DNA of 64,000 bases from an uncultured Chloroflexia bacterium (GTDB lineage Bacteria; Chloroflexota; Limnocylindria; Limnocylindrales; CSP1-4). Both the position numbers and the translations under genes were made by a program. The notes under the pieces were generated by a model. That model saw nothing but the letters and a program-made list of their open reading frames with translations, ran no database searches and was not told where the DNA came from. Location: assembly GCA_963813335.1 (NCBI GenBank), contig CAWEYL010000001.1, positions 1,056,001 to 1,120,000 of the forward strand, written 5' to 3'. This document shows, one piece after another, positions 1 through 64,000 of the stretch; position 1 is the stretch's first letter, and every line of letters begins with the position of its first letter.

Positions 1-1508
1 ACGGCGCCCGGCCCCGACACCTCGAGCTTGGCGAAGGACGACTCGTCGAAGAGCGCGGCCGTCCGGCGGGTCGCCAGCGCCTCGGCGCCGATCGCGGCCG
101 ACCAGTGATGGCCCGCCCAGCCGCGCGGCCGGAGCGACTCGTCCCCCGCCGGGGCGTTCGCGTCGAACCAGTTCGGACGCTCCCAGCCGGACTTCTCACC
201 GAACGACGCCCCGAGGTCCGCGAGGAGCTCGTACGTCGACGAGGTGCGCAGCGGGCGGCCTGACTGCCGCTCCTCGTTGGGGTAGTGGATGTCGTAGTAG
301 GTCGCGTAGTTCTCGATCGAGCGGGCCAGCGTATAGCCCTGCGAGCGGTAGGCCGGCCCGAACCGGCGGATGTCCATCTTCCAGAGGTCCAGCTCCGGCT
401 GGCCGTCGACGATCCAGGTCGCCATCTGGCGGCCGATGCCGCCGGCGCCCGCGATGCCGTGGGCGGAGAAGCCCGCCGCGACGAAGAACCCGCGGACCTC
501 GGACTCGCCCAGGATGAACTCGTTGTCCGGGGTGAACGCCTCGGGGCCGTTGATGACCCGGCTGACGCCCGCATCGGCCATCGCCGGGACACGGCGGATG
601 GCCCCTTCCATGATCGGCCCGAAGCGGTCCATGTCGGGCGCGAGGAGCTTGCCGTTGAAGTCGGCCGGGATGCCGTCGAGCGCCCACGGCGCCGGGTCGC
701 GCTCGTAGCCGCCCATGCACAGGCCGCCGACCTCCTCGCGAAAGTAGACGAGGTTGTCGGGGTCGCGCAGCTGCGGCAGGCCGGGGTGGACGCCCGCGAT
801 CGGCTCGGTGAACAGGTACTGGTGCGCCATCGGGATGATCGGGACGGTCACGCCGGCCATCCGGCCGATCTCGGCGGCGAACATCCCGCCCGCGTCGACG
901 ACGACGTCCGCCCGGATCTCCTCGCGCTCACCGCGGTGCTCCACGGTCACCCCGGTCACGCGGCCGCCCTCGACCCCGATCGCGCGGACGCGCGTGTGCG
1001 GCCGGATCGACGCGCCCCGCGAGCGCGCGCCGGCCGCGAGCGCCTGCGCCAGCCCCGAGGGGTCGAGCCAGCCGTCCGTCGGCAGGTAGACGGCGCCGAG
1101 GACGCCGTCGGTCGACATCAGCGGGAAGAGGTCGCGCGCCTCGGCGGTGGTGATCAGCTCGAGCGGCAGCCCGAAGGTCCGCGCCCAGCCGGCCTGGCGG
1201 CGCAGCTCCTCGAACCGCTCGGGCGTGGACGCCAGCCGGAGCGACCCGACCTCGTGCCACGACGGATCGGTGCCGGTCTCGCCGGCCAGCCCGCGGTAGA
1301 GCTCCGCGCCGTACATCATCATCCGGGTGAGCGTCACGGAGCTGCGGAGCTGCCCGACGAGGCCGGCGGAGTGGAACGTCGAGCCGGACGTGAGCTCGGC
1401 CCGGTCGACCAGCACGACGTCGGTCCAGCCCAGCTGGGTCAGGTGGTAGGCGATGGACGTGCCGCCGACGCCGCCGCCGATGACGACCGCACGGGCATGT
1501 TCGACCAT
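1..1508 (-). CDS. GcvT-family FAD-dependent oxidoreductase (dimethylglycine/sarcosine dehydrogenase-like), 3' end runs off window
   Basis: Hand translation from ATG 1508: MVEHARAVVIGGGVGGTSIAYHL...SGSTFHSAGLVGQLR, then NGPEAFTPD, GFCAHGIAGAGG, SGWERPNWF and FDESSFAKLEV of the folate-binding domain. Not in the ORF track because there is no stop in the window. Confidence 0.9.
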   Translation of the reverse strand, partial: MVEHARAVVIGGGVGGTSIAYHLTQLGWTDVVLVDRAELTSGSTFHSAGLVGQLRSSVTLTRMMMYGAELYRGLAGETGTDPSWHEVGSLRLASTPERFEELRRQAGWARTFGLPLELITTAEARDLFPLMSTDGVLGAVYLPTDGWLDPSGLAQALAAGARSRGASIRPHTRVRAIGVEGGRVTGVTVEHRGEREEIRADVVVDAGGMFAAEIGRMAGVTVPIIPMAHQYLFTEPIAGVHPGLPQLRDPDNLVYFREEVGGLCMGGYERDPAPWALDGIPADFNGKLLAPDMDRFGPIMEGAIRRVPAMADAGVSRVINGPEAFTPDNEFILGESEVRGFFVAAGFSAHGIAGAGGIGRQMATWIVDGQPELDLWKMDIRRFGPAYRSQGYTLARSIENYATYYDIHYPNEERQSGRPLRTSSTYELLADLGASFGEKSGWERPNWFDANAPAGDESLRPRGWAGHHWSAAIGAEALATRRTAALFDESSFAKLEVSGPGA

Positions 1509-1576
1509 CGCGTCGCGTCTCCTCCTCCGACCCCCGGACGACATACAGCGTACCGTCACGCTACCCTGACCGGCGC

Positions 1577-2689
1577 ATGGGTCCCGAACCGACGCCATCG
1601 GTCCAGCCACCGGTCCCGCCGACCCCCGACTCCTCGGGCGGAACGCTGCGCCAGGTCGGCAGCGGGGCCGTCATCTTCGTCGCGACACTGCTCCTGCTGC
1701 TCGGCGCGAGCACCCTCCTGACGACGGCGCCACGTGCCTCCGGTTCGGCCGCGGCCAGCCGATCGGCGGGCGCGTCGCAGCCGGCGTCCAGCGCGAGTCC
1801 GCGACCCACGCGATCGGCGACGGCGTCCGGCTCGCCCACCACGTCTGGCTCGCCCGGCTCCAGCGGCTCGCCGGTCCCGACCCCGGCGCCCAGCGGCGTC
1901 CAGGTGCTCGTCGGCGCCGGTGACATCGCCGACTGCTCGACCGAGGACGACGAGGCGACGGCGCGCCTGCTCGACCAGCTGCCCGGCACGGTCTTCACGG
2001 CCGGCGACAACGCCGCGCCGGACGGGAGCGCGGCGCAGTTCGCGGACTGCTACCAGCCCACCTGGGGTCGCCACCTCGCGCGGACCCGACCGGCGCCCGG
2101 CGAGCGCGACTGGGCCACCAGGGACCTCGCCGGCTACCTCGGCTACTTCGGCGCAGCGGCGGCGCCCGAGGGCGTCAGCTGGTACTCGTACGACCTGGGC
2201 TGGTGGCACATCGTCGTCCTCGATTCCGACTGCGCGAAGGTCGGCGGCTGCACCGCGGAGAGCGTCCAGGGGCGCTGGCTGGCGAAGGACCTGGCGGCAT
2301 CGAAGGCGACGTGCACGCTCGCCATCTGGCACCAGCCGCTGGCCAGCTCCGGGGACCTGGGCGGAGACTCCGCGGTCGCGCCGTTCTGGACGGCCCTTTA
2401 CCAGGCGCACGCCGAGGTCGTCGTCAACGCCCACGACCGCGACTACGAGCGCTTCGCGCCGCAGGATCCGGCTGGTCACGAGGACCGAGCGGGCGGGATC
2501 CGCCAGTTCGTCGTGGGGACCGGCGGAGCGCCGCTGGGCGGCTTCGGGCCAGCGGCATCGAACAGCGAGTTCCGCCTGGCCGGCGCCCACGGGGTCCTGC
2601 GCCTGGTCCTGCGCGAGAAGGACTACGCCTGGACCTTCATCCCCAGCGACGGGACGGCGACCGACGGCGGCCAGGCCGCCTGCCGCTGA
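1577..2689 (+). CDS. Exported metallophosphoesterase-fold protein with degenerate metal ligands
   Basis: N-terminal hydrophobic segment and S/P/T linker, then GAGDIADC, AGDNA, PGERDW, WHQP, NAHDRDYERF, FVVGTGG. Confidence 0.8.
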   Translation: MGPEPTPSVQPPVPPTPDSSGGTLRQVGSGAVIFVATLLLLLGASTLLTTAPRASGSAAASRSAGASQPASSASPRPTRSATASGSPTTSGSPGSSGSPVPTPAPSGVQVLVGAGDIADCSTEDDEATARLLDQLPGTVFTAGDNAAPDGSAAQFADCYQPTWGRHLARTRPAPGERDWATRDLAGYLGYFGAAAAPEGVSWYSYDLGWWHIVVLDSDCAKVGGCTAESVQGRWLAKDLAASKATCTLAIWHQPLASSGDLGGDSAVAPFWTALYQAHAEVVVNAHDRDYERFAPQDPAGHEDRAGGIRQFVVGTGGAPLGGFGPAASNSEFRLAGAHGVLRLVLREKDYAWTFIPSDGTATDGGQAACR

Positions 2690-2695
2690 GGCCGC

Positions 2696-3646
2696 TCAGG
2701 CGGCCGTCTCGCGCAGCGCGCGCTCGAATGCCGGGCTGCTGGCGTTCGCCAGCAGGCGGTCGAAATGCTCGTCGGCGTACGCGACGAAGTCGACGTCGAG
2801 GGTGCTGATCCCCTGCTGGAGCACGCCCCACATCGCCTCGCGGAAATCCGACACCACGCGCATCAGGGTCAGCCGGGCCAGGCGGGCCGGCCGGACCTCG
2901 CCGTCGTAGGCCGCCAGCAGCAGGGCGTCCTCGTCGGGCGTCAGCTCGTGGTTGATGCTGAAGTTGCCCAGGTCGAAGAACGGGTCGCCCATGCCTGCGT
3001 ACTCCCAGTCGACGATCCGGATCCGCGCCCCGTCGTCGATGAAGTTCGCGTTGAGCAGGTCGTTGTGGCACGGCCGGAGCTCGAGCGGCGCCTCGAGGCA
3101 GGCGAGGTCGATGCGCCGGCCGATGGCCGCCGCGAGGTCGTAGGCGTCCGGGATCGCGACGCCGCGAGCCAGCGCGAGCGCCCGGTACGCCTCGGCGATC
3201 CGGAGCGGGACGAAGAGGCCCGGGATCGCCGGGCCATCGTGGATGCGCCGGAGCGAATCCGCGACACGCCGGAGCGTCTCGGGTCGATGGACGGCCTCGT
3301 CGCTGACCGGCGAGCCCTCGATGAACCGGGTGACGAGGTAGCCCTCCGGCCGGATGAACGCGGTGACCTCCGGCCCGACTCCCACGCCCGCGGCCGCGAC
3401 CGTCGCGGCATGCTCCACCTCCCGGGAGATCCCCAGGAGGTGGGTGTCGTTGCCGGCAAGGCGGATGACCCAGCGCTGGGCCGTGCCGTCGCCGGTGACC
3501 AGGAAGTTGCGGTTGGTGATCCCCCCGGACAGGGGCGTCAGGTGCAGGTCGCGGCCGGACAGTTCCGGCACGCGGCCCATCGCCCGGACGAGGTCATCGC
3601 GCAGCTCGCCGCGGAGTTCCTCGTCCGGGGACGGTCCGTCGGTCAT
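2696..3646 (-). CDS. Choline/ethanolamine kinase (APH-like phosphotransferase) family protein
   Basis: LSGGITNRN, CHNDLLNAN, IVDWEYAG and DPFFDLGN motifs. Confidence 0.88.
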   Translation of the reverse strand: MTDGPSPDEELRGELRDDLVRAMGRVPELSGRDLHLTPLSGGITNRNFLVTGDGTAQRWVIRLAGNDTHLLGISREVEHAATVAAAGVGVGPEVTAFIRPEGYLVTRFIEGSPVSDEAVHRPETLRRVADSLRRIHDGPAIPGLFVPLRIAEAYRALALARGVAIPDAYDLAAAIGRRIDLACLEAPLELRPCHNDLLNANFIDDGARIRIVDWEYAGMGDPFFDLGNFSINHELTPDEDALLLAAYDGEVRPARLARLTLMRVVSDFREAMWGVLQQGISTLDVDFVAYADEHFDRLLANASSPAFERALRETAA

Positions 3647-3652
3647 GCGGCG

Positions 3653-5296
3653 CTAGCCGATGACCGCCTCGCCGGTGACCGTGTCGGCATCGACCTTCTC
3701 GGCGTTGATGCGTCCCCGCTCGGCGAGCAGGTAGTACAGGAACCCGACGATCAGCACGATGCCCATGATCAGCTCGAACACCGGGATGGGCGGCAGCGAC
3801 ACGTCGACGCCCAGCACCTTCGTCGAGGCCAGGATCGGGTTCGACAGGTCGCGCAGCCCGACGGCCGACCCGTCCGGCAGCGGATAGGACGCGGTGCCCA
3901 GCGCACCGAACGTGTCGGTCTGCCAGAGGGCGAAGTTGATGATCATCAGTCCGCCCCACACGAGCGCCAGGATGTTGAGGATCGTTCCCCAGCTGCCGAG
4001 CTTGAACCACGCTCCCTGGTGCGGCCAGCCCCGGCGGCGCGCCATGAGCACGCCGAGGTTGCACAGGAAGTAGCTGCTGTAGATCATGCCGGTCGCGGCG
4101 ATGGCCAGGACGCCGGGCGAGCTCGTCAGCAGGAATGGGATCGCCGCCAGGATGCCCACCGCGACCGCGGCATTTGCCGGGGTCTGGAAGCGATGGCTGA
4201 CGTTGCCCCACAGCCCGCCGAGCGGGAGCCGCTTGTCGCGGCCCATCGAGAACATCAGGCGCGTCGTCGCCCCCTGGATCGCGAGCGTGCAGACGTACAC
4301 GGCGGCCAGGATGACGAACAGGTAGACCTTGCCGAGGTCGCCCATGTTCGCGTTGATCGTGTCGCCGATCGGGTTGGCCCCGCCGACGCCCCAGGCGAAC
4401 TGCTGGGCGCTCAGGATCTGGGCCGGGACGTCCTTGAACGACAGGATGATCGCCAGCAGGAACAGCGCGCCGGTGGCGCCGGCGAGCCAGATCGCGGACA
4501 GGATGCCGCGCGGTGCCTGGCGACTGGCATCAAGGGTCTCCTCGCCGAACGTGCCCGCAGTATCGAACCCGTAGACGACGAAGAGGCTCATGAACATGCC
4601 GACGAGGAAGATCGACGGGAAGCCGCCGGTCGAGGTCACGTTCGGCGCCGTCTCGGTGAGGATCGAGACCGGCTGGTGGTTGAAGAACACCAGAAGGATC
4701 AGGGCGAACACGACGAGGCCCAGGATCTCGGCGCCGACGCCCAGGTTGTTGATGATCGACAGGGCGCGCACGCCGAACGCGTTGATGACGGTCGTCGTGA
4801 TCAACGTGATCAGGGCGAGGAAGACGCCCATGTTGAAGACCGAGATCGGCGAGTCGGAGGCCAGGTCGGTGCCGAAGATGCTCGACAGCACGAGCGGCAC
4901 CGTGATGGCCACGGCGGTCGTCGTCAGGACCCCGGCCCAGAAGTAGACCCACCCCGTGAACCAGCCCAGCGTCTTGTTCGACAGGCGCTTGGACCACTGG
5001 TAGATCGACCCCGCGACCGGGAAGTGGCTCGCCAACTCGGCGAAGTTGAGGGCCACGAAGGTCTGGCCGAGGATGACCAGCGGCCAGGACCAGAAGAAGG
5101 ACGGGCCGGAGACCGCCAGCCCGACGGCGATCAGGGTGAAGGTGCCGGTCGAAACGCTGATGTAGCTGAACGCTACGGCGAAGTTCGACATGAACCCGAG
5201 GCTGCGCTTGAGCTCGGGTTTGATCCCCAGCGACTGGAGATGCGCGTCGTCCTTTGCGGCGACGTCCTGGGCTGAAACGGGTCCCGCCACGAGCAA
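3653..5296 (-). CDS. APC-family amino acid/amine permease
   Basis: ELKRSLGFMSNFAVAFSYIS, AELASHFPVAGSIYQW, GFDTAGTFGEET; about 12 TM segments. Start may be GTG 5290. Confidence 0.92.
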   Translation of the reverse strand: MLVAGPVSAQDVAAKDDAHLQSLGIKPELKRSLGFMSNFAVAFSYISVSTGTFTLIAVGLAVSGPSFFWSWPLVILGQTFVALNFAELASHFPVAGSIYQWSKRLSNKTLGWFTGWVYFWAGVLTTTAVAITVPLVLSSIFGTDLASDSPISVFNMGVFLALITLITTTVINAFGVRALSIINNLGVGAEILGLVVFALILLVFFNHQPVSILTETAPNVTSTGGFPSIFLVGMFMSLFVVYGFDTAGTFGEETLDASRQAPRGILSAIWLAGATGALFLLAIILSFKDVPAQILSAQQFAWGVGGANPIGDTINANMGDLGKVYLFVILAAVYVCTLAIQGATTRLMFSMGRDKRLPLGGLWGNVSHRFQTPANAAVAVGILAAIPFLLTSSPGVLAIAATGMIYSSYFLCNLGVLMARRRGWPHQGAWFKLGSWGTILNILALVWGGLMIINFALWQTDTFGALGTASYPLPDGSAVGLRDLSNPILASTKVLGVDVSLPPIPVFELIMGIVLIVGFLYYLLAERGRINAEKVDADTVTGEAVIG

Positions 5297-5424
5297 TCCC
5301 TCCTACCGCCGCGCCGAACGGGCGCGAGACTGTCCTCTGGAGCGATATGGATGCGGAGACGCGAGACGCGCGGACTCGGTCGCGGAACGGGCGCCCTCCG
5401 CGCCCGAGTCGAAACCTGCGCGCG

Positions 5425-5452
5425 AGGATAGCACCGCCATCCGGGCCGTCAA
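5425..5452 (-). promoter_or_regulatory. Sigma70-type promoter of the permease
   Basis: TTGACG-16 nt-TATCCT with an extended -10 TG on the minus strand, about 130 nt upstream of the start. Confidence 0.55.
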
Positions 5453-5530
5453 CGACGGTTTTCGTGGGTAGGACGGGCCTGGGCGGCCGTGATTCGAACG
5501 CGAATGCGCCGGGACCCGGGCGAGCGGCCG

Positions 5531-6937
5531 TCAGCCCGCGGCGACGACCTCGCGCAGGGCGTCAGGCAGCGGCCGGTGCAGCTCGACCGGGGTCACGTAT
5601 CGGCCGACCATGTCGTGCGAGCCGTTGACCCCGAGCTCGGTGAAGAGGAAGGCGATCTTGCGCCGCTGCGAAGCGAGGATCTCGTCCTTCGTGGGGAGCT
5701 CCCAGAGCTGCCGCTTGAACGGCCCGATCGCCTTCTTGCGGGTGGTGTACACGAACTGCTGGTCGGTCTGGCCGGGCTTGCGCTCGTCGATCGCGTCCGC
5801 GTAGCACCAGGCCTCGATCTCGCGGTGGAGCGACTCGGGGAATGCCGGATGCTCATACAGCGCGTTCTGGAACCCGGTCGCCAGGTGGATCTCGGCGGTC
5901 TCCACCGCCGGGAAGTGGTGGAACAGCTCGTCGGGCAGGGTCGAGGCGCCGTGCTGGACCGCGCCGGACAACCCGTAGGAGCGGGCGACCTCGCCGAGCT
6001 CGCGCAGGACCTCGAAGTCCAGCTTGACCTCGGCCACGCCGCCGCCCGGCAGCGGCACGCCGCCGTGCGAGGTGCCGGTCTGCACGCTCACCTTGCTGAT
6101 CCCGACGACGCCGGGAGCCCGGGCGTCGAGCTCGCGCCGGTAGCCGTCCAGGTACGCGCGCAGCTCCGCGACGGTCGAGTTCTGCGTCCCGACTTCGCCG
6201 ATCTCGCCGCCGACGCTGACCGTGACCCCATCGGCCTCGAGGGTCCGGATGAGCGCAGTGAGCTCGGCCGCACGGGTGTAGTTCTCGCGCTGCTCCTCGT
6301 CCGTGTTCGGCTTGGACAGGTCGACGAGCGTCGAGGAGTCGATGTCGATGTTGCGGTATCCGGCGTCGACCGCGAGGCGGCAGGCGCGCCGGATCTCCTC
6401 GGTCATCGCCTCGGGATCGGCCGCGTACTTCTTGGCGTTGAACTGATAGTGATCGCCCTGGATGAAGACCGGACCGCGCCAGCCGGCCGCGACCGCCCCG
6501 GCGAGCACCGCGGTGGCGTAGTCGATGGGGCGCTGGAACGTGTAGGTCTGCTCGCTTCGGGCCAGCTCGAGGATCACCGCGCCGACATCCGCGGCGTCCG
6601 CCGTCTCGTAGACCGTCCGGGCCATGTCGAAGGTCTGCGCCCGGAGGTTGATGGCCGGGACGGTGAACCCCGAGACCTCGCCGCGGGCCCTCGCCTCGTA
6701 CAGGCCCTGGATGCTCGCGGAGCGGGCGCCGAGCGCCTGGCTCGCCTCCCACACGAGCCACTGGGCCGCGGCGATGGTCGCATCGTCCGTGCTGAACGCG
6801 GCGGTCCAGGCGAGGTCGCGGATCGCGCTGTCGCGGAACGCCGCCTCATCGTCGACGACCAGGCGGTCGCCATCGAGATGGGCCGTGCCGCGCAGGGTGT
6901 CGAGCAGGTCAGCTGGCGAGGTCGCGACGTGAGGCAT
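5531..6937 (-). CDS. Class II fructose-bisphosphate aldolase family (long form)
   Basis: TVPAIN, FIQGDH, IDSS, GGEIGEVG, GTSHGG, VQHGASTLP. Confidence 0.85.
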   Translation of the reverse strand: MPHVATSPADLLDTLRGTAHLDGDRLVVDDEAAFRDSAIRDLAWTAAFSTDDATIAAAQWLVWEASQALGARSASIQGLYEARARGEVSGFTVPAINLRAQTFDMARTVYETADAADVGAVILELARSEQTYTFQRPIDYATAVLAGAVAAGWRGPVFIQGDHYQFNAKKYAADPEAMTEEIRRACRLAVDAGYRNIDIDSSTLVDLSKPNTDEEQRENYTRAAELTALIRTLEADGVTVSVGGEIGEVGTQNSTVAELRAYLDGYRRELDARAPGVVGISKVSVQTGTSHGGVPLPGGGVAEVKLDFEVLRELGEVARSYGLSGAVQHGASTLPDELFHHFPAVETAEIHLATGFQNALYEHPAFPESLHREIEAWCYADAIDERKPGQTDQQFVYTTRKKAIGPFKRQLWELPTKDEILASQRRKIAFLFTELGVNGSHDMVGRYVTPVELHRPLPDALREVVAAG

Positions 6938-7002
6938 CGGAGGGGGACTCCTGGGTTCGGCGGTCAGATCCCCAATGGTACGGCGCCGGTCGCGGACATG
7001 GG

Positions 7003-7040
7003 TCGACCGCCAGGCCCGGGGGGGACGGGCCGGCGGTCGA
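7003..7040 (-). terminator. GC-rich stem-loop downstream of the small membrane gene
   Basis: TCGACCGCC(A)GGCCCG...CGGGCCGGCGGTCGA inverted repeat with a G-run loop and no U-tract. Confidence 0.5.
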
Positions 7041-7064
7041 TGGGAGCGCGTGGAGGCGCGGAGG

Positions 7065-7367
7065 TCAGTGGTTGTAGCGCAGGTTGATCATGGTCGCCGC
7101 GGAGGCTGCCTGGACGCGGCCATCGGCGATGGGCTCGAGCGCCTGGCCGAGACCCTGGAGGCCGAACCAGGCGACCACGAGGAAGGCGACGACGACGACG
7201 GCAGGGATGACCACGGATGGGGCGATGACCGCCGCGATACCGACGACCACGGCGACGATCGCGAACACGTCCACCCTCGAGAGGGTCTCGACGGCCGGAG
7301 CGACCGAGTCGGCCGTACGGGTGCCGGCGAGATGCGACGGGCTGGATAGTGGCGCGGAGGCGAACAT
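7065..7367 (-). CDS. Small hypothetical membrane protein
   Basis: 100 aa from ATG 7367 with a hydrophobic hairpin (FAIVAVVVGIAAVIAPSVVIPAVVVVAFLVVAWFG). Confidence 0.6.
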   Translation of the reverse strand: MFASAPLSSPSHLAGTRTADSVAPAVETLSRVDVFAIVAVVVGIAAVIAPSVVIPAVVVVAFLVVAWFGLQGLGQALEPIADGRVQAASAATMINLRYNH

Positions 7368-7476
7368 GGGCGTGATCCCTGGATGCGGGTCGGTTGATGC
7401 CCTCATCCTCGGCCCAGGCCCGTGCCCGGCCCACTGACCGCGGTCGCGTCTTCGACCCGGCAGATGACGATGCCCG

Positions 7477-9672
7477 CTAGGACGCCCGCCGGGTCCGGCG
7501 ACCCACGAAATCCACGAGCACGTACTCGCCGAGGTGCTCCGGCGAGGCGTAGAACGCCCGCCCCCGGTTCAGCCGCGTCATATGGGCGACGAACTCGGCG
7601 AGCGCCCGCGAGCGCTCCAGCATGAACGTGTTGATGGTGATGCCGTCCTTCGTGCAGCGCTGCACCTCGCGGAGCGTCTCGCTGATCGTCCGCCGCGTCG
7701 GCGGGTAGCTGAACTCGACCTGCCCGTTCTCGAAATGCGCGGTCGGCTCGCCGTCCGTGATCACCACGATCTCCTTGTTGGCCGCGGCCTCGCGCGCCAG
7801 GATCCGACGGGCCAGGAGCAGGCCGTGCTGGAGGTTCGTGCCGTATTCGTAGCCGTGCCAGGTCAGCTCAGTGAGGGCACCCGGGCGGATCTCGCGGGCG
7901 TAGTAGGCGAAGCCGATGACCGTCAGGTGATCGTGTGGGTACTGCGTCCGGATGAGGGTGTCGAGCGCGACCGCGACCTTCTTGGCGGCGAGGAAGCAGC
8001 CGCGCAGGAGCATGGAGCGGCTCATGTCGACCAGCAGGACCGTCGCCGTCCGGGTCAGCTCCTCCGTGCGGTACACCTCGAAGTCGGGCGGGCGGAGCCG
8101 GACGGCCCGCGCCGCTGCCCCCTCCAGCCCGCGGCGGGTCGCGGGCGCGTTCTCCTCGCGGGCCAGCGCGTTGCTCAGGGTCGAGCGCAGGTCGAGGTGG
8201 AACGGGTCGCCGAACTCGTAGGGCTTGGTGGTCTCCTCGCGTTCGCCGCCGCGCCCGGAGCGGTCGGCCCGATGGCCGCCGAACGCGTCGCGTCGGAGCC
8301 GCGCGAAGAGGTCGTCGAGGACCTTCTGGCCGATCCGCCGGCTGCCGCGCGGCGTGAGCTCGAGCCGCTCCCCGTCGCGGGTCAGGTAGCCGGCCGCCTC
8401 GAGCCGGCGGGCGAGCGCATCGAGGGCGTCGAGATCGCGGACGGCGTCGTCGCCGAGCAGGTCGCGGACCTCGTCGCGGTCGAGCCGGCCCAGGTCGTCG
8501 GGGCCCTCGACGTCCGAGAGCGCGTCGCCGAGGCGGTCCATCGCGGCCAGCTGGTCGATCCGCGCGAGCGCCCCCGCGAGCCCGAGCGGCTCGTCGCCGC
8601 TGAACGGCAGCCGCTCCCCCAGTCCGCCCGGGAGGAGGAGGTCGAGGTTCGACGCCAGCTCGGCGAGGTCGACCAGCAGGCGGTCGTCCTGGAGCAGCGC
8701 CTCCATCATCGACTGGAGCTCGGCCCGCTGCTCGGGGCTCATCGAGCGCAGCAGCGACTGCATGGCGGCCATCCGCGCCGCCAGCTGCTCGATGATGTCG
8801 TCGAAGGTCCGGGCGCCCGGGAAGAACGCGCCGTGCTTCGCGAGGAATGCCGAGACGTCCGGGTCGGCGCCGCCGATGCGCTGGCGGATGAGGTCGTTGA
8901 GATCGCGGACCATCTCGCGGTTCGCCGCGAGGTCCTCGGGGCGCATCGAGCGGATCGCGTCCGACATCCCGCTCACGTACTGGTCGAGCATCTGCTGGCC
9001 GAGGCGCGCCACGAGGTCGTCGAAGCGCTGGCGCGCCTCCGGCTCGAGGAAGTCGTACTCGCGCAGGCCGCCGATCCGCTCGCCGATGTCCGCCGGGAGG
9101 GCGTCGAGCTGGTCGAGCCGCTTCGCGGCGACGTCGCGGAGCATCCGGCGCAGGGCGGGATCGGCCGTCGCCTGGTCGGCCGTCGCGTCGCTCCCCGGAT
9201 CGGACGAGCGGTCGCCATCTCCGGGCGGACCGTCCTCGGCGGCATCGAGCCGCCGCTCCACGCCCGCCCGCTCCTGCGCGACGATCTCGTCGAGCTCGCG
9301 GCGGATGTCGCCCAGGACGTCGCCGAGCCCATAGCGCTCGAGCATCGCCTCGCGCCGGCGCTCGAGACGGTCCATCAGGTCGCGCAACCCCGCGAGGTCG
9401 CCGCGCGTCGGGTCGCCGGTCCGCCAGCCGCGGTCCATCAGGCGGCGCAGCGCTTCGGCGAGGTCGCCCTCGGCCATGACGTCGTCGGCCAGCGCGTCGA
9501 GGATCTCGTCGGCGTCGAGGTCGGCGACCTGCTGGCTCCCGTCCCAGCGCGAGAACCGCGCCTGGCGGGCCAGCGCGATGTCGGCGGCGCGGCGGGCGGA
9601 CGCAGCCGACGGCGGCGTCCCCGGCTGTGCGCCCGGGCCGAGGTCGGCGGGGTCCGGCGAGAAGGCGGTCAT
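7477..9672 (-). CDS. VWA domain-containing protein (helical N-terminus, C-terminal VWA)
   Basis: MIDAS motif LLVDMSRSM, GTNLQHGL, VITDGEPTAH; FSRWDGSQ at the N-terminus. Confidence 0.88.
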   Translation of the reverse strand: MTAFSPDPADLGPGAQPGTPPSAASARRAADIALARQARFSRWDGSQQVADLDADEILDALADDVMAEGDLAEALRRLMDRGWRTGDPTRGDLAGLRDLMDRLERRREAMLERYGLGDVLGDIRRELDEIVAQERAGVERRLDAAEDGPPGDGDRSSDPGSDATADQATADPALRRMLRDVAAKRLDQLDALPADIGERIGGLREYDFLEPEARQRFDDLVARLGQQMLDQYVSGMSDAIRSMRPEDLAANREMVRDLNDLIRQRIGGADPDVSAFLAKHGAFFPGARTFDDIIEQLAARMAAMQSLLRSMSPEQRAELQSMMEALLQDDRLLVDLAELASNLDLLLPGGLGERLPFSGDEPLGLAGALARIDQLAAMDRLGDALSDVEGPDDLGRLDRDEVRDLLGDDAVRDLDALDALARRLEAAGYLTRDGERLELTPRGSRRIGQKVLDDLFARLRRDAFGGHRADRSGRGGEREETTKPYEFGDPFHLDLRSTLSNALAREENAPATRRGLEGAAARAVRLRPPDFEVYRTEELTRTATVLLVDMSRSMLLRGCFLAAKKVAVALDTLIRTQYPHDHLTVIGFAYYAREIRPGALTELTWHGYEYGTNLQHGLLLARRILAREAAANKEIVVITDGEPTAHFENGQVEFSYPPTRRTISETLREVQRCTKDGITINTFMLERSRALAEFVAHMTRLNRGRAFYASPEHLGEYVLVDFVGRRTRRAS

Positions 9673-9688
9673 CGGCCAGCGGCCCGGG

Positions 9689-11125
9689 TCATCGGTGGTA
9701 GACCACGCCGCCGGCGATGCGCTCCTTGTTGATGCGCCGGGCGAGGTGCAGCCCCTCGAGCAGGAACTCGACCGCCGAGGCGACCACCGCGGGCTCCTCG
9801 GCGCCGTCGGTGACGTCGTACGCCCCGAGCCGGTCGACCGCCTGGCTCATCCCGGGGACCTCGCGCATCCAGGCGACGTACTCCTTCGAGGGCGTGCGCT
9901 CGCCGGTCTCGACCACGAACCCATCCTCGAACGCCTCGACGACGGACTCGAGCGACTCGAGCTCGACGTGGCGGGTGAAGGTCGCGTACAGCGCCTTCGT
10001 GATCAGCCGCTCGACGATGCGGTCCTCCGGCGCGTCGTCGCCGACCGACTCGAGCTCGATCTTGCCGACGGTCGAGGCCACGACCGCGCCCAGGTCGGAC
10101 ACCCGCGGCGCCGCCAGCGGCTCGCCGAGGCGGACCGCGCGCTTGAGCGCCGCCGCCTCGAGGACCTCGAGGTTCGAGACCGAGACGCGGACGCTGACGC
10201 CGGAGCGCTGGCTGATCTCCGGGGACCGCCGAGCCAGGTGCGTCAGCTCGGCGAGCAGCTCCTCCATGAACGGCGGCGTCACGACGCCGGGCACGCCCTC
10301 CTCGACGCCGAACCGGCGCTTCTCCTGGCGGACGATCGCCATCTCGTCGGCGAGCGTACGCGGGTAGTGCGTCCGGATCTGCGACCCGAGGCGGTCCTTG
10401 AGCGGCGTGATGATGCGGCCGCGAGAGGTGTAGTCCTCCGGGTTGGCGGACGCGACGACGAAGAGGTCGAGCGGCAGCCGAACGACGAAGCCGCGGATCT
10501 GGACGTCACGCTCCTCGAGGATGTTGAGGAGGCCAACCTGGATCCGCTCGGCCAGGTCGGGCAGCTCGTTGATGGCCACGATCCCGCGGTTCGCCCGCGG
10601 GATCAGCCCGTAGTGGAGGGTCAGCTCGTCCGACAGGTAGCGCCCCTCGGCGACCTTGATCGGGTCGACCTCGCCGATCAGGTCCGCGATCGTGATGTCG
10701 GGGGTCGCGAGCTTCTCCGCGTAGCGCCGGTCGCGCCCGATCCAGGCGATGGCGGTCGCGTCGCCGTCCCGCTCGACGATGGCCCGAGCCGCCGGGCTGA
10801 TCGGGGCGAACGGGTCGTCGTTGAGCTCGCCGCCGGCGACGACCGGCAGCGAGTCGTCGAGGAGGCCGACGAGCGCGCGCGCCATCCGTGTCTTGGCCTG
10901 ACCGCGCTCGCCGAGGAAGACGAGGTCCTGGCCGGCGAGGATCGCGTTCTCGATCGCCGGTACCACGGAGTCGTCGAACCCGACCACGCCGGGCAGGACG
11001 GGCGTCCCCGCCGCGAGGCGGGCCAGAAGGTTGGCGCGGAGTTCGTCCTTGACCGTGCGCGAGCGCCAGCCGGAGGCGCGAAGCTCGGCGAGGGTCGTGG
11101 GGAGCGTCGGCTGGCGAGCGGGCAT
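9689..11125 (-). CDS. Magnesium-chelatase-like AAA+ ATPase
   Basis: Walker A GERGQAKT, INELPDL, ASANPEDYT, LKDRLGS. Confidence 0.88.
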   Translation of the reverse strand: MPARQPTLPTTLAELRASGWRSRTVKDELRANLLARLAAGTPVLPGVVGFDDSVVPAIENAILAGQDLVFLGERGQAKTRMARALVGLLDDSLPVVAGGELNDDPFAPISPAARAIVERDGDATAIAWIGRDRRYAEKLATPDITIADLIGEVDPIKVAEGRYLSDELTLHYGLIPRANRGIVAINELPDLAERIQVGLLNILEERDVQIRGFVVRLPLDLFVVASANPEDYTSRGRIITPLKDRLGSQIRTHYPRTLADEMAIVRQEKRRFGVEEGVPGVVTPPFMEELLAELTHLARRSPEISQRSGVSVRVSVSNLEVLEAAALKRAVRLGEPLAAPRVSDLGAVVASTVGKIELESVGDDAPEDRIVERLITKALYATFTRHVELESLESVVEAFEDGFVVETGERTPSKEYVAWMREVPGMSQAVDRLGAYDVTDGAEEPAVVASAVEFLLEGLHLARRINKERIAGGVVYHR

Positions 11126-11134
11126 CGGGGGTCC

Positions 11135-12055
11135 TCAGTGCGGCGCGTGGGTCGTGGGCGACGGAGCCTGGTCGGTCATTCGGTGGTCGGCGATGGCGAG
11201 GCGCACCGCATCGACGCTGGTCATCCCGGCGGCGGCGAGCGCGCCCAGGAGCTCGCGGCGACGGGCTTCCTCGGCCTCGAAGTCGCCCGGCCGACGCCCG
11301 GCGCGCCCGGCCAGCTCGGGCGTGATGCCCCAGCCGAAGTGCTCGAAGGCGTCGCGGCTCGGGTCCCATGTCGCAAGTACGGCCGGGCCCAGGCGCTGGA
11401 TGTGGCCGTGCATGTCGCGGACCGTCGGGCGCACGTAGTGGGCCGCAGCGATCCGCCGGCGCCCGTCGGGGAGCGCCCGGAGCAGCACGACCACGCCGAG
11501 CCGCGAGAGCTCGTCGTCGCCCAGGAGGACCGGCGGGCGCTGCAGCGACCCGAACACGTCCTCGAGCGAGTCGCCGTGGATGGTCGCGGCGAGCCCGTAC
11601 CCGACGGACACGGCGCGGATAGCCAGCCTCGCCTCGGCGCCCCACGTGTACGACGGCAGGTGGTCCGAGAGTTCCGCGGCGAGCAGCACGGTGGTGGCCG
11701 GCTGGACCGGGGGCACGCCGCTCGGCGCGGCCGGGGCGGCATCGCCGCGCGTCCGGTTCCACCCCAGCTCGGTCGCCTGGGGCAGCCAGTCGAAGGTCTC
11801 GTCCGCACCGCTCAACTCGACAGTCCGGACGCCCGGCGGCATGAAGTCGAGCAGCGCGCCTAGCAACGTCGACTTGCCGACGCCGTGGCCCTCGGCGGCC
11901 ACGATGATCGGGACCCGGGCCTCGACCAGGAGCCACAGGGTCGCCGCCAGCTGCGCGTCGAGCGTGCCCGCCCGGATCAGCTCCACGATGGAGCGGGGCT
12001 CGGGCGGGAGCGGGCGGAAGGCCCACCGTCCCGGCGACGGGGAGGCGTCGGCCAT
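11135..12055 (-). CDS. Short VirB11/CpaF-like P-loop ATPase
   Basis: ELIRAGTLD, AEGHGVGKSTLLGALL, LLAAEL, ATIHG. Start placed at MADASP (12055). Confidence 0.7.
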   Translation of the reverse strand: MADASPSPGRWAFRPLPPEPRSIVELIRAGTLDAQLAATLWLLVEARVPIIVAAEGHGVGKSTLLGALLDFMPPGVRTVELSGADETFDWLPQATELGWNRTRGDAAPAAPSGVPPVQPATTVLLAAELSDHLPSYTWGAEARLAIRAVSVGYGLAATIHGDSLEDVFGSLQRPPVLLGDDELSRLGVVVLLRALPDGRRRIAAAHYVRPTVRDMHGHIQRLGPAVLATWDPSRDAFEHFGWGITPELAGRAGRRPGDFEAEEARRRELLGALAAAGMTSVDAVRLAIADHRMTDQAPSPTTHAPH

Positions 12056-12282
12056 CGGTGACTCCGGACGTTCGATGCGGGGGGCGCGGCTCGGGACGGC
12101 AGCGTACGGCCGCCTCCGGAGAGCGTCAAACGGCGCCTCACGGGGCGCGGCGCGGGGTGCCGTGCGGATCGACCCCCGGACCTCCGGCCACGCTGGACCG
12201 TACGGATTTCCCGGACCGGTCCAGGACCCGGCGCACCTAGCCTTGCGAGAACGTCGCCGGCAACGCAGGGGAGCGCTCATCG

Positions 12283-13419
12283 ATGGACGGGTCCCGCTTG
12301 TCCTCGGCCCTGTTCTGCGAGCAGTGCGGCCTTGACCGGGACTCGCTTGGCGACGAGTCGATCTCCCCGTTCCGCGAGTGTCCTGCGTGCGCGCGCGCCG
12401 TCTGTCCGAACTGCTGGAACCTCGTCCGCGCCGCCTGCCTCCGTTGCGCGCCATTCAGCCTCGCGACCCGGGCCCCGAGCACGGTCGTCCCGCTCAGCGC
12501 GGTGGCACCCGCCGCAACGGCGGATCCCGCGTCGGCCGCGACACGGACCTCGAAGCTGCCCCGCCGAGGCAAGGGCTCGAAGGCGGCCGCCGCCGGGGCC
12601 GTGACGGCCAAGGCCGCAGGAACGGTCGGCGCCGCTCCGGCCGCCACCAGGACACCGGTCCCGATCTCGCCGCCGGTCGAGCGCGATGTCTCCTGGCCGG
12701 TCCGTGCCGGCAGCACGGCCGTCGACACGCCGTGGCCCGCGATGGGCAGCGCGCCGCAGCCGATCAAGGCGCCCGTCCGCCCGAACCGGGTGACGGCGCG
12801 CCGGCGCGGCCGATCGGGCGGGTTCACCGCGGCCGCCGGGATGGTCGTCGTGCTCGTGGCCATGTTCGGCGTGGCCGGGCTGGCGCTGGCGGCGTTCGGG
12901 CGGCTGCCGGCCGCGGGACCCGGCGGGCATCCGCCTGCGACCCAGACCCCGACCCAGCCGGACGGTTCCGCGCCCGGATCCGCGCCGATCGTGGCCCTCC
13001 CCACAGGCGGGACGACGACCGACCCGGTGTCCACAGGGGTGCCGGACACGACCGGCACGAGCGGCCCGGGCGGCAACACCGGCGGCCCGGGGACGCCGGG
13101 GACCCATGGCGCGCCGGGAGCGACCGTTCGGCCGGACGGCTCCACGCCGAAGCCGTTCACGACACCGGGAGCGACCGCCACGGCGACCGCGACTGCGACG
13201 CCCACGGCGGAGCCGACGCCGACCCCCACACCGGAGCCCACCGAGGCGCCGACACCGACGCCGACACCACCACCGGACCCGACGCCGGAGCCGACCGAGG
13301 TGCCGACACCGACACCGACACCACCCCCGGACCCGGATCCGACGCCCACCAACGCCCCCCAGCCCGAACACGACACCAGCTGGCAGGGTCCGCGGCTACC
13401 ATCGAGGGATGGCCGCTGA
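12283..13419 (+). CDS. Membrane protein with N-terminal 8-Cys zinc finger and C-terminal Pro/Thr-rich tail
   Basis: CEQC..CPAC..CPNC..CLRC, one TM segment (MVVVLVAMFGVAGLALAAF) and PT repeats; GGGGAG RBS upstream. Confidence 0.7.
   Translation: MDGSRLSSALFCEQCGLDRDSLGDESISPFRECPACARAVCPNCWNLVRAACLRCAPFSLATRAPSTVVPLSAVAPAATADPASAATRTSKLPRRGKGSKAAAAGAVTAKAAGTVGAAPAATRTPVPISPPVERDVSWPVRAGSTAVDTPWPAMGSAPQPIKAPVRPNRVTARRRGRSGGFTAAAGMVVVLVAMFGVAGLALAAFGRLPAAGPGGHPPATQTPTQPDGSAPGSAPIVALPTGGTTTDPVSTGVPDTTGTSGPGGNTGGPGTPGTHGAPGATVRPDGSTPKPFTTPGATATATATATPTAEPTPTPTPEPTEAPTPTPTPPPDPTPEPTEVPTPTPTPPPDPDPTPTNAPQPEHDTSWQGPRLPSRDGR
13228..13335 (+). repeat. Coding tandem duplication, 2 x 18 aa (TPEPTE[AV]PTPTPTPPPDP)
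   Basis: Seen directly in the translation; boundaries approximate. Confidence 0.75.
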
Positions 13420-14029
13420 GGACCCGGACCTCGAGATCGTCCCGCTGACCACGGAACGGTTCGCGGATCTCGCCGTCCTGTTCGAGGAAGGTGGCGATCC
13501 CCGCTGGTGCTGGTGCACCTACTTCCGCGTCCGCGGCCGCGACTGGACGAACTCGACCGCGGCCACGAACCGCGCGGAGCTCGAGTCGCGGGCCGCCGAC
13601 GATCCGCCTGCGGGCCTGGTCGCCTACGCGGGCGACCGCGCGGTCGGCTGGGTCAGTCTCGGGCCACGCGAGAGCTACGAGCGGATCGCCGCGTCGCGTG
13701 TCCTCGCGCCCGTCGATGCGCGCCCCGCCTGGTCCATCGTCTGCTTCGTCGTGTCGCGGACGGCCCGCGGTCGCGGCGTCGCCCGGGCCCTCCTCGACGC
13801 GGCCATCGAGCACGCGACGGCGCACGGCGCGACGCTCCTGGAGGCCTACCCGCTCGACACGGAGGGCGGTCGAGTCCCGTCCGCGCACGTCTATCGCGGC
13901 ACGCTCAGGATGTTCCGGGCCGCGGGATTCACCGAGGTGGCGCGACGCCGTGCGAACGCGACGGCGCCGGAACGGCCCATCGTCCGGCTCGAGATCCGAG
14001 CCGGCCCTACGTCATCCGTCCCGTCCTGA
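13409..14029 (+). CDS. GNAT family N-acetyltransferase
   Basis: CWCTYFR, VGWVSLGPR, WSIVCFVV, RGRGVARALL, LEAYP. TACCAT lies 6 nt upstream of the ATG. Confidence 0.88.
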   Translation: MAAEDPDLEIVPLTTERFADLAVLFEEGGDPRWCWCTYFRVRGRDWTNSTAATNRAELESRAADDPPAGLVAYAGDRAVGWVSLGPRESYERIAASRVLAPVDARPAWSIVCFVVSRTARGRGVARALLDAAIEHATAHGATLLEAYPLDTEGGRVPSAHVYRGTLRMFRAAGFTEVARRRANATAPERPIVRLEIRAGPTSSVPS

Positions 14030-14048
14030 CGCACGTCGTCCGCCCGGG

Positions 14049-14078
14049 TTGACACGGCTCCGTCACGCCGCCTAGACT
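14049..14078 (+). promoter_or_regulatory. Sigma70 promoter of the ABC-rsgA operon
   Basis: TTGACA-18 nt-TAGACT. Confidence 0.75.
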
Positions 14079-14135
14079 GCCGGCTGGCGTGCATGTCGCC
14101 CGCCCTCGTCTAGCTCTCTTGGAGGGTCCCTCCAT

Positions 14136-14219
14136 ATGACGATGCTCCTCAGCTTCCGGCACACGCCGGCGCCCATCGGCGTCGACGCGAGCGGGAGATC
14201 TGTGCCCATCTCGAGCTAG
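14136..14219 (+). CDS. Putative leader peptide (MTMLLSFRHTPAPIGVDASGRSVPISS, 27 aa)
   Basis: GGAGG RBS at 14121. The ORF lies between the promoter and an intrinsic terminator, and its 3' codons are complementary to the terminator 5' arm. Confidence 0.65.
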   Translation: MTMLLSFRHTPAPIGVDASGRSVPISS

Positions 14220-14255
14220 CCGCAGGCGGCAGGACCGCCTTCCGGACAGACCACG

Positions 14256-14288
14256 AGCCGTGGGCCAGATCGGGCCCCCGGCTTTTTT
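14256..14288 (+). terminator. Intrinsic terminator (attenuator) in the 5' leader
   Basis: AGCCG-TGGGCC-loop-GGCCC-CCGGC followed by TTTTTT, upstream of the first structural gene. Confidence 0.85.
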
Positions 14289-14419
14289 GATGCCCTTCCC
14301 CGCCCTCCAGGCGGACCAGCTGGACACCACGAGCCGCGAGGCCCACCCCGACCAGGTCGGAGGCGAGCCCGCGGCTCGTCCCGTTCCAGCCCTCCACCCG
14401 TCCAGCCCTGGAGTCCACC

Positions 14420-15301
14420 GTGACCGCCACCGTCATCGAACAACCGAAGATCGACGCCTCGGCGATCCGTCCAGCCGTCTGGCCGGTTGCCGCCGGCGTC
14501 CCGGCCCTGCTCATCGAGCGCGTCAGCAAGCGCTTCGTGGTCGGCCGGGACAAGAAGGCCGTCGATGCCATCACCGACGTGTCGCTGCGCCTCGAGCGCG
14601 GCGACATCCACGGGATCCTCGGCGCCAACGGCTCGGGGAAGTCCACGCTCATCCGCCTCATCTCGGGCCTGCTGACCCTGGACGAGGGCCGGGTCGAGGT
14701 CTTCGGCCACGACATCGAACGCGACGAGCTCGCGGTCAAGCGCCTGATCAACCGGGTCAGCGTCGACGCCGCCTTCTTCAAGAAGCTCAGCCCGATGGAG
14801 AACCTGGTCTTCGCGGCGCGGCTCTACGGCCTCGACGGGACGACCGCCAAGCGCGATGCGATCGCGATCCTGGAACGGCTGGGCATCGGCGAGAAACGCC
14901 TCAACCGCCCCATCGAGCAGATGAGCCGGGGGATGCAGCAGAAGGTCGCCATCGCGCGAGCCCTGCTGACCAGCCCGTCCCTGCTGCTCCTGGACGAACC
15001 GACCACCGGCCTGGACCCGCGCTCGAAGCTCGAGGTCCAGACCTTCATCGAGGAGATCAACACCACCGCCGACGCGACCATCGTCCTGACGACGCATGAC
15101 CTGGCCGAGGCCGAGCGCCTCTGCGGCCGGATCACCGTCCTCAACGACGGCAAGGTCGTGGCGGAGGACACCCCCGAGGGCCTCAAGACCCTGATCGGGG
15201 ACCGCATGGGTCGAGCGCCGACCCTCGAAGACGTGTTCATGACCTACACCGGCCGTTCCCTCGACGATGACGTCGAGGAGGACGACGCCGAGATCGACTG
15301 A
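14420..15301 (+). CDS. ABC exporter ATP-binding protein (DrrA/NodI-like)
   Basis: GANGSGKST, MSRGMQQK, LLLLDEPTTGLDP, TTHDL. Confidence 0.93.
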   Translation: MTATVIEQPKIDASAIRPAVWPVAAGVPALLIERVSKRFVVGRDKKAVDAITDVSLRLERGDIHGILGANGSGKSTLIRLISGLLTLDEGRVEVFGHDIERDELAVKRLINRVSVDAAFFKKLSPMENLVFAARLYGLDGTTAKRDAIAILERLGIGEKRLNRPIEQMSRGMQQKVAIARALLTSPSLLLLDEPTTGLDPRSKLEVQTFIEEINTTADATIVLTTHDLAEAERLCGRITVLNDGKVVAEDTPEGLKTLIGDRMGRAPTLEDVFMTYTGRSLDDDVEEDDAEID

Positions 15302-15316
15302 AAGGAGGTGATAACC

Positions 15317-15511
15317 ATGTTGTACGCCATCGAAGTCCACGCCCAGCTCGCGCACGAGCGGATCGAACGCGAGATCGCGTTCGCCGCCGAACGCCGCCGC
15401 TTCGGGCTGGACCAGCCCTCGTCCATCCGACGTGCCATCGGGCACCGATTCATCGCGATCGGTGCACGGCTCGCGTCGGAGCCCTCGCTGGAGTCGGTCC
15501 GGTCCCGCTGA
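15317..15511 (+). CDS. Small hypothetical protein (64 aa)
   Basis: Very strong RBS AAGGAGGTGAT before ATG 15317; lies between the ATPase and permease genes. Confidence 0.65.
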   Translation: MLYAIEVHAQLAHERIEREIAFAAERRRFGLDQPSSIRRAIGHRFIAIGARLASEPSLESVRSR

Positions 15512-15545
15512 GGACCGGACCGACTCCCCACCTGGAGATCCTCCG

Positions 15546-16349
15546 ATGACCGTCGTCGCCCATGAGCTGAAGGCCTCCTATGCCTTCATGGAGCGCAACT
15601 TCTTCCTCACTCGCCGCTACTGGGGCTGGGAACTCGCGTTCCTGGTCTACTCGGTCGCGGGCGCGCTCTCGATCTCGCTCATCGGTGTCGACCAGGGCAG
15701 CCCCGAGCTGCTGCTGACCCTGATGGTCGGGGCGATCTTCTGGAACTACCTGTCGGTCGTCTTCAGCTGGATCGCCGAGACCGTCTCGGTCGAGCGTTGG
15801 GAGGGCACCCTCGAGTACACCTTCATGGCCCCGGTCCGGCGCTGGTCGCAGCTGGTCGGCCAGGTCTCGTACGCGATGGTGTACGGCCTGATCCACACGG
15901 CGGTGATCTTCATCGTGCTCGTGCTGTTCTTCCCGCAGCTGGACCTGAGCCACGCGAACCCGGGGACCGCCCTGACGTTCATGCTGCTCGGCTCGTTCAG
16001 CTTCGTCGGGATCGGCATGATCGCGGCCATCCTGCCGCTGCTGTACGTCGAGCGCGGCGCGCAGATGACGTTCGTGCTGCAGTCCTGCATCCTGCTCGTC
16101 AGCGGCGTCTACTACTCGGTCGAGGTCCTGCCCGAGTGGATGCAGGTGCTCTCGCGCCTGTCGCCCGCGACCTACGTCCTCGAGGGCGTGCGGGCCGGGC
16201 TCGTGCACGGCGCCCCGGTCTCCGAGCTGCTCGACGACGTCTGGCCGCTCGTCGTGATGGGCTTCGTGTTCATCCCGTTCGGGCTGTGGGCGTTCGGCCG
16301 CGCGGAGCGCTACGCCAAGCGCACCGGCAAGCTGAAGCGGGTCGGCTGA
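15546..16349 (+). CDS. ABC-2 type permease
   Basis: ERWEGTLEYTFMAP, SGVYYSVEVLPEWMQ..SPATY; about 6 TM segments. Confidence 0.9.
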   Translation: MTVVAHELKASYAFMERNFFLTRRYWGWELAFLVYSVAGALSISLIGVDQGSPELLLTLMVGAIFWNYLSVVFSWIAETVSVERWEGTLEYTFMAPVRRWSQLVGQVSYAMVYGLIHTAVIFIVLVLFFPQLDLSHANPGTALTFMLLGSFSFVGIGMIAAILPLLYVERGAQMTFVLQSCILLVSGVYYSVEVLPEWMQVLSRLSPATYVLEGVRAGLVHGAPVSELLDDVWPLVVMGFVFIPFGLWAFGRAERYAKRTGKLKRVG

Positions 16350-17452
16350 TGCTCGGCTGGGATCCCGCCTGGGAGACGCACCTGGCGCCCTTCTCGGGTG
16401 CCGGGCGCGTCGCCGCGCGCGTCATCGCGGTCCACAAGGAGACCTCGATCGTGCGCGGGTCGGACGGGGTGGACCGGCCGGCCACGGTGTCTGGCCGGTT
16501 CCGCTTCGAGGCGCTCGCCACGTCCGACTACCCGGCGGTCGGCGACTGGGTGGCCCTCGAGGCGTCCACGGCCGCGCCGGGCACGGAGGACCGCGTGATC
16601 ATCGCCGCGATCCTGCCGCGCCGGTCGGCGTTCACCCGCAGCGCCGCGGACGCGAGCCGGCGGACGGCCGGCCACCTCGCCGACGAGCAGGTCATCGCCG
16701 CCAACGTCGACGTCGCCTTCATCGTGGCCGGGCTCGACCACGACTTCAACCTGCGCCGCCTGGAGCGCTACCTCGCGGTCGCCTGGTCGAGCAACGTGAC
16801 CCCGGTGGTCGTCCTCAACAAGGCGGACATCGCCGACGACCTCGACGGCCGCCTCGTGGCGGTCGGCGCGGTCGCGCCCGGCGTGCCGGTGGTCGTCCTC
16901 TCCGCGCTGACGGGCGAGCACCTCGGCGACCTGCGGCCGCACCTGGTGACGGGCCGGACCGCGGTCGTGCTCGGCTCGTCGGGCGTCGGCAAGTCCACGC
17001 TCGTGAACGCGCTGCTCGGCGAGGAGCGCCAGTCGACCGCCGCCGTCCGCGAGGACGACTCGCGCGGCCGGCACACGACCACCCATCGCGAGCTGTTCGA
17101 GCTGCCCGGCGGCGCCTTGCTGATCGACACGCCCGGAATCCGCTCGCTCGAGGTGGCGGGCGCCGACGAGGGCGTCGAGACCGCCTTCGACGACATCCTC
17201 GAGCTGGCTGCCACGTGCCGCTTCTCGGATTGCCGCCACGAGGGCGAGCCCGGCTGCGCGATCCAGGCCGCCGTCACCGACGGCACGCTCAGCGCCGACC
17301 GGCTCGCGAGCCACCGCAAGCTCGAGCGCGAGCTGGCTCGCGCGGTTCGCGAGACCGATCCCCGGGCACGAGCCGAGTTCCGGCGCAAGTGGCAGATCAT
17401 CCACAAGTCGGTCGACCAGCACATGAAGACCAAGTACGGAGGACGACCATGA
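16349..17452 (+). CDS. rsgA: Ribosome small subunit-dependent GTPase A
   Basis: PAVGDWV, IAANVD, LNKAD, GSSGVGKSTLVN, GRHTTT, DTPG, CRFSDCRHEGEPGC zinc finger; TGATG coupling to the permease. Confidence 0.93.
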   Translation: MLGWDPAWETHLAPFSGAGRVAARVIAVHKETSIVRGSDGVDRPATVSGRFRFEALATSDYPAVGDWVALEASTAAPGTEDRVIIAAILPRRSAFTRSAADASRRTAGHLADEQVIAANVDVAFIVAGLDHDFNLRRLERYLAVAWSSNVTPVVVLNKADIADDLDGRLVAVGAVAPGVPVVVLSALTGEHLGDLRPHLVTGRTAVVLGSSGVGKSTLVNALLGEERQSTAAVREDDSRGRHTTTHRELFELPGGALLIDTPGIRSLEVAGADEGVETAFDDILELAATCRFSDCRHEGEPGCAIQAAVTDGTLSADRLASHRKLERELARAVRETDPRARAEFRRKWQIIHKSVDQHMKTKYGGRP

Positions 17453-18495
17453 CCCGGACCGCGGAGACCAGCACGCCGACCGCCTGGCTGGACCTGCCGG
17501 GCGCGCCAGCCGTCCCAGGGCTGCGCTTCCGCGCGTTCCGGGACCCGGCCGACTACGAGCCGATGTCCGCCGTCATGTGCGCGGCCGCGCGAGCGGACGA
17601 CATCCCGTGGCTGCCGACGGCGGACCACCTGCGCATCGAAAACGAGGGCGACGATGGGATCTCGCCACCCGACGACATCGTCTTCGCCGAGATCGACGGC
17701 GTGGCGGTCGCGGTCGCCGGGAGCGATCGGGTGGTCCGCGACGGCGTGCCGACCTACGAGATCTGGGGCTTCATGGCCCCGGAGGCGCGGCGGCGCGGGA
17801 TCGGCACCGCGCTCTTCGCCCGGAACCTCGCGCGGGTCCACGAGCGCGCCGCGAGCGTGGACCACGGTCTGCCCGTGGTCATCGGCGCCCACGCCGAGGA
17901 CGGCCAGGACGGCGACCGGATCCTCATCGAGGGCAGCGGCTTCGAGCCGGTGCGCCACTTCTACCTCATGCGCCGCGACCTCACGGCGCCGATCCCCGAT
18001 GTCCCGATGCCGGACGGCATGGACCTGCGCCCGGTGACCCCGGACCAGTACCGGACGATCTATGAGGCCCAGGTCGAGGCGTTCCGCGACCACTGGGGCC
18101 ACCGCGAGGGCAGCGAGCACGGGTACGAGGCCACGTACGCGCGCAAGGAGCTGGACACCTCGCTGTGGGCCGTGGCGTGGGCCGGCGACGAGGTCGCCGG
18201 CGTCGTCGAGAACTGGATCTGGGCCGACGAGAACGCCCAGCTCGGTGTCGAACGCGGCTGGCTCGAGAAGGTCAGCGTCCGCCGGCCGTTCCGCCGGAAG
18301 GGTCTCGCCCGCGCCCTCGTCGCCGAGTCGCTCCGGCGGCACCGGGACGCCGGCATGACCGACGGCATGCTCGGGGTGGATGCGACCAACCCGCTCGGGG
18401 CGCTCGCCCTGTACGAGGGCGTCGGCTTCGAGGTCGCGCGCCGCGAGATCGCCTACCGCCGCACGGACAAGCCGAGGGCCGAACCGGCGGGCTAG
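17449..18495 (+). CDS. Tandem GNAT acetyltransferase (MshD-like architecture)
   Basis: Two acetyl-CoA motifs (RRRGIGTAL, RRKGLARAL) and GVDATNPLGALALYEGVGF; ATGA overlap with rsgA. Confidence 0.85.
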   Translation: MTRTAETSTPTAWLDLPGAPAVPGLRFRAFRDPADYEPMSAVMCAAARADDIPWLPTADHLRIENEGDDGISPPDDIVFAEIDGVAVAVAGSDRVVRDGVPTYEIWGFMAPEARRRGIGTALFARNLARVHERAASVDHGLPVVIGAHAEDGQDGDRILIEGSGFEPVRHFYLMRRDLTAPIPDVPMPDGMDLRPVTPDQYRTIYEAQVEAFRDHWGHREGSEHGYEATYARKELDTSLWAVAWAGDEVAGVVENWIWADENAQLGVERGWLEKVSVRRPFRRKGLARALVAESLRRHRDAGMTDGMLGVDATNPLGALALYEGVGFEVARREIAYRRTDKPRAEPAG

Positions 18496-19130
18496 GCGAA
18501 GAGCCGGCCCTCGCGGGCCACGAGCTCCATCCAGGCGCGCTCGCGGCCGATGGTCGTCGCCGGGCCGTGCCCCGGCTCGACCGCGAGATGGTCCTCGAGC
18601 GAGCGCAGCCGCGCGAGCGACTCGACCATGGCCGCCGGGTCGCCACCCGGGAGGTCTACCCTGCCCCACGCGCCGGCGAACAGCGTGTCGCCGCTGTAGA
18701 GGACGCCGTCGTCCTCGGCGAGCAGGCAGACCGAACCCTCGGTGTGGCCCGGCGTGTGCAGCACGCGCAGGCGCAATTCGCCGAAGCGGATCAGGCCGCC
18801 CTCGGCGAGCTCGACGGCGGGCACGGACGGCGGGATGTCGAACGGCGCGAACAGCGGCTGTGGATCGGTGAGCCGCCCGCGGTCGAGCGGATGGACGGCG
18901 ATCTCGGCGCCCGTGTGCTCGGCGACGGCGGCGTTGTCGCCGATGTGGTCCCAGTGGCCGTGGGTCGAGACGATGAGCTTGAGCGTCCACTCGCGGGCGG
19001 CCAGCTCATCGATGATCCAGGCCAGGCTCGGCGTCGCCGTGTCGATGGCGATCGCCTCGCGCGAGCGCGGGTCGGCGAGCACGTGGACGTTGGTCGCGAC
19101 CGGCCCGACGACCCGGCGGAGGCGCTCCAT
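18492..19130 (-). CDS. MBL-fold metallo-hydrolase (glyoxalase II-like)
   Basis: THGHWDHIG, HTPGHT, SGDTLF, PGHG. Confidence 0.9.
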   Translation of the reverse strand: MERLRRVVGPVATNVHVLADPRSREAIAIDTATPSLAWIIDELAAREWTLKLIVSTHGHWDHIGDNAAVAEHTGAEIAVHPLDRGRLTDPQPLFAPFDIPPSVPAVELAEGGLIRFGELRLRVLHTPGHTEGSVCLLAEDDGVLYSGDTLFAGAWGRVDLPGGDPAAMVESLARLRSLEDHLAVEPGHGPATTIGRERAWMELVAREGRLFA

Positions 19131-19155
19131 CAGCGGGTCGGTGCGCGGCGGACGG

Positions 19156-19602
19156 TCAGGCGGGCGTCTCGAGCTTCGCGCGCATGCACTCGAAGGTCTG
19201 GCCGATCATCTTGTTGGCCGTCCCCTCGATCAGGCGCGCGCCCACGCTGGCCAGCGTGCCGGCGATGTTCACGTCGGCCGTCCAGTCCATGACCGTGGTC
19301 CCGTCCGGGCCGTCCGAGAGCGCCATCTGGGCATCGGCGTCGACCGCGCTGCCGGGCGCCTGGCCGTGGGCCTTGATGACGGCCTTGTCGGGCGCGGTCA
19401 GCTCCGCGAACGTCATGTCGACGTTGAACCGGGCGCTGATGAACCCGATGCCGACCTTGGCGGTGGCCTTGAAATGGGTGTCGTCGACGACCTCGATCTT
19501 CTCCACGCCCGGCCCGCACTGGCCCACCTGGTTCGGGTCGATGACGAAGGCCCAGACCTTGTCGCGACTGGCCTTGATGGGCACGGAGCCTTCGAAGTGC
19601 AT
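19156..19602 (-). CDS. coxG: CO dehydrogenase accessory protein CoxG (SRPBCC)
   Basis: MHFEGSVPIKASRDKVWAFVIDP...GTLASVGARLI; GGAGG RBS; located downstream of coxL. Confidence 0.85.
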   Translation of the reverse strand: MHFEGSVPIKASRDKVWAFVIDPNQVGQCGPGVEKIEVVDDTHFKATAKVGIGFISARFNVDMTFAELTAPDKAVIKAHGQAPGSAVDADAQMALSDGPDGTTVMDWTADVNIAGTLASVGARLIEGTANKMIGQTFECMRAKLETPA

Positions 19603-19637
19603 CAATTCCTCCAGCGTTGCCGCGCGGGGGTCGCGGA

Positions 19638-20678
19638 TCAGTCGGGCAAGGATACCGACGAGGGGACGTAGGCCGTCGGCTCCTTGATGAACCGGGTCCG
19701 GCAGCCGATCGAGCAGAACGCATAGACGACCCCGTCGTGCTCGGCGAGGTGGCGGGCGTGCTCGCGATCGACGGTCATGCCGCAGACCGGGTCGAGCAGC
19801 ACGATGTCGTCGACGACGGGCTGCAGCTCGATCGGGGCGACGGCGGCCCCGCCCGCGACGGTCGCCGGTCCGGGCGATGCCACGAAGTCCGCCCGGCCGT
19901 GGCGGACCTGCACCAGCTCGGCGAGGATCGACAGGGCGATCTCGGCCGGCGACTCCGCGCCGAGGTCGATGCCGGCCGGGGCGCGGAGCGCCGCCAGCCG
20001 CTCGTCCGCGAGCCCGGCATCGTCGCGCAGCCACGTCCGGACGACGTTGGCCCGGGTCGGCGAGGCGACGAGCCCGACGTACGAGGCGTCGCGGGCGAGC
20101 GCCGCGGCGACGGCCTCCTCGTCCCAGACGCCCTGGGTCGCGACGACGATGTAGGGCGAGAGCTCGGGGTCGAGCCGCTTGATGTCGGCCGTCGAGATCA
20201 CCCGCTCCGCCCCGGCGAACGCGTCGGCGTCGGCGACCGGGTCGATGACGGTCACCCGCCAGCCCGCGGCCGAGCCGAGGGTCGCGAGCGCACCGGCGAT
20301 GGGCGTGGTGCCGGCGACCCACAGGACCGGCGCTGGCAGATGCGGTTCCACGTAGATCTCCAGGGTCCCGCCGGAATGGCAGGTCATGACAAGCTCGATG
20401 ATGCCGTCGCCGCGGCGGCCCTCGGCCGGCGCGTCCTTCGAGAGCCGCAGCAGGCGCGGCTGCCCGTCACCGAGCGAGCGCAGCGCCTCGCGGACGACGA
20501 CGGGCTGGGCGCAGCTGCCGCCGACCCAGCCCTCGATGGTGCCGTCCGGATGGACGATGCCCGAGGCGCCCGGACGCGCCGATGTCGGCCGTTGGACCGC
20601 CACGACCGTGGCGACCGCGAACGGCCGACCGTCCGCCTCGAGCGAGGCGGCGCGCGCGAAGATCGACCGCGGGGTCAC
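19638..20678 (-). CDS. coxF: XdhC/CoxF-family Moco insertion protein with C-terminal YHS/TRASH domain
   Basis: GWVGGSC, MTCHSGG, APAGIDLGAESPAEIALSILAE, then DPVCGMTV...YAFCSIGC. Confidence 0.85.
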   Translation of the reverse strand: MTPRSIFARAASLEADGRPFAVATVVAVQRPTSARPGASGIVHPDGTIEGWVGGSCAQPVVVREALRSLGDGQPRLLRLSKDAPAEGRRGDGIIELVMTCHSGGTLEIYVEPHLPAPVLWVAGTTPIAGALATLGSAAGWRVTVIDPVADADAFAGAERVISTADIKRLDPELSPYIVVATQGVWDEEAVAAALARDASYVGLVASPTRANVVRTWLRDDAGLADERLAALRAPAGIDLGAESPAEIALSILAELVQVRHGRADFVASPGPATVAGGAAVAPIELQPVVDDIVLLDPVCGMTVDREHARHLAEHDGVVYAFCSIGCRTRFIKEPTAYVPSSVSLPD

Positions 20679-20696
20679 GAGCAGCCCACCGCAGGC

Positions 20697-23081
20697 CTAG
20701 CTGATGCCCTTCTCGTGGAGGATGGCCCAGACCTTCTGGGGCGTGATCGGGATGTCGATGTTGCGGACGCCGAGATGCCACAGGGCGTCGACGACCGCAT
20801 TGGCGATGGCCGGCGGGGCGCCGACGGTGGCGGACTCGCCGACCCCCTTGGCGCCGATCGGGTGATGCGGCGAGGGGGTGATGGTCTTGCCGGTCTCCCA
20901 GGCCGGCGTCTCGACGGCGGTCGGGAGCAGGTAGTCCATGAAGGTCCCGGCCATGTTGTTGCCGAGCTCGTCGTAGGTGATCTGCTCGTACAGCGAGGGC
21001 GCGAGGCCCATCGTCAGGCCGCCGTGGATCTGCCCGTCGACGATCATCGGGTTGATGATGTTGCCGCAGTCGTCGATGGCGACGAACCGGCGCACGTGCA
21101 CCTGGCCCGTCCCCTTGTCGATGTCGACGACGCAGATGTAGCTGCCGAACGGGAAGGTCAGGTTCGGCGGGTCGTAGTAGTCGACCGCCTCGAGGCCGGC
21201 TTCCATCCCGGCGGGATGGTTGGTGTAGGCCGCGAACGCGATCTCCTGGATCGTCTTGAAGCGTTCGGGCGAGCCCTTGACGCTGAACTTGCCCGGCTCC
21301 CACTCGAGGTCGTCCTCGTTGGCCTCCAGCAGGTGAGCCGCGATCTTGCGGGCCTTCTCCCGGATCTTGCGGGCCGCGACCGCGGTGGCCGCGCCGGCGA
21401 CGGGGGTGGACCGGGACGCATAGGTCCCGAGGCCATACGGCGCCGTGTCGGTGTCGCCCTCCTCGATCTTGATGTCCGCGACCGGGAAGCCGAGCTCCTC
21501 GGCGATGATCTGGGCGAACGTCGTCTCGTGGCCCTGGCCCTGCGACTGGACGCCGAGCCGGGCGAGCACCTTGCCCGTCGGGTGGACCCGGATCTCGCAG
21601 CTGTCGAACATCTTGATGCCCAGGATGTCGAAGTCGTGCGAGGGTCCGGCGCCGACGATCTCGGTGAAGCTGCTGATGCCGATGCCCATGAGCTCGCCAC
21701 GGGCGCGCTTCTCCGCCTGCTCCTTGCGCAGGTCGTCGTAGCCGATCATGTCGAGCGCCTTCTGCAGCGCGGCGGGGTAGTTGCCCGAATCGTAGGACCA
21801 GCCGGTCGGGGTCTTGTACGGGAACTGCTCGGGCTGGATGAAGTTCTCCATCCGGAGCTGGGCCGGGTCCTTTCCGATCTCGTGGGCCAGGATGTCCACC
21901 ATCCGCTCGATGGCGTGGACCGCCTCGGTCACGCGGAACGAGCAGCGATAGGCGACGCCGCCGGGCGGCTTGTTCGTGTAGACGCCGTCGACTTCGACGA
22001 ACGCGTTCGGGAAGTCGTACGAGCCGGTGATGACGTTGAACAGGCCGGCCGGGAACTTGGACGGGTCGGCGGCCGCGTCCGAGTAGCCGTGGTCGGCGAG
22101 GGTCTTGACCTTGAGGCTCGTGATCCGGCCGTCCTTGGTCGCGCCCATCTCCGCGTGGATGTGGTAGTCGCGGGCGAAGGAGTCCGCCTGGAGGTTCTCC
22201 GAGCGGTCCTCGATCCACTTCACCGGCGTCCCGGTCAAGAACGAGGCTGCCACGGCGAGGACATAGCCCGGGTAGACGGGCACCTTGCCGCCGAAGCCGC
22301 CGCCGATGTCGTGGGTCTTGACCCGGATGTTCTGCTCGCTGATCGGGAGGCCGGCGCCGGCGGCGACGAGCGCGATGACCGTCCGGATCGCATGCGGTGC
22401 CTGGCTCGTCATGTGGAGCGTGAGCTGCTGGCGGACCGGGTTCCAGTCGGCGACGCAGCCGCAGGTCTCGATCGAGGCGACATGGATGCGCGGGATGTAG
22501 ATGTCCTCGGACACCCGGACCTCGGCGGTCGCCATCGCGGCATCGGTCGCGGCCTCGTCGCCCGATTCCCAGTGCCAGATGTGATTGTTCGCCTTGTCCG
22601 GCCCGCGATCGGGACGCAGCACGAAGGCATCCGGCTCCATCGCCTTGAACGGGTCGATCACGACCGGGAGCGGCTCGTAGTCGACCAGGACCGCGGCGAC
22701 GCCGTCGGCGGCGGCGTAGCGGGATGTGGCGATGACCGCCGCGACCTCCTGCGACTGGTACATGACGGTGTCCACCGGGAGCACCATCTGCATGTCGCCC
22801 GCCAGCGTCGGCATCCAGTGGAGCTTGTAGCCCTCCAGGTCCTTGCCGGTGACGACGGCCGCGACGCCCGGGACCTTCAGCGCCTCGGACGCGTCGATCG
22901 ACTTGATCTTGGCGTGCGCGTACGGGCTGCGCACGATGTCGAGCCAGAGCTGGCCCGGCAGGTTGACGTCCTCGATGTACTCGCCCTGGCCGCGGATGAA
23001 CCGCGGGTCTTCCTTGCGCTTGACCGAGTGGCCCATGCCACCCATCTCGAATGTGGTGCGGGGCCCTGCTTCGGTGGTCAT
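20697..23081 (-). CDS. coxL: Aerobic CO dehydrogenase large subunit, form I
   Basis: Diagnostic AYRCSFR active-site loop, GGGFGGK, QGQGHET, AKGVGES; M-S-L gene order. Confidence 0.96.
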   Translation of the reverse strand: MTTEAGPRTTFEMGGMGHSVKRKEDPRFIRGQGEYIEDVNLPGQLWLDIVRSPYAHAKIKSIDASEALKVPGVAAVVTGKDLEGYKLHWMPTLAGDMQMVLPVDTVMYQSQEVAAVIATSRYAAADGVAAVLVDYEPLPVVIDPFKAMEPDAFVLRPDRGPDKANNHIWHWESGDEAATDAAMATAEVRVSEDIYIPRIHVASIETCGCVADWNPVRQQLTLHMTSQAPHAIRTVIALVAAGAGLPISEQNIRVKTHDIGGGFGGKVPVYPGYVLAVAASFLTGTPVKWIEDRSENLQADSFARDYHIHAEMGATKDGRITSLKVKTLADHGYSDAAADPSKFPAGLFNVITGSYDFPNAFVEVDGVYTNKPPGGVAYRCSFRVTEAVHAIERMVDILAHEIGKDPAQLRMENFIQPEQFPYKTPTGWSYDSGNYPAALQKALDMIGYDDLRKEQAEKRARGELMGIGISSFTEIVGAGPSHDFDILGIKMFDSCEIRVHPTGKVLARLGVQSQGQGHETTFAQIIAEELGFPVADIKIEEGDTDTAPYGLGTYASRSTPVAGAATAVAARKIREKARKIAAHLLEANEDDLEWEPGKFSVKGSPERFKTIQEIAFAAYTNHPAGMEAGLEAVDYYDPPNLTFPFGSYICVVDIDKGTGQVHVRRFVAIDDCGNIINPMIVDGQIHGGLTMGLAPSLYEQITYDELGNNMAGTFMDYLLPTAVETPAWETGKTITPSPHHPIGAKGVGESATVGAPPAIANAVVDALWHLGVRNIDIPITPQKVWAILHEKGIS

Positions 23082-23096
23082 CTCGTCACTCCCCGC

Positions 23097-23612
23097 TCAA
23101 CCGGCCGCGACCGGCGTGCCGCCGGCCTGGGTTTCGGCCGCGGCGCTCATCTCGGCGGCGGCCTGCTGGATCGACTTGACGATGTTCACGTAACCCGTGC
23201 AGCGGCACAGGTTGCCGCTGATCCCCCAGCGGATCTCCTCCTCGGTGGGGTCGGGATTCTCCCCGAGGAACCAGGCGGCCTGCATGATCATGCCCGGCGT
23301 ACAGAAGCCGCACTGGAGGCCGTGCTGGTCCCAGAAGGCCTGCTGGAGCGGGTGGAGGTTGGCGCCGTCCGCCATCCCTTCGATGGTCTTGATGCTGCGC
23401 CCGTCGGCCTGGACGGCGAGCATCGTGCACGATTTGGCGCTCTCGCCGTCGACGTGGACCGTGCACGCGCCGCAGTTGCTGGTGTCGCAGCCGACGTGGG
23501 TGCCGGTCAGGCCGAGCGTGTCGCGCAGGAAGTGGACGAGGAGCAACCGTGGCTCGACGTCCGCCTCATGGGCCGCGCCGTTGACGGTGACCGAGATGTG
23601 CTTGGTGGTCAT
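23097..23612 (-). CDS. coxS: CO dehydrogenase small (2Fe-2S) subunit
   Basis: [28 protein letters not shown]. Confidence 0.95.
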
Positions 23613-23624
23613 CGTGGCGGCCTC

Positions 23625-24557
23625 CTACGCGTACGCGTTCGCGCGGTCGACGGCGGTGCGGAGCGCCCGGAGGGCCAGCTCGGCGACCATCGCCCGCTTG
23701 TAGTCGATGGGACCGCGGACATCGCCGCCGGGGCTGCTCTGCGCCCCCGCGGCAGCGCCCGCCTGGCGGTAGAGATCGTCCCCCGGCGCCTTGCCGACGA
23801 GGATGGCCTCCGCGTCGGTCGCGGCGAACGGCGCGCCGGCCACGCCGGTGACGCCCATCCCGGCGGCCGAGATCCGGCCGTCGTCGCCGAGCGTGACCCG
23901 GACCGCGACGCCGGCCGTCGCGAAGTCGCCGACCTTGCGCTCGAGCTTCTGGTAGGCGCCGCCGGTGTGTCGCCCGCGGCGCGGGATGCGGATCTCGGTC
24001 AGGACCTCCAGCGGATCGATCGCCGTGGAGAAGGTGTCGATGAAGAACCCGCGGGCCGGCAGGACCCGCTCACGGATGCCACCGGCGGCGGACGCCGGGT
24101 TGTCGCCGACGCGCATGTGGTGCGGGTCGCCGGAGAGGCCGCGGCACACGACCGATGCGTTGGCAGCGAGGAGGATCGCCGGCCAGTCCGACGCCGGGTC
24201 GGCGTGCGCGACGGAGCCGCCGATGGTGCCCCAGTTGCGGACCTGCGGGTCGCCGATCAGGGCGGTCGCGTCCTCGAGCATCGGGTAGTGGTCCGCGACG
24301 ATCTCGTTCTCGTGGATCTGCCGGTGCGTCGCCCGGGCGCCGATGCGCAGGTCGTCGTCGGTCTCGATGATGCCGTCCATGCCGTCGATGTCGCGGATGT
24401 CGACGAGCAGCGCCGGCTGGGCGAGGCGCAGCTTGATCAGGGGGATGAGGCTGTAGCCACCGGACAGGATCTTGGCCTCGCCCTCGCGGTCCTTGAGGAT
24501 CTGGAGGACGTCGTCGAGGTTCGCCGGTCGGACGTAGTCGAACTGAGCCGGGATCAT
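23625..24557 (-). CDS. coxM: CO dehydrogenase medium (FAD) subunit
   Basis: [40 protein letters not shown]. Confidence 0.93.
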
Positions 24558-24993
24558 CGCGCTGCTGCCTCCTGCCCGCTCGCGCGGGCGATACGGTCGA
24601 CCCTGAGCGTCAGCGCGTCCCTGCGCCCGGTCCTGGGTCCGGAGCTATGGCGACGTTCCCGGGCCGTCGATCGGGGCCGTTTCGGCTGGGGTCCGACCGT
24701 GGTCCGGGTTGCGGTGGTGTTGCACGGAAGTATCGTCCCGCGCTCGTTCGTCCGTCAACGAGATGCGCAGCGTCGAAGGCTAGGTTTTCGCAATGAAACC
24801 GGACGCGCCGGGACCGCCGAGGGCGCCCAACGGACGGTGCTCCCGGTGGCCCACCCGATGGACCATCCGACGGCAGGACGGCACAGGACGCGCCCTCCGG
24901 CGTCGATCCGGCCACATGGCGAACCGTCCGGCACCGGAACGGGGGTCCCTTCGCCGGACGGTCCGTGTCGCGAGCCACAGCAAGGCAGAGCCT

Positions 24994-25752
24994 TCAGGCG
25001 GCGATCCCCTCGCCCGTCTCGAGGAAGGTCTTGAGGCCGGACACGATGTACACGATCCCCTCGGAGAACTCCTTCGCCGAGGTCGAGCCGGGGATGAGCG
25101 CGCTCGTCACGGTGAGCTTCGTGCCGCCGCGCTCCGCAGGTTCGACCAGCCAGGTCATGCGGACCGGGCCCTCGGCGTCGATCTCGGGACTCCAGCGCGG
25201 GTGGAACGACATCGTGATCGAGCGGCCCGGCTCCACGGCGATCACCTCGCCGTCGGCGGCGATGCTGCCGTCGGCGTAGGCGTAGGACAGCGGGGCGCCG
25301 GCCAGCCAGGTCGAGGCCACCCGGGTGTCGTAGTAGTAGCGGACGGTGTCGTCACCGTCGGTGATCGCCTGCCAGACCCGTTCCGGCGCGGCCTTGATGA
25401 GGATCGAGTACACGTGATCGACGCGGTCCATCGGACTCTCCAGCAGTCGTTTGAGGGTCGACATGGAGCCCACGACCGGCTCGGCGAACTTGCCGATCCA
25501 GCGGTCGTGGACCAGACGGATGGGCACCGGGTTCAGGAAGTGGCGCTTTTCCCGCCCGACCCGCTGGGTCGTGACGAGGTCCGCCTCCTCCAGGACCGCG
25601 AGGTGCTTCATGACGCCGAACCGCGTCATCCCGGGCAGGTGTTCGCACAGCTCGCCGAGCGTCTGGCCATCGCGCTCGAAGAGCCGGTCGAGCAGGACCC
25701 GCCGATTCGCATCGGCGAGGGCCCGGAAGACCGCGACCGTGTCGTCCGTCAT
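24994..25752 (-). CDS. ArsR-family regulator fused to an SRPBCC/AHSA1 domain
   Basis: FRALADANRR..MTRFGVMKHLAVLEEADLV, then IKAAPERVWQAITD. Confidence 0.9.
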   Translation of the reverse strand: MTDDTVAVFRALADANRRVLLDRLFERDGQTLGELCEHLPGMTRFGVMKHLAVLEEADLVTTQRVGREKRHFLNPVPIRLVHDRWIGKFAEPVVGSMSTLKRLLESPMDRVDHVYSILIKAAPERVWQAITDGDDTVRYYYDTRVASTWLAGAPLSYAYADGSIAADGEVIAVEPGRSITMSFHPRWSPEIDAEGPVRMTWLVEPAERGGTKLTVTSALIPGSTSAKEFSEGIVYIVSGLKTFLETGEGIAA

Positions 25753-25758
25753 GCGCTG

Positions 25759-25788
25759 ACTATATGTGACTGTTTGGTCACATGTCAA
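25759..25788 (-). promoter_or_regulatory. Leaderless sigma70 promoter with overlapping palindromic operator
   Basis: TTGACA-18-TATAGT ending 6 nt before the ATG; ATGTGAC-N6-GTCACAT (25764-25783) fills the spacer. Confidence 0.8.
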
Positions 25789-25864
25789 GCGGTCCGCGGG
25801 GCTCGTGCGTCATAGCCGGTTGGTAACCCTTGCGGCGTCACGACAGCCGGGTCATGCTCGATCC

Positions 25865-26212
25865 ATGGTCGCGACATCCAGGCAGATCTGGGCGGTCCGC
25901 CAATGCGGGCACCAGCACCAAGAGTTCGAACCGCAGCCTCGTGGCGCGGACCTGCCGACCCGCTGGCGAGTGACGAATGCAACGCGCTGCAGCGGACTGG
26001 ACCTCCAGACGGGCACCGTGCTCGAGTTCGTGCTGACCGACCAGACCTTCCAGGGCTGCGCCGGCTGCGAGAGCCACTTCGTGTGGTCTCGCTACCGAGT
26101 GACAAACGGTGAGCACGCGGGATCGTGCATCGAGTTTCAGGTCATCGATCCGAAGCCGTTCTACGTCATGCGCCCGATGGTCCCCGACTGGCTGGAATCA
26201 CTGCCCGACTGA
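25865..26212 (+). CDS. Cys/His-rich hypothetical protein
   Basis: 115 aa globular-looking ORF with QCGHQH, C, CAGC, H..C. Confidence 0.5.
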   Translation: MVATSRQIWAVRQCGHQHQEFEPQPRGADLPTRWRVTNATRCSGLDLQTGTVLEFVLTDQTFQGCAGCESHFVWSRYRVTNGEHAGSCIEFQVIDPKPFYVMRPMVPDWLESLPD

Positions 26213-26322
26213 TTCCGGTACTTGCCAACCGGCCTTGGCGCAAGTCTCGCGGGGCGTCCCATCCGCGGCGGGCGCACCATGGCTCCGTGCAACTTCCGGA
26301 AGCTCCCCGGCGTCGGGGCCGC

Positions 26323-26757
26323 GTGATCGCAGCCAGGCTGCTGCTGCTCGGGGCCTGTGCGCTCGTCGCTGCATGCGGACCTGGCAGCGCGGCTTCCCCT
26401 CTGCCCAGCCCATCGCCGATCGTCTCGCCGGCTGGGGGCCCGCCCAGCGTGACGGGAGTCGTCACCGCCGGCCCGGTCTGCCCGGTCGAGCAGTCCCCGC
26501 CCGACCCGAAGTGCGCGCCACGGCCGGTCGCCGGCGCGGTCATCGTCGCAACGGACGCGAGCGGTCAGGAAGTCGGTCGCACGACGAGCGCCGTGGACGG
26601 CTCATACGAACTGATCGTCGCGGAAACGGGGCAGGTGGTCGTCACGGCGCTCCCGGTCGAGGGGCTCGCCGGGGCTCCGGCACCCGTTCCGCTCACGTTC
26701 ACCTCTCCGGGTGAGGTGCGACACCTCGACCTCGAGTACGACACCGGGATCCGCTGA
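26323..26757 (+). CDS. Lipoprotein with carboxypeptidase-regulatory-like beta domain
   Basis: Lipobox LVAAC, GPVCPVE..C, C-terminal YDTGIR. Confidence 0.75.
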   Translation: MIAARLLLLGACALVAACGPGSAASPLPSPSPIVSPAGGPPSVTGVVTAGPVCPVEQSPPDPKCAPRPVAGAVIVATDASGQEVGRTTSAVDGSYELIVAETGQVVVTALPVEGLAGAPAPVPLTFTSPGEVRHLDLEYDTGIR

Positions 26758-26824
26758 AGCCGAGCGCGGGCCGACGCCCGACGATATCGTGCGGCATCGA
26801 AGGTGACCACCGATAGGAGCGCCC

Positions 26825-27346
26825 GTGACCGAACCCCGCATCCGCCTGCGCGACGCCACCATCGACGACGCCGACCGACTCGACGCCTGGGAGACACCCG
26901 AGAATCTCGGCTCGTTCAACGATTTCGGCATCCAACGCTCGTCCAAACGCGACGCGCTGGCGAAGGGCCCGCTCCGCGACGAGCGCAACGGCACGCTGAT
27001 CGTCGAGGTCATCGCGACCGGCGAGGCGATCGGCACGGTCGGCTGGCACGGGGTCGGGTACGGGCCGAACGCCGACAGCCGGGCGTGGAATATCGGCATC
27101 GCGCTGATCCCGACCGCGCGCGGCCACGGCTACGGCGTCGAGGCCCAGCGACTCCTCGCCGACGAGCTCTTCCGGACGACCGATGCGAACCGCGTCGAGG
27201 CATCGACCGACGTGGAGAACCTCCCCGAGCAGCGCGCCCTGGAGAAGGCCGGCTTCACCCGCGAGGGCGTGGTGCGCGGCGCCCAGGTCCGGGCGGGCGG
27301 GATCCACGACCTGGTCGTCTACTCGAGGCTCCGCTCGGACCCCTGA
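26825..27346 (+). CDS. RimJ/RimL-type GNAT acetyltransferase
   Basis: ARGHGYG, NRVEASTDVEN, RALEKAGFTREG. Confidence 0.88.
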   Translation: MTEPRIRLRDATIDDADRLDAWETPENLGSFNDFGIQRSSKRDALAKGPLRDERNGTLIVEVIATGEAIGTVGWHGVGYGPNADSRAWNIGIALIPTARGHGYGVEAQRLLADELFRTTDANRVEASTDVENLPEQRALEKAGFTREGVVRGAQVRAGGIHDLVVYSRLRSDP

Positions 27347-27410
27347 TCGGGCGACCCGGGCCTTGACGCCGCGCGGCGGTCGGCGCATACCACCCGGAGA
27401 GGTGGAACCG

Positions 27411-27623
27411 ATGGGCGAACCGAAACCGAAGGAACCGCAGCGCAACGCCGGAGCCTTCCTCGGCCCCGACCTCCTGGCGCCCGTGCCGATGCGGACCCTC
27501 AGCGACGAGTATCACGATGGTCCGGCCGAGCCGGTCGACTCCGACCGCGTGCCACCGCCCGAGGTCCCCGGGTGGGTCCGCCGGCTCCGCGACCAGCTGG
27601 CCGCCATGGGGAAGCGCCGCTAG
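27411..27623 (+). CDS. Small hypothetical protein (70 aa)
   Basis: GGAGAGGT RBS; fills the gap between flanking genes. Confidence 0.45.
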   Translation: MGEPKPKEPQRNAGAFLGPDLLAPVPMRTLSDEYHDGPAEPVDSDRVPPPEVPGWVRRLRDQLAAMGKRR

Positions 27624-29029
27624 GGCTCGCCCGGGCTCCAGGTGACGATGCCGATCGGCATCGGCCGCTGCGACGCGAGGCCCACGCCCGTCTCGTCGCT
27701 GACGATCTGCTCGTCGAGTGCGGCCCCGAACCGGCGGTCCTTCTCGCTGCCGCGTTCGACCCACAGCTGGCGGCGCAGGAAGCCCTCGAGCTGCTCGCGC
27801 GACTCGAACCGACGTGGCTCGCGGGCAAGGGGCGCGACCTCCGGCGTCCGGCCCAGCGCGCGGAGCAGCTCGACGAACTCGGGGAGTGCCGGCAGCGCGA
27901 TCCGCGCCTCGCCGTGGACCGGCGGCCAGCAGGCATCGGCGACCGAGGCCGGCTGGCGCTCCATCAGGATCGCCACGCACAGCCGCCGCGCCGCGGCCTC
28001 CATCGCCCGCAGGAACGGCCCGATCGCCTCGATGTCGTAACTGACATGCGCGATCAGCGCGACGTCGGCGGCGAACGGCGCCGGGTCCGCTGGCGGCCAG
28101 CGCCCCTCGACGGCGCGGACGTTCCCGATCGCCGCGACCGCGGCGTCCTCGCGCAGCGCGGCGAGCATCCCGCTCGAAGCGTCGAGGGCCACGACCGACC
28201 CGCCAGACGCCGCCAATGCCGCCGCGATCGGCAACGCGTAGCGGCCGGCGCCCGCCCCGATGTCCAGCCATGTCTCGCCCGGCCGGACGAGCGCCAGCAG
28301 CGCGTCGAGGGCGGGCTCGTCGGTCCGAGCCGGGTCGGCCCGGAACAGGCCGCTGACCGGGGCGTAGAAGTCCGCCCCGTCGGGGACCTCGCGGAGGCGG
28401 TCCACCTGCTCGCGGTTGGCCAGGACCCGCGCGGCCCACGCCGCCTCGAGCACGCCGACCAGGTCCGCCCGGGTGTCGACATCGGGGTTCGCCCCGCCGA
28501 CGGGGACCTCGACGACCTGCTCCGGATGCGCGGCCAGGACCGGGCCGAGTCCGCGATCGCCGCTCGCCTCGTCGAGCAGCGCGAAGCCGGCGCGGCGCAC
28601 CAGCACCGGGTTCCGCCCGCGATCCTCGGCATACGCGGGCACGACGACGGGCCGGGCCGCGTCGACGGGCGCCGCGAGCAGGGCTTCGATCACGTCGGTG
28701 CGGAGCATGGGCTGGTCGCCGAGCGCGATCAGGACCGCGCCCGTCCCGGCGCCGAGCGCGGATCGTCCGATCGCCAGCGAGCTCGCCAGGCCGCGCTCGG
28801 GCGCGGGATTGACGACACGCCGCTCGGAGCGCCACTCGATCGCGGCCTCGACCGCGGCAGCGTCCGCTCCCAGCACCACGGCCACGTCGCTGACGCCCGC
28901 CTCGGCGAGCCGGTCGAGGACGTGCTGGAGGACCGGCCGGCCGTCGACGGTCGCGAGGAGCTTCCCGCCCCCGAACCGCGCGCCGGCGCCGGCGGCGAGC
29001 ACGATCGCAGCGACCCGGTCGTCGTCCAT
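27620..29029 (-). CDS. mocA: MocA-like molybdenum cofactor cytidylyltransferase fused to a class I SAM methyltransferase
   Basis: IVLAAGAGARFGGGKLL, GLASSL, LGDQP, DVDT, then in frame WLDIGAGAGRYA. Confidence 0.82.
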   Translation of the reverse strand: MDDDRVAAIVLAAGAGARFGGGKLLATVDGRPVLQHVLDRLAEAGVSDVAVVLGADAAAVEAAIEWRSERRVVNPAPERGLASSLAIGRSALGAGTGAVLIALGDQPMLRTDVIEALLAAPVDAARPVVVPAYAEDRGRNPVLVRRAGFALLDEASGDRGLGPVLAAHPEQVVEVPVGGANPDVDTRADLVGVLEAAWAARVLANREQVDRLREVPDGADFYAPVSGLFRADPARTDEPALDALLALVRPGETWLDIGAGAGRYALPIAAALAASGGSVVALDASSGMLAALREDAAVAAIGNVRAVEGRWPPADPAPFAADVALIAHVSYDIEAIGPFLRAMEAAARRLCVAILMERQPASVADACWPPVHGEARIALPALPEFVELLRALGRTPEVAPLAREPRRFESREQLEGFLRRQLWVERGSEKDRRFGAALDEQIVSDETGVGLASQRPMPIGIVTWSPGEP

Positions 29030-29104
29030 CCGACCCATCTTCCCACCTGCCACCGCGGCGAGTAGCCTTGTGAGGAGCGCGCGACCAGAGGGAGACTGTC
29101 CAGG

Positions 29105-30145
29105 ATGACCGGGAATGCTGGCCCGTCGGGAACCGACCCATGGCGCGATCTGCCACCGAGCGTCCCTGACCCGCGCGATCCCGGCGCCCCGGACCATCCG
29201 TTCGCGACCAACCCGTCGTCCATGGACAACCCACCGCCCATCGACGCCGCGCCTATCGACGCGGTCCCGGCCGGCGGCGGCGCGGCCCCGACCGACGCGG
29301 CTCGGACGGAATGGGCGCCACCCGGCGGGGCGACGCCACCGGCCAGGCCGGCGATGCCGGCCATGGACGCGACGACCAGGCTGACCCTTGGCGCGGGGGG
29401 CGCCCTGGCGGTCCTGGGCCTCATCGGCGTCGCCATCGGGACCTGGAACTTCGCCTTCAGTGGGATCATCCTGATCCTGGCCGGCCTGGTCGGGGCGTCC
29501 GGCGGCTGGATCGCGCTGACCAACCAGGGCAGGACGCTGGTGATCGCGGCGCGCGACATCGTGCTGATCGGCGGGACCATCGGGGCCTTCCTGGGGCTCC
29601 TGTTCGTGCTCCAGCTGATCACAGACCTCGATCACATCGAAGGCTACGGCGGTGGGCTCGGCCTGATCGTCACGGTCCTCACGGCGGCCGCGGGGTGCAC
29701 GCTCTATGCCGCCGCGGCCCGCCATTGGGGCGACCGCCCGCTCGCGCCCTGGAGCGCCCTGCTCCGCGCCGGTCTGCCCGGACGACTGATCCTCGCCGGC
29801 ACGCTGCTCGTGATCGTCGGCTGGCTCGGCAACGTCACGATCGGCGCCTGGTTCCTCAACGCCGGCGTCGTGACGATCGCGGCGGTCCTGCTGGCCCTGC
29901 TCCTCGTGCGCGCCGAGGCCGACCCGGACCAGCCGATGCAGCTCCCCTACCCCGTCGCCTTCACGATCGTGCTGCTCGCCGGGATCGCGGCGCTGATGGC
30001 CATCCTCCAGACGCTCGACCTCATGGGGGCGCACCAAGGGCTGCAGAGCTGGTTGACGCAGCTCATCGCGGTCGCCGGCGTCGCGCTAGTGGTCGTCGGG
30101 GCCGCGCTCGCGGTGCTCGACACGACCCGGGCCGAGACGACCTAG
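29105..30145 (+). CDS. Polytopic membrane protein with Pro-rich N-terminus
   Basis: About 8 TM segments, apparently two similar 4-TM halves. Confidence 0.7.
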   Translation: MTGNAGPSGTDPWRDLPPSVPDPRDPGAPDHPFATNPSSMDNPPPIDAAPIDAVPAGGGAAPTDAARTEWAPPGGATPPARPAMPAMDATTRLTLGAGGALAVLGLIGVAIGTWNFAFSGIILILAGLVGASGGWIALTNQGRTLVIAARDIVLIGGTIGAFLGLLFVLQLITDLDHIEGYGGGLGLIVTVLTAAAGCTLYAAAARHWGDRPLAPWSALLRAGLPGRLILAGTLLVIVGWLGNVTIGAWFLNAGVVTIAAVLLALLLVRAEADPDQPMQLPYPVAFTIVLLAGIAALMAILQTLDLMGAHQGLQSWLTQLIAVAGVALVVVGAALAVLDTTRAETT

Positions 30146-31246
30146 GCCACCGCCCGCTGCCGAAGCGGGACGCCGCTCCCGCCGTAGCGCTCGGCCACGA
30201 TCTCGGCGAGGATCGCCAGCGCGGTCTCGGCCGGGGCGCGCCCGCCGAGGTCGAGGCCGACCGGACCGCGCAGGCGGTCGAGCTCCTCGTCGCCGACACC
30301 GGCCTCGCGTAGCCTGGCGCGCCGGTCGCCCTGCGTCTTCTTCGACCCGACGGCACCTACGTAGCGGCAGCCGCGGCGGAGCGCCTCGACGATCGCGGGC
30401 TCGTCGAACTTGACGTCGTGGGTCAGCACCGCGACGGCGTCGTTGGCACCGAGCGCGATCTCGTCGGCGACCTCGTCCGGCCAGCCCACGATCAGGCGGT
30501 CGACATCGGGGAAGCGCTCCGCGGTCGCGAAGGACGCCCGGCCATCGATGACGACCGTCTCGAAGCCCAGCTCCCGCGCGAGGCGGACCAGCGACCGCGC
30601 GACCTCCACCGCACCGACGACCACGAGCCGCGGCCGGACCGGGAAGACCTCGACGAAGTACGAGCGGTCGCCGAGCTCGACCGTCCGCGACAGCCCGCGC
30701 TTGAGCGCCTCGCCAGCGGCGGCGACAAGCTGCGCGTCCAGCTCGGCCGAGCCAAGCGTCCCCTCGAGCCGTCCCTCGTCGTCGACGATCGAGCTCGGGC
30801 TCCGGCGGCGCCCCGGCACCGGGCTGGTGCGGCCCGAACTCGCCCGGCGGCGAATCGGCGGGGAGCGGCGTGACGACGGCCGCGCCCTGGCCGGACGGGC
30901 CGAGCGAGCCGCGCGCGGCGGTGACGACCGCGGCGGGGGCCATCGGCTCCACCAGCACGTCGATCGTCCCGCCGCAGGCGAGGCCGACATCCCAGGCCTG
31001 CTCGTCGCTGATCCCGTAGCGGATGACCCGTGCGTGCCCGTCCGCGCGGGCTTTCTCGATCTCCTCCGCGGCCGCCCCCTCCACGCAACCGCCGCTGACC
31101 GAGCCGGCGATCCGTCCGTCCGAGGCATAGAGCAGCACGGCGCCCTCGGGACGCGGCGCCGAGCCGAACGTCCGGACGACGACCGCCCGGCCGACGGCGA
31201 CCCGGTCGTTCTCCCAGGCGGCAAGGGTGTCGAGCAGCTCCTTCAT
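30142..31246 (-). CDS. xdhC: XdhC/CoxI family protein (one frameshift near 30790)
   Basis: MKELL..GSAPRPEGA..GSVSGGCVE..GLACGG in one frame; THDVKFD, YVGAVGS, GPVGLDLGGRAPAETALAI in another. Confidence 0.85.
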
Positions 31247-32631
31247 CGGATCGGCCTCGCTGCGGATGGATCGGTCGGCGGACCGCCGACGACGTCGGGT
31301 GGGGCGGCGACGGTCGGGACGGCCATGCCGGGGAGGGCCGCGTGCGAGGCGGCTTCGCTCCCCCGCCGCGTGTCGCTGGCGCGGACGCCGCCGAGGATCT
31401 CCCCGAGCCGCTCGAGGTTGGCGACGGTGCCGGCCGCCAGGAAGTCGTCGACGTACGGGTAGGCGGCCCGCATCCCGCCGGCCAGCGGCTGGTAGCCGGG
31501 CGTGCCCGCGAGCGGGTTGAGCCAGACGAGCCGGTGGCAGTTTCGCCGCAGGCGGGCCGTCTCGGTCGCGACGAGCGCGGGGTCGCCGCGGTCCCAGCCG
31601 TCGGAGACGACGATGACGACGCCCGAGGTGCGCAGCGTCCGGCGCGCCCAGTGCTGGTTGAACGTGCGGAACGACTCGCCGATGCGGGTCCCGCCCGCCC
31701 AGTCGTTCACGGCTTCGGAGACCCGCGCGAGGGCCCGGTCGCGGTCGCGGTCCTTCAGCAGCCGGGTGACGCGGGTGAGGCGCGTCCCGAACACGAACGA
31801 CTCGGTGCGGACTTCCGAGGCCGCGGACAGCGCCTGGACGAAGCGGAGCAGGAGCCGCGAATGGCGCTCCATCGAGCCGGAGATGTCGCACAGGACGACG
31901 AGCGAGCGCGGCTCGCGGATGGGCCGCCGCCAGACCCAGTCGAGCAGCTGGCCGCCGGTCCCGAGGTTGCGCCGGAACATCGCCCGCGGGGCCAGCCGGC
32001 GGCCGTGCGAATGGAGCTCGTAGCGCCGCGTCCGCCGGCGCTCGAGGTTGGGCACCAGCGCGTCCACGAGGCGCTCGGCCTCGCGCAGCTCCGCGGGGGT
32101 CATCCGGTCGAACTCGCGGTGGCGCAGGACCTCGCCCTGGCTGTACGCGTCGGGCGAGACGATCAGCCCGGCGATCGGCGCCTCATCGTCGGCGTCCTGG
32201 TCGTCGGAGGCCGGGATCGGCACGCCGCCCTCGTCGGGCCGCTGCTCGGTCGTCTCGCTGCCGTCGCCGGCCTGCGGCGATGCGGCGCCCTCCACCTGAT
32301 CGGCGCTGCCGTCCTGGCCGCCGACCGGCGGCGGCTCGAAGCCGCTCGGGAGCCGCGAGCCGCGGCGGCGCCACCAGCGGTCGAAGACGGCCTCGTACGT
32401 GGCACGGTCGTCGCGCCGGCGCACGAAGATCGCGGCGCCGGCGCCGCGGACCTGCTCGCGGTCGCCGATGTCGACGAGGGTCAGCGCCCGTGCGAAGTCG
32501 ACCGACGCCCCGATGTCGATGGAGAGCCGCGCGGCCCGCAGCGCCCGGGCGAAGCCGACCGATTCGCCCAGCAGGCGCCGCCCATCGACCTCGGCACCGA
32601 ACGGCGGACGGACGACGGCGGGGTCGGACAC
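31243..32631 (-). CDS. coxE: CoxE VWA domain protein
   Basis: LCDISGSMERHS, FGTRLTRVT, WAGGTRIG, SDGWD, WLNP. Confidence 0.9.
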   Translation of the reverse strand: MSDPAVVRPPFGAEVDGRRLLGESVGFARALRAARLSIDIGASVDFARALTLVDIGDREQVRGAGAAIFVRRRDDRATYEAVFDRWWRRRGSRLPSGFEPPPVGGQDGSADQVEGAASPQAGDGSETTEQRPDEGGVPIPASDDQDADDEAPIAGLIVSPDAYSQGEVLRHREFDRMTPAELREAERLVDALVPNLERRRTRRYELHSHGRRLAPRAMFRRNLGTGGQLLDWVWRRPIREPRSLVVLCDISGSMERHSRLLLRFVQALSAASEVRTESFVFGTRLTRVTRLLKDRDRDRALARVSEAVNDWAGGTRIGESFRTFNQHWARRTLRTSGVVIVVSDGWDRGDPALVATETARLRRNCHRLVWLNPLAGTPGYQPLAGGMRAAYPYVDDFLAAGTVANLERLGEILGGVRASDTRRGSEAASHAALPGMAVPTVAAPPDVVGGPPTDPSAARPIR

Positions 32632-32638
32632 GGGTCGC

Positions 32639-33556
32639 TCAGCCGCTCGCCGCGGCCTCGGCGAGGATCCGCCGGGCGGTGTCGCCGCGGACCTGGCGGA
32701 TGTCCTCCTCGTACTTGAGGACGACCCCGAGGGTCTCGTCGACCAGCTCGGGCTGCAGCTCGCGGGCCCCGAGCGAGAGGAGCGCCGCCGCCCAGTCGAG
32801 CGTCTCGGCGATCCCGGGCACCTTGGTGAGGTCCGCCTCGCGGAGCCGATGGACGAACCCGACGACCTCGCGCGCCAGCTGCTCCGGCGCGTCGGGTACC
32901 CGCGCGAGCACGATCTCGAACTCCTTCTGGGCGGTCGGGAAGTCGATCCAGTGGTAGAGGCAGCGGCGCTTGAGCGCGTCGTGGACCTCGCGCGTCCGGT
33001 TCGAGGTCAGGATCACGCGGGGCGGGCGCTCGGCCGTGATCGTGCCGATCTCCGGGACGGTGACCTGGAAGTCGGACAGGATCTCGAGGAGGTAGGCCTC
33101 GAACTCCTCGTCCGCCCGGTCGATCTCGTCGATGAGCAGCACCGGGGCGACCCCGTCGGTCGCCTCGAGCGCCTGGAGGAGCGGCCGGCGGATCAGGAAG
33201 TCCCTGCCGAAGATGTCGTGGGCGCTGGCGCGGTCGGCCTCGCCGCGGGCCTCGAGCAGCCGGATCTCGAGCATCTGGCGCGGGTAGTTCCACTCGTAGA
33301 CCGCGGTGTTGACGTCGAGCCCCTCGTAGCACTGCAGGCGGATGAGGGGCGCCCCGAGCGAGGCCGACAGGACCTTGGCGAGCTCGGTCTTGCCCACGCC
33401 GGCCTCGCCTTCGAGGAGCAGCGGCCGGCCGAGCTCGAGGGCGAGGAAGACGGCCGTCGCGAGCGAGCGGTCCGTGATGTAGTCGCGCCCGCGGAAGTCG
33501 GCCTGGATCGCCTCGATGGAGCGGGTGCCGGCGGGGCGGCTCTCTCGGTCGGTCAT
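32639..33556 (-). CDS. coxD: CoxD MoxR-family AAA ATPase
   Basis: LLEGEAGVGKT, RLQCYEGLD, LIDEIDRAD, ALKRRC. Confidence 0.92.
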   Translation of the reverse strand: MTDRESRPAGTRSIEAIQADFRGRDYITDRSLATAVFLALELGRPLLLEGEAGVGKTELAKVLSASLGAPLIRLQCYEGLDVNTAVYEWNYPRQMLEIRLLEARGEADRASAHDIFGRDFLIRRPLLQALEATDGVAPVLLIDEIDRADEEFEAYLLEILSDFQVTVPEIGTITAERPPRVILTSNRTREVHDALKRRCLYHWIDFPTAQKEFEIVLARVPDAPEQLAREVVGFVHRLREADLTKVPGIAETLDWAAALLSLGARELQPELVDETLGVVLKYEEDIRQVRGDTARRILAEAAASG

Positions 33557-33609
33557 GGCCGGACTCTACACGGAACCTTCGCCCGGGGTCGCGCCGAGCG
33601 TCCGCGGCA

Positions 33610-34131
33610 TCACCACTGCTCCTCCCGACCGCCGCGAAGGGCACGGCCGATGCGGTGCCACACCCGCTCCGGCGGCGAGACGGGCGGCACGACGCGCGAC
33701 GCGTCCAGATCGCTCGGGTCCTTCGCAAGGCGGATCACCGCCGCGACCTCGTGGAGGAGCTGCCGTCGATAGGCACGCGCCAGGGCCAGCCGCGCCACGC
33801 CGGCGATCGGTCCGGACACGTCGAACGCGTGGCGGACTCGCGCGCCGATCGGGCTCGGTTCTACCTCGTAGGTGTTGATGATCGTCAGGAAAGCCGGTCG
33901 CACGACGAGCTCCAGGGCCCGGCCGGGAACGAAGCGCCGGATCTTGCAGTGGTAGACCGTGCCGTAACCGGCGCGCACGTCCACGGTCCCGCCCTCCACC
34001 AGCGGCCCGTCCGAGCGTGCCCACGTGGCGTTGTGTCCCCATGCGCCCCACGTCGACGGGTCCGCGTACAGCGCGAACACGGCCGCAGGATCGACGTCTG
34101 CCTCCTGGATGCTTTCGATCGTCCAGCTCAT
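33610..34131 (-). CDS. SRPBCC/polyketide cyclase-like protein
   Basis: AVFALYADPSTWGAW..GPLVEG pattern. Confidence 0.7.
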   Translation of the reverse strand: MSWTIESIQEADVDPAAVFALYADPSTWGAWGHNATWARSDGPLVEGGTVDVRAGYGTVYHCKIRRFVPGRALELVVRPAFLTIINTYEVEPSPIGARVRHAFDVSGPIAGVARLALARAYRRQLLHEVAAVIRLAKDPSDLDASRVVPPVSPPERVWHRIGRALRGGREEQW

Positions 34132-34143
34132 CGTTGGGCCTCG

Positions 34144-35187
34144 CTATCCGTCCGGCGCGTCGAGCTCGCGCGCGTACGGCGGGAAGCGGAATCGTTGCGA
34201 GCGGGTCAGGATGCCGCCGTGGCCGAGCTTGGCCACGGTCCGCTCCGAGGCCGGCTCGCCGGACAGCAGGCGCGGCAGGAGCAGGTCGGCGGCTGTCGCC
34301 TTCGAGTACGCGCCGCAGGTCGGCAGGCCCAGGATCGACGTCGGCCCCACCCGGGCGAGCCACAGCATCGATCCGGGATGCGCCGGCACGCCGCGGCGGA
34401 CGACGCGCCCGCCGAGGGCCTCGATGGCGACGAAGAACGAGTCGCCCGGGTCGGTGCTCGCCGAGCCCGCGGTCAGGATCAGGTCGGCCTGGTCCGGCGG
34501 CCGGGTGAAGCGGGCCAGGGCGGCTTCGACCGCCTCGTGGTCGTCGTCCGTGTAGACGATGTCGACGATGGTCGACCCGAGGCCCTCGACCTTGGCCCGG
34601 ACGCTCGCCTCGAACCGCTCGCGCGCGGTCGCGCGCACGGACTCCTTGACGACGACCCCGACCCGGCCCGCGATGAACGGCGCGACCCAGACCAGCGGCC
34701 GGTTGCCGAAGTCGGCCAGGCGCGCGCCGGCGTCCACCGTCGCGGCCTCCACGACGTGCGGCGCCACCTTGATGCTCGCCACGAGGTCGCCGCGTTCGAC
34801 GATCTGGCCGTCGAAGACCGTGAAGACCTCGAGCGGGTCCAGGCGGTTGACCTGCTCGAGCTCGGCGATCCGGACGTTGACGACCCCGGGCGTGGCGGCC
34901 ACGAGGTCCATCCGGCTCTGGTTGGGGCCGCGGATCTCCAGCCCCGGTCCGGCGACGGCCTTCGCGAGGCGCAGGGCGGCGTCGTCCTCGTGCAGCTCGC
35001 CGGCCTCGGCGATCAGCACGGTCACCGGCGGGCCGGGCTCGGCCGCGGCGAGCGCCCGGACGTCGTCGTCGGTCAGCCGGCGGCCCTTGGACCAGCGCTG
35101 CTCGCCGACGACCAGGTCGCGGGCGAGGATCCCGCCGGTCAGGCGCTGCGGCACGCGTCGGCCGGGCGTGACCCGTTCGACGCGCAT
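34144..35187 (-). CDS. Molybdopterin-binding (MoeA-like) protein
   Basis: LHEDDAA, DLILTAGSAS.DP.D, GVPAHPGSMLW, LGLPTC, LGHGGIL. Confidence 0.8.
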   Translation of the reverse strand: MRVERVTPGRRVPQRLTGGILARDLVVGEQRWSKGRRLTDDDVRALAAAEPGPPVTVLIAEAGELHEDDAALRLAKAVAGPGLEIRGPNQSRMDLVAATPGVVNVRIAELEQVNRLDPLEVFTVFDGQIVERGDLVASIKVAPHVVEAATVDAGARLADFGNRPLVWVAPFIAGRVGVVVKESVRATARERFEASVRAKVEGLGSTIVDIVYTDDDHEAVEAALARFTRPPDQADLILTAGSASTDPGDSFFVAIEALGGRVVRRGVPAHPGSMLWLARVGPTSILGLPTCGAYSKATAADLLLPRLLSGEPASERTVAKLGHGGILTRSQRFRFPPYARELDAPDG

Positions 35188-35205
35188 GCCGCCTCGCCGG
35201 TCAGG

Positions 35206-36060
35206 TCAGGCGGGACGGCCGAGCGCGGCCTCGATCGCCCGTCGCGTGTAGACCTCGGCCATCCGGGTCCGGTACTCGCGATCGGCATGGATGTCACTGT
35301 TGACGGTCACCCCGTCCGTCGCGTGCGCGGCTGCGGCCGCGACGGCCGCCGCCGACCCGTCCGAGCCGACGAGGGCGGCCTCGACGGCCGTCGCCCGATA
35401 GGCGACCGGGCCGACGCCGGTGAGCGCCACCCGGGCATGGCTGACCGACCCGCCGCTCGAGGCGACGACCGCGGCCACCCCGACGACCGAATACCCGGAG
35501 GCCGGCTGCGCCAGCTTGCGGTAGGCGCCGCCGGCACCGGCCGGGAGCGGCCCGCGGCGCACCGAGACGAGGATCTCGTCGGCGGCGATGGCGGTCTGGA
35601 AGGGGCCCTCGAAGAACCCGTCGACCGGCACGACCCGCTCGCCGCGGGCCGAGCGCAGGACGACCGAGTAGTCGAGCGCGAGCGCGAGCGCCGGCAGGTC
35701 CGAGGCCGGGTCGGCATGGGCGATCGCCCCGCCGACCGTGCCGCGGTTGCGGACCTGGACGTCGCCGATGCCCAGGATCGCGTCCCTGGCGAAGTCGAGC
35801 TGGGTGGTCTCGAGCACGTCCGCGTAGGTCGCGAGCGCGCCGATCTGGTAGCCGCCGTCGGGGAGCGGCCCGGAGCCCTTGAGCTCCGCGAGCCGGCCGA
35901 TGTCGATGAGCGTCTCGGGGCTGGCCAGCCGCAGCTTCATGAGCGGCAGCAGGCTCATCCCGCCGGCCAGCACCTTGGCCGAGCCGTGGGACGCGGCGAG
36001 CGCGGCGAGCGCCGCCTCGAGGGTGGCCGGGCGCTGGTAGCCGAACGCCGCCGGGATCAT
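35206..36060 (-). CDS. Molybdenum hydroxylase FAD subunit (second CoxM/CutM-like)
   Basis: MIPAAFGY, AGGMSLLP.MKLR, QVRNRGTVGG..HADP. The long ORF in the track is a fusion produced by the upstream frameshift. Confidence 0.9.
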   Translation of the reverse strand: MIPAAFGYQRPATLEAALAALAASHGSAKVLAGGMSLLPLMKLRLASPETLIDIGRLAELKGSGPLPDGGYQIGALATYADVLETTQLDFARDAILGIGDVQVRNRGTVGGAIAHADPASDLPALALALDYSVVLRSARGERVVPVDGFFEGPFQTAIAADEILVSVRRGPLPAGAGGAYRKLAQPASGYSVVGVAAVVASSGGSVSHARVALTGVGPVAYRATAVEAALVGSDGSAAAVAAAAAHATDGVTVNSDIHADREYRTRMAEVYTRRAIEAALGRPA

Positions 36061-38478
36061 GCCTGGCCTCCCTTCGCCGACTGGATGGCACGCCACACGG
36101 TCTGGCCCGTGTACGGCATGTCGAGATGGCGGATCCCGAGCCCGCTCAGGGCGTCGACCACGGCGTTGGCGACCGCGGCCGTGCTGGCGATGGCGCCGGC
36201 CTCGCCGACGCCCTTGACGCCGATCGGGTTGACCGGCGACGGGGTGACGGTCTCGTCCAGTTCGAACGCCGGCAGCCACGAGGCGCGCGGCAGCGCGTAG
36301 TCGAGCATCGAGCCGGTGAGGAGCTGGCCGTCGTCGCTGTAGACGGCACCCTCCCAGAGCGCCTGGCCGACCCCCTGGGCGATGCCGCCGTGGAGCTGGC
36401 CGTCGACGATGAGCGGGTTGATCTTCTTGCCGACGTCGTCGACCGCCACGTAGCGGACCAGGTCCACCGCGCCGGTCTCCTCGTCGATCTCGACGATCGC
36501 GATGTGGGTCCCGAACGGCCACGTGCAGTTCGGGGTGTCGTGGTAGGCGGTCTCGTCGAGGTACGGCTCCATGCCCTCGGGGGCATCGAAGGCGAGGTCG
36601 AGCGCGAACGCGATCTCCTGGAAGGTCTTGACCTTGTCGGGCGAGCCCCTGACCCGGTAGTTCGCGCCGTCGATCTCGATGTCCTCGGGCGAGGCCTCGA
36701 GCATGTGCGCGGCGTAGCGCCGCGCCTTCTCCTTGACCTTGCCCGCGGCCTTGATCGCCGCGGTGCTCCCGACCGACGAGGTCCGGCTGCCGTACGAGCC
36801 GTAGCCGAACGGCGTCCCCTGCGTGTCCGAGTGCTGGACGACGACGTCCTCCATCGGCACGCCGAGCTCGTGGGCGATGACCTGCGCGTAGGTCGTCTCG
36901 TGGCCCTGGCCCTGCGGCTGGGTGCCCATCGTGAGCGACGACCTTGCCGGTCAGGTGGACGCGGATGTTGGCCGATTCCCACATCGCCGCGCCCCAGCCC
37001 TCGCCGACCGCGCCGATCCACTTGGACGGGGCGACGCCGCAGACCTCGATATAGGTGCTGAGGCCCATCCCGAGGAGCTTGCCGCGGGTCTTGGCCTCGG
37101 CCTTCTTGGCGGCGAGGTCGGCGTAGCCGGCCATCGCGAGCGCCTTGTCCATGGCCGGTTCGTAGTTGCCGGAGTCGATGTAGATCTTGGCGCCGCCGGA
37201 CGCGGTCCCCAGGCCGGACGGGTTCTCGTACGGGAACTTGTCGGGCGCGATGAAGTTCCGGCGCCGGACCTCGGCGCGGTCCATGCCGATCTCGGCCGCG
37301 AAGAGGTCCATGGCCCGCTCGATGACGTAGGTCGCCTCGGGGCGGCCGGCGCCGCGGTACGCGTCGACGAACGTGGTGTTCGTGTAGACGCCGGTGACCT
37401 CGGCATAGACGTTGGGGATCTTGTAGCAGCCGCTCAGGACGCGGGCGTAGAGCGTCGTGGGGATGCCCGGGCCGATCGTCGAGAGCCGGCCGCCGAGGTT
37501 GGCCAGGGTCTTGACCCGCAGGCCCGTGACCTCGCCGTCGCGCTTGCCCGCGATCTCGAGGTAGGTGATGTGGTCGCGGCCGTGGATGGTGCTCTGGTAG
37601 TTCTCGCGCCGGCCTTCGACCCACTTGACCGGCACGCCGCCGAGCGCCTTGCTGGCGAAGAGCGTCAGGGCGAAATCGGCGTAGCAGAAGATCTTCGACC
37701 CGAAGGCGCCTCCGACATCGGGGCTGATGCAGCGGATCTTGTGCTCGGGCACGCCCATCACGAAGGCGGCCAGCAGCAGGCGCTGGATGTGCGGCGTCTG
37801 GCTCGACATCCAGATCGTGTACTCGTCGGTGCCCGGGTTGTACCAGCCGATGTCGCCGCGCGTCTCCATCGAATTGGGGATCAGCCGCTGGTTGACGATC
37901 CGCTGGCGGACCACCACCTCGGCCCCGTCGATCGCGGCGTCCGTGCCGGCCTTGTCGCCGACGCTCCATTCGAAGACGACGTTGTTGGGGGCGTTCTCGT
38001 GGAGCTGCGGCGCCCCGGGCTGGGTCGCCTTCTCGGCATCGACGACGGCCGGGAGCGGTTCCCAGTCGACGACGATGGCGTCGAGCGCGTCATAGGCCTG
38101 CGCCTCGGTCTCGGCGACGACCGCCGCGACACCCTCACCGGTCCACTTGACGCTGTCGGTCGCGAGGATGCGCGGGGTGTTGACGTTGTTCTGGATGCCG
38201 GCGCTGCCGCCGGCCGGCCAGGCCATCGGGAGCGGGTTGTAGGGGATGTCCGCGCCGACGAAGACGGCGAGGACGCCCGGTCGCGCCTTGGCGGCCGAGA
38301 TGTCCACGGACTTGATGTTCGCGTGCGCGTACGGGCTGCGCAGGATGGCCATGTGGGCCATCGAGGCGAGCTTGATGTCGTCGAGGTAGTTGCCTTCGCC
38401 GGTGATGAAGCGGGGGTCCTCGACCCGCTTGATCGGCTTGCCGAGGGGGCTGGTCGGGGCGTCGAGCACGTCGGTCAT
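36057..38478 (-). CDS. Molybdenum hydroxylase large subunit, form II CoxL-like (frameshift near 36935)
   Basis: AYRGAGRPE motif, GGAFGSK, QGQGHET, KGVGEAG. One extra base at GKVV/LTMGTQ restores continuity. Confidence 0.9.
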
Positions 38479-38494
38479 GGTCGTCTCCCCCTGC

Positions 38495-38989
38495 CTACGC
38501 GGTGACCGGGGCGCCGGCCCCGTCACGCATCGCCACGGCGGCCGCGCGGATCGCGGCCACGATGTTGTGGTAGCCGGTGCAGCGGCAGATGTTGCCCTCC
38601 AGCGCGTGCCGGATCTCGTCGTCGGACGGGTCGGGGTTGTGCGCCAGCAGGTCGGCCGCGGTCATGATCATGCCCGGCGTGCAGAACCCGCACTGCAGCC
38701 CGTGCTTCTCCCAGAAGGCGTTCTGCAGCGGGTGCAGGCCGGTGTCGGGGGCCATCCCCTCGATGGTCGTGACCTGCGCGCCGTCGGCCTGGACGGCGAG
38801 CATCGTGCACGACTTCACCGCGCGCCCATCGACGTGGACGGTGCAGGCACCGCACTGGCTGGTATCGCAGCCGACGTGGGTGCCGGTCAGGTCCAGGTCC
38901 TCGCGGAGGGCCTGGACCAGCAGCCGTCTCGGCTCGACGTCGAGGTCCCGTGTCGTCCCGTTGACCGTCAACTGGATGTGCTCGCCCAC
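38495..38989 (-). CDS. Molybdenum hydroxylase 2Fe-2S subunit (second CoxS-like)
   Basis: [26 protein letters not shown]; GGAGGAGG RBS. Confidence 0.93.
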
Positions 38990-39138
38990 GGGCGTGACCT
39001 CCTCCGGCTACGTGTCGCGCGGCGCGTGTCCAGCCGCGCACCCCTGGAGCATCCGGGTCCTCGCGACGACGGGGAACGTGGTCGTCGAGGTGCGCCGATG
39101 GTGGCACCGTGGCGACCCGGAATCAAGCGGGTCGCGGA

Positions 39139-40002
39139 TCAGGGTCGCGGCGGGCGCGACGACGATGGGTCGTAGCGCCCGAGGGCCGCGCTCCGGATGT
39201 CGATCGCGCGCGGATCGAGGGCGGCCATCCGCTCCGCCTGGGGCAGGCCCAGGATGCGCACTGCCTCGGCGATGCGCTCGAGCTTGCGGACGGCCGCGTT
39301 CCACGAGAGGCCGGCGAGCGAGCCGGCCGTGGCAAGCCCGACGCGCTGGATGCCGCGGCCGCCGCTCGCCGCGTAGCTCGCGGCCCAGACCAGCAGCTCC
39401 TTCGCGTCGTCGCTGCCCTCGGTGGTCGCGAGCGCGCCGCAGATGATCCCGCGCACGCGCGGGGCGGCGCGGACCAGGCGCCAGTTGTCCGGGCCGTCGA
39501 TGAGGTCGACCGCCAGGCTGGCATACGGGGTGGTCAGGATGGTCTCGGCCCCCGCGGCCTCGGCGGACCCCCCCACGATGGCCAGCGAGAGGTGGACGTC
39601 CGGCGCGGCATCGGTCAGCCGCTCGTGGAGGTCCAGGAACCGGGCACGGGCCGCCCCGTCGTCGCCGATGCGCACCGCCTCGGGCTCGTGGACCTCGATC
39701 AGCTGGCAGCCGGCGGCCGCCAGTTCGGCGATGCGGCGGCGCCACGGCTCCACCGAGCCGCCCAGGGGCACGCCCGCCGAGAACGGCCCCGCCAGCACCG
39801 CCTTGACGGCCGTGTCGGCCCGCGCTGCGGTCGCCCGCCAGGCCGCCACCGGGTCGTCGGCGACCAGCGGCCAGCCGCCGTCGGTCAGGGGCTCGAGGGC
39901 GGCGGCGAGCTGGACCTCGAGGACGGCGTCGAGGATGGCCTCGGGCGCGGCGTCCGGTTCGAGGGGCGGGCGCGGCAGCGGCCCGAGCAGGGTTCCGAAC
40001 AT
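39139..40002 (-). CDS. Cobalamin-independent methionine synthase (MetE) catalytic-domain-like protein, Zn ligands degenerate
   Basis: [41 protein letters not shown], final AVRKLERI. Confidence 0.6.
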
Positions 40003-40145
40003 GGTCCTCCGTGGCCGTCGGTCCGGCCGGCGGGCCGGCGCGGTGCCGCGTCGCCGTCGGCGGCGTTCGCTAGCATGAGGGGACCGGGCCATCTTGCCAC
40101 AGGCGCCCGGGCACCCGGACACCGGTCCCCGCTCCGAGGCTCGCC

Positions 40146-41921
40146 TTGCCCGTCCTTCCGCCCCGACTGGTCCGTTTCGTCCCGATCCTCGGCTGGATCC
40201 CGACCTATGACCGCGCCGACCTGCGACCGGACCTGGTCGCCGGCCTCGTCGGCTGGGGTGTCATGGTCCCGGTCGCGATGGCCTACGCCGGGCTCGCCGG
40301 CCTGCCGCCCCAGATCGGGCTGGTCACCGCGTTCGCCGCGATGGCCGCGTACGCCGTCTTCGGCACGTCGCGCCACCTGAAGGTGACCACGAGCTCGTCG
40401 GTCGCGGTCATGTCCGCGGCGGTCGTCGGCGCGCTGGCCGTGGCCGGTGAACCCCGGTACGCCGAGCTGAGCGCAGCCCTGGCCCTGATGGTCGGCCTGT
40501 TCCTGCTCGTGGCCGGCCTCGCCCGGCTGGGCTTCATGTCGCAATTCCTCGCGAAGTCGGTGGTCACCGGCTTCGTCATCGGCCTGGCCATCACCGTCAT
40601 GGTGTCGCAGCTGCCGGCGCTGCTCGGCCTGCCGGCCTCATCGGGCGGCGTCCTCCAGCGCGTGCTGGACCTGCTCGGCCGGGGACAGTCCCTGAGCGTC
40701 AACACATTGGTCGTGGGCCTGAGCGCGGTCCTCCTCATCCTGGTGCTCCGCCGGACCGCCCCGAAGGTCCCGGGCGCCCTCATCGCCCTGGTCGGCGGGA
40801 TCGCCGTGTCCGCCGTCCTCGACCTCTCGAGCAAGGGGGTCGCGGTCGTCGGGACGGTCCAGACCGGCATCCCGTCTCCCTCGCTGCCGGTCGTCGCGAT
40901 CCAGGACATCGGCTTCCTCGCGACCGGCGCGATGGGGATCGTCTTCCTCGCCCTGGCCGAGAGCCTCGGGGCCGGCCGCTCGTTCGCCAGCCGCCATGGC
41001 TACGACCTGGACCCGGACCAGGAGCTGGTGGCCCTCGGCGCCAGCAACGTCGCGACCGGGATCTTCGGCGGCTTCGTGGTCGACGCCAGCCTGTCGCAGT
41101 CGGCGACCGGCGAGGCGGCCGGGGCGCGGACCCAGCTCGCCTCGCTCCTGACCTCCGCCCTGATCCTCGGCACGGCGATCGTCCTGGCCCCCCTCTTCGC
41201 GGACCTGCCCAAGGCGGTCCTCGCCGCGATCGTCATCACCTCGGTGCTGAGCCTGGTCGACCTGGACGAGCTGCGGCGCTACTGGGCGCTGCGCCGGACC
41301 GACCTGATCCTCGCTCTGACGGCGCTGGTCGGGGTCATCGCGACCAGCGCCCTCGTCGGGATGGTCATCGCGGTCATGCTCTCCCTGGCCGTCATCCTCT
41401 ACCAGGCCAGCCGCCCGTACATCGCCCACCTGGGACTGCTGCCCGGCAAGCCGAAGTCGTATGGCGACTTCTCGCGCCACCCGCGCGCCCGTGCGGTACC
41501 GGGGGTCCTCATCCTCCGCCCGGAGGTGCCGCTGACCTTCGTGAACTCGGGCGTCGCCAAGGACCAGATCGTGGCCGCCGTCCGCGCGGCCAGGCCCCAG
41601 CCGACGGTGCTGGTCCTCGACCTGAGTGCGACCGCCGACCTCGACATCGCCACGATCGACATGTTCGCGGAGCTGATCGCGTTCCTGCGCGACCTGGGGA
41701 TCACCCTGCGCCTGGCCCAGGTCCGCGGCACCGTCCGCGACCGGATGCGCCGTTCCGGGCTGATGGCCTCGGTCGGCGAGACCAACGTCTACCTGGCGAT
41801 GGTCGCCGCGGTCGAGGCGAGGGGCGAGGACGCCCAGGCCGCGGAAGCGCCGGAGACCAGCCCCGCCAGCAACGGCGCCGGCAGCGCGAGCGAGGCGGAG
41901 CCCGCCAACCCGCCGATCTGA
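40146..41921 (+). CDS. SulP-family anion transporter with STAS domain
   Basis: DLVAGL, MAYAGLAGLPP, YAVFGTSRHL, NQE-like DQELVALG, C-terminal STAS. Confidence 0.93.
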   Translation: MPVLPPRLVRFVPILGWIPTYDRADLRPDLVAGLVGWGVMVPVAMAYAGLAGLPPQIGLVTAFAAMAAYAVFGTSRHLKVTTSSSVAVMSAAVVGALAVAGEPRYAELSAALALMVGLFLLVAGLARLGFMSQFLAKSVVTGFVIGLAITVMVSQLPALLGLPASSGGVLQRVLDLLGRGQSLSVNTLVVGLSAVLLILVLRRTAPKVPGALIALVGGIAVSAVLDLSSKGVAVVGTVQTGIPSPSLPVVAIQDIGFLATGAMGIVFLALAESLGAGRSFASRHGYDLDPDQELVALGASNVATGIFGGFVVDASLSQSATGEAAGARTQLASLLTSALILGTAIVLAPLFADLPKAVLAAIVITSVLSLVDLDELRRYWALRRTDLILALTALVGVIATSALVGMVIAVMLSLAVILYQASRPYIAHLGLLPGKPKSYGDFSRHPRARAVPGVLILRPEVPLTFVNSGVAKDQIVAAVRAARPQPTVLVLDLSATADLDIATIDMFAELIAFLRDLGITLRLAQVRGTVRDRMRRSGLMASVGETNVYLAMVAAVEARGEDAQAAEAPETSPASNGAGSASEAEPANPPI

Positions 41922-43159
41922 ACACCGAGCCAGGTCGGGGTGCCGATGAGGACCGCGACGATGACGACGATCGCGATGACGCCGACGCCGATCCAGTCCA
42001 GGGCGCGCGGTGCGGTCACCCGCCGCGCCGCGGGCGGTACCGCCGAGGCGAGTGCCGCTGCGCCGACCGAGGTCGGGCGTGGGCCGGTCGCCGGTCGCAT
42101 CCACATGGTGGCCAGCGTCGGGACGCCGCTCGGCGGGATCAACCCGCCGAGCCACAGCCCGGCGAACAGGCCACCGAGGTGGGCCGCGTTGTCGATCCCG
42201 CCGACCGCGAACCCGAATCCGATGTTGATCACGATCAGGAAGAGCAGCTGGCTCATGATCGCGCGGCTCGCGTGGTCGACGGGATGGTGGACCCGCCCGG
42301 CCGCGAAGACGATCCCGAAGAGCCCGAAGATCGCGCCCGACGCCCCGACCGCGAACGGGGCCGCGCCGAAGACGAAGCTGGCCGCCGAGCCGGCCGCGGC
42401 GCAGGCCAGGTAGAAGACCAGGAACCGCAGCGAGCCGTACCAGCGCTCCACGATCGGTCCGACGAGGTAGAGCGCGTACATGTTGAAGAACAGGTGGAGC
42501 GGGTCGGCGTGGACGAGCGTCACGGTCCACAGCCGCCAGTACTCGCCGGCCGCCACCGCCGGCTTGTCGAGCATCAGCGCGTCGGTCAGCGACGAGCCTT
42601 CGGTGGTGAGCATCGCGACCAGCGAGACGATGACCGTCGCCACGATGACCACGATCGAGAGCGGGATGAGCGGCCCGTCGCCGCGGCCGCGCGCGAAATA
42701 GCGCTTCGCCGAGCCGCTGTCGCCGGTCTCCTTGGCCAGCCAGCCCAGCCGGGTCGCGATCTCGGCCTTGTCCTCCGCCGGCGCCCGCCGGTCCGCTTCG
42801 CGGTAGGCCCGCATGGCCGCGCTGAGGGCGCCGACGCGGACACTCGAGGCGGCCAGGTTCCGCCATGCCCGATAGGTCGACGGGGTCTCGCCGAGCTGGA
42901 CGACGGCCTCCCAGCTGGCGACCGCGCCGTCCTCGTCGTCCAGCCGGTAGCGTGCCTCGCCGAGGCCGAGCAGGGCCGCGGCGGTGACCGCCGGGTCGTC
43001 GAAGCCGACGACCCGGGCGTAATGGGCCGCGGCCCCCTGGAAGTCCCCGGCATGGAGGAGGTCGTCCGCGCGCGCGAGGAGACCGACGGCGGCCTCGCGC
43101 GTCAGCGGCCCGGGGCGGCTCGGATCGGACCCATCCGGGGCGGGTCGGTCGTCGTCCAT
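41789..43159 (-). CDS. Rhomboid intramembrane serine protease with N-terminal TPR-like repeats
   Basis: EYWRL, HLFFNM, GASGAIFG, AHLGG. The 3' end overlaps SulP. Confidence 0.88.
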   Translation of the reverse strand: MDDDRPAPDGSDPSRPGPLTREAAVGLLARADDLLHAGDFQGAAAHYARVVGFDDPAVTAAALLGLGEARYRLDDEDGAVASWEAVVQLGETPSTYRAWRNLAASSVRVGALSAAMRAYREADRRAPAEDKAEIATRLGWLAKETGDSGSAKRYFARGRGDGPLIPLSIVVIVATVIVSLVAMLTTEGSSLTDALMLDKPAVAAGEYWRLWTVTLVHADPLHLFFNMYALYLVGPIVERWYGSLRFLVFYLACAAAGSAASFVFGAAPFAVGASGAIFGLFGIVFAAGRVHHPVDHASRAIMSQLLFLIVINIGFGFAVGGIDNAAHLGGLFAGLWLGGLIPPSGVPTLATMWMRPATGPRPTSVGAAALASAVPPAARRVTAPRALDWIGVGVIAIVVIVAVLIGTPTWLGVQIGGLAGSASLALPAPLLAGLVSGASAAWASSPLASTAATIAR

Positions 43160-43375
43160 CGCGGGGACGATACAGGAGCCCGCCGCCGGCCGGGGAGCGC
43201 CCTCCCGCCCCGGCTCGAACGGCGTCCCATACGCACCTTTCAGGCCACCTTACATTTGACGGCCTTCCTCTAGGACCATCGGCGCGACCGTCGGAACGAC
43301 CGACCCTCTCGCAACGGCGCCGACCCCACGGCACGATCGGGCGGTCGGAATCGCTCCGCTTCGGGGTCTGCAACG

Positions 43376-43531
43376 TTGACGAACCACCGGGTCATCCGCT
43401 CGCGCCAGCTCATCGTCGGGATCGTCCTGGCGATGGCCGTGGTCGCCTGCCAGGGTCCGGGCGCCACGGAGACGCCGCGCGGCGACGCCGGCCCAGGCAC
43501 CCCGACGGCCGCCACGGAGGCACGCGCATGA
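43376..43531 (+). CDS. Small putative lipoprotein (51 aa), not in ORF track
   Basis: TTG start; MTNHRVIRSRQLIVGIVLAMAVVAC lipobox; its stop overlaps the tadE ATG (ATGA). Confidence 0.55.
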   Translation: MTNHRVIRSRQLIVGIVLAMAVVACQGPGATETPRGDAGPGTPTAATEARA

Positions 43532-44127
43532 CGCGCTCCCCTCGCGCACGGGTCCGCCGCCGCTCGTCCGGCCAGTCGCTGGTCGAGTTCGCGCTGGTCT
43601 TCCCGATCTTCTTCACGATCCTCCTCGGGATCGTCGAGTTCGCCTTCGCGTTCAACGCGATCCTGTCCGTGAACTTCGCATCCCGGAACGCCGCCCTCTA
43701 CGCCGCCGAGGCCAGCACCGGGTCCGGCGCGGACTGCGTGATCCTCAACAGCATCGAGCACGACATCACCGCCCCGGCCGACTCGCGCCACGTCAACTCG
43801 GTCGACATCTACCGGGCGAAGTCCAACGGCGACCCGTACACGCCGTCCGAGAAGACGACCTACACGCGGACGGGTTCGACGACCTGCACCAACCCGGACG
43901 GGTCGACCACCTCGGTCCCGTACACGCGGACGCTGAACGGCTATCCCGAGATCAACCGCTGCAACATCCTGGCCGGCTGCGGCGGAACCCACACCACCAT
44001 CGACCACATCGGGGTCCGCGTCTTCTACACCCACACCTACGTGACGCCGCTGCAGACGTTCGTGGGGCTCGGCTCGAGCCTGACGTTCGACCGCTCCAAC
44101 GTCATGCGCATGGAGCCGATCCTGTGA
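43528..44127 (+). CDS. tadE: TadE-family minor pilin
   Basis: SGQSLVEFALVFPIFF..GIVEF..ASRNAA. Confidence 0.88.
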   Translation: MTRSPRARVRRRSSGQSLVEFALVFPIFFTILLGIVEFAFAFNAILSVNFASRNAALYAAEASTGSGADCVILNSIEHDITAPADSRHVNSVDIYRAKSNGDPYTPSEKTTYTRTGSTTCTNPDGSTTSVPYTRTLNGYPEINRCNILAGCGGTHTTIDHIGVRVFYTHTYVTPLQTFVGLGSSLTFDRSNVMRMEPIL

Positions 44128-44768
44128 CCCGCCCCGTCGGCGCCGCCCGGCGCACCCGTCGCTCCGGCGAGCGCGGCCAGAGCCTGGTCGAGTTCGCCAT
44201 GGTCGTCACCGTGATGCTGCTGCTGCTGCTCGGCATGCTCGAGTTCGGCTTCGTCTTCGACCATCACCTGACCATCGAGTACGCGTCGCGCGAAGGCGCG
44301 CGGACCGCGTCCGCCATGGCCAACGGCGGCGGCACGGTCGGCTGCGGATCCGGCCAGTCGCCCAATGCCGCGACCGTCGACCCGCAGATCATCGCCGCGG
44401 TCCAGCGCGTGCTGACCTCGCCCGGCTCGCCGATCGTCCCCAGCCGCGTCGGCACGATCAAGATCTATAAAGCCACCTCGACCGGCGACGTCAGCGGCAG
44501 CTCGGTCAACACCTGGGTCTACAGCGCCGGTGCCGGCCCCGTGGTCGACGGCAAGGCCCTCGACTTCGTGCAGTCCGGTGGCACCGGCTGGGCCGCGTGC
44601 CTGCGCAACAACGGCACGCCGGCGGACTCGGTCGGCGTAAGCCTCTCCTACAGCTACCACCTCGTCACGCCGCTGTCCGCGATCATGGGCTTCTTCGGCA
44701 GCGGCACCGGTCCCACCACCATCCCCATCACGGACAAGACCGTCATGGCCCTCAATCCGGGAACCTGA
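44124..44768 (+). CDS. tadE: TadE-family minor pilin (second)
   Basis: ERGQSLVEFAMV..GMLEFG..ASREGAR. Confidence 0.88.
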   Translation: MTRPVGAARRTRRSGERGQSLVEFAMVVTVMLLLLLGMLEFGFVFDHHLTIEYASREGARTASAMANGGGTVGCGSGQSPNAATVDPQIIAAVQRVLTSPGSPIVPSRVGTIKIYKATSTGDVSGSSVNTWVYSAGAGPVVDGKALDFVQSGGTGWAACLRNNGTPADSVGVSLSYSYHLVTPLSAIMGFFGSGTGPTTIPITDKTVMALNPGT

Positions 44769-44770
44769 GA

Positions 44771-46996
44771 ATGCCTGCTGAACCTCGCTCCAACCGCATC
44801 CCGGCTCGCATCCGCGAGCGCGGCCAGGTCGTCGTCATCTTCGCGATGGCGGTCATCCTGTTCGTCGGCCTGTGCGCGATCGTCATCGACGTCTCGTGGT
44901 ACTGGGCCAACAGCCTGCGCATGCAGCGCGCGGCCGACGCCGCCGCCCTCGCGGGCGTCATCTACCTGCCCGGCAACGTCGGCAGCGCGGTCTCGACCGC
45001 CCGGGCCGAGGCGGTGAAGAACGGCTACACGGACGGCGTCGGCGGGGTCTCCGTCACGCCCTTCCAGGACGCGACCAACAACCGCCGCCTGCGGGTGACG
45101 GTCAGCGGGCCGGTCAACACGTTCTTCGCCCGGGTCCTCGGCATCAACTCGTTCTCGGCGTCGCGCAACTCGAAGGCGGAGTATGTCCTGCCCGTGCCGA
45201 TGGGCAGCCCGGAGAACTACTACGGCGTATTCGGCGAGCTGCGCCACCCCGGCGGCGGCATCACGACCGTCACGACGAATACCTTCACCAACGTCACGAC
45301 CAGCTGGTTCAGCCCGACGGCACTCAAAGGCACCAACGCCTGGACGAACCCGAGCAACGTCTTCACGAGCAACGACGCCCGCGCCACCTCGGCGACCGCC
45401 AACCAGCTCCAGCAGTGGGGCACCCTCGGCGTCACCTTCAACGGCACGGTCACCGCGATCCGCGGGATCGAGCTCAGCGCGGAGATGAGCCGCTCGGGAT
45501 CGGGCAACCAGTCGAACTGCCAGGTCCAGTTCGACCTGTCGTACAACAACGGCGGGAACTTCACGACGGGGACCGGCCTCAAGACATCGACGGCGATCCC
45601 GCTCCAGGCCTCGGAGGCCTATCAGTCGCTGGGCAACACGACCGACACATGGGGGCGGACCTGGGCCGCCGGCGACTTCAGCAACACGAACTTCCGCATC
45701 CGCGCCAAGACCATCAAACCGACCACAGCCGTCTGCGCGGCCGCCATCGTGCACCAGATCGACCATCTCCGGGTGCGGGTCACCTACGACTACACGACCA
45801 CGACATCCGTCTTCACGCCCGACACGAACGTCGCGAGCCCGTACGGCGGCGCGCTGACCCCGCGCGGCTTCTGGGGCGTCATGCTGACCGAGGGTGCGGA
45901 GAGCGTGAACGGCGACGCCTACTCGCCCTTCTACGACACGCGCACCTCGGCGAACAACCCGAACTTCAAGCCGAATGACTACTACGACTACGCCGTCGAG
46001 ATGCCGGCCGGCTCGAGCAGTGGCGAGGTCTGGATCTACGACCCGGGCTTCTGCGCCGTCGCCTCGGACATGGGCACCGGTGACCGCTACTTCGGCAACA
46101 CGAACACCAACGGCTCCAACGAGGTCAGCGCGTACTACGACCTGTACGACACGAAGAACACGCTGTATGACATCAGCGACGACGGTGCAGCCGTAGCGAG
46201 CTCAGGCTCCACCTTCGCCCACCTCGCCGCGACCGATGCATCGATGAACGGGCCCGCGCTGAGCGGCGGCAACCTCGCTGACTGCTCGGACACCGCGGTC
46301 GGGAGCGACACCACCAATCCGCAGTACTACCACAACCGCTGGTGGCGGCTGGCCAGCGGCCTCGCCGGCAACAAGACGTACCGCGTCCACGTGACGTCCA
46401 CGAACCTGGCCAACCTCAACGACCAGAAGAACATGAACGGCCAGAACAGCTTCGCGATCTGGACGAGCGCCACCGGTGTCATGCCGAAGGTCCACGGCCT
46501 GGGCGCCATGGAGGCGTACACGCCGCTCGAGCCGAGCACGAGCGCCGAGTTCTACCTGGCCCAGATCGAGGCTGCCCACGCCGGCAAGACCATGGAGATC
46601 AAGCTCTGGGACCCGGGCGACACGAACAGCCTGTCGGCCAACCTCCAGATCCGGATCCCGACGACCACCGGCTACACCAACGCCTCGCTGAACTACACCG
46701 CGGTCAAGGGCACGACCAACTCGGGCGCCAACAACTGCAACTCCACGAGCGGCACCGGTGCCTCGAACATCCCGACCAACTCGGGCGGCAGCGGCGGCCA
46801 GCTGTTCAATGGCTGCTGGGTGACCATCCTGATCCCGATCCCGACCACCTACACGGCGCCGACCCCGCCCGGCGAGGCCGAGCCCGGCTGGTGGAAGATC
46901 CGCTACAACATGGGCAGCGGTAGTGCCAGCGCCTTCGACCTGACCACCTGGCAGGTCCAGATCCGCGGCAACCCGGTGCACCTGATCCTCCCCTGA
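44771..46996 (+). CDS. tadG: TadG-like pilus tip/adhesin protein
   Basis: ERGQVVVIFA..IVIDVS..MQRAADAAALAG, followed by a large N/T/S/G-rich exported region. Confidence 0.85.
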   Translation: MPAEPRSNRIPARIRERGQVVVIFAMAVILFVGLCAIVIDVSWYWANSLRMQRAADAAALAGVIYLPGNVGSAVSTARAEAVKNGYTDGVGGVSVTPFQDATNNRRLRVTVSGPVNTFFARVLGINSFSASRNSKAEYVLPVPMGSPENYYGVFGELRHPGGGITTVTTNTFTNVTTSWFSPTALKGTNAWTNPSNVFTSNDARATSATANQLQQWGTLGVTFNGTVTAIRGIELSAEMSRSGSGNQSNCQVQFDLSYNNGGNFTTGTGLKTSTAIPLQASEAYQSLGNTTDTWGRTWAAGDFSNTNFRIRAKTIKPTTAVCAAAIVHQIDHLRVRVTYDYTTTTSVFTPDTNVASPYGGALTPRGFWGVMLTEGAESVNGDAYSPFYDTRTSANNPNFKPNDYYDYAVEMPAGSSSGEVWIYDPGFCAVASDMGTGDRYFGNTNTNGSNEVSAYYDLYDTKNTLYDISDDGAAVASSGSTFAHLAATDASMNGPALSGGNLADCSDTAVGSDTTNPQYYHNRWWRLASGLAGNKTYRVHVTSTNLANLNDQKNMNGQNSFAIWTSATGVMPKVHGLGAMEAYTPLEPSTSAEFYLAQIEAAHAGKTMEIKLWDPGDTNSLSANLQIRIPTTTGYTNASLNYTAVKGTTNSGANNCNSTSGTGASNIPTNSGGSGGQLFNGCWVTILIPIPTTYTAPTPPGEAEPGWWKIRYNMGSGSASAFDLTTWQVQIRGNPVHLILP

Positions 46997-47024
46997 CCCA
47001 GGGGCGACCCCACCGCGACAAGCA

Positions 47025-47057
47025 GCGAACCCCCCCGCCGATCGGCGGGGGGTTCGC
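47025..47057 (+). terminator. Stem-loop after tadG
   Basis: GCGAA-C7-GCCG-AT-CGGC-G6-TTCGC. Confidence 0.7.
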
Positions 47058-47083
47058 CGTTGCCCGCCGACTAGACTTGGCCC

Positions 47084-47812
47084 GTGTGCGGGCGATTCAC
47101 CCAGGAGCGGCCGGCGTCGGAGCTCGCGGAGATCTTCGGGGCGGAACCGCTCGCCGACGATCCCGGCGGGCGCTACAACGTGGCCCCCACCGACGAGGCG
47201 ATGGTCGTCGTCCAGCGCGAGGACCGCCGCGCCGTCACCGGCTACCGCTGGGGCCTGATCCCCCATTGGGCGGCGAACGCCAAGGTCGGCTCGAAGATGT
47301 TCAACGCCCGGGCCGAGACCCTGACGACCAGCCCGGCGTTCCGCGAGGCGTTCAAGCGCCGGCGCTGCCTCGTGCCGGTCAATTCGTTCTACGAATGGAA
47401 GCGCGAGGGGACGGCACGCCAGCCGTACCGCGTGCTCCGCACGGACCGCCGCCCGCTTGCGCTCGCCGGGCTGTGGGCCGGCTGGAAGGACCCGGCGACC
47501 GAGACGGTCCGCCGGACCTTCACGATCGTGACCACCACGCCCAACGAGGCGCTGCGCGGCCTGCATGACCGGATGCCGGTCGTGGTCGAGGAGGATGCCT
47601 GGGACCGCTGGCTCGGCGCGGAACCGGCCGAGCCGGGCGAACTGCTCGGCCTGCTCCTCCCCGACGAGCGGGTCGACCTCGAGATCTACGCGGTCGTGCG
47701 GGACGTCAACGACGTCCGGCGGGACGGGCCCGGGCTCATCGAGCCGTGGTCGGCGCCTGTCGACGCGCCGCCGGCACCCGGCCTGTTCGACGGGTCAGCC
47801 GCCGACCGCTGA
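47084..47812 (+). CDS. SOS response-associated peptidase (SRAP/YedK/HMCES)
   Basis: MCGRF, RYNVAPT, WGLIP, FNARAET, RRCLVP..FYEW, HDRMP. Confidence 0.95.
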   Translation: MCGRFTQERPASELAEIFGAEPLADDPGGRYNVAPTDEAMVVVQREDRRAVTGYRWGLIPHWAANAKVGSKMFNARAETLTTSPAFREAFKRRRCLVPVNSFYEWKREGTARQPYRVLRTDRRPLALAGLWAGWKDPATETVRRTFTIVTTTPNEALRGLHDRMPVVVEEDAWDRWLGAEPAEPGELLGLLLPDERVDLEIYAVVRDVNDVRRDGPGLIEPWSAPVDAPPAPGLFDGSAADR

Positions 47813-48361
47813 CCATCCGCCGGCGGCGTCGATCGTCGTCGAGAAGGCCGTGGCGGCATCGAGGCCGCGATCCAGCGCCGCGGCATACGCCCCCACCAGC
47901 GAGCCGAATGCGCCGTCGGGGTCGTCGGCGGGCGAGCCGAGGACGGTCGCGTCCGCCGGCAGTCCATCCGGGACGGGGGCGCCGTGCGGCAGCAGGACGA
48001 CCAGTGCCGCACGGTTCCATGCCGCCGCGGCCACCGCCACGTCCGTGAGCCCCGGGTCAGGCGATGCCAGCACCAGGACGCCCACGTCGGCCAGGTAGCG
48101 AAGGGCCAGGTCCAGGTCCGCCGCCTCGAGCATCGGGCCGCCCGCCGTCGGCGGCTGGCGAAGGGTGGCGACATGCGACACGCCGGCCTTGGCGAGGTGC
48201 AGCAGCATGGCGTCGCCATCGGGGTCGTCGACGACCCGCGCGACCAGCTGGACGGTCGACCCGGCAGCGGCCGCGGCGAGCGCGGCAGCAGCGGCCGGTC
48301 CGCCCGCACGGGTACCCGCGGCCGATCGCTGCGGGACGGGCTGGCCGACGACGACGATCAC
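47795..48361 (-). CDS. Truncated/degenerate PfkB-like protein
   Basis: AGGPAAAAALAAA..VQLVARVVDDPDG..LAKAGV matches the PfkB N-terminal signature; the catalytic GAGD is absent. Confidence 0.55.
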   Translation of the reverse strand: MIVVVGQPVPQRSAAGTRAGGPAAAAALAAAAAGSTVQLVARVVDDPDGDAMLLHLAKAGVSHVATLRQPPTAGGPMLEAADLDLALRYLADVGVLVLASPDPGLTDVAVAAAAWNRAALVVLLPHGAPVPDGLPADATVLGSPADDPDGAFGSLVGAYAAALDRGLDAATAFSTTIDAAGGWSAVGG

Positions 48362-48385
48362 CGTGTCAGCCTAGCGCGCGGCGGC

Positions 48386-49129
48386 TTACCCGGGACCGCT
48401 TCCACCGCCGCTGCCGCCGCTGCCGCCGCCACCGCCACCGCCACCGCTGTCGTCGCCCGTCTCCTGCGGCTCTGGCGTCTCGGTCGGCTCGTCCGTCTCG
48501 TTCGGCTCGGGTGTCTCGGTCGCCCTCGGGGTCCTCCCCGGCCGAGGCGTCCGTTGATCCTCGGCCGTCTCGGTCGGTTCGGCCGTCTCGGTCGGCTCGG
48601 CGGTCTCGGTCGGGCGGGCGGTCGAGTCGTCGGTCTGGGTGGGTGCCGCGTCCTGGCTCCGCCTCGGTGTCGGCACGGGCGTCGGTGGCGCGGTGACGAC
48701 CGGGGTGGGCGTCGGGCTGGGGTTGGAGCTCAGGAACGCCGCCGCCCCGACCCCGACGAGTGTGGTCATCGATCCGAGGGCCACGACCGCCACGAGCACG
48801 AAGGCGAGCGCCTGGGCGCGGACCGCGAACGGCCGCCCGGGCGCCGCGGCGACCCGCCACGCGTCGCGGAACGAGAGCAGGAAACCCGCGAGGAGCCCGC
48901 CGCGAAGGCTGCGACCCGACGTGATGACGAGACGCGCCGGCGCCTCGACCGCGATGGCCGCCATCACCCGGTCCTCGAACCCCGGCGTCGGGACGACGGC
49001 GTCGAGCGCGGTCAGGGCCTCGAGATCGCGCGCCGCGGCAGTCGCCAGCGCCATCTCGGCCTCGGACGGGCCGGGGCCGGCGTCGGGCTGCACCTCGGAC
49101 GGCTGGAAGCGCCGATCCGGGCCGTTCAT
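48386..49129 (-). CDS. Putative anti-sigma factor (single TM, TETAEP-repeat tail)
   Basis: ATGA-coupled to the ECF sigma gene; PTPGFEDRVMAAI motif, one TM and a low-complexity tail. Confidence 0.7.
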   Translation of the reverse strand: MNGPDRRFQPSEVQPDAGPGPSEAEMALATAAARDLEALTALDAVVPTPGFEDRVMAAIAVEAPARLVITSGRSLRGGLLAGFLLSFRDAWRVAAAPGRPFAVRAQALAFVLVAVVALGSMTTLVGVGAAAFLSSNPSPTPTPVVTAPPTPVPTPRRSQDAAPTQTDDSTARPTETAEPTETAEPTETAEDQRTPRPGRTPRATETPEPNETDEPTETPEPQETGDDSGGGGGGGGSGGSGGGSGPG

Positions 49130-49815
49130 CGGGCGCCCCCCTCGGCCATCGATTCGCGCAGGCGGAGCAGGCCGCGGTGGAGATGGGTCTTGACCGTCCC
49201 GAGCGGGCGCCCGGTCTGCGTCGCGATCTCCTCGAGGCTGAGCTCGCCGAAGAAGCGCAGGGTCACCACCTCACGGTACGGCTCCGCGAGCGAGGCGAGC
49301 GCGGTGCGCACGTCGGTCGCGCCCTCCGCGCGGATCACGAGGGACGATGGATCGGTGCGCGCAGCCGCGTCGATCGAGGCGCGGTCCACGGCGCGGTCGA
49401 CCGGGTCGCTGGCCTCGGCGCCGGGGGTGCCGGCATCGCGCCAGCGGACGGTCTTGCGCTTCCCCGCCTCGCGCAGCGCGATGCGGACCGCGATGCGCGT
49501 CAGCCACGCACCGAGCGGCCCGTCGCCGCGCCAGGTCGAGAGCGATCGGTAGGCGGTCACGAAGGCTTCCTGCGCGGCATCCTCGGCCGCATGGAGGTCG
49601 CCGAGGACCCGGTGGCACGCTCGCACGACCCCGACCGACTCTCGGTCGACCAGCCGGCGGAAGGCGTCGCGATCCCCGGCCAGGACGGCATCGACGATGG
49701 CATGGTCACCGGCGAAGTCGTCCGATCGATCGGGGAATGCGGCGTCGCTGATCGTCGGCCTCCGGGCTGAGCGGCCCGGCCTTGCGTCGGACGCGAAGGC
49801 CGCTGCCGTCCCCAT
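49126..49815 (-). CDS. ECF sigma-70 factor
   Basis: GDRDAFRRLV, AEDAAQEAF, AWLTRIA, LRFFGELSLEEIA, GTVKTHLHRG. Start uncertain (49815 or 49863). Confidence 0.92.
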   Translation of the reverse strand: MGTAAAFASDARPGRSARRPTISDAAFPDRSDDFAGDHAIVDAVLAGDRDAFRRLVDRESVGVVRACHRVLGDLHAAEDAAQEAFVTAYRSLSTWRGDGPLGAWLTRIAVRIALREAGKRKTVRWRDAGTPGAEASDPVDRAVDRASIDAAARTDPSSLVIRAEGATDVRTALASLAEPYREVVTLRFFGELSLEEIATQTGRPLGTVKTHLHRGLLRLRESMAEGGAR

Positions 49816-49890
49816 GATGCCGCGGACCGCGGGAGTCCACCGAGGGTCATGGGGATCGTCCACGCAGGTGGAGCGGATCTGGACCGGACG

Positions 49891-50355
49891 TCAGTCGTCG
49901 CCGCCGCCATGGCTGTCGTCGCCGCCGTGGTCGTCGTTGGCGTCGTGGTTGGCGCCGTCGTCATGGCCGCTCTGGCTGTCGTCACCGTGGTCGTCGTTGG
50001 CGTCTTCGGCGGAATCGTTGCCGCTGGTCGCGCCATGGTCGTCCGCGGTCTCCTTCGGCTCGGCGGTGCCCTTCGGCTCGGCCGTTTCCTTCGGCTCGGC
50101 GGTCTCGGTCGGCTCGGCGGTCTCGGTCGGCTCGGCGGTCTCCGCGGCCTCGGTCAGGTCCGCCGGCTCGGTCGTCAACGTGGCGTCGGTCAGGTCCGCC
50201 GGCTCGGCGGTCTGCGTCGGCGCGGCGGCAGGCACCACGGCCGGCTCGCTGGCCGGCCCGCTCAGGCTGTTGGCCGCGAAGGCGCCGCCGACGATGAGGA
50301 AGGTGGACACGAGGGCGACACCGACCCCGCGGAACAAACGGGTCTGGGACGTCAT
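49891..50355 (-). CDS. Secreted acidic protein with TAEP and DDHG repeats
   Basis: Signal peptide (..GGAFA), (T/K)ETAEP repeats and an Asp/His-rich tail. Confidence 0.8.
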   Translation of the reverse strand: MTSQTRLFRGVGVALVSTFLIVGGAFAANSLSGPASEPAVVPAAAPTQTAEPADLTDATLTTEPADLTEAAETAEPTETAEPTETAEPKETAEPKGTAEPKETADDHGATSGNDSAEDANDDHGDDSQSGHDDGANHDANDDHGGDDSHGGGDD

Positions 50356-50408
50356 GCGATGGATCTCCCGGATGGGCGCCGGCCGCTCGACCGGCATCTA
50401 CCTCCCTG

Positions 50409-50434
50409 AGACCAGCACGGTCCGGAAGGTTTCA
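50409..50434 (-). promoter_or_regulatory. Putative ECF-type promoter
   Basis: TGAAAC-16 nt-GTCT upstream of the secreted gene/sigma/anti-sigma trio. Confidence 0.5.
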
Positions 50435-52011
50435 GGCGACCCCTGGATCGCCGTCGTCCGCGCCCGCGGGATCATCGGCGGGACCGGGCAGCGACGGCTC
50501 CTCGGCGCCGGCCGTGGGACCGGTGTCGGACCCGGCATCGACCGCGGCTGCCGCGCCAAGGTCGTCCGTCGGCGCGTCCGACGCCGGCCGCGGCCGCCGC
50601 GGGCAGTGGCCCGACCGCCCCGACGACGTCGTCGGGCTCGATCACGAGCCGACCGAGGTCGGCTGCCTCGAGCGCCGGTCCGAACGCGTCGACATCGCCC
50701 ACGAGCACGATCGAGGCACGCGCCACGTCGATATGGGCGGCGGCGCGCAGCACGGCGGCCGTGTCGACCGCCTCGATGCGGCCGCGATAGCCGACCAGCT
50801 CGTCGACCGGCAGGCCGTGCACGACCAGCCCGGCCAGCGAGCCCACGACCGCGGACGCGGTCTCGAAGCGCAGCGGGAAGACGCCGATGAGGAAGTCGCG
50901 GGCCGCGTTCAGCTCGGACGGCTCGACGCTCGTCTCGCGCATCCGGGTCAGCTCCGCGAGCGTGTCGAGGATGGCCGGGACGGTGACCTCGGTATTGACC
51001 GCGGCCCGCGCCGCGAACGGCCCCGCGCCGCGCCGCAGCTCGAACCCGGCGCCCGCGCCGTAGGTGTAGCCCTTCTCCTCGCGCAGCTTCATGTTGAGGC
51101 GCGAGTTGAACAGCCCGCCGAGGATGGCGCCCATGACCGAGACGGCGTGGAAGTCGTCGATCCGGCGGGGCAGGCCGCGATGGCCGATGCGGATCTCGGT
51201 CTGCACCGAGCCCGGCCGATGGACGACGCGGACCAGGCGGCCGGCCGTCGAGCCGGTATCGTCGATCGCGCCCGACGAGGCGGCCGAGCCCGCGGGCCAG
51301 CCGTCGCCGAACAGCCGCGTCGCGACGGCCGGGATGTCGAGACCGGTCAGGTCGCCGCCGACGACGAGGGTCGCGCGGGCCGGGTCGAGGCCGCGCGACC
51401 ACGCCGCGCGGAGGATCGTCGGGTGTCAGGCCTTCGACCGTGTCCTGCGTGCCGCCCGATGGGCGGTGGTACGGCGAGCTGGGCGCGTAGATGGTGTTGA
51501 CGAAGGCCTCCTCGGCGCGCCGCCGCGGGTCGGCCTTCGCCTGCAGGATGTCGTTCAGCCGCTCGTCGCGCAGGCGCCCGACCTCGTCGGCCGGGAACGT
51601 CGGCCGGAGCAGCATCTCGGCGAGCAGCTCCAGTGCCTGCGGCAGCCGGTCGGCGGGGACGTCGAGGCTTGCCGAGAAGGCGTCCCAGCCCGCGTCGGCG
51701 TGGAGCGAGGCCCCGAGCCGCTCGGACGCCTCGATCAGCTCGATCGCGTCGTAGCGCTCGGTGCCCTCCGAGAGGGCCCGCGCCGCGAGGACCGTCGCGC
51801 CCGCCTGCGCCGCCGGCTCGTCCACGGCGCCGTTGCGGAGCACGAGGGTCGCCGACACGAGCGGGCGGCCCGGCAGGTCCGCGACGAGCACCCGGAGGCC
51901 GTTCCCGAGGCGATGCTCGGCGACGGTCGGGAATTCGTACGGCCGGGGCGTCCCGGGCTTCGGCCGCTCGGCGACCACCGGGCCGTCGCGGCGCACCTCG
52001 GTCGCGCTCAT
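50432..52011 (-). CDS. M16 (pitrilysin-family) peptidase, non-catalytic subunit; frameshifts near 51420 and 50590
   Basis: LGNGLRV, ALSEGT, ILGGLFNSRLNMKLREEKGYTYG across frames. Confidence 0.85.
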
Positions 52012-53342
52012 GCGGCCTCCTCCTCGGACTCGTCGTCGGACAGCGCCTCGTCGTCGGCGGCCGGGCCTTCGGGAAGGTACGTCAGCACCAGGCGGTTGTC
52101 CTTGCGGAACACGTCCGCCGCGGCCTGGCGGATGGCGTCCGGGGTGACCGCGAGGTAGCGCGGCAGGATCTGGTTGATGACGTCGGGATCGTCGAACAGC
52201 GTGGCGTACATCGACAGCCGGTCGGCCCGCTCCTCGACGCGCTGGAGCGCCCCGAGCTCGTCGGCTTCGACGAGGGCATGCGCCCGGGCGAGCTCGTCGT
52301 CGGTCACCGGTTCGACCGCGAGCCGCTCCAGCTCCTCGTGGAACGCGGCCTCGACGCGGGCGATATCGACGCCCGGACGGGCGGTCGCCCAGCCGGCCGT
52401 GATCGAGGCACCGCCGACGAAGCCCATGCTGAACAGCGCCACGTCCTGCGCGATGCGCTCGTCGCGCACGAGCCGGCGGTCCAGCCGGCTCCCCTTCCCG
52501 CCGGCGAGGATCTGGCCGGCGATGTCGAGGGCATCCAGGCGGCGGTCGCCGAAGACCGGGGCGCGGAAGGCGACGTAGATGCGCGGCAGCGGGACGCGGT
52601 CGCGGACGGTCTCGCGGCGCTCCCCGCCGAGCGTGGGCGGCAGCGACAGGTCGCCGAGGCGCGGGATCGAGGGGTTGGCCGGGATGGCCCCGAAGTAGCG
52701 CTCCGCCGCCTCGCGGGCCGTCGCGGTCTCGACGTCACCGACGATCGAGAGGACGGCGTTGTTCGGCGCGTACCAGGTGCGGAAGAACGCGATGACGTCC
52801 TCGAGCGAGGCCGCGTCGAGGTCCTCCATCGAGCCGATCGTCGAGTGGTGGTACGGGTGCTCGGGCGGGAACAGGTGGGCCTGGACCTTCTCCTGCCACG
52901 AGCCGTACGGGCGGTTGTCGTAGGACGAGCGCTTCTCGTTCTTGACCACCTCGCGCTGGTTGTCGAGGTTCTCCTGGCTCAGCGCGTCGGGCAGCGTGGC
53001 CATCCGGTCCGCCTCGAGCCACAGCGCGAGCTCCAGCTGGTGGGCCGGGAGGGTCTCGAAGTAGTTGGTCCGGTCGAGCCAGGTGGAGCCGTTCATCGTG
53101 CCGCCCGCCGCCTGGACGATGGCGATGTGCTCGGCCTTGGCGACGTGCTTGGAGCCCTGGAACATCACGTGCTCGAAGAGGTGGGCGAAGCCGGTGCGAC
53201 CCGGCGTCTCGTGCTTGGACCCGACGTCGTACCAGAGGTTGACCGCGACCACCGGGGCGAGGTGGTCCTCGGCGACGATGACGCGCAGGCCGTTCGCGAG
53301 GCGCTCGTCGGTGAACGTGACGGTCGGGACGTGGGTGGGCAC
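52008..53342 (-). CDS. M16 zinc peptidase, catalytic subunit
   Basis: GFAHLFEHVMFQGS (HxxEH), NGST..DRTNY, VVKNEKR. Confidence 0.93.
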   Translation of the reverse strand: MPTHVPTVTFTDERLANGLRVIVAEDHLAPVVAVNLWYDVGSKHETPGRTGFAHLFEHVMFQGSKHVAKAEHIAIVQAAGGTMNGSTWLDRTNYFETLPAHQLELALWLEADRMATLPDALSQENLDNQREVVKNEKRSSYDNRPYGSWQEKVQAHLFPPEHPYHHSTIGSMEDLDAASLEDVIAFFRTWYAPNNAVLSIVGDVETATAREAAERYFGAIPANPSIPRLGDLSLPPTLGGERRETVRDRVPLPRIYVAFRAPVFGDRRLDALDIAGQILAGGKGSRLDRRLVRDERIAQDVALFSMGFVGGASITAGWATARPGVDIARVEAAFHEELERLAVEPVTDDELARAHALVEADELGALQRVEERADRLSMYATLFDDPDVINQILPRYLAVTPDAIRQAAADVFRKDNRLVLTYLPEGPAADDEALSDDESEEEAA

Positions 53343-53469
53343 GCGTGGGCTCCGATGCTGATGGGTGGCGTCGATCGTAGCGCCTTCGGCCGATGCCGGC
53401 CGACGCGCCCGCCGGGCCCATGCGGGCGGTCCGAGGCGCCCTCCGCGCAAGCCCCGTAGACTCCGGGCC

Positions 53470-54128
53470 ATGCAGCTTCCTTCGCCCGTTCGGCGCCCCG
53501 GGCTCGTCATGGGCGCCGCCACCGTCCTCGTCCTGCTCCTGCCCGGCCTCGTCGCCGCGCATGCCGAGCTCGAGACGTCATCGCCGAAGGACACCGAGGT
53601 CGTCCAGGGCACGCCCGTCGAGATCTGGGGCACATACAGCGAGGCCATGAAGGTCGACGGCAGCTCGCTCGTGCTCCAGGACGCCGGCACCGGCAAGGAG
53701 CTCGCCAGGGGCGGCGTGGACCCGGCCGACGCGCAAGCGGATGGTCATCACGCCCGTGCCCGAGCTCGTGTCGGGCGACTACATCGTGAAGTCGACGACG
53801 GTCTCCGCCGCCGACAATGACATCGACCGCAAGCAGTGGATCTTCACGGTCGTGGCGGCCGCCTCGCCGAGTCCGAGCGCGACCCCCGCGCCCGACGGCG
53901 TCGCCGAGCCCGAGCGCCGCGCCATCGGCGACCCCGCCCGCGACCGCGAGCGCGGCCCCGACCACCTCTCCGGCCGCCACTCCCGCGCCGTCGCCCAGCG
54001 GCTCAGGGAGCGACGCCAGTAGTGGGAGCGACGCCCTCCTGCCGATCCTGGTCGTGCTCGGCCTCCTGGCCGTCCTGGGCGTGTACCTGTTCACCCGGCG
54101 CGGGGCGTCGACCACGACCAAGCCATGA
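53470..54128 (+). CDS. copC: CopC-like metal-binding protein with Pro/Ser linker and C-terminal membrane anchor (frameshifts near 53735 and 53893)
   Basis: Signal peptide then HAELETSSP, YSEAM, GDYIV..VSAADND..FTV; C-terminal TM followed by RR. Confidence 0.75.
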
Positions 54129-55546
54129 TCCCCGGGCGCCCCAGGCGCCTGGCCCCCCGGCTCGCGGCGACGGTCTCCGCGGTCCTCGCTGCGTCCGTCG
54201 TGGCCCCGGCGGCCGTCTTCGGCCATCAGCTCAACGCGACCTACACGAGCCGGCTGCCGCTGGCGGTCTACCTGGCCGGCGCGGCGATCGCGGTCGGGCT
54301 CTCGTTCCTGTTCGTGCTTGCCCGCGACGTGCGGGCCACGCCGCCGGTCACCACCGCGCCCGGCCACCTGCCGCCGGCGGCGCTCCGGATCGCGTTGCGG
54401 GTCATCGGCCTGGTGGCGGTGGCGTGGATCGCCGCCCAGGGCATCCTCGGGAACACGAGTGCCGGCTCGGTGGCGCCGCTCTTCCTGTGGGTCTACGGCT
54501 GGGTGGGCCTGGCCATCGTCTCGGCGGCCATCGGGCCGGTCTGGCACTTCCTGGACCCGTTCTCGACCCTCCACGACCTGGGTGCGGGGCTGCTGCGCCG
54601 CCTTGGGGTCGGCGCCTGGTCGCCAGCTGCCTATCCCGAGCGGCTGGGCCGCTGGCCGGCGGCGATCGGCTTCGCCGGCTTCGTGTGGCTCGAGCTCGTC
54701 GACGCCGGCGGCGGGCCGTCGACCCTGTTCGTCGTGCTCGTCGGCTACACCGCGTTCACGCTCGCGATGATGGCCCAGTTCGGCCGCGACACGTGGCGGG
54801 CGAACGGGGAGACGTTCACGGTCTGGTACCGCCTGCTCGGGCGGCTCGCGGCGTACGCCCTGGTCGACGAGGACGGGCGGGTCCGGCGGCGGTCCTTCGC
54901 GAGCGGCCTGCTGGAGCCGGGCTGGTCGGTCGCCGACGCCGCGCTGACGGCGCTCGGGGTCGGCTCGATCCTCTTCGACGGCCTGTCGCAGACGCAGCCG
55001 TTCTTCGACGTCTTCGGGGCGCCCGGGACCGCGCAGGAGACGGTGCTGCTGTTCGCCTGGCTCGGGGTCCTGGTCCTCGCCGCGCTCATGCTGACGCGGG
55101 TCGTCGGGATCGCGCGCGACCGGGGCCGGGCTGCTGCCGATCGCGCGTGGGCTACCTGATCGCCCACTACCTGACCTACCTGCTGATCGACGGCCAGAAC
55201 ATCCTCGTCGCCATCTCCGACCCGTTCCAGCAAGGGCTGGGACCTGTTCGGGACCGCCTTCCACGAGGCGTCGGGGGCGTGGCTGCCGCCGGGGCTCGTG
55301 TGGACCGCGCAGCTGGCGGCCGTCGTCGGCGGGCACATGCTGGGCGCCTGGGGCGGGCACGTGAACGCGGCCGCGCACGCGCCGGCGGGCACGGACCCGA
55401 AGGCCATCCGCCGCCGCGAGGTCCCGCTCGCGGTCGTGATGGTGGCGCTGACGACGCTCACGCTCTGGTCGCTCGGCCAGGCGATCGTGGTGGCCCCGCC
55501 GGAGACGCCGGCGGCGTCGGCGGTGGTCGTCGTGGGCGGTCCGTAG
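54125..55546 (+). CDS. Conserved polytopic membrane protein (frameshifts near 55115-55235)
   Basis: ATGA-coupled to copC; LGRWPA..FVWLEL, FDGL, YLIAHYL, SDPF..GWDLFGT, GHMLG. Confidence 0.75.
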
Positions 55547-55865
55547 CCTCAGGCCTCCCGTGCCGCGACGCGGCGTTACCCGCGGCCGCCCCCAAGCCGG
55601 GCACCCGCCGCCCGGCGGCCAAACCTGGCAGGACGACCATCCACAGAACGTTATGGCCGATGCGCCCCGGACTTGGGCGGCCTGCGGTCGGCTCAGCCGG
55701 GCCGCTGAGCACGGATCTCGTCGGCCTGCGCCTTCGTGACGGCCGATCCGACCGGAGCAGGGCTCGCGACCGGCCATAGCGTTCCCCTGGCGAGCGTCTT
55801 GCCGGGTCGCGGCACCCGGCGCGCCGCCGGGCACCCTAGCCCGGACCGCGTCTACCGGACCGCGT

Positions 55866-58800
55866 CTACCCGACTGCGACCGCCGCGCCGCCCGGCACCC
55901 ACTCCTCGAGCGAGCGCACGTCCGAGAGCCGCTCCATGATCGACGGGTCGAGCGCCTCGGCCGCGGCCACCGCCGTCTCCATCGCGGTCAGGCAGAGGAT
56001 CCCCTCGCCCGTCGCCGCCAGCCGGATCTCGGCCGCGTCGCGGACCGCGCCCGAGCGCGGCGTCGGCGTGTTGACCACCAGCCGGACCTCGCCGTCCGCG
56101 ATCAGGTCGAGGATCGCGACCTCGCCGATCGAGCTCGTCCGCCGCCTCGCCGAGCTTGGCCACGGGTCGGGCCTCGTAGCCGGCGGCGGCCAGCGCGCGC
56201 CCGCGTGCCCGGGCGTCGCCGCCAGCCGGTAGCCGGCCGCCGCGAGCGCCGCCGCGAGCCGCGGCAGCGTCCCCTTGTCGCGGTCCGCGATCGAGAGCAG
56301 CGCCAGCTCGCCGGCCTCGCCCGGCCGCGGCGGCACGAGTGCCGCCCCGAGCAGCGCCTTGGCGAGCGCCACCCGCGGGTCGGTGTGCATGCCCGATCAC
56401 CTCGCCGGTGGACTGCATCCCGGGCCCGACGGACGGATCCACCCCGCGCAGCTTGGCCGTCGAGAACGCGGGGGCCTTGACCGCGACGAACGGCGGTGGC
56501 GGCAGCAGCCCGCCGTCCCAGCCCAGCTCGGGAAGCGTGGCGCCCAGCGAGATCCGCACCGCCAGCTCGACCATCGGCACGCCGGTGACCTTCGACATGA
56601 ACGGCACGGTCCGCGAGGCGCGCGGGTTGACCTCGATGAGGTAGACGCCGTCCTCGCGGACGATGAACTGGGCGTTGACGAGGCCGCGCGCGCCCAGCGC
56701 CAGCACGATCCGCTCCATCGTGGCGACGATCAGGTCCTGGTCGCCGGCGGACACGGTCTGCGGCGGGAACATCCCCACGGAGTCGCCCGAGTGGACGCCC
56801 GGCCCGCTCGACGTGCTCGAGGAGGCCCGGGATGAGCACGCGCTCGCCGTCGGAGATGGCGTCGACGTCGACCTCGATGCCCTCGAGGTAGCGGTCGATG
56901 CGGACGGGGCGGTCCGGGTCCACGACCGTCGCCATCGCCAGCTGCCGCTCGAGGTCCTCGGGCGAGTAGCAGAAGTCGATGGCGAGGCCGCCGATGACGA
57001 ACGACGGCCGGACGATGACCGGGTAGCCGATGCGCTCGGCCAGCGTCAGCGCCTCGTCGACGCTGTGGGCCATCCCGCCCTCGGGCTGCGGGATCCCGAG
57101 CCGGTCGAGCAGCGCCGAGAACCGGGTCCGCTCCTCGGCCTGGTCGATGGCCTCGAGGTCGCTCCCCAGCAGCGGCACGCCGCCGGCGGCCAGCGGCGCG
57201 GCCAGGTTGAGCGGCGTCTGGCCGCCGAACGCCACGACGGCCGGCAGCAGGTCCACGCCGGCGGGCGACTCGGCATCGATGACGCTGCGCACGCTCTCCG
57301 GGTCGAGCGGCTCGAAGTAGAGCCGCGACGAGGCGTCGAAGTCGGTCGAGACGGTCTCCGGGTTCGAGTTGATCATCACGGCGCTCCAGCCGGCGCGGCG
57401 GAGCGTGTCGGCCGCCTGGACCGCGCAGTAGTCGAACTCGATGCCCTGCCCGATCCGGACCGGCCCCGAGCCGATGACGAGCGCCGCCGGCCGCTCGACC
57501 GGCGGCGCCTCCGGCGCCGACCCGGCCGCGGCGTAGGTCGAGTAGAAGTACGGCGTCTCGGCCGCGAACTCCGCGGCGCACGTGTCGACCATCGCGTAGC
57601 CCGGCACGAGGCCCAGCGGCAGGCGCGCGGCCCGCAGCTCGTCGGCGGTCGTGCCGGCCAGCCCGGCCAGCTCGCGGTCCCCGAAGCCGGCCCGCTTGAC
57701 CGTGGCCAGCAGCTCGGCCGCCTCGGCGTCGCCGGCATCCGCGAGCCGGGCGCCCATCGCCGTCACCTCGCGCCTCGAGCGCGACGTTGCGGCCCATCTC
57801 CGCGAGGAACCACGCGGAGATCCCGGTCGCCTCGCCGACGACCGCCTCCGGCACGCCGCGCCGGAGCAGCCCGAGCAGCCGCCACAGCCGGCTGTCCGAG
57901 GGGGTCGAGGAACCGGCGCAGCACGATCGGGGCGGCCGGTGCGCTGCGCGTGCCGCGTCGACTCGCACGCCTGGCCGGCCTCGTCGACCCAGCGGATCGG
58001 CTCGTCGGCGTCGGGGTCGCCGGCGTAGACGCCCGCGAGGTAGTCGAACGTCGGCGTCCAGGCGGCGTCCTCGGCCAGCGGCCCGACGCCGGCCTGCTCG
58101 AGGCCGCGCAGCGCCTTGTTCAGCGCCGAGCCGAAGGTGCGGTCGATGGCCATCACCTCGCCGGTCGCCTTCATCTGGCTGCCGAGCGTCCGGTCGGCGC
58201 CCGGGAACTTGTCGAACGGGAAGCGCGGCAGCTTGACCACCACGTAGTCGAGCGCCGGCTCGAACGCGGCCACGGTCGTGCCGGTCACCACGTTCGGGAT
58301 CTCCGCCAGCCGGCGCCCGACCGCGATCTGCGCCGCGACCCGGGCGATCGGGTAGCCCGTCGCCTTCGAGGCCAGCGCGGACGAGCGCGAGACGCGCGGG
58401 TTGACCTCGATGACCGCGTACTCGGTCGAGTCCGGCGAGAGCGCGAACTGGACGTTGCAGCCGCCCTCGACGCCGAGCGCCCGGATGATCGCGAGCGCCG
58501 CGCTGCGGAGCCGCTGGTGGACGGCGTCGGTCAGCGTCTGGACCGGCGCGACCACGATCGAGTCGCCGGTGTGGACGCCGAGCGGGTCGACGTTCTCCAT
58601 CGAGCAGACCGCGATGCAGGTGTCGTCGGCGTCGCGCATGACCTCGTACTCGATCTCCTGCCAGCCGACGAGGCAGCGCTCGACCATGACCTGGCTGATC
58701 GGGCTGGCGCGCAGGCCCGGCGCGCACCCGCTCGCGATAGGCCGGCTCGGTCTCGACGATGCCGCCGCCGGTCCCGCCGAGCGTGAACGCCGGCCGGACG

Positions 58801-59307
58801 ATCGCCGGCAGCCCGATCTCCGCGAGCGCGACCTCGACGTCCTCGGGCGTTCTCGACGATCCACGAGGGGGCGTACGGCTGGCCGATCCGGTCGAGCAGG
58901 TCGCGGAACGCCTCGCGGTCCTCGGCCATGCGGATCGCCTCGAGCGGCGTCCCGAGCAGGCGGATCGGGTAGCGCTCGAAGACGCCGGCCTCGGACAGGG
59001 CCGTCGCGAGGTTGAGGGCGGTCTGGCCGCCAAGGCCGGCGAGCAGGCCGTCGGGCCGCTCCCGGGCGATGACCGCCTCGACCGCCTCGACCGTCAGCGG
59101 CTCGAGGTAGATGACGTCGGCGACCTGCGGGTCGGTCATGATCGTGGCCGGGTTCGAGTTCACCAGGATCGTGCGCACGCCCTCGGCGCGCAGCGCGCGG
59201 CAGGCCTGCGTGCCGGCGTAGTCGAACTCGGCCGCCTGGCCGATGACGACCGGCCCGGAGCCGAGGATCAGGACGGAGGCCGGCTTGCCCGGGCGATCCG
59301 CCGTCAT
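55866..59307 (-). CDS. carB: Carbamoyl-phosphate synthase large subunit (multiple frameshifts)
   Basis: [73 protein letters not shown] domain. Confidence 0.95.
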
Positions 59308-59320
59308 CGCGGGACCGGCC

Positions 59321-60464
59321 TCATCGGCGCGTCGCCGCCACGAACCGGTCGAAGACCGCGAGCGCGTCGAGCGGCCCGGGCGCGCCCTCGGGGTGGTACT
59401 GCACGGTCTCGATCGGCAGCTCGCGATGGCGCAGCCCCTCGACCGAGCGGTCGTTGAGGTTGACCTGGCTGACCCGGAACCCGGACCGCTCGGGCAGCGA
59501 CGCGCCGACGACCTGGACCTCGTGGTTCTGCGCCGTCACCTGGACCAGCCCCATCTCGAGGTCCTGGACCGGGTGGTTGGCGCCGTGATGGCCGAAGCGG
59601 AGGCGGGTCGTGTCCGCCCCGGCGGCGCGCGCCACGATCTGGTGGCCGAGGCAGATCCCCAGCAGCGGCCGGCCGTCGTCGATCACGGCCCGGGCCAGCG
59701 CGACCTGCTGCTCGAGGCGGGCCGGGTCGCCGGGACCGGGCGACAGGATCACGCCGTCGATGTCGGAGGCGAGCAGGTCGGACGGCGCGGCCGTGTGCGG
59801 GAAGACGCGGACCCGCGCGCCGCGGAAGCGCATCGAGCGCACGATGTTGGCCTTCAGCCCGAGGTCCACGATCGCGATCCGCGGGCCGGTGTCGCCGGGG
59901 TCCTCGACGTCGGTGACGGCCGTCGGCGAGACCTGCCCCACGAAGTCCTGGTCCTCCCAGCGCTGGACGGCGGCGGCCGCGGCGCGCGCCCGGTCCTCGT
60001 CCACGTCGCCGGGCGCGGTCACGATGCCGCGCAGGCAGCCGTTCGCGCGGAGGTGCCGGGCGAGCGCCCGGGTGTCCACGCCGGCGATGGCCGGGATGCC
60101 GTTGTCGCGCAGCAGCGAGGCGAGCTGGCGGGCGTCGTCGAGGACCGCGGCGGTCGCGTTGGCGACCACCAGCGCCCGCAGCCACGGGCGGATCGACTGG
60201 TCGTCGATCGGCCAGCCGGCCGTAGTTGCCGATCAGCGGGTAGGTCATCACGACGACCTGGCCCGCGTAGGAGGGGTCGGTGCAGACCTCCTGGTAGCCG
60301 GTCTGGCTGGTGTTGACCACGAGGTCGCCGCCGGCCGCCGACGGGGCGCCGAACGCGACGCCCGGGAAGATCGAGCCGTCCTCGAGCGCCAGCAACGCCG
60401 GACCGAGGTCGCCGATGCGCGGGTCGACGACGGCGCTGGCACGGGGTCGGGGCGGGGCGATCAC
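59321..60464 (-). CDS. carA: Carbamoyl-phosphate synthase small subunit (frameshift near 60210)
   Basis: LALEDG, TGYQE..TDPSY, SPGPGDP, GICLGHQ, QYHPE. Confidence 0.95.
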
Positions 60465-60493
60465 CGACCGCTCACCTGGCCCCGGATACGACG

Positions 60494-60522
60494 AACCCAC
60501 CGGCCGCAGTGGCTCGGTGGGC
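60494..60522 (-). terminator. Leader hairpin (putative attenuator) upstream of carA
   Basis: GCCCACCG(A)GCC..GGCCGGTGGGT followed by TCGTCGTAT; weak U-tract. Confidence 0.55.
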
Positions 60523-60544
60523 GTGCATGGACACGGTCGATGGA

Positions 60545-60605
60545 CCTCCTTCGCCGGCCTCACGGGACCGATACGCCGGCCTCACAGGACCGGCCATGAA
60601 AGGAC
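60545..60605 (-). promoter_or_regulatory. PyrR-binding RNA element (duplicated loop)
   Basis: TCCTTTCA..GGTCCTGTGAGGCCGGCG TATC GGTCCCGTGAGGCCGGCG AAGGA resembles the PyrR consensus RUCCNGNGAGGY. Confidence 0.8.
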
Positions 60606-60666
60606 GCCGTCAGGGTAGCATCCCCGTCGTTCCCACGGAGCCACCCACCGCGTCGAGGAGACCCCC

Positions 60667-61056
60667 ATGACCCGCCGAGCCATCGCCACCGACCACGCCC
60701 CAGCGGCCATCGGGCCCTACAGCCAGGCGGTCGTGTCGGGCGGGTTCGTGTTCTGTGCCGGCACGGTCGGCATCGATCCCGCGACCGGCGAGGTCGCCGA
60801 CGGCATCGAGGCCCAGACGGAGCAGGTGCTGACGAACCTGTCGGCCGTGCTCGAGGCGGCCGGCTCGTCGCTGGCGAACGTCGTGAAGGCCACGGTCATG
60901 TACACCAACGTGGCGGACTTCCCGGCGATCAACGCGGTCTATGCGCGCCGCATGGGCGACCCGGCACCGGCGCGGTCGGCGCCCGGCGGCGCGCTCTTCC
61001 CGCGCGGGATCCTGATCTCGATCGACGCGATCGCGGAGCTGGCGGACGCGACCTGA
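60667..61056 (+). CDS. ridA: RidA/YjgF family deaminase
   Basis: APAAIGPYSQAV, NVVKAT, PAPARS. Confidence 0.9.
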   Translation: MTRRAIATDHAPAAIGPYSQAVVSGGFVFCAGTVGIDPATGEVADGIEAQTEQVLTNLSAVLEAAGSSLANVVKATVMYTNVADFPAINAVYARRMGDPAPARSAPGGALFPRGILISIDAIAELADAT

Positions 61057-61071
61057 CAGCCGGCGAGCGCG

Positions 61072-61854
61072 TCAGGCGCCGACGGCGACCAGCAGGAAGT
61101 CCGTCCCGAACGCCACGAGGAGGCCGACCAGCAGCGCGACGTTGGCGGCGGCCGGCTGGGCGAACTTCCGGGACGTGGACATCATCTCGTTGAAGACGAA
61201 GATCAGCGCACCGGCGGCGAGGCCGAGGAAGACGATCGAGAGCAGCGGCGACGTGAACGAGTAGCCGATGACGCCGCCGACGAACGTCGGGCCGCCGCCG
61301 ATCAGCCCGAGCAGCCCGAGGAACGCCCACGTCGGGCGGGTGCCGGTGGTCAGCGGGGCGGCGATGCCGAAGCCCTCGGTCGCGTTGTGCAGCGCGAAGC
61401 CGATGGCGAGGATCAGCGCGAAGGAGGTCGCCCCGGTCACGGCCGACTGGCCGATCGCGAGCCCCTCCGAGAAGTTGTGGAGGCCGAGGCCGATCGCCGT
61501 CCCGAGGGCGATATCGCTGGCAGAGACGCCCTCGATCCGGCGAGACCGGAGCTGGGTCGTCACCCACACGAGCGAGAGCAGCCCGACCGCGATCGAGGCG
61601 CCGAACGCGGTCGCGTTGACCAGGAAGTCGGTCGTCGTCCCCTCGCCGCCGGTCGCGGCTTCGAGGGACGCCTCCACCGGCTCGACGGCCTGGGCGAGGA
61701 TGTCCCAGATCAGGAACAGGATCACGCCCGCGGCGGCGGTCGTCAGGATCGCCTGCGTCCGGGTCGAGAGGTTGCGCAGCCGTCCGACCGGGAGTCCGAG
61801 ATAGATCGTCAGACCCGCGAAGGCGGAGAGGAGCACGGTCTGCTCGAAGGTCAC
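61072..61854 (-). CDS. ZIP-family metal transporter
   Basis: GLHNFSEGLAIG and ALHNATEGF motifs. Confidence 0.9.
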   Translation of the reverse strand: MTFEQTVLLSAFAGLTIYLGLPVGRLRNLSTRTQAILTTAAAGVILFLIWDILAQAVEPVEASLEAATGGEGTTTDFLVNATAFGASIAVGLLSLVWVTTQLRSRRIEGVSASDIALGTAIGLGLHNFSEGLAIGQSAVTGATSFALILAIGFALHNATEGFGIAAPLTTGTRPTWAFLGLLGLIGGGPTFVGGVIGYSFTSPLLSIVFLGLAAGALIFVFNEMMSTSRKFAQPAAANVALLVGLLVAFGTDFLLVAVGA

Positions 61855-61888
61855 GGTTCCTCCTGGGTGGGCTTGGTGAAGCCACCGG

Positions 61889-61918
61889 AATCTAGGGGGA
61901 CCGAGCGGAGGTTGTCAA
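61889..61918 (-). promoter_or_regulatory. Sigma70 promoter of the ZIP gene
   Basis: TTGACA-18-TAGATT; the -35 lies within the imperfect palindrome TGTCAAGGCGCCTTGTCA. Confidence 0.6.
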
Positions 61919-62026
61919 GGCGCCTTGTCATCTGAACGCTAGGTCGCTTGCACAACGCCCCTCGTTGGCATCCGATCCGGTGCGTCGGGCCCCCTGGCGC
62001 GCGAGAATGTCGACGTCGGCGTTGGC

Positions 62027-62713
62027 ATGGGGAGGCCGGTCATCGAGCGAGACGCCTGGCTTCGGGAGCGGCGAGCGGCGGTCGAAGCCGCCTACGACGC
62101 CGAGTCCGCCGACTACGACCAGAACCCCTACCCCGTCGAGATGCAGCGGGCGTTCGTCGCGCGGCTGCTCGCGACCTGCCCGGCGGATGGGCTGGTCCTC
62201 GACGCACCCTGCGGCACCGGCCAGTACTTCCCGCTCGTCGCGGCGGGTGGCTGTCGCGTCGTCGGGATCGACCAGTCAGCGGGCATGCTCGAGCAGGCTG
62301 GCGCTCGCGGGATCGCCGTCGAGCTGCGGCAGACCGGGCTCCAGGAGCTCGCGTTCGATGGCGGGTTCGATGCCGTGATGACGGTCGATGCGATGGAGAA
62401 CGTGTTCCCGGAGCACTGGCCGGGCGTGCTGGCGAACCTGCGCCGTGCCCTTCGTCCGGGAGGACACCTGTACCTGACCATTGAGGAGATCGACGACGCC
62501 GAGATCGACGCGGCCTTCGCCGACCTGATGAGCCGCGGGCTGCCCGCCGTCCGCGGCGAGGTCATCGAGGGCGACGTCGCCGGCTACCACTTCTACCCCG
62601 GCCGGGAGCAGGTCGCCCGCTGGCTCGAGGCCGAAGGTCTAGACGTCGTCGAGCAAGACACCGAGCCCCAGGACGACTGGGCCTACTGGCACCTCCTGCT
62701 CCGCGCGCGCTGA
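62027..62713 (+). CDS. Class I SAM-dependent methyltransferase
   Basis: VLDAPCGTG, GIDQSAGML, LRPGG. Confidence 0.88.
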   Translation: MGRPVIERDAWLRERRAAVEAAYDAESADYDQNPYPVEMQRAFVARLLATCPADGLVLDAPCGTGQYFPLVAAGGCRVVGIDQSAGMLEQAGARGIAVELRQTGLQELAFDGGFDAVMTVDAMENVFPEHWPGVLANLRRALRPGGHLYLTIEEIDDAEIDAAFADLMSRGLPAVRGEVIEGDVAGYHFYPGREQVARWLEAEGLDVVEQDTEPQDDWAYWHLLLRAR

Positions 62714-62738
62714 CGCCACGGCCGTCGTCGCACCGCGA

Positions 62739-63095
62739 CTAACCGACCGAGTAGGCGCCGTCCCAATGCCAGACCGAGGCCGGATCCTTCGGATCGCCGA
62801 CCACCGTCACGTCGACCTCGAGTTGGAAGCCCGCCAGGACACCCGTCCCGGACCGAAACGAGCACTTGGCCAGGACGGGCCCTTCTGGCTGGTTCCAGTC
62901 GCACACACCGGTCGTGCTGCCGCCCGGGACCTCCATCGACGGGTATGCGAGGCCATCCGAGCCGTCGCCATTCACGGTGTACGTGATCTTGGTGCCGGTC
63001 GGGATCCGGTCGAACGTCGACGTGGCGACCGTGCACAGCAGGTCGTTCTCACACGTCTTGGTCAGTCCGAACGCCGCTCTGCCGACGGTTGCCAT
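62739..63095 (-). CDS. Hypothetical beta-rich protein
   Basis: GGGAGG RBS before MATVGR; LTKTC..C..C..C and C-terminal WHWDGAY. Confidence 0.6.
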   Translation of the reverse strand: MATVGRAAFGLTKTCENDLLCTVATSTFDRIPTGTKITYTVNGDGSDGLAYPSMEVPGGSTTGVCDWNQPEGPVLAKCSFRSGTGVLAGFQLEVDVTVVGDPKDPASVWHWDGAYSVG

Positions 63096-63212
63096 GTGCC
63101 TGCCTCCCAGCTGTGAACCCGCGTCGATGGCTGGACGGGAATCTAGCGCGCCCGCGTCACGGCGTGTCTCGCTTCCGGTCACGTCCTCCGACCACCAGAG
63201 GCGAACATGCGG

Positions 63213-63241
63213 ACGCCCCTGCCGGCAACCGGGAGGGGCGT
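63213..63241 (-). terminator. Hairpin downstream of the tRNA
   Basis: ACGCCCCT.CCGG-CAA-CCGG.AGGGGCGT. Confidence 0.6.
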
Positions 63242-63258
63242 TGATCTTCGTGAACTGT

Positions 63259-63333
<75 letters not shown>

Positions 63334-63405
63334 AGGGCCGGGATGATACCCCGGGGGTCGCGCATCGCGCCATCCGGGGCACCGCCGCCTCATAGACTGT
63401 CCGCC

Positions 63406-64000
63406 ATGTCGACGACCGGACCGGAACCCGCGCACGGCCACGCGGTGGTCTGCGGCGTCGACCACCTCGGGCTCCGGACGGTCGAGGAGCTGCGCCTCCG
63501 CGACGAGGAGGTCGTGGCCATCGGCCCGACCTCCGACACCGAGGAGTGGCTCGCGGAGCATGGCGTCCGCCTCGTCGTCGGCGACCACCGCCTCACGAAG
63601 GTCCTGCGCGCCGCGGATATCAAGCACGCCCGGGTCATCGTGCTGACCGGCGACGACGACCTCGGCAACCTCAACACCGCCCTCGCCGCCGCCGAGATCA
63701 ACCCGGCCATCCGGGTCGTCATCCGCCTGTTCGACCAGGAGCTCGGCGCCCACATCCCGCAGCTGTTCACCGATGCGGTGGCGCTCTCGTCGTCGGCGCT
63801 GGCGGCACCCGGTTTCGTGTCGGCCGCCATCGACGGCGAATCGGGCAGCCGGTTCCGGCTCGCGGGGCGCCTGATCGCCAGCCGCCATGCCAGCGAGCCG
63901 TCGCGGGGCGGCGTATCGATCCCGATCGCCCGGCTCGCCGCGGACCGGACGGTCGAGCTGCTCCCCGACGCCGGGGTCACCGAGCCCGGCCTGATCCTCA
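63406..64000 (+). CDS. TrkA-N/RCK NAD-binding potassium-channel-family protein (partial)
   Basis: Hand translation: HAVVCGVDHLGLRTVEEL..VVGD..DDDLGNLNTALAA..NPAIRVVIRLFD. Confidence 0.85.
   Translation, partial: MSTTGPEPAHGHAVVCGVDHLGLRTVEELRLRDEEVVAIGPTSDTEEWLAEHGVRLVVGDHRLTKVLRAADIKHARVIVLTGDDDLGNLNTALAAAEINPAIRVVIRLFDQELGAHIPQLFTDAVALSSSALAAPGFVSAAIDGESGSRFRLAGRLIASRHASEPSRGGVSIPIARLAADRTVELLPDAGVTEPGLIL

Follow-up and report, generated by a model that had tools for sequence, protein, structure and literature searches.

A putative ribosome-dependent transcription attenuator preceding an ABC-2 exporter operon in uncultured soil Chloroflexota

In the trp leader of Escherichia coli, the position of the ribosome on a leader ORF selects either an antiterminator or a terminator, and a ribosome at the stop codon masks the antiterminator strand. 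Ribosome-mediated transcriptional attenuation is also described, in the available text of PMC4191407, for bmrB, which leads the bmrBCD operon in Bacillus subtilis and for which induction by antibiotics has been shown. The uORF leaders of vmlR in B. subtilis (PMC9226507) and of whiB7 in mycobacteria (PMC10274678) are presented in the accessible parts of these papers as acting by transcription attenuation and reporting translation stress. A further point of comparison is provided by the arrest peptides SecM (RAG/P) and ApdA and ApdP (RAP/P), for which the portion of PMC10951233 at hand describes a critical arginine and a Pro-tRNA that occupies the A site.

The leader described here lies in the intergenic gap between a GNAT gene (ending at 14029) and an ABC ATPase gene (14420–15301) within the window, the whole stretch of 64,000 nucleotides that was analysed. 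Its features are listed in Table 1. The elements of the attenuator that an earlier note on this DNA had reported at 14049–14290 are confirmed: the TTGACA-18-TAGACT promoter at 14049 is recovered by direct reading and by a scan, and the GGAGG ribosome-binding site, the uORF (14136–14219), the hairpin AGGCGG/CCGCCT at 14224–14240 and the terminator, with a stem from 14255 and a U6 tract, are all present where they had been placed. The promoter matches the consensus at ten of 12 positions and is the sole promoter-like site within 13500–15000, for which shuffled sequences predict 0.0. Transcription is predicted to start near 14085. In 89 of 95 relatives the motif TTGAC-N18–20-TA.... occupies this position, and the −10 element is exactly TAGACT in 46.

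Table 1. Coordinates of the leader and of the genes that follow it (positions in the window)
Feature	Position	Strand	Description
Sigma-70-type promoter	14049-14078	+	TTGACA 14049-14054, 18-nt spacer, TAGACT 14073-14078
Region 0	14086-14104	+	5' leader segment; pairs with 14186-14208 in the window's MFE fold
Shine-Dalgarno GGAGG(G)	14121-14133	+	GGAGG 14121-14125, 10 nt before start; CCCTCC downstream could sequester the SD
uORF (leader peptide)	14136-14219	+	27 codons, then TAG; peptide MTMLLSFRHTPAPIGVDASGRSVPISS
Hairpin H2 (within uORF)	14169-14182	+	GCGCC / GGCG(T), over A-P-I-G codons
A box	14197-14213	+	Antiterminator 5' strand; uORF codons 21-26
Hairpin B	14220-14245	+	GGCGG 14225-14229 / CCGCC 14235-14239; lower stem CCG/CGG; begins one base past the stop
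Antiterminator 3' strand	14254-14271	+	T1 5' arm and loop
Intrinsic terminator T1	14254-14288	+	GAGCCG-T-GGGCC, loop AGATCG, GGCCC-C-CGGC, U6 14283-14288
Structured 5' UTR past T1	14289-14419	+	Small hairpin 14300-14304/14310-14314, long hairpin T2, RBS GGAG 14410-14413
T2	14330-14378	+	5' arm 14330-14342, 3' arm 14367-14378, then pyrimidine-rich run
ABC transporter ATP-binding protein, DrrA-like	14420-15301	+	Pfam ABC_tran 1.4e-32
Small 64-aa ORF	15317-15511	+	SD AAGGAGG; between ATPase and permease
ABC-2 type permease	15546-16349	+	Pfam ABC2_membrane 3.3e-17
RsgA GTPase	16349-17452	+	TIGR00157, 158 bits versus cut-off of 100

Across 20 species of the genus the segment 14190–14296 is nearly invariant, in contrast to variable flanks and a variable N-terminus of the ABC protein. 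The fold energy of 14085–14292 is ordinary (z = −1.47; 20 of 200 shuffles fold equally well), so that the argument is built on conservation and covariation and not on stability. The longer segment 14085–14425 folds with z = −3.86, a stability reached by none of 100 shuffles. For the comparison, 99 of 129 non-duplicate loci were searched with a covariance model, near-identical same-genus rows and five near-duplicate or short loci having been left out, and 95 matched at E ≤ 1e-6. RNAalifold on a MAFFT alignment (A1) recovered only fragments and no compensatory pairs because of register shifts, so that a model-fitted alignment (A3) was used instead. A3 was fitted to the terminator state, and the antiterminator played no part in making it.

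The uORF looks like a real, translated reading frame. GGAGG stands 7–12 nt ahead of the start in all 19 readable loci of the genus, and a Shine–Dalgarno-preceded start with a frame that ends 1–25 nt past an invariant GCCC is found in 90 of the 95 aligned leaders. The stop lies exactly 10 nt past GCCC in 81 of these 90, and the stop codons interchange (TAG in 69, TGA in 19 and TAA in two). The remaining five leaders have TGA at the same place and failed the Shine–Dalgarno pattern only; a stop codon just past the conserved box is kept in 95 of 95. The encoded peptides are 17–52 residues long (median 27), and their N-terminal two thirds vary in both sequence and length. No run of a single amino acid, whose absence in the window had been pointed out before, occurs in 20 peptides of the genus or in the distant ones, and runs or clusters of regulatory amino-acid codons of the trp, his or leu type are absent from both sets.

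Not every element that had been proposed around the start codon is shared. A mini-hairpin GGAGGG/CCCTCC over the Shine–Dalgarno sequence (14121–14126 with 14128–14133) is present in the window, but GGAG followed by CTCC is seen in just 22 of 80 relatives. Tiny upstream ORFs at 14093–14113 and 14089–14139, put forward as a possible further layer of control, exist in the window but are kept in five of 89 relatives.

The terminator and two hairpins are well supported by the alignment. Two overlapping terminator-like sites were found at T1 in a scan for which shuffles of the region predict 0.2. Across the 95 leaders T1 is paired in 98.9% of cells, with four of ten pairs changed on both sides. Hairpin B is paired in 100% of cells and four of its five pairs are changed on both sides; its lower stem appears by eye as a CTG/CAG variant in leaders L023, L046 and L049. 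In H2 all five pairs are changed on both sides (for example GCACC/GGTGC), with 82.5% of cells paired. For the terminator, H2 and B together these values amount to 95.1% paired cells and 13 of 20 pairs changed on both sides.

The 3' end of the uORF can pair with the 5' arm and loop of T1 through 14197–14202/14266–14271, 14204–14208/14261–14265 and 14210–14213/14254–14257, a duplex of 15 pairs interrupted by one bulge (T14203) and by an internal loop. The proposal of the earlier note that this duplex is an antiterminator mutually exclusive with T1 is backed by compensatory changes and by stronger duplexes between cognate strands. On A3, 88.1% of cells pair, and nine of the 15 pairs (43 cells) are changed on both sides. 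The covariation score is 0.128 compared with 0.083 for shuffles, none of 500 of which reaches it, and it does not exceed 0.041 when the partner is slid. Whole segments are seen by eye to be exchanged on both strands, from GATCTG/CAGATC to CAGTG/CACTG, GACTG/CAGTC, GATCCG/CGGATC, GTTCC/GGAAC or GCATTG/CAATGC, and a second such exchange leads from GCCCA/TGGGC to GCCCT/AGGGC. In an alignment-free calculation, A-box/T1-arm duplexes have a mean energy of −22.4 kcal/mol for cognate and −19.1 kcal/mol for non-cognate strands, with 0 of 5000 permutations as low, and this advantage is unchanged for 87 distinct combinations. The relatives are kin, so that the significance is overstated by both the shuffle and the permutation controls. 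Alignment of orthologous leaders had been suggested as a check of the attenuator, and this is what it returns: a uORF kept in 90 of 95 leaders and an antiterminator that covaries at nine of 15 pairs.

A second alternative pairing that had been suggested, between GCCCATCGGC (14171–14180) and the terminator arm, did not hold up: it has two double-changed pairs, a number equalled by 352 of 500 shuffles. The GCCCATCGGC segment forms its own covarying hairpin, H2, instead. We also considered region 0, which in the window can form a duplex of −24.4 kcal/mol with the A box, as an anti-antiterminator. This role is unsupported by co-evolution. Cognate pairs average −18.65 kcal/mol versus −19.06 kcal/mol for permuted ones, 4679 of 5000 permutations being as low, and they are just 1.6 kcal/mol better than pairs with a shuffled region 0.

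The A box serves two purposes at once, as coding sequence and as RNA strand. Five leaders read it in another frame (...GDPCPS*) yet retain its nucleotides, which points to selection at the RNA level, and the third positions of its codons are no less fixed than the first and second. The leader peptides nevertheless share a C-terminal consensus G-R-S-(V/A)-P-x-S-x-stop. An arginine stands at −3 from the invariant proline in 87 of 95 leaders and is encoded by AGA (68), CGA (10), AGG (eight) or CGC (one). Serine occupies position −2 in 73 of 95 leaders; at −1 there is valine in 67 and alanine in 20. The serine at −2 is coded by TCT/TCC or AGT and that at +2 by TCG or AGC. Because the arginine and the serines are kept through differing codons, the peptide is perhaps not a passive spacer. 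Codons 21 and 22 of the uORF, AGA TCT, are the rarest arginine and serine codons of the operon; in the four genes that follow (995 codons), none of 84 arginine codons is AGA or AGG and one of 60 serine codons is TCT. Comparison of the leaders indicates that both peptide-level and RNA-level constraint leave traces in the 3' end of the uORF, and a programmed ribosome pause on the A box is possible.

Taken together, the promoter, Shine–Dalgarno sequence, uORF, hairpin, terminator and antiterminator support an assignment as a ribosome-coupled transcription attenuator: a short ORF has its own ribosome-binding site, a terminator precedes the structural genes and the 5' strand of the antiterminator would lie inside the footprint of the ribosome. 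We consider it probable that the leader is a ribosome-dependent leader-peptide transcription attenuator that controls an operon of ABC ATPase, small protein, ABC-2 permease, RsgA and probably a two-domain GNAT. RNA polymerase would initiate near 14085, and a ribosome would load on GGAGG/ATG and translate the 27-codon uORF. The A box (14197–14213) is complementary to the terminator 5' arm and loop (14254–14271) and would be covered whenever the P site of the ribosome is anywhere from about codon 20 to the stop. A ribosome on the last eight or so codons or on the stop when the T1 arm emerges would mask the A box; the terminator would fold and end transcription at its U tract (OFF). With no leading ribosome, or with one that comes late or stalls short of about codon 19, the A box would be free to pair with the T1 arm before the 3' arm is made, and polymerase would read through into the operon (ON).

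Equilibrium folding predicts the terminator for the full-length leader under any ribosome mask, with a probability of at least 0.79 in 22 of 23 picked leaders. As the terminator always wins, such folding with masks is uninformative on switching, and the switch must be kinetic. When the RNA is cut before the T1 3' arm, the antiterminator core has a median probability of 0.99, with values above 0.5 in 84% of 89 leaders; its loss under a ribosome mask in these cut transcripts is true by construction. Naked leader RNA is predicted to antiterminate, a tentative default given that region 0, the only candidate anti-antiterminator, shows no co-evolution. With rather less confidence than the assignment itself, we favour the polarity in which a timely ribosome turns the operon off and a missing, late or early-stalled one turns it on. 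As to the signal, we suggest only tentatively, and at somewhat less than even chances, that translation in general has become slow or scarce, as caused for instance by ribosome-targeting antibiotics or starvation, and that it is not one amino acid. The idea that the leader senses translation stress or antibiotics is inferred from the layout of its parts and by analogy with bmrB, vmlR and whiB7.

Soil metatranscriptomes contain related sequence in small shares (24 runs, at most 0.19 of the sampled words). Contigs from four runs cover 14192–14284, two contigs of one run ending at 14284, and other contigs bridge the terminator (14256–14717, 14255–14679 and 14191–14456). Such contigs are interrupted at points where the relatives differ and do not inform on ends or levels, so they are not evidence of termination or of expression level.

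Of the described systems, bmrB is closest in layout. According to the available text of PMC4191407, both have a small translated ORF, alternative stem-loops and an intrinsic terminator directly 5' of ABC exporter genes, as well as rare codons in the leader, and in bmrB read-through depends on translation of the leader. The ON/OFF logic proposed here matches that shown for bmrB–bmrCD in the same source. There is no sequence relation, and the bmrB terminator is described as lying inside the coding region (PMC4191407) compared with 35 nt past the stop here. A DrrAB-like ABC-2 pair makes up the transporter in the present operon, and the host belongs to the uncultured Chloroflexota. With the trp leader our proposal shares the logic by which a ribosome at the uORF stop hides the antiterminator strand. 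Unlike the trp leader, there is no regulatory codon run, the downstream genes are not biosynthetic and no 1:2-type anti-antiterminator is supported. The likeness to the leaders of vmlR, an ABCF factor, and of whiB7, a transcription factor, is one of architecture, the regulated genes and the phyla being different. As the host is a member of the Chloroflexota (Limnocylindria) and not an actinobacterium, whiB7/wblC, which the earlier note had invoked, serves only as an analogy. The leader peptides resemble RAPP/SecM-type arrest peptides, as described in the part of PMC10951233 available, in having an arginine three residues before a proline near the C-terminus of a regulatory uORF. They differ from those described there in reading RS(V/A)P rather than RAP(P/G) or RAG/P, with three more codons before the stop. 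They also precede genes for an ABC ATPase, an ABC-2 permease and RsgA and not secA, secDF or yidC.

This last resemblance bears on a more specific variant of the attenuator, in which the G-R-S-(V/A)-P-x-S-x-stop sequence or the rare AGA-TCT pair would pause the ribosome on the A box and so enforce termination, the level being set by a specific cue, namely a small molecule in the exit tunnel, the supply of a rare arginine tRNA or release-factor activity. The persistence of the arginine in 87 of 95 leaders despite four codons would be expected from it, as would the use of both serine codon families at −2 and at +2 and the rarity of these codons in the downstream genes (0 of 84 for AGA/AGG and one of 60 for TCT). 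The R-x-x-P spacing equals that of RAG/P in SecM and RAP/P in ApdA and ApdP in the accessible text of PMC10951233, and rare codons are reported to tune bmrB read-through in that of PMC4191407. However, the motif is not RAPP, RAPG or RAGP, five leaders have the box in another frame and eight are without the arginine, and the N-terminal half of the peptide is variable. The RNA pairing needs the same nucleotides and could account for the rare codons and for most of the conservation. We regard this variant as unlikely.

Partial conservation at the level of the peptide would also fit a functional small peptide, acting as partner, substrate or regulator of the exporter, for which a leaky terminator would only set the ratio of peptide to transporter transcript. 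Exported peptides are commonly encoded in such a way, by a short gene with a terminator behind it, in front of genes for an ABC exporter. A peptide with such a role is hard to reconcile with N-terminal two thirds that vary in sequence and length (17–52 residues), with the five leaders in which the frame is shifted and the nucleotides are kept, with third codon positions in the A box as fixed as the rest and with amino-acid changes that follow compensatory changes in the terminator loop; we consider it very unlikely. Slightly less probable still is a translation-independent RNA switch, in which a ligand or protein would choose between antiterminator and terminator and the ORF would be incidental. 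Several covarying helices and a core of about 100 nt that hardly varies would suit such a switch, and in the window a helix formed by 14086–14104 and 14186–14208 encloses the 5' domain in the manner of a P1 stem. Yet this helix is without support from co-evolution, the loops and junctions vary, and no aptamer-like conserved unpaired core was seen in them. The Shine–Dalgarno sequence, the start and a stop that interchanges between TAG, TGA and TAA are all kept, and no Rfam family scores above threshold (Xoo2, 26 versus 45 bits, through the hairpins only).

The leader, for which we prefer the reading as a ribosome-dependent attenuator, is widespread in its lineage. It occurs in 22 of 24 other genomes of the genus. 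By BLAST with 14120–14300, matches are present in 241 of 301 genomes of its family (CSP1-4), a tally that includes four unpublished genomes, and in 43 of 49 genera. A covariance model (R1) built from 63 leaders matches 102 of 108 family genomes and none of 42 genomes of a sister family with 1.1-Mb genomes. In a phylum-wide draw R1 matches 22 of 151 genomes, among them all ten genomes drawn from a second family within the class and two of three from another family, with single weak hits in five more Chloroflexota families. A pattern scan of species-representative genomes gave at least 120 matches, and nearly all of those listed are Chloroflexota or Candidatus Limnocylindria MAGs. An Rfam scan of 13000–16000 with E up to 10 brought no family to its gathering threshold; the top match, Xoo2, scores 26 bits against a gathering score of 45 and covers only hairpin B and the terminator. 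A full-text literature search gave no description of such a leader in Chloroflexi or of an ABC–rsgA leader. The leader is, by these searches, an undescribed family of a well-known type of control in uncultured soil Chloroflexota. Three genomes carry second copies (L246, L247 and L288) with shorter uORFs of 25 residues that end in ARSAPLSA* or ARAVPTSG*.

The genes that follow the leader were compared at 48 loci, of which one was too short. At 44 of the remaining 47 an orthologue of the ABC ATPase (57–83% identity) begins 84–281 nt past the terminator and is followed by an ABC-2 permease; the three loci without the ABC pair are borderline model matches. In two-copy genomes each leader stands ahead of its own ABC ATPase/permease pair (L246 and L247). 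RsgA is encoded no more than 4.5 kb downstream at 22 of the 36 loci that have the ABC pair and enough sequence. An rsgA-centred reading was rejected on these counts, since linkage is partial and genomes without it have just one copy of the leader; the leader is thus tied to the ABC genes and not to rsgA. From its gene context, RsgA is best described as a frequent passenger and not as a fixed partner of the leader.

RsgA is a GTPase of 30S maturation, and the operon copy is the sole rsgA detected in the genome, which is 81% complete. This allows a more daring version of the attenuator, in which the leader would gauge the supply of working ribosomes and feed back on ribosome assembly through rsgA. 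Too few initiation-competent 30S subunits reaching the uORF in time would leave the antiterminator to form and switch on the operon together with the only rsgA of the genome. The R-x-x-P/rare-codon module would normally park an arriving ribosome on the antiterminator strand and hold the operon off. We think this version distinctly improbable. In the window the rsgA ATG overlaps the permease stop (TGATG, 16347–16351), which implies that translation of a ribosome-assembly GTPase is coupled to that of a membrane permease, and a two-domain GNAT follows RsgA.

The ATPase scores 226 bits against TIGR01188, under the cut-off of 312. In a PDB sequence search it is closest to ABCA-type nucleotide-binding domains and the GNAT to an uncharacterised two-domain GNAT, the permease gave no match, and none of these PDB neighbours indicates a substrate for the transporter. 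The conserved 64-residue ORF between ATPase and permease has tblastn matches in the same position at 21 of 48 loci and no Pfam family; its product possibly serves the transporter as a small accessory subunit. Its stop codon is spanned, just 5' of the permease ribosome-binding site, by a perfect inverted repeat of 14 bp, AGTCGGTCCGGTCC...GGACCGGACCGACT at 15492–15525.

Limnocylindria-type Chloroflexota are abundant soil bacteria and, to our knowledge, have no cultured members. If the attenuator model holds, this would be the first regulatory RNA mechanism worked out for them, and it would flag a conserved ABC-2 exporter operon, often with rsgA and a GNAT gene, as responding to impaired translation. 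The near-invariant core of roughly 100 nt is a handy marker, and the leader would offer a compact system for testing a kinetic switch between terminator and antiterminator in which the two strands also serve as coding sequence. As a mechanism it is textbook material; what is gained is a new family and a clue to the function of the operon and not a new principle.

The transcript remains structured past T1. A strict regular expression recovers the T2 motif from 44 of 95 relatives, among which the second family of the class is represented. The 5' arm of T2 nearly repeats that of T1, so that in read-through RNA the freed T1 3' arm could pair there, and T2 may act as a second, fail-safe terminator or else as a relay. 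In the window the arms of T2, GAGCCGCG...CGCGGCTC (14330–14389), are followed by a pyrimidine-rich tail without a clean U tract. Closer to T1, the sequence GATGCC, made up of the six bases that directly follow the U tract (14289–14296), is almost invariant among relatives, and in several genera it is seen by eye to form a small hairpin with a downstream GGCATC directly after the terminator.
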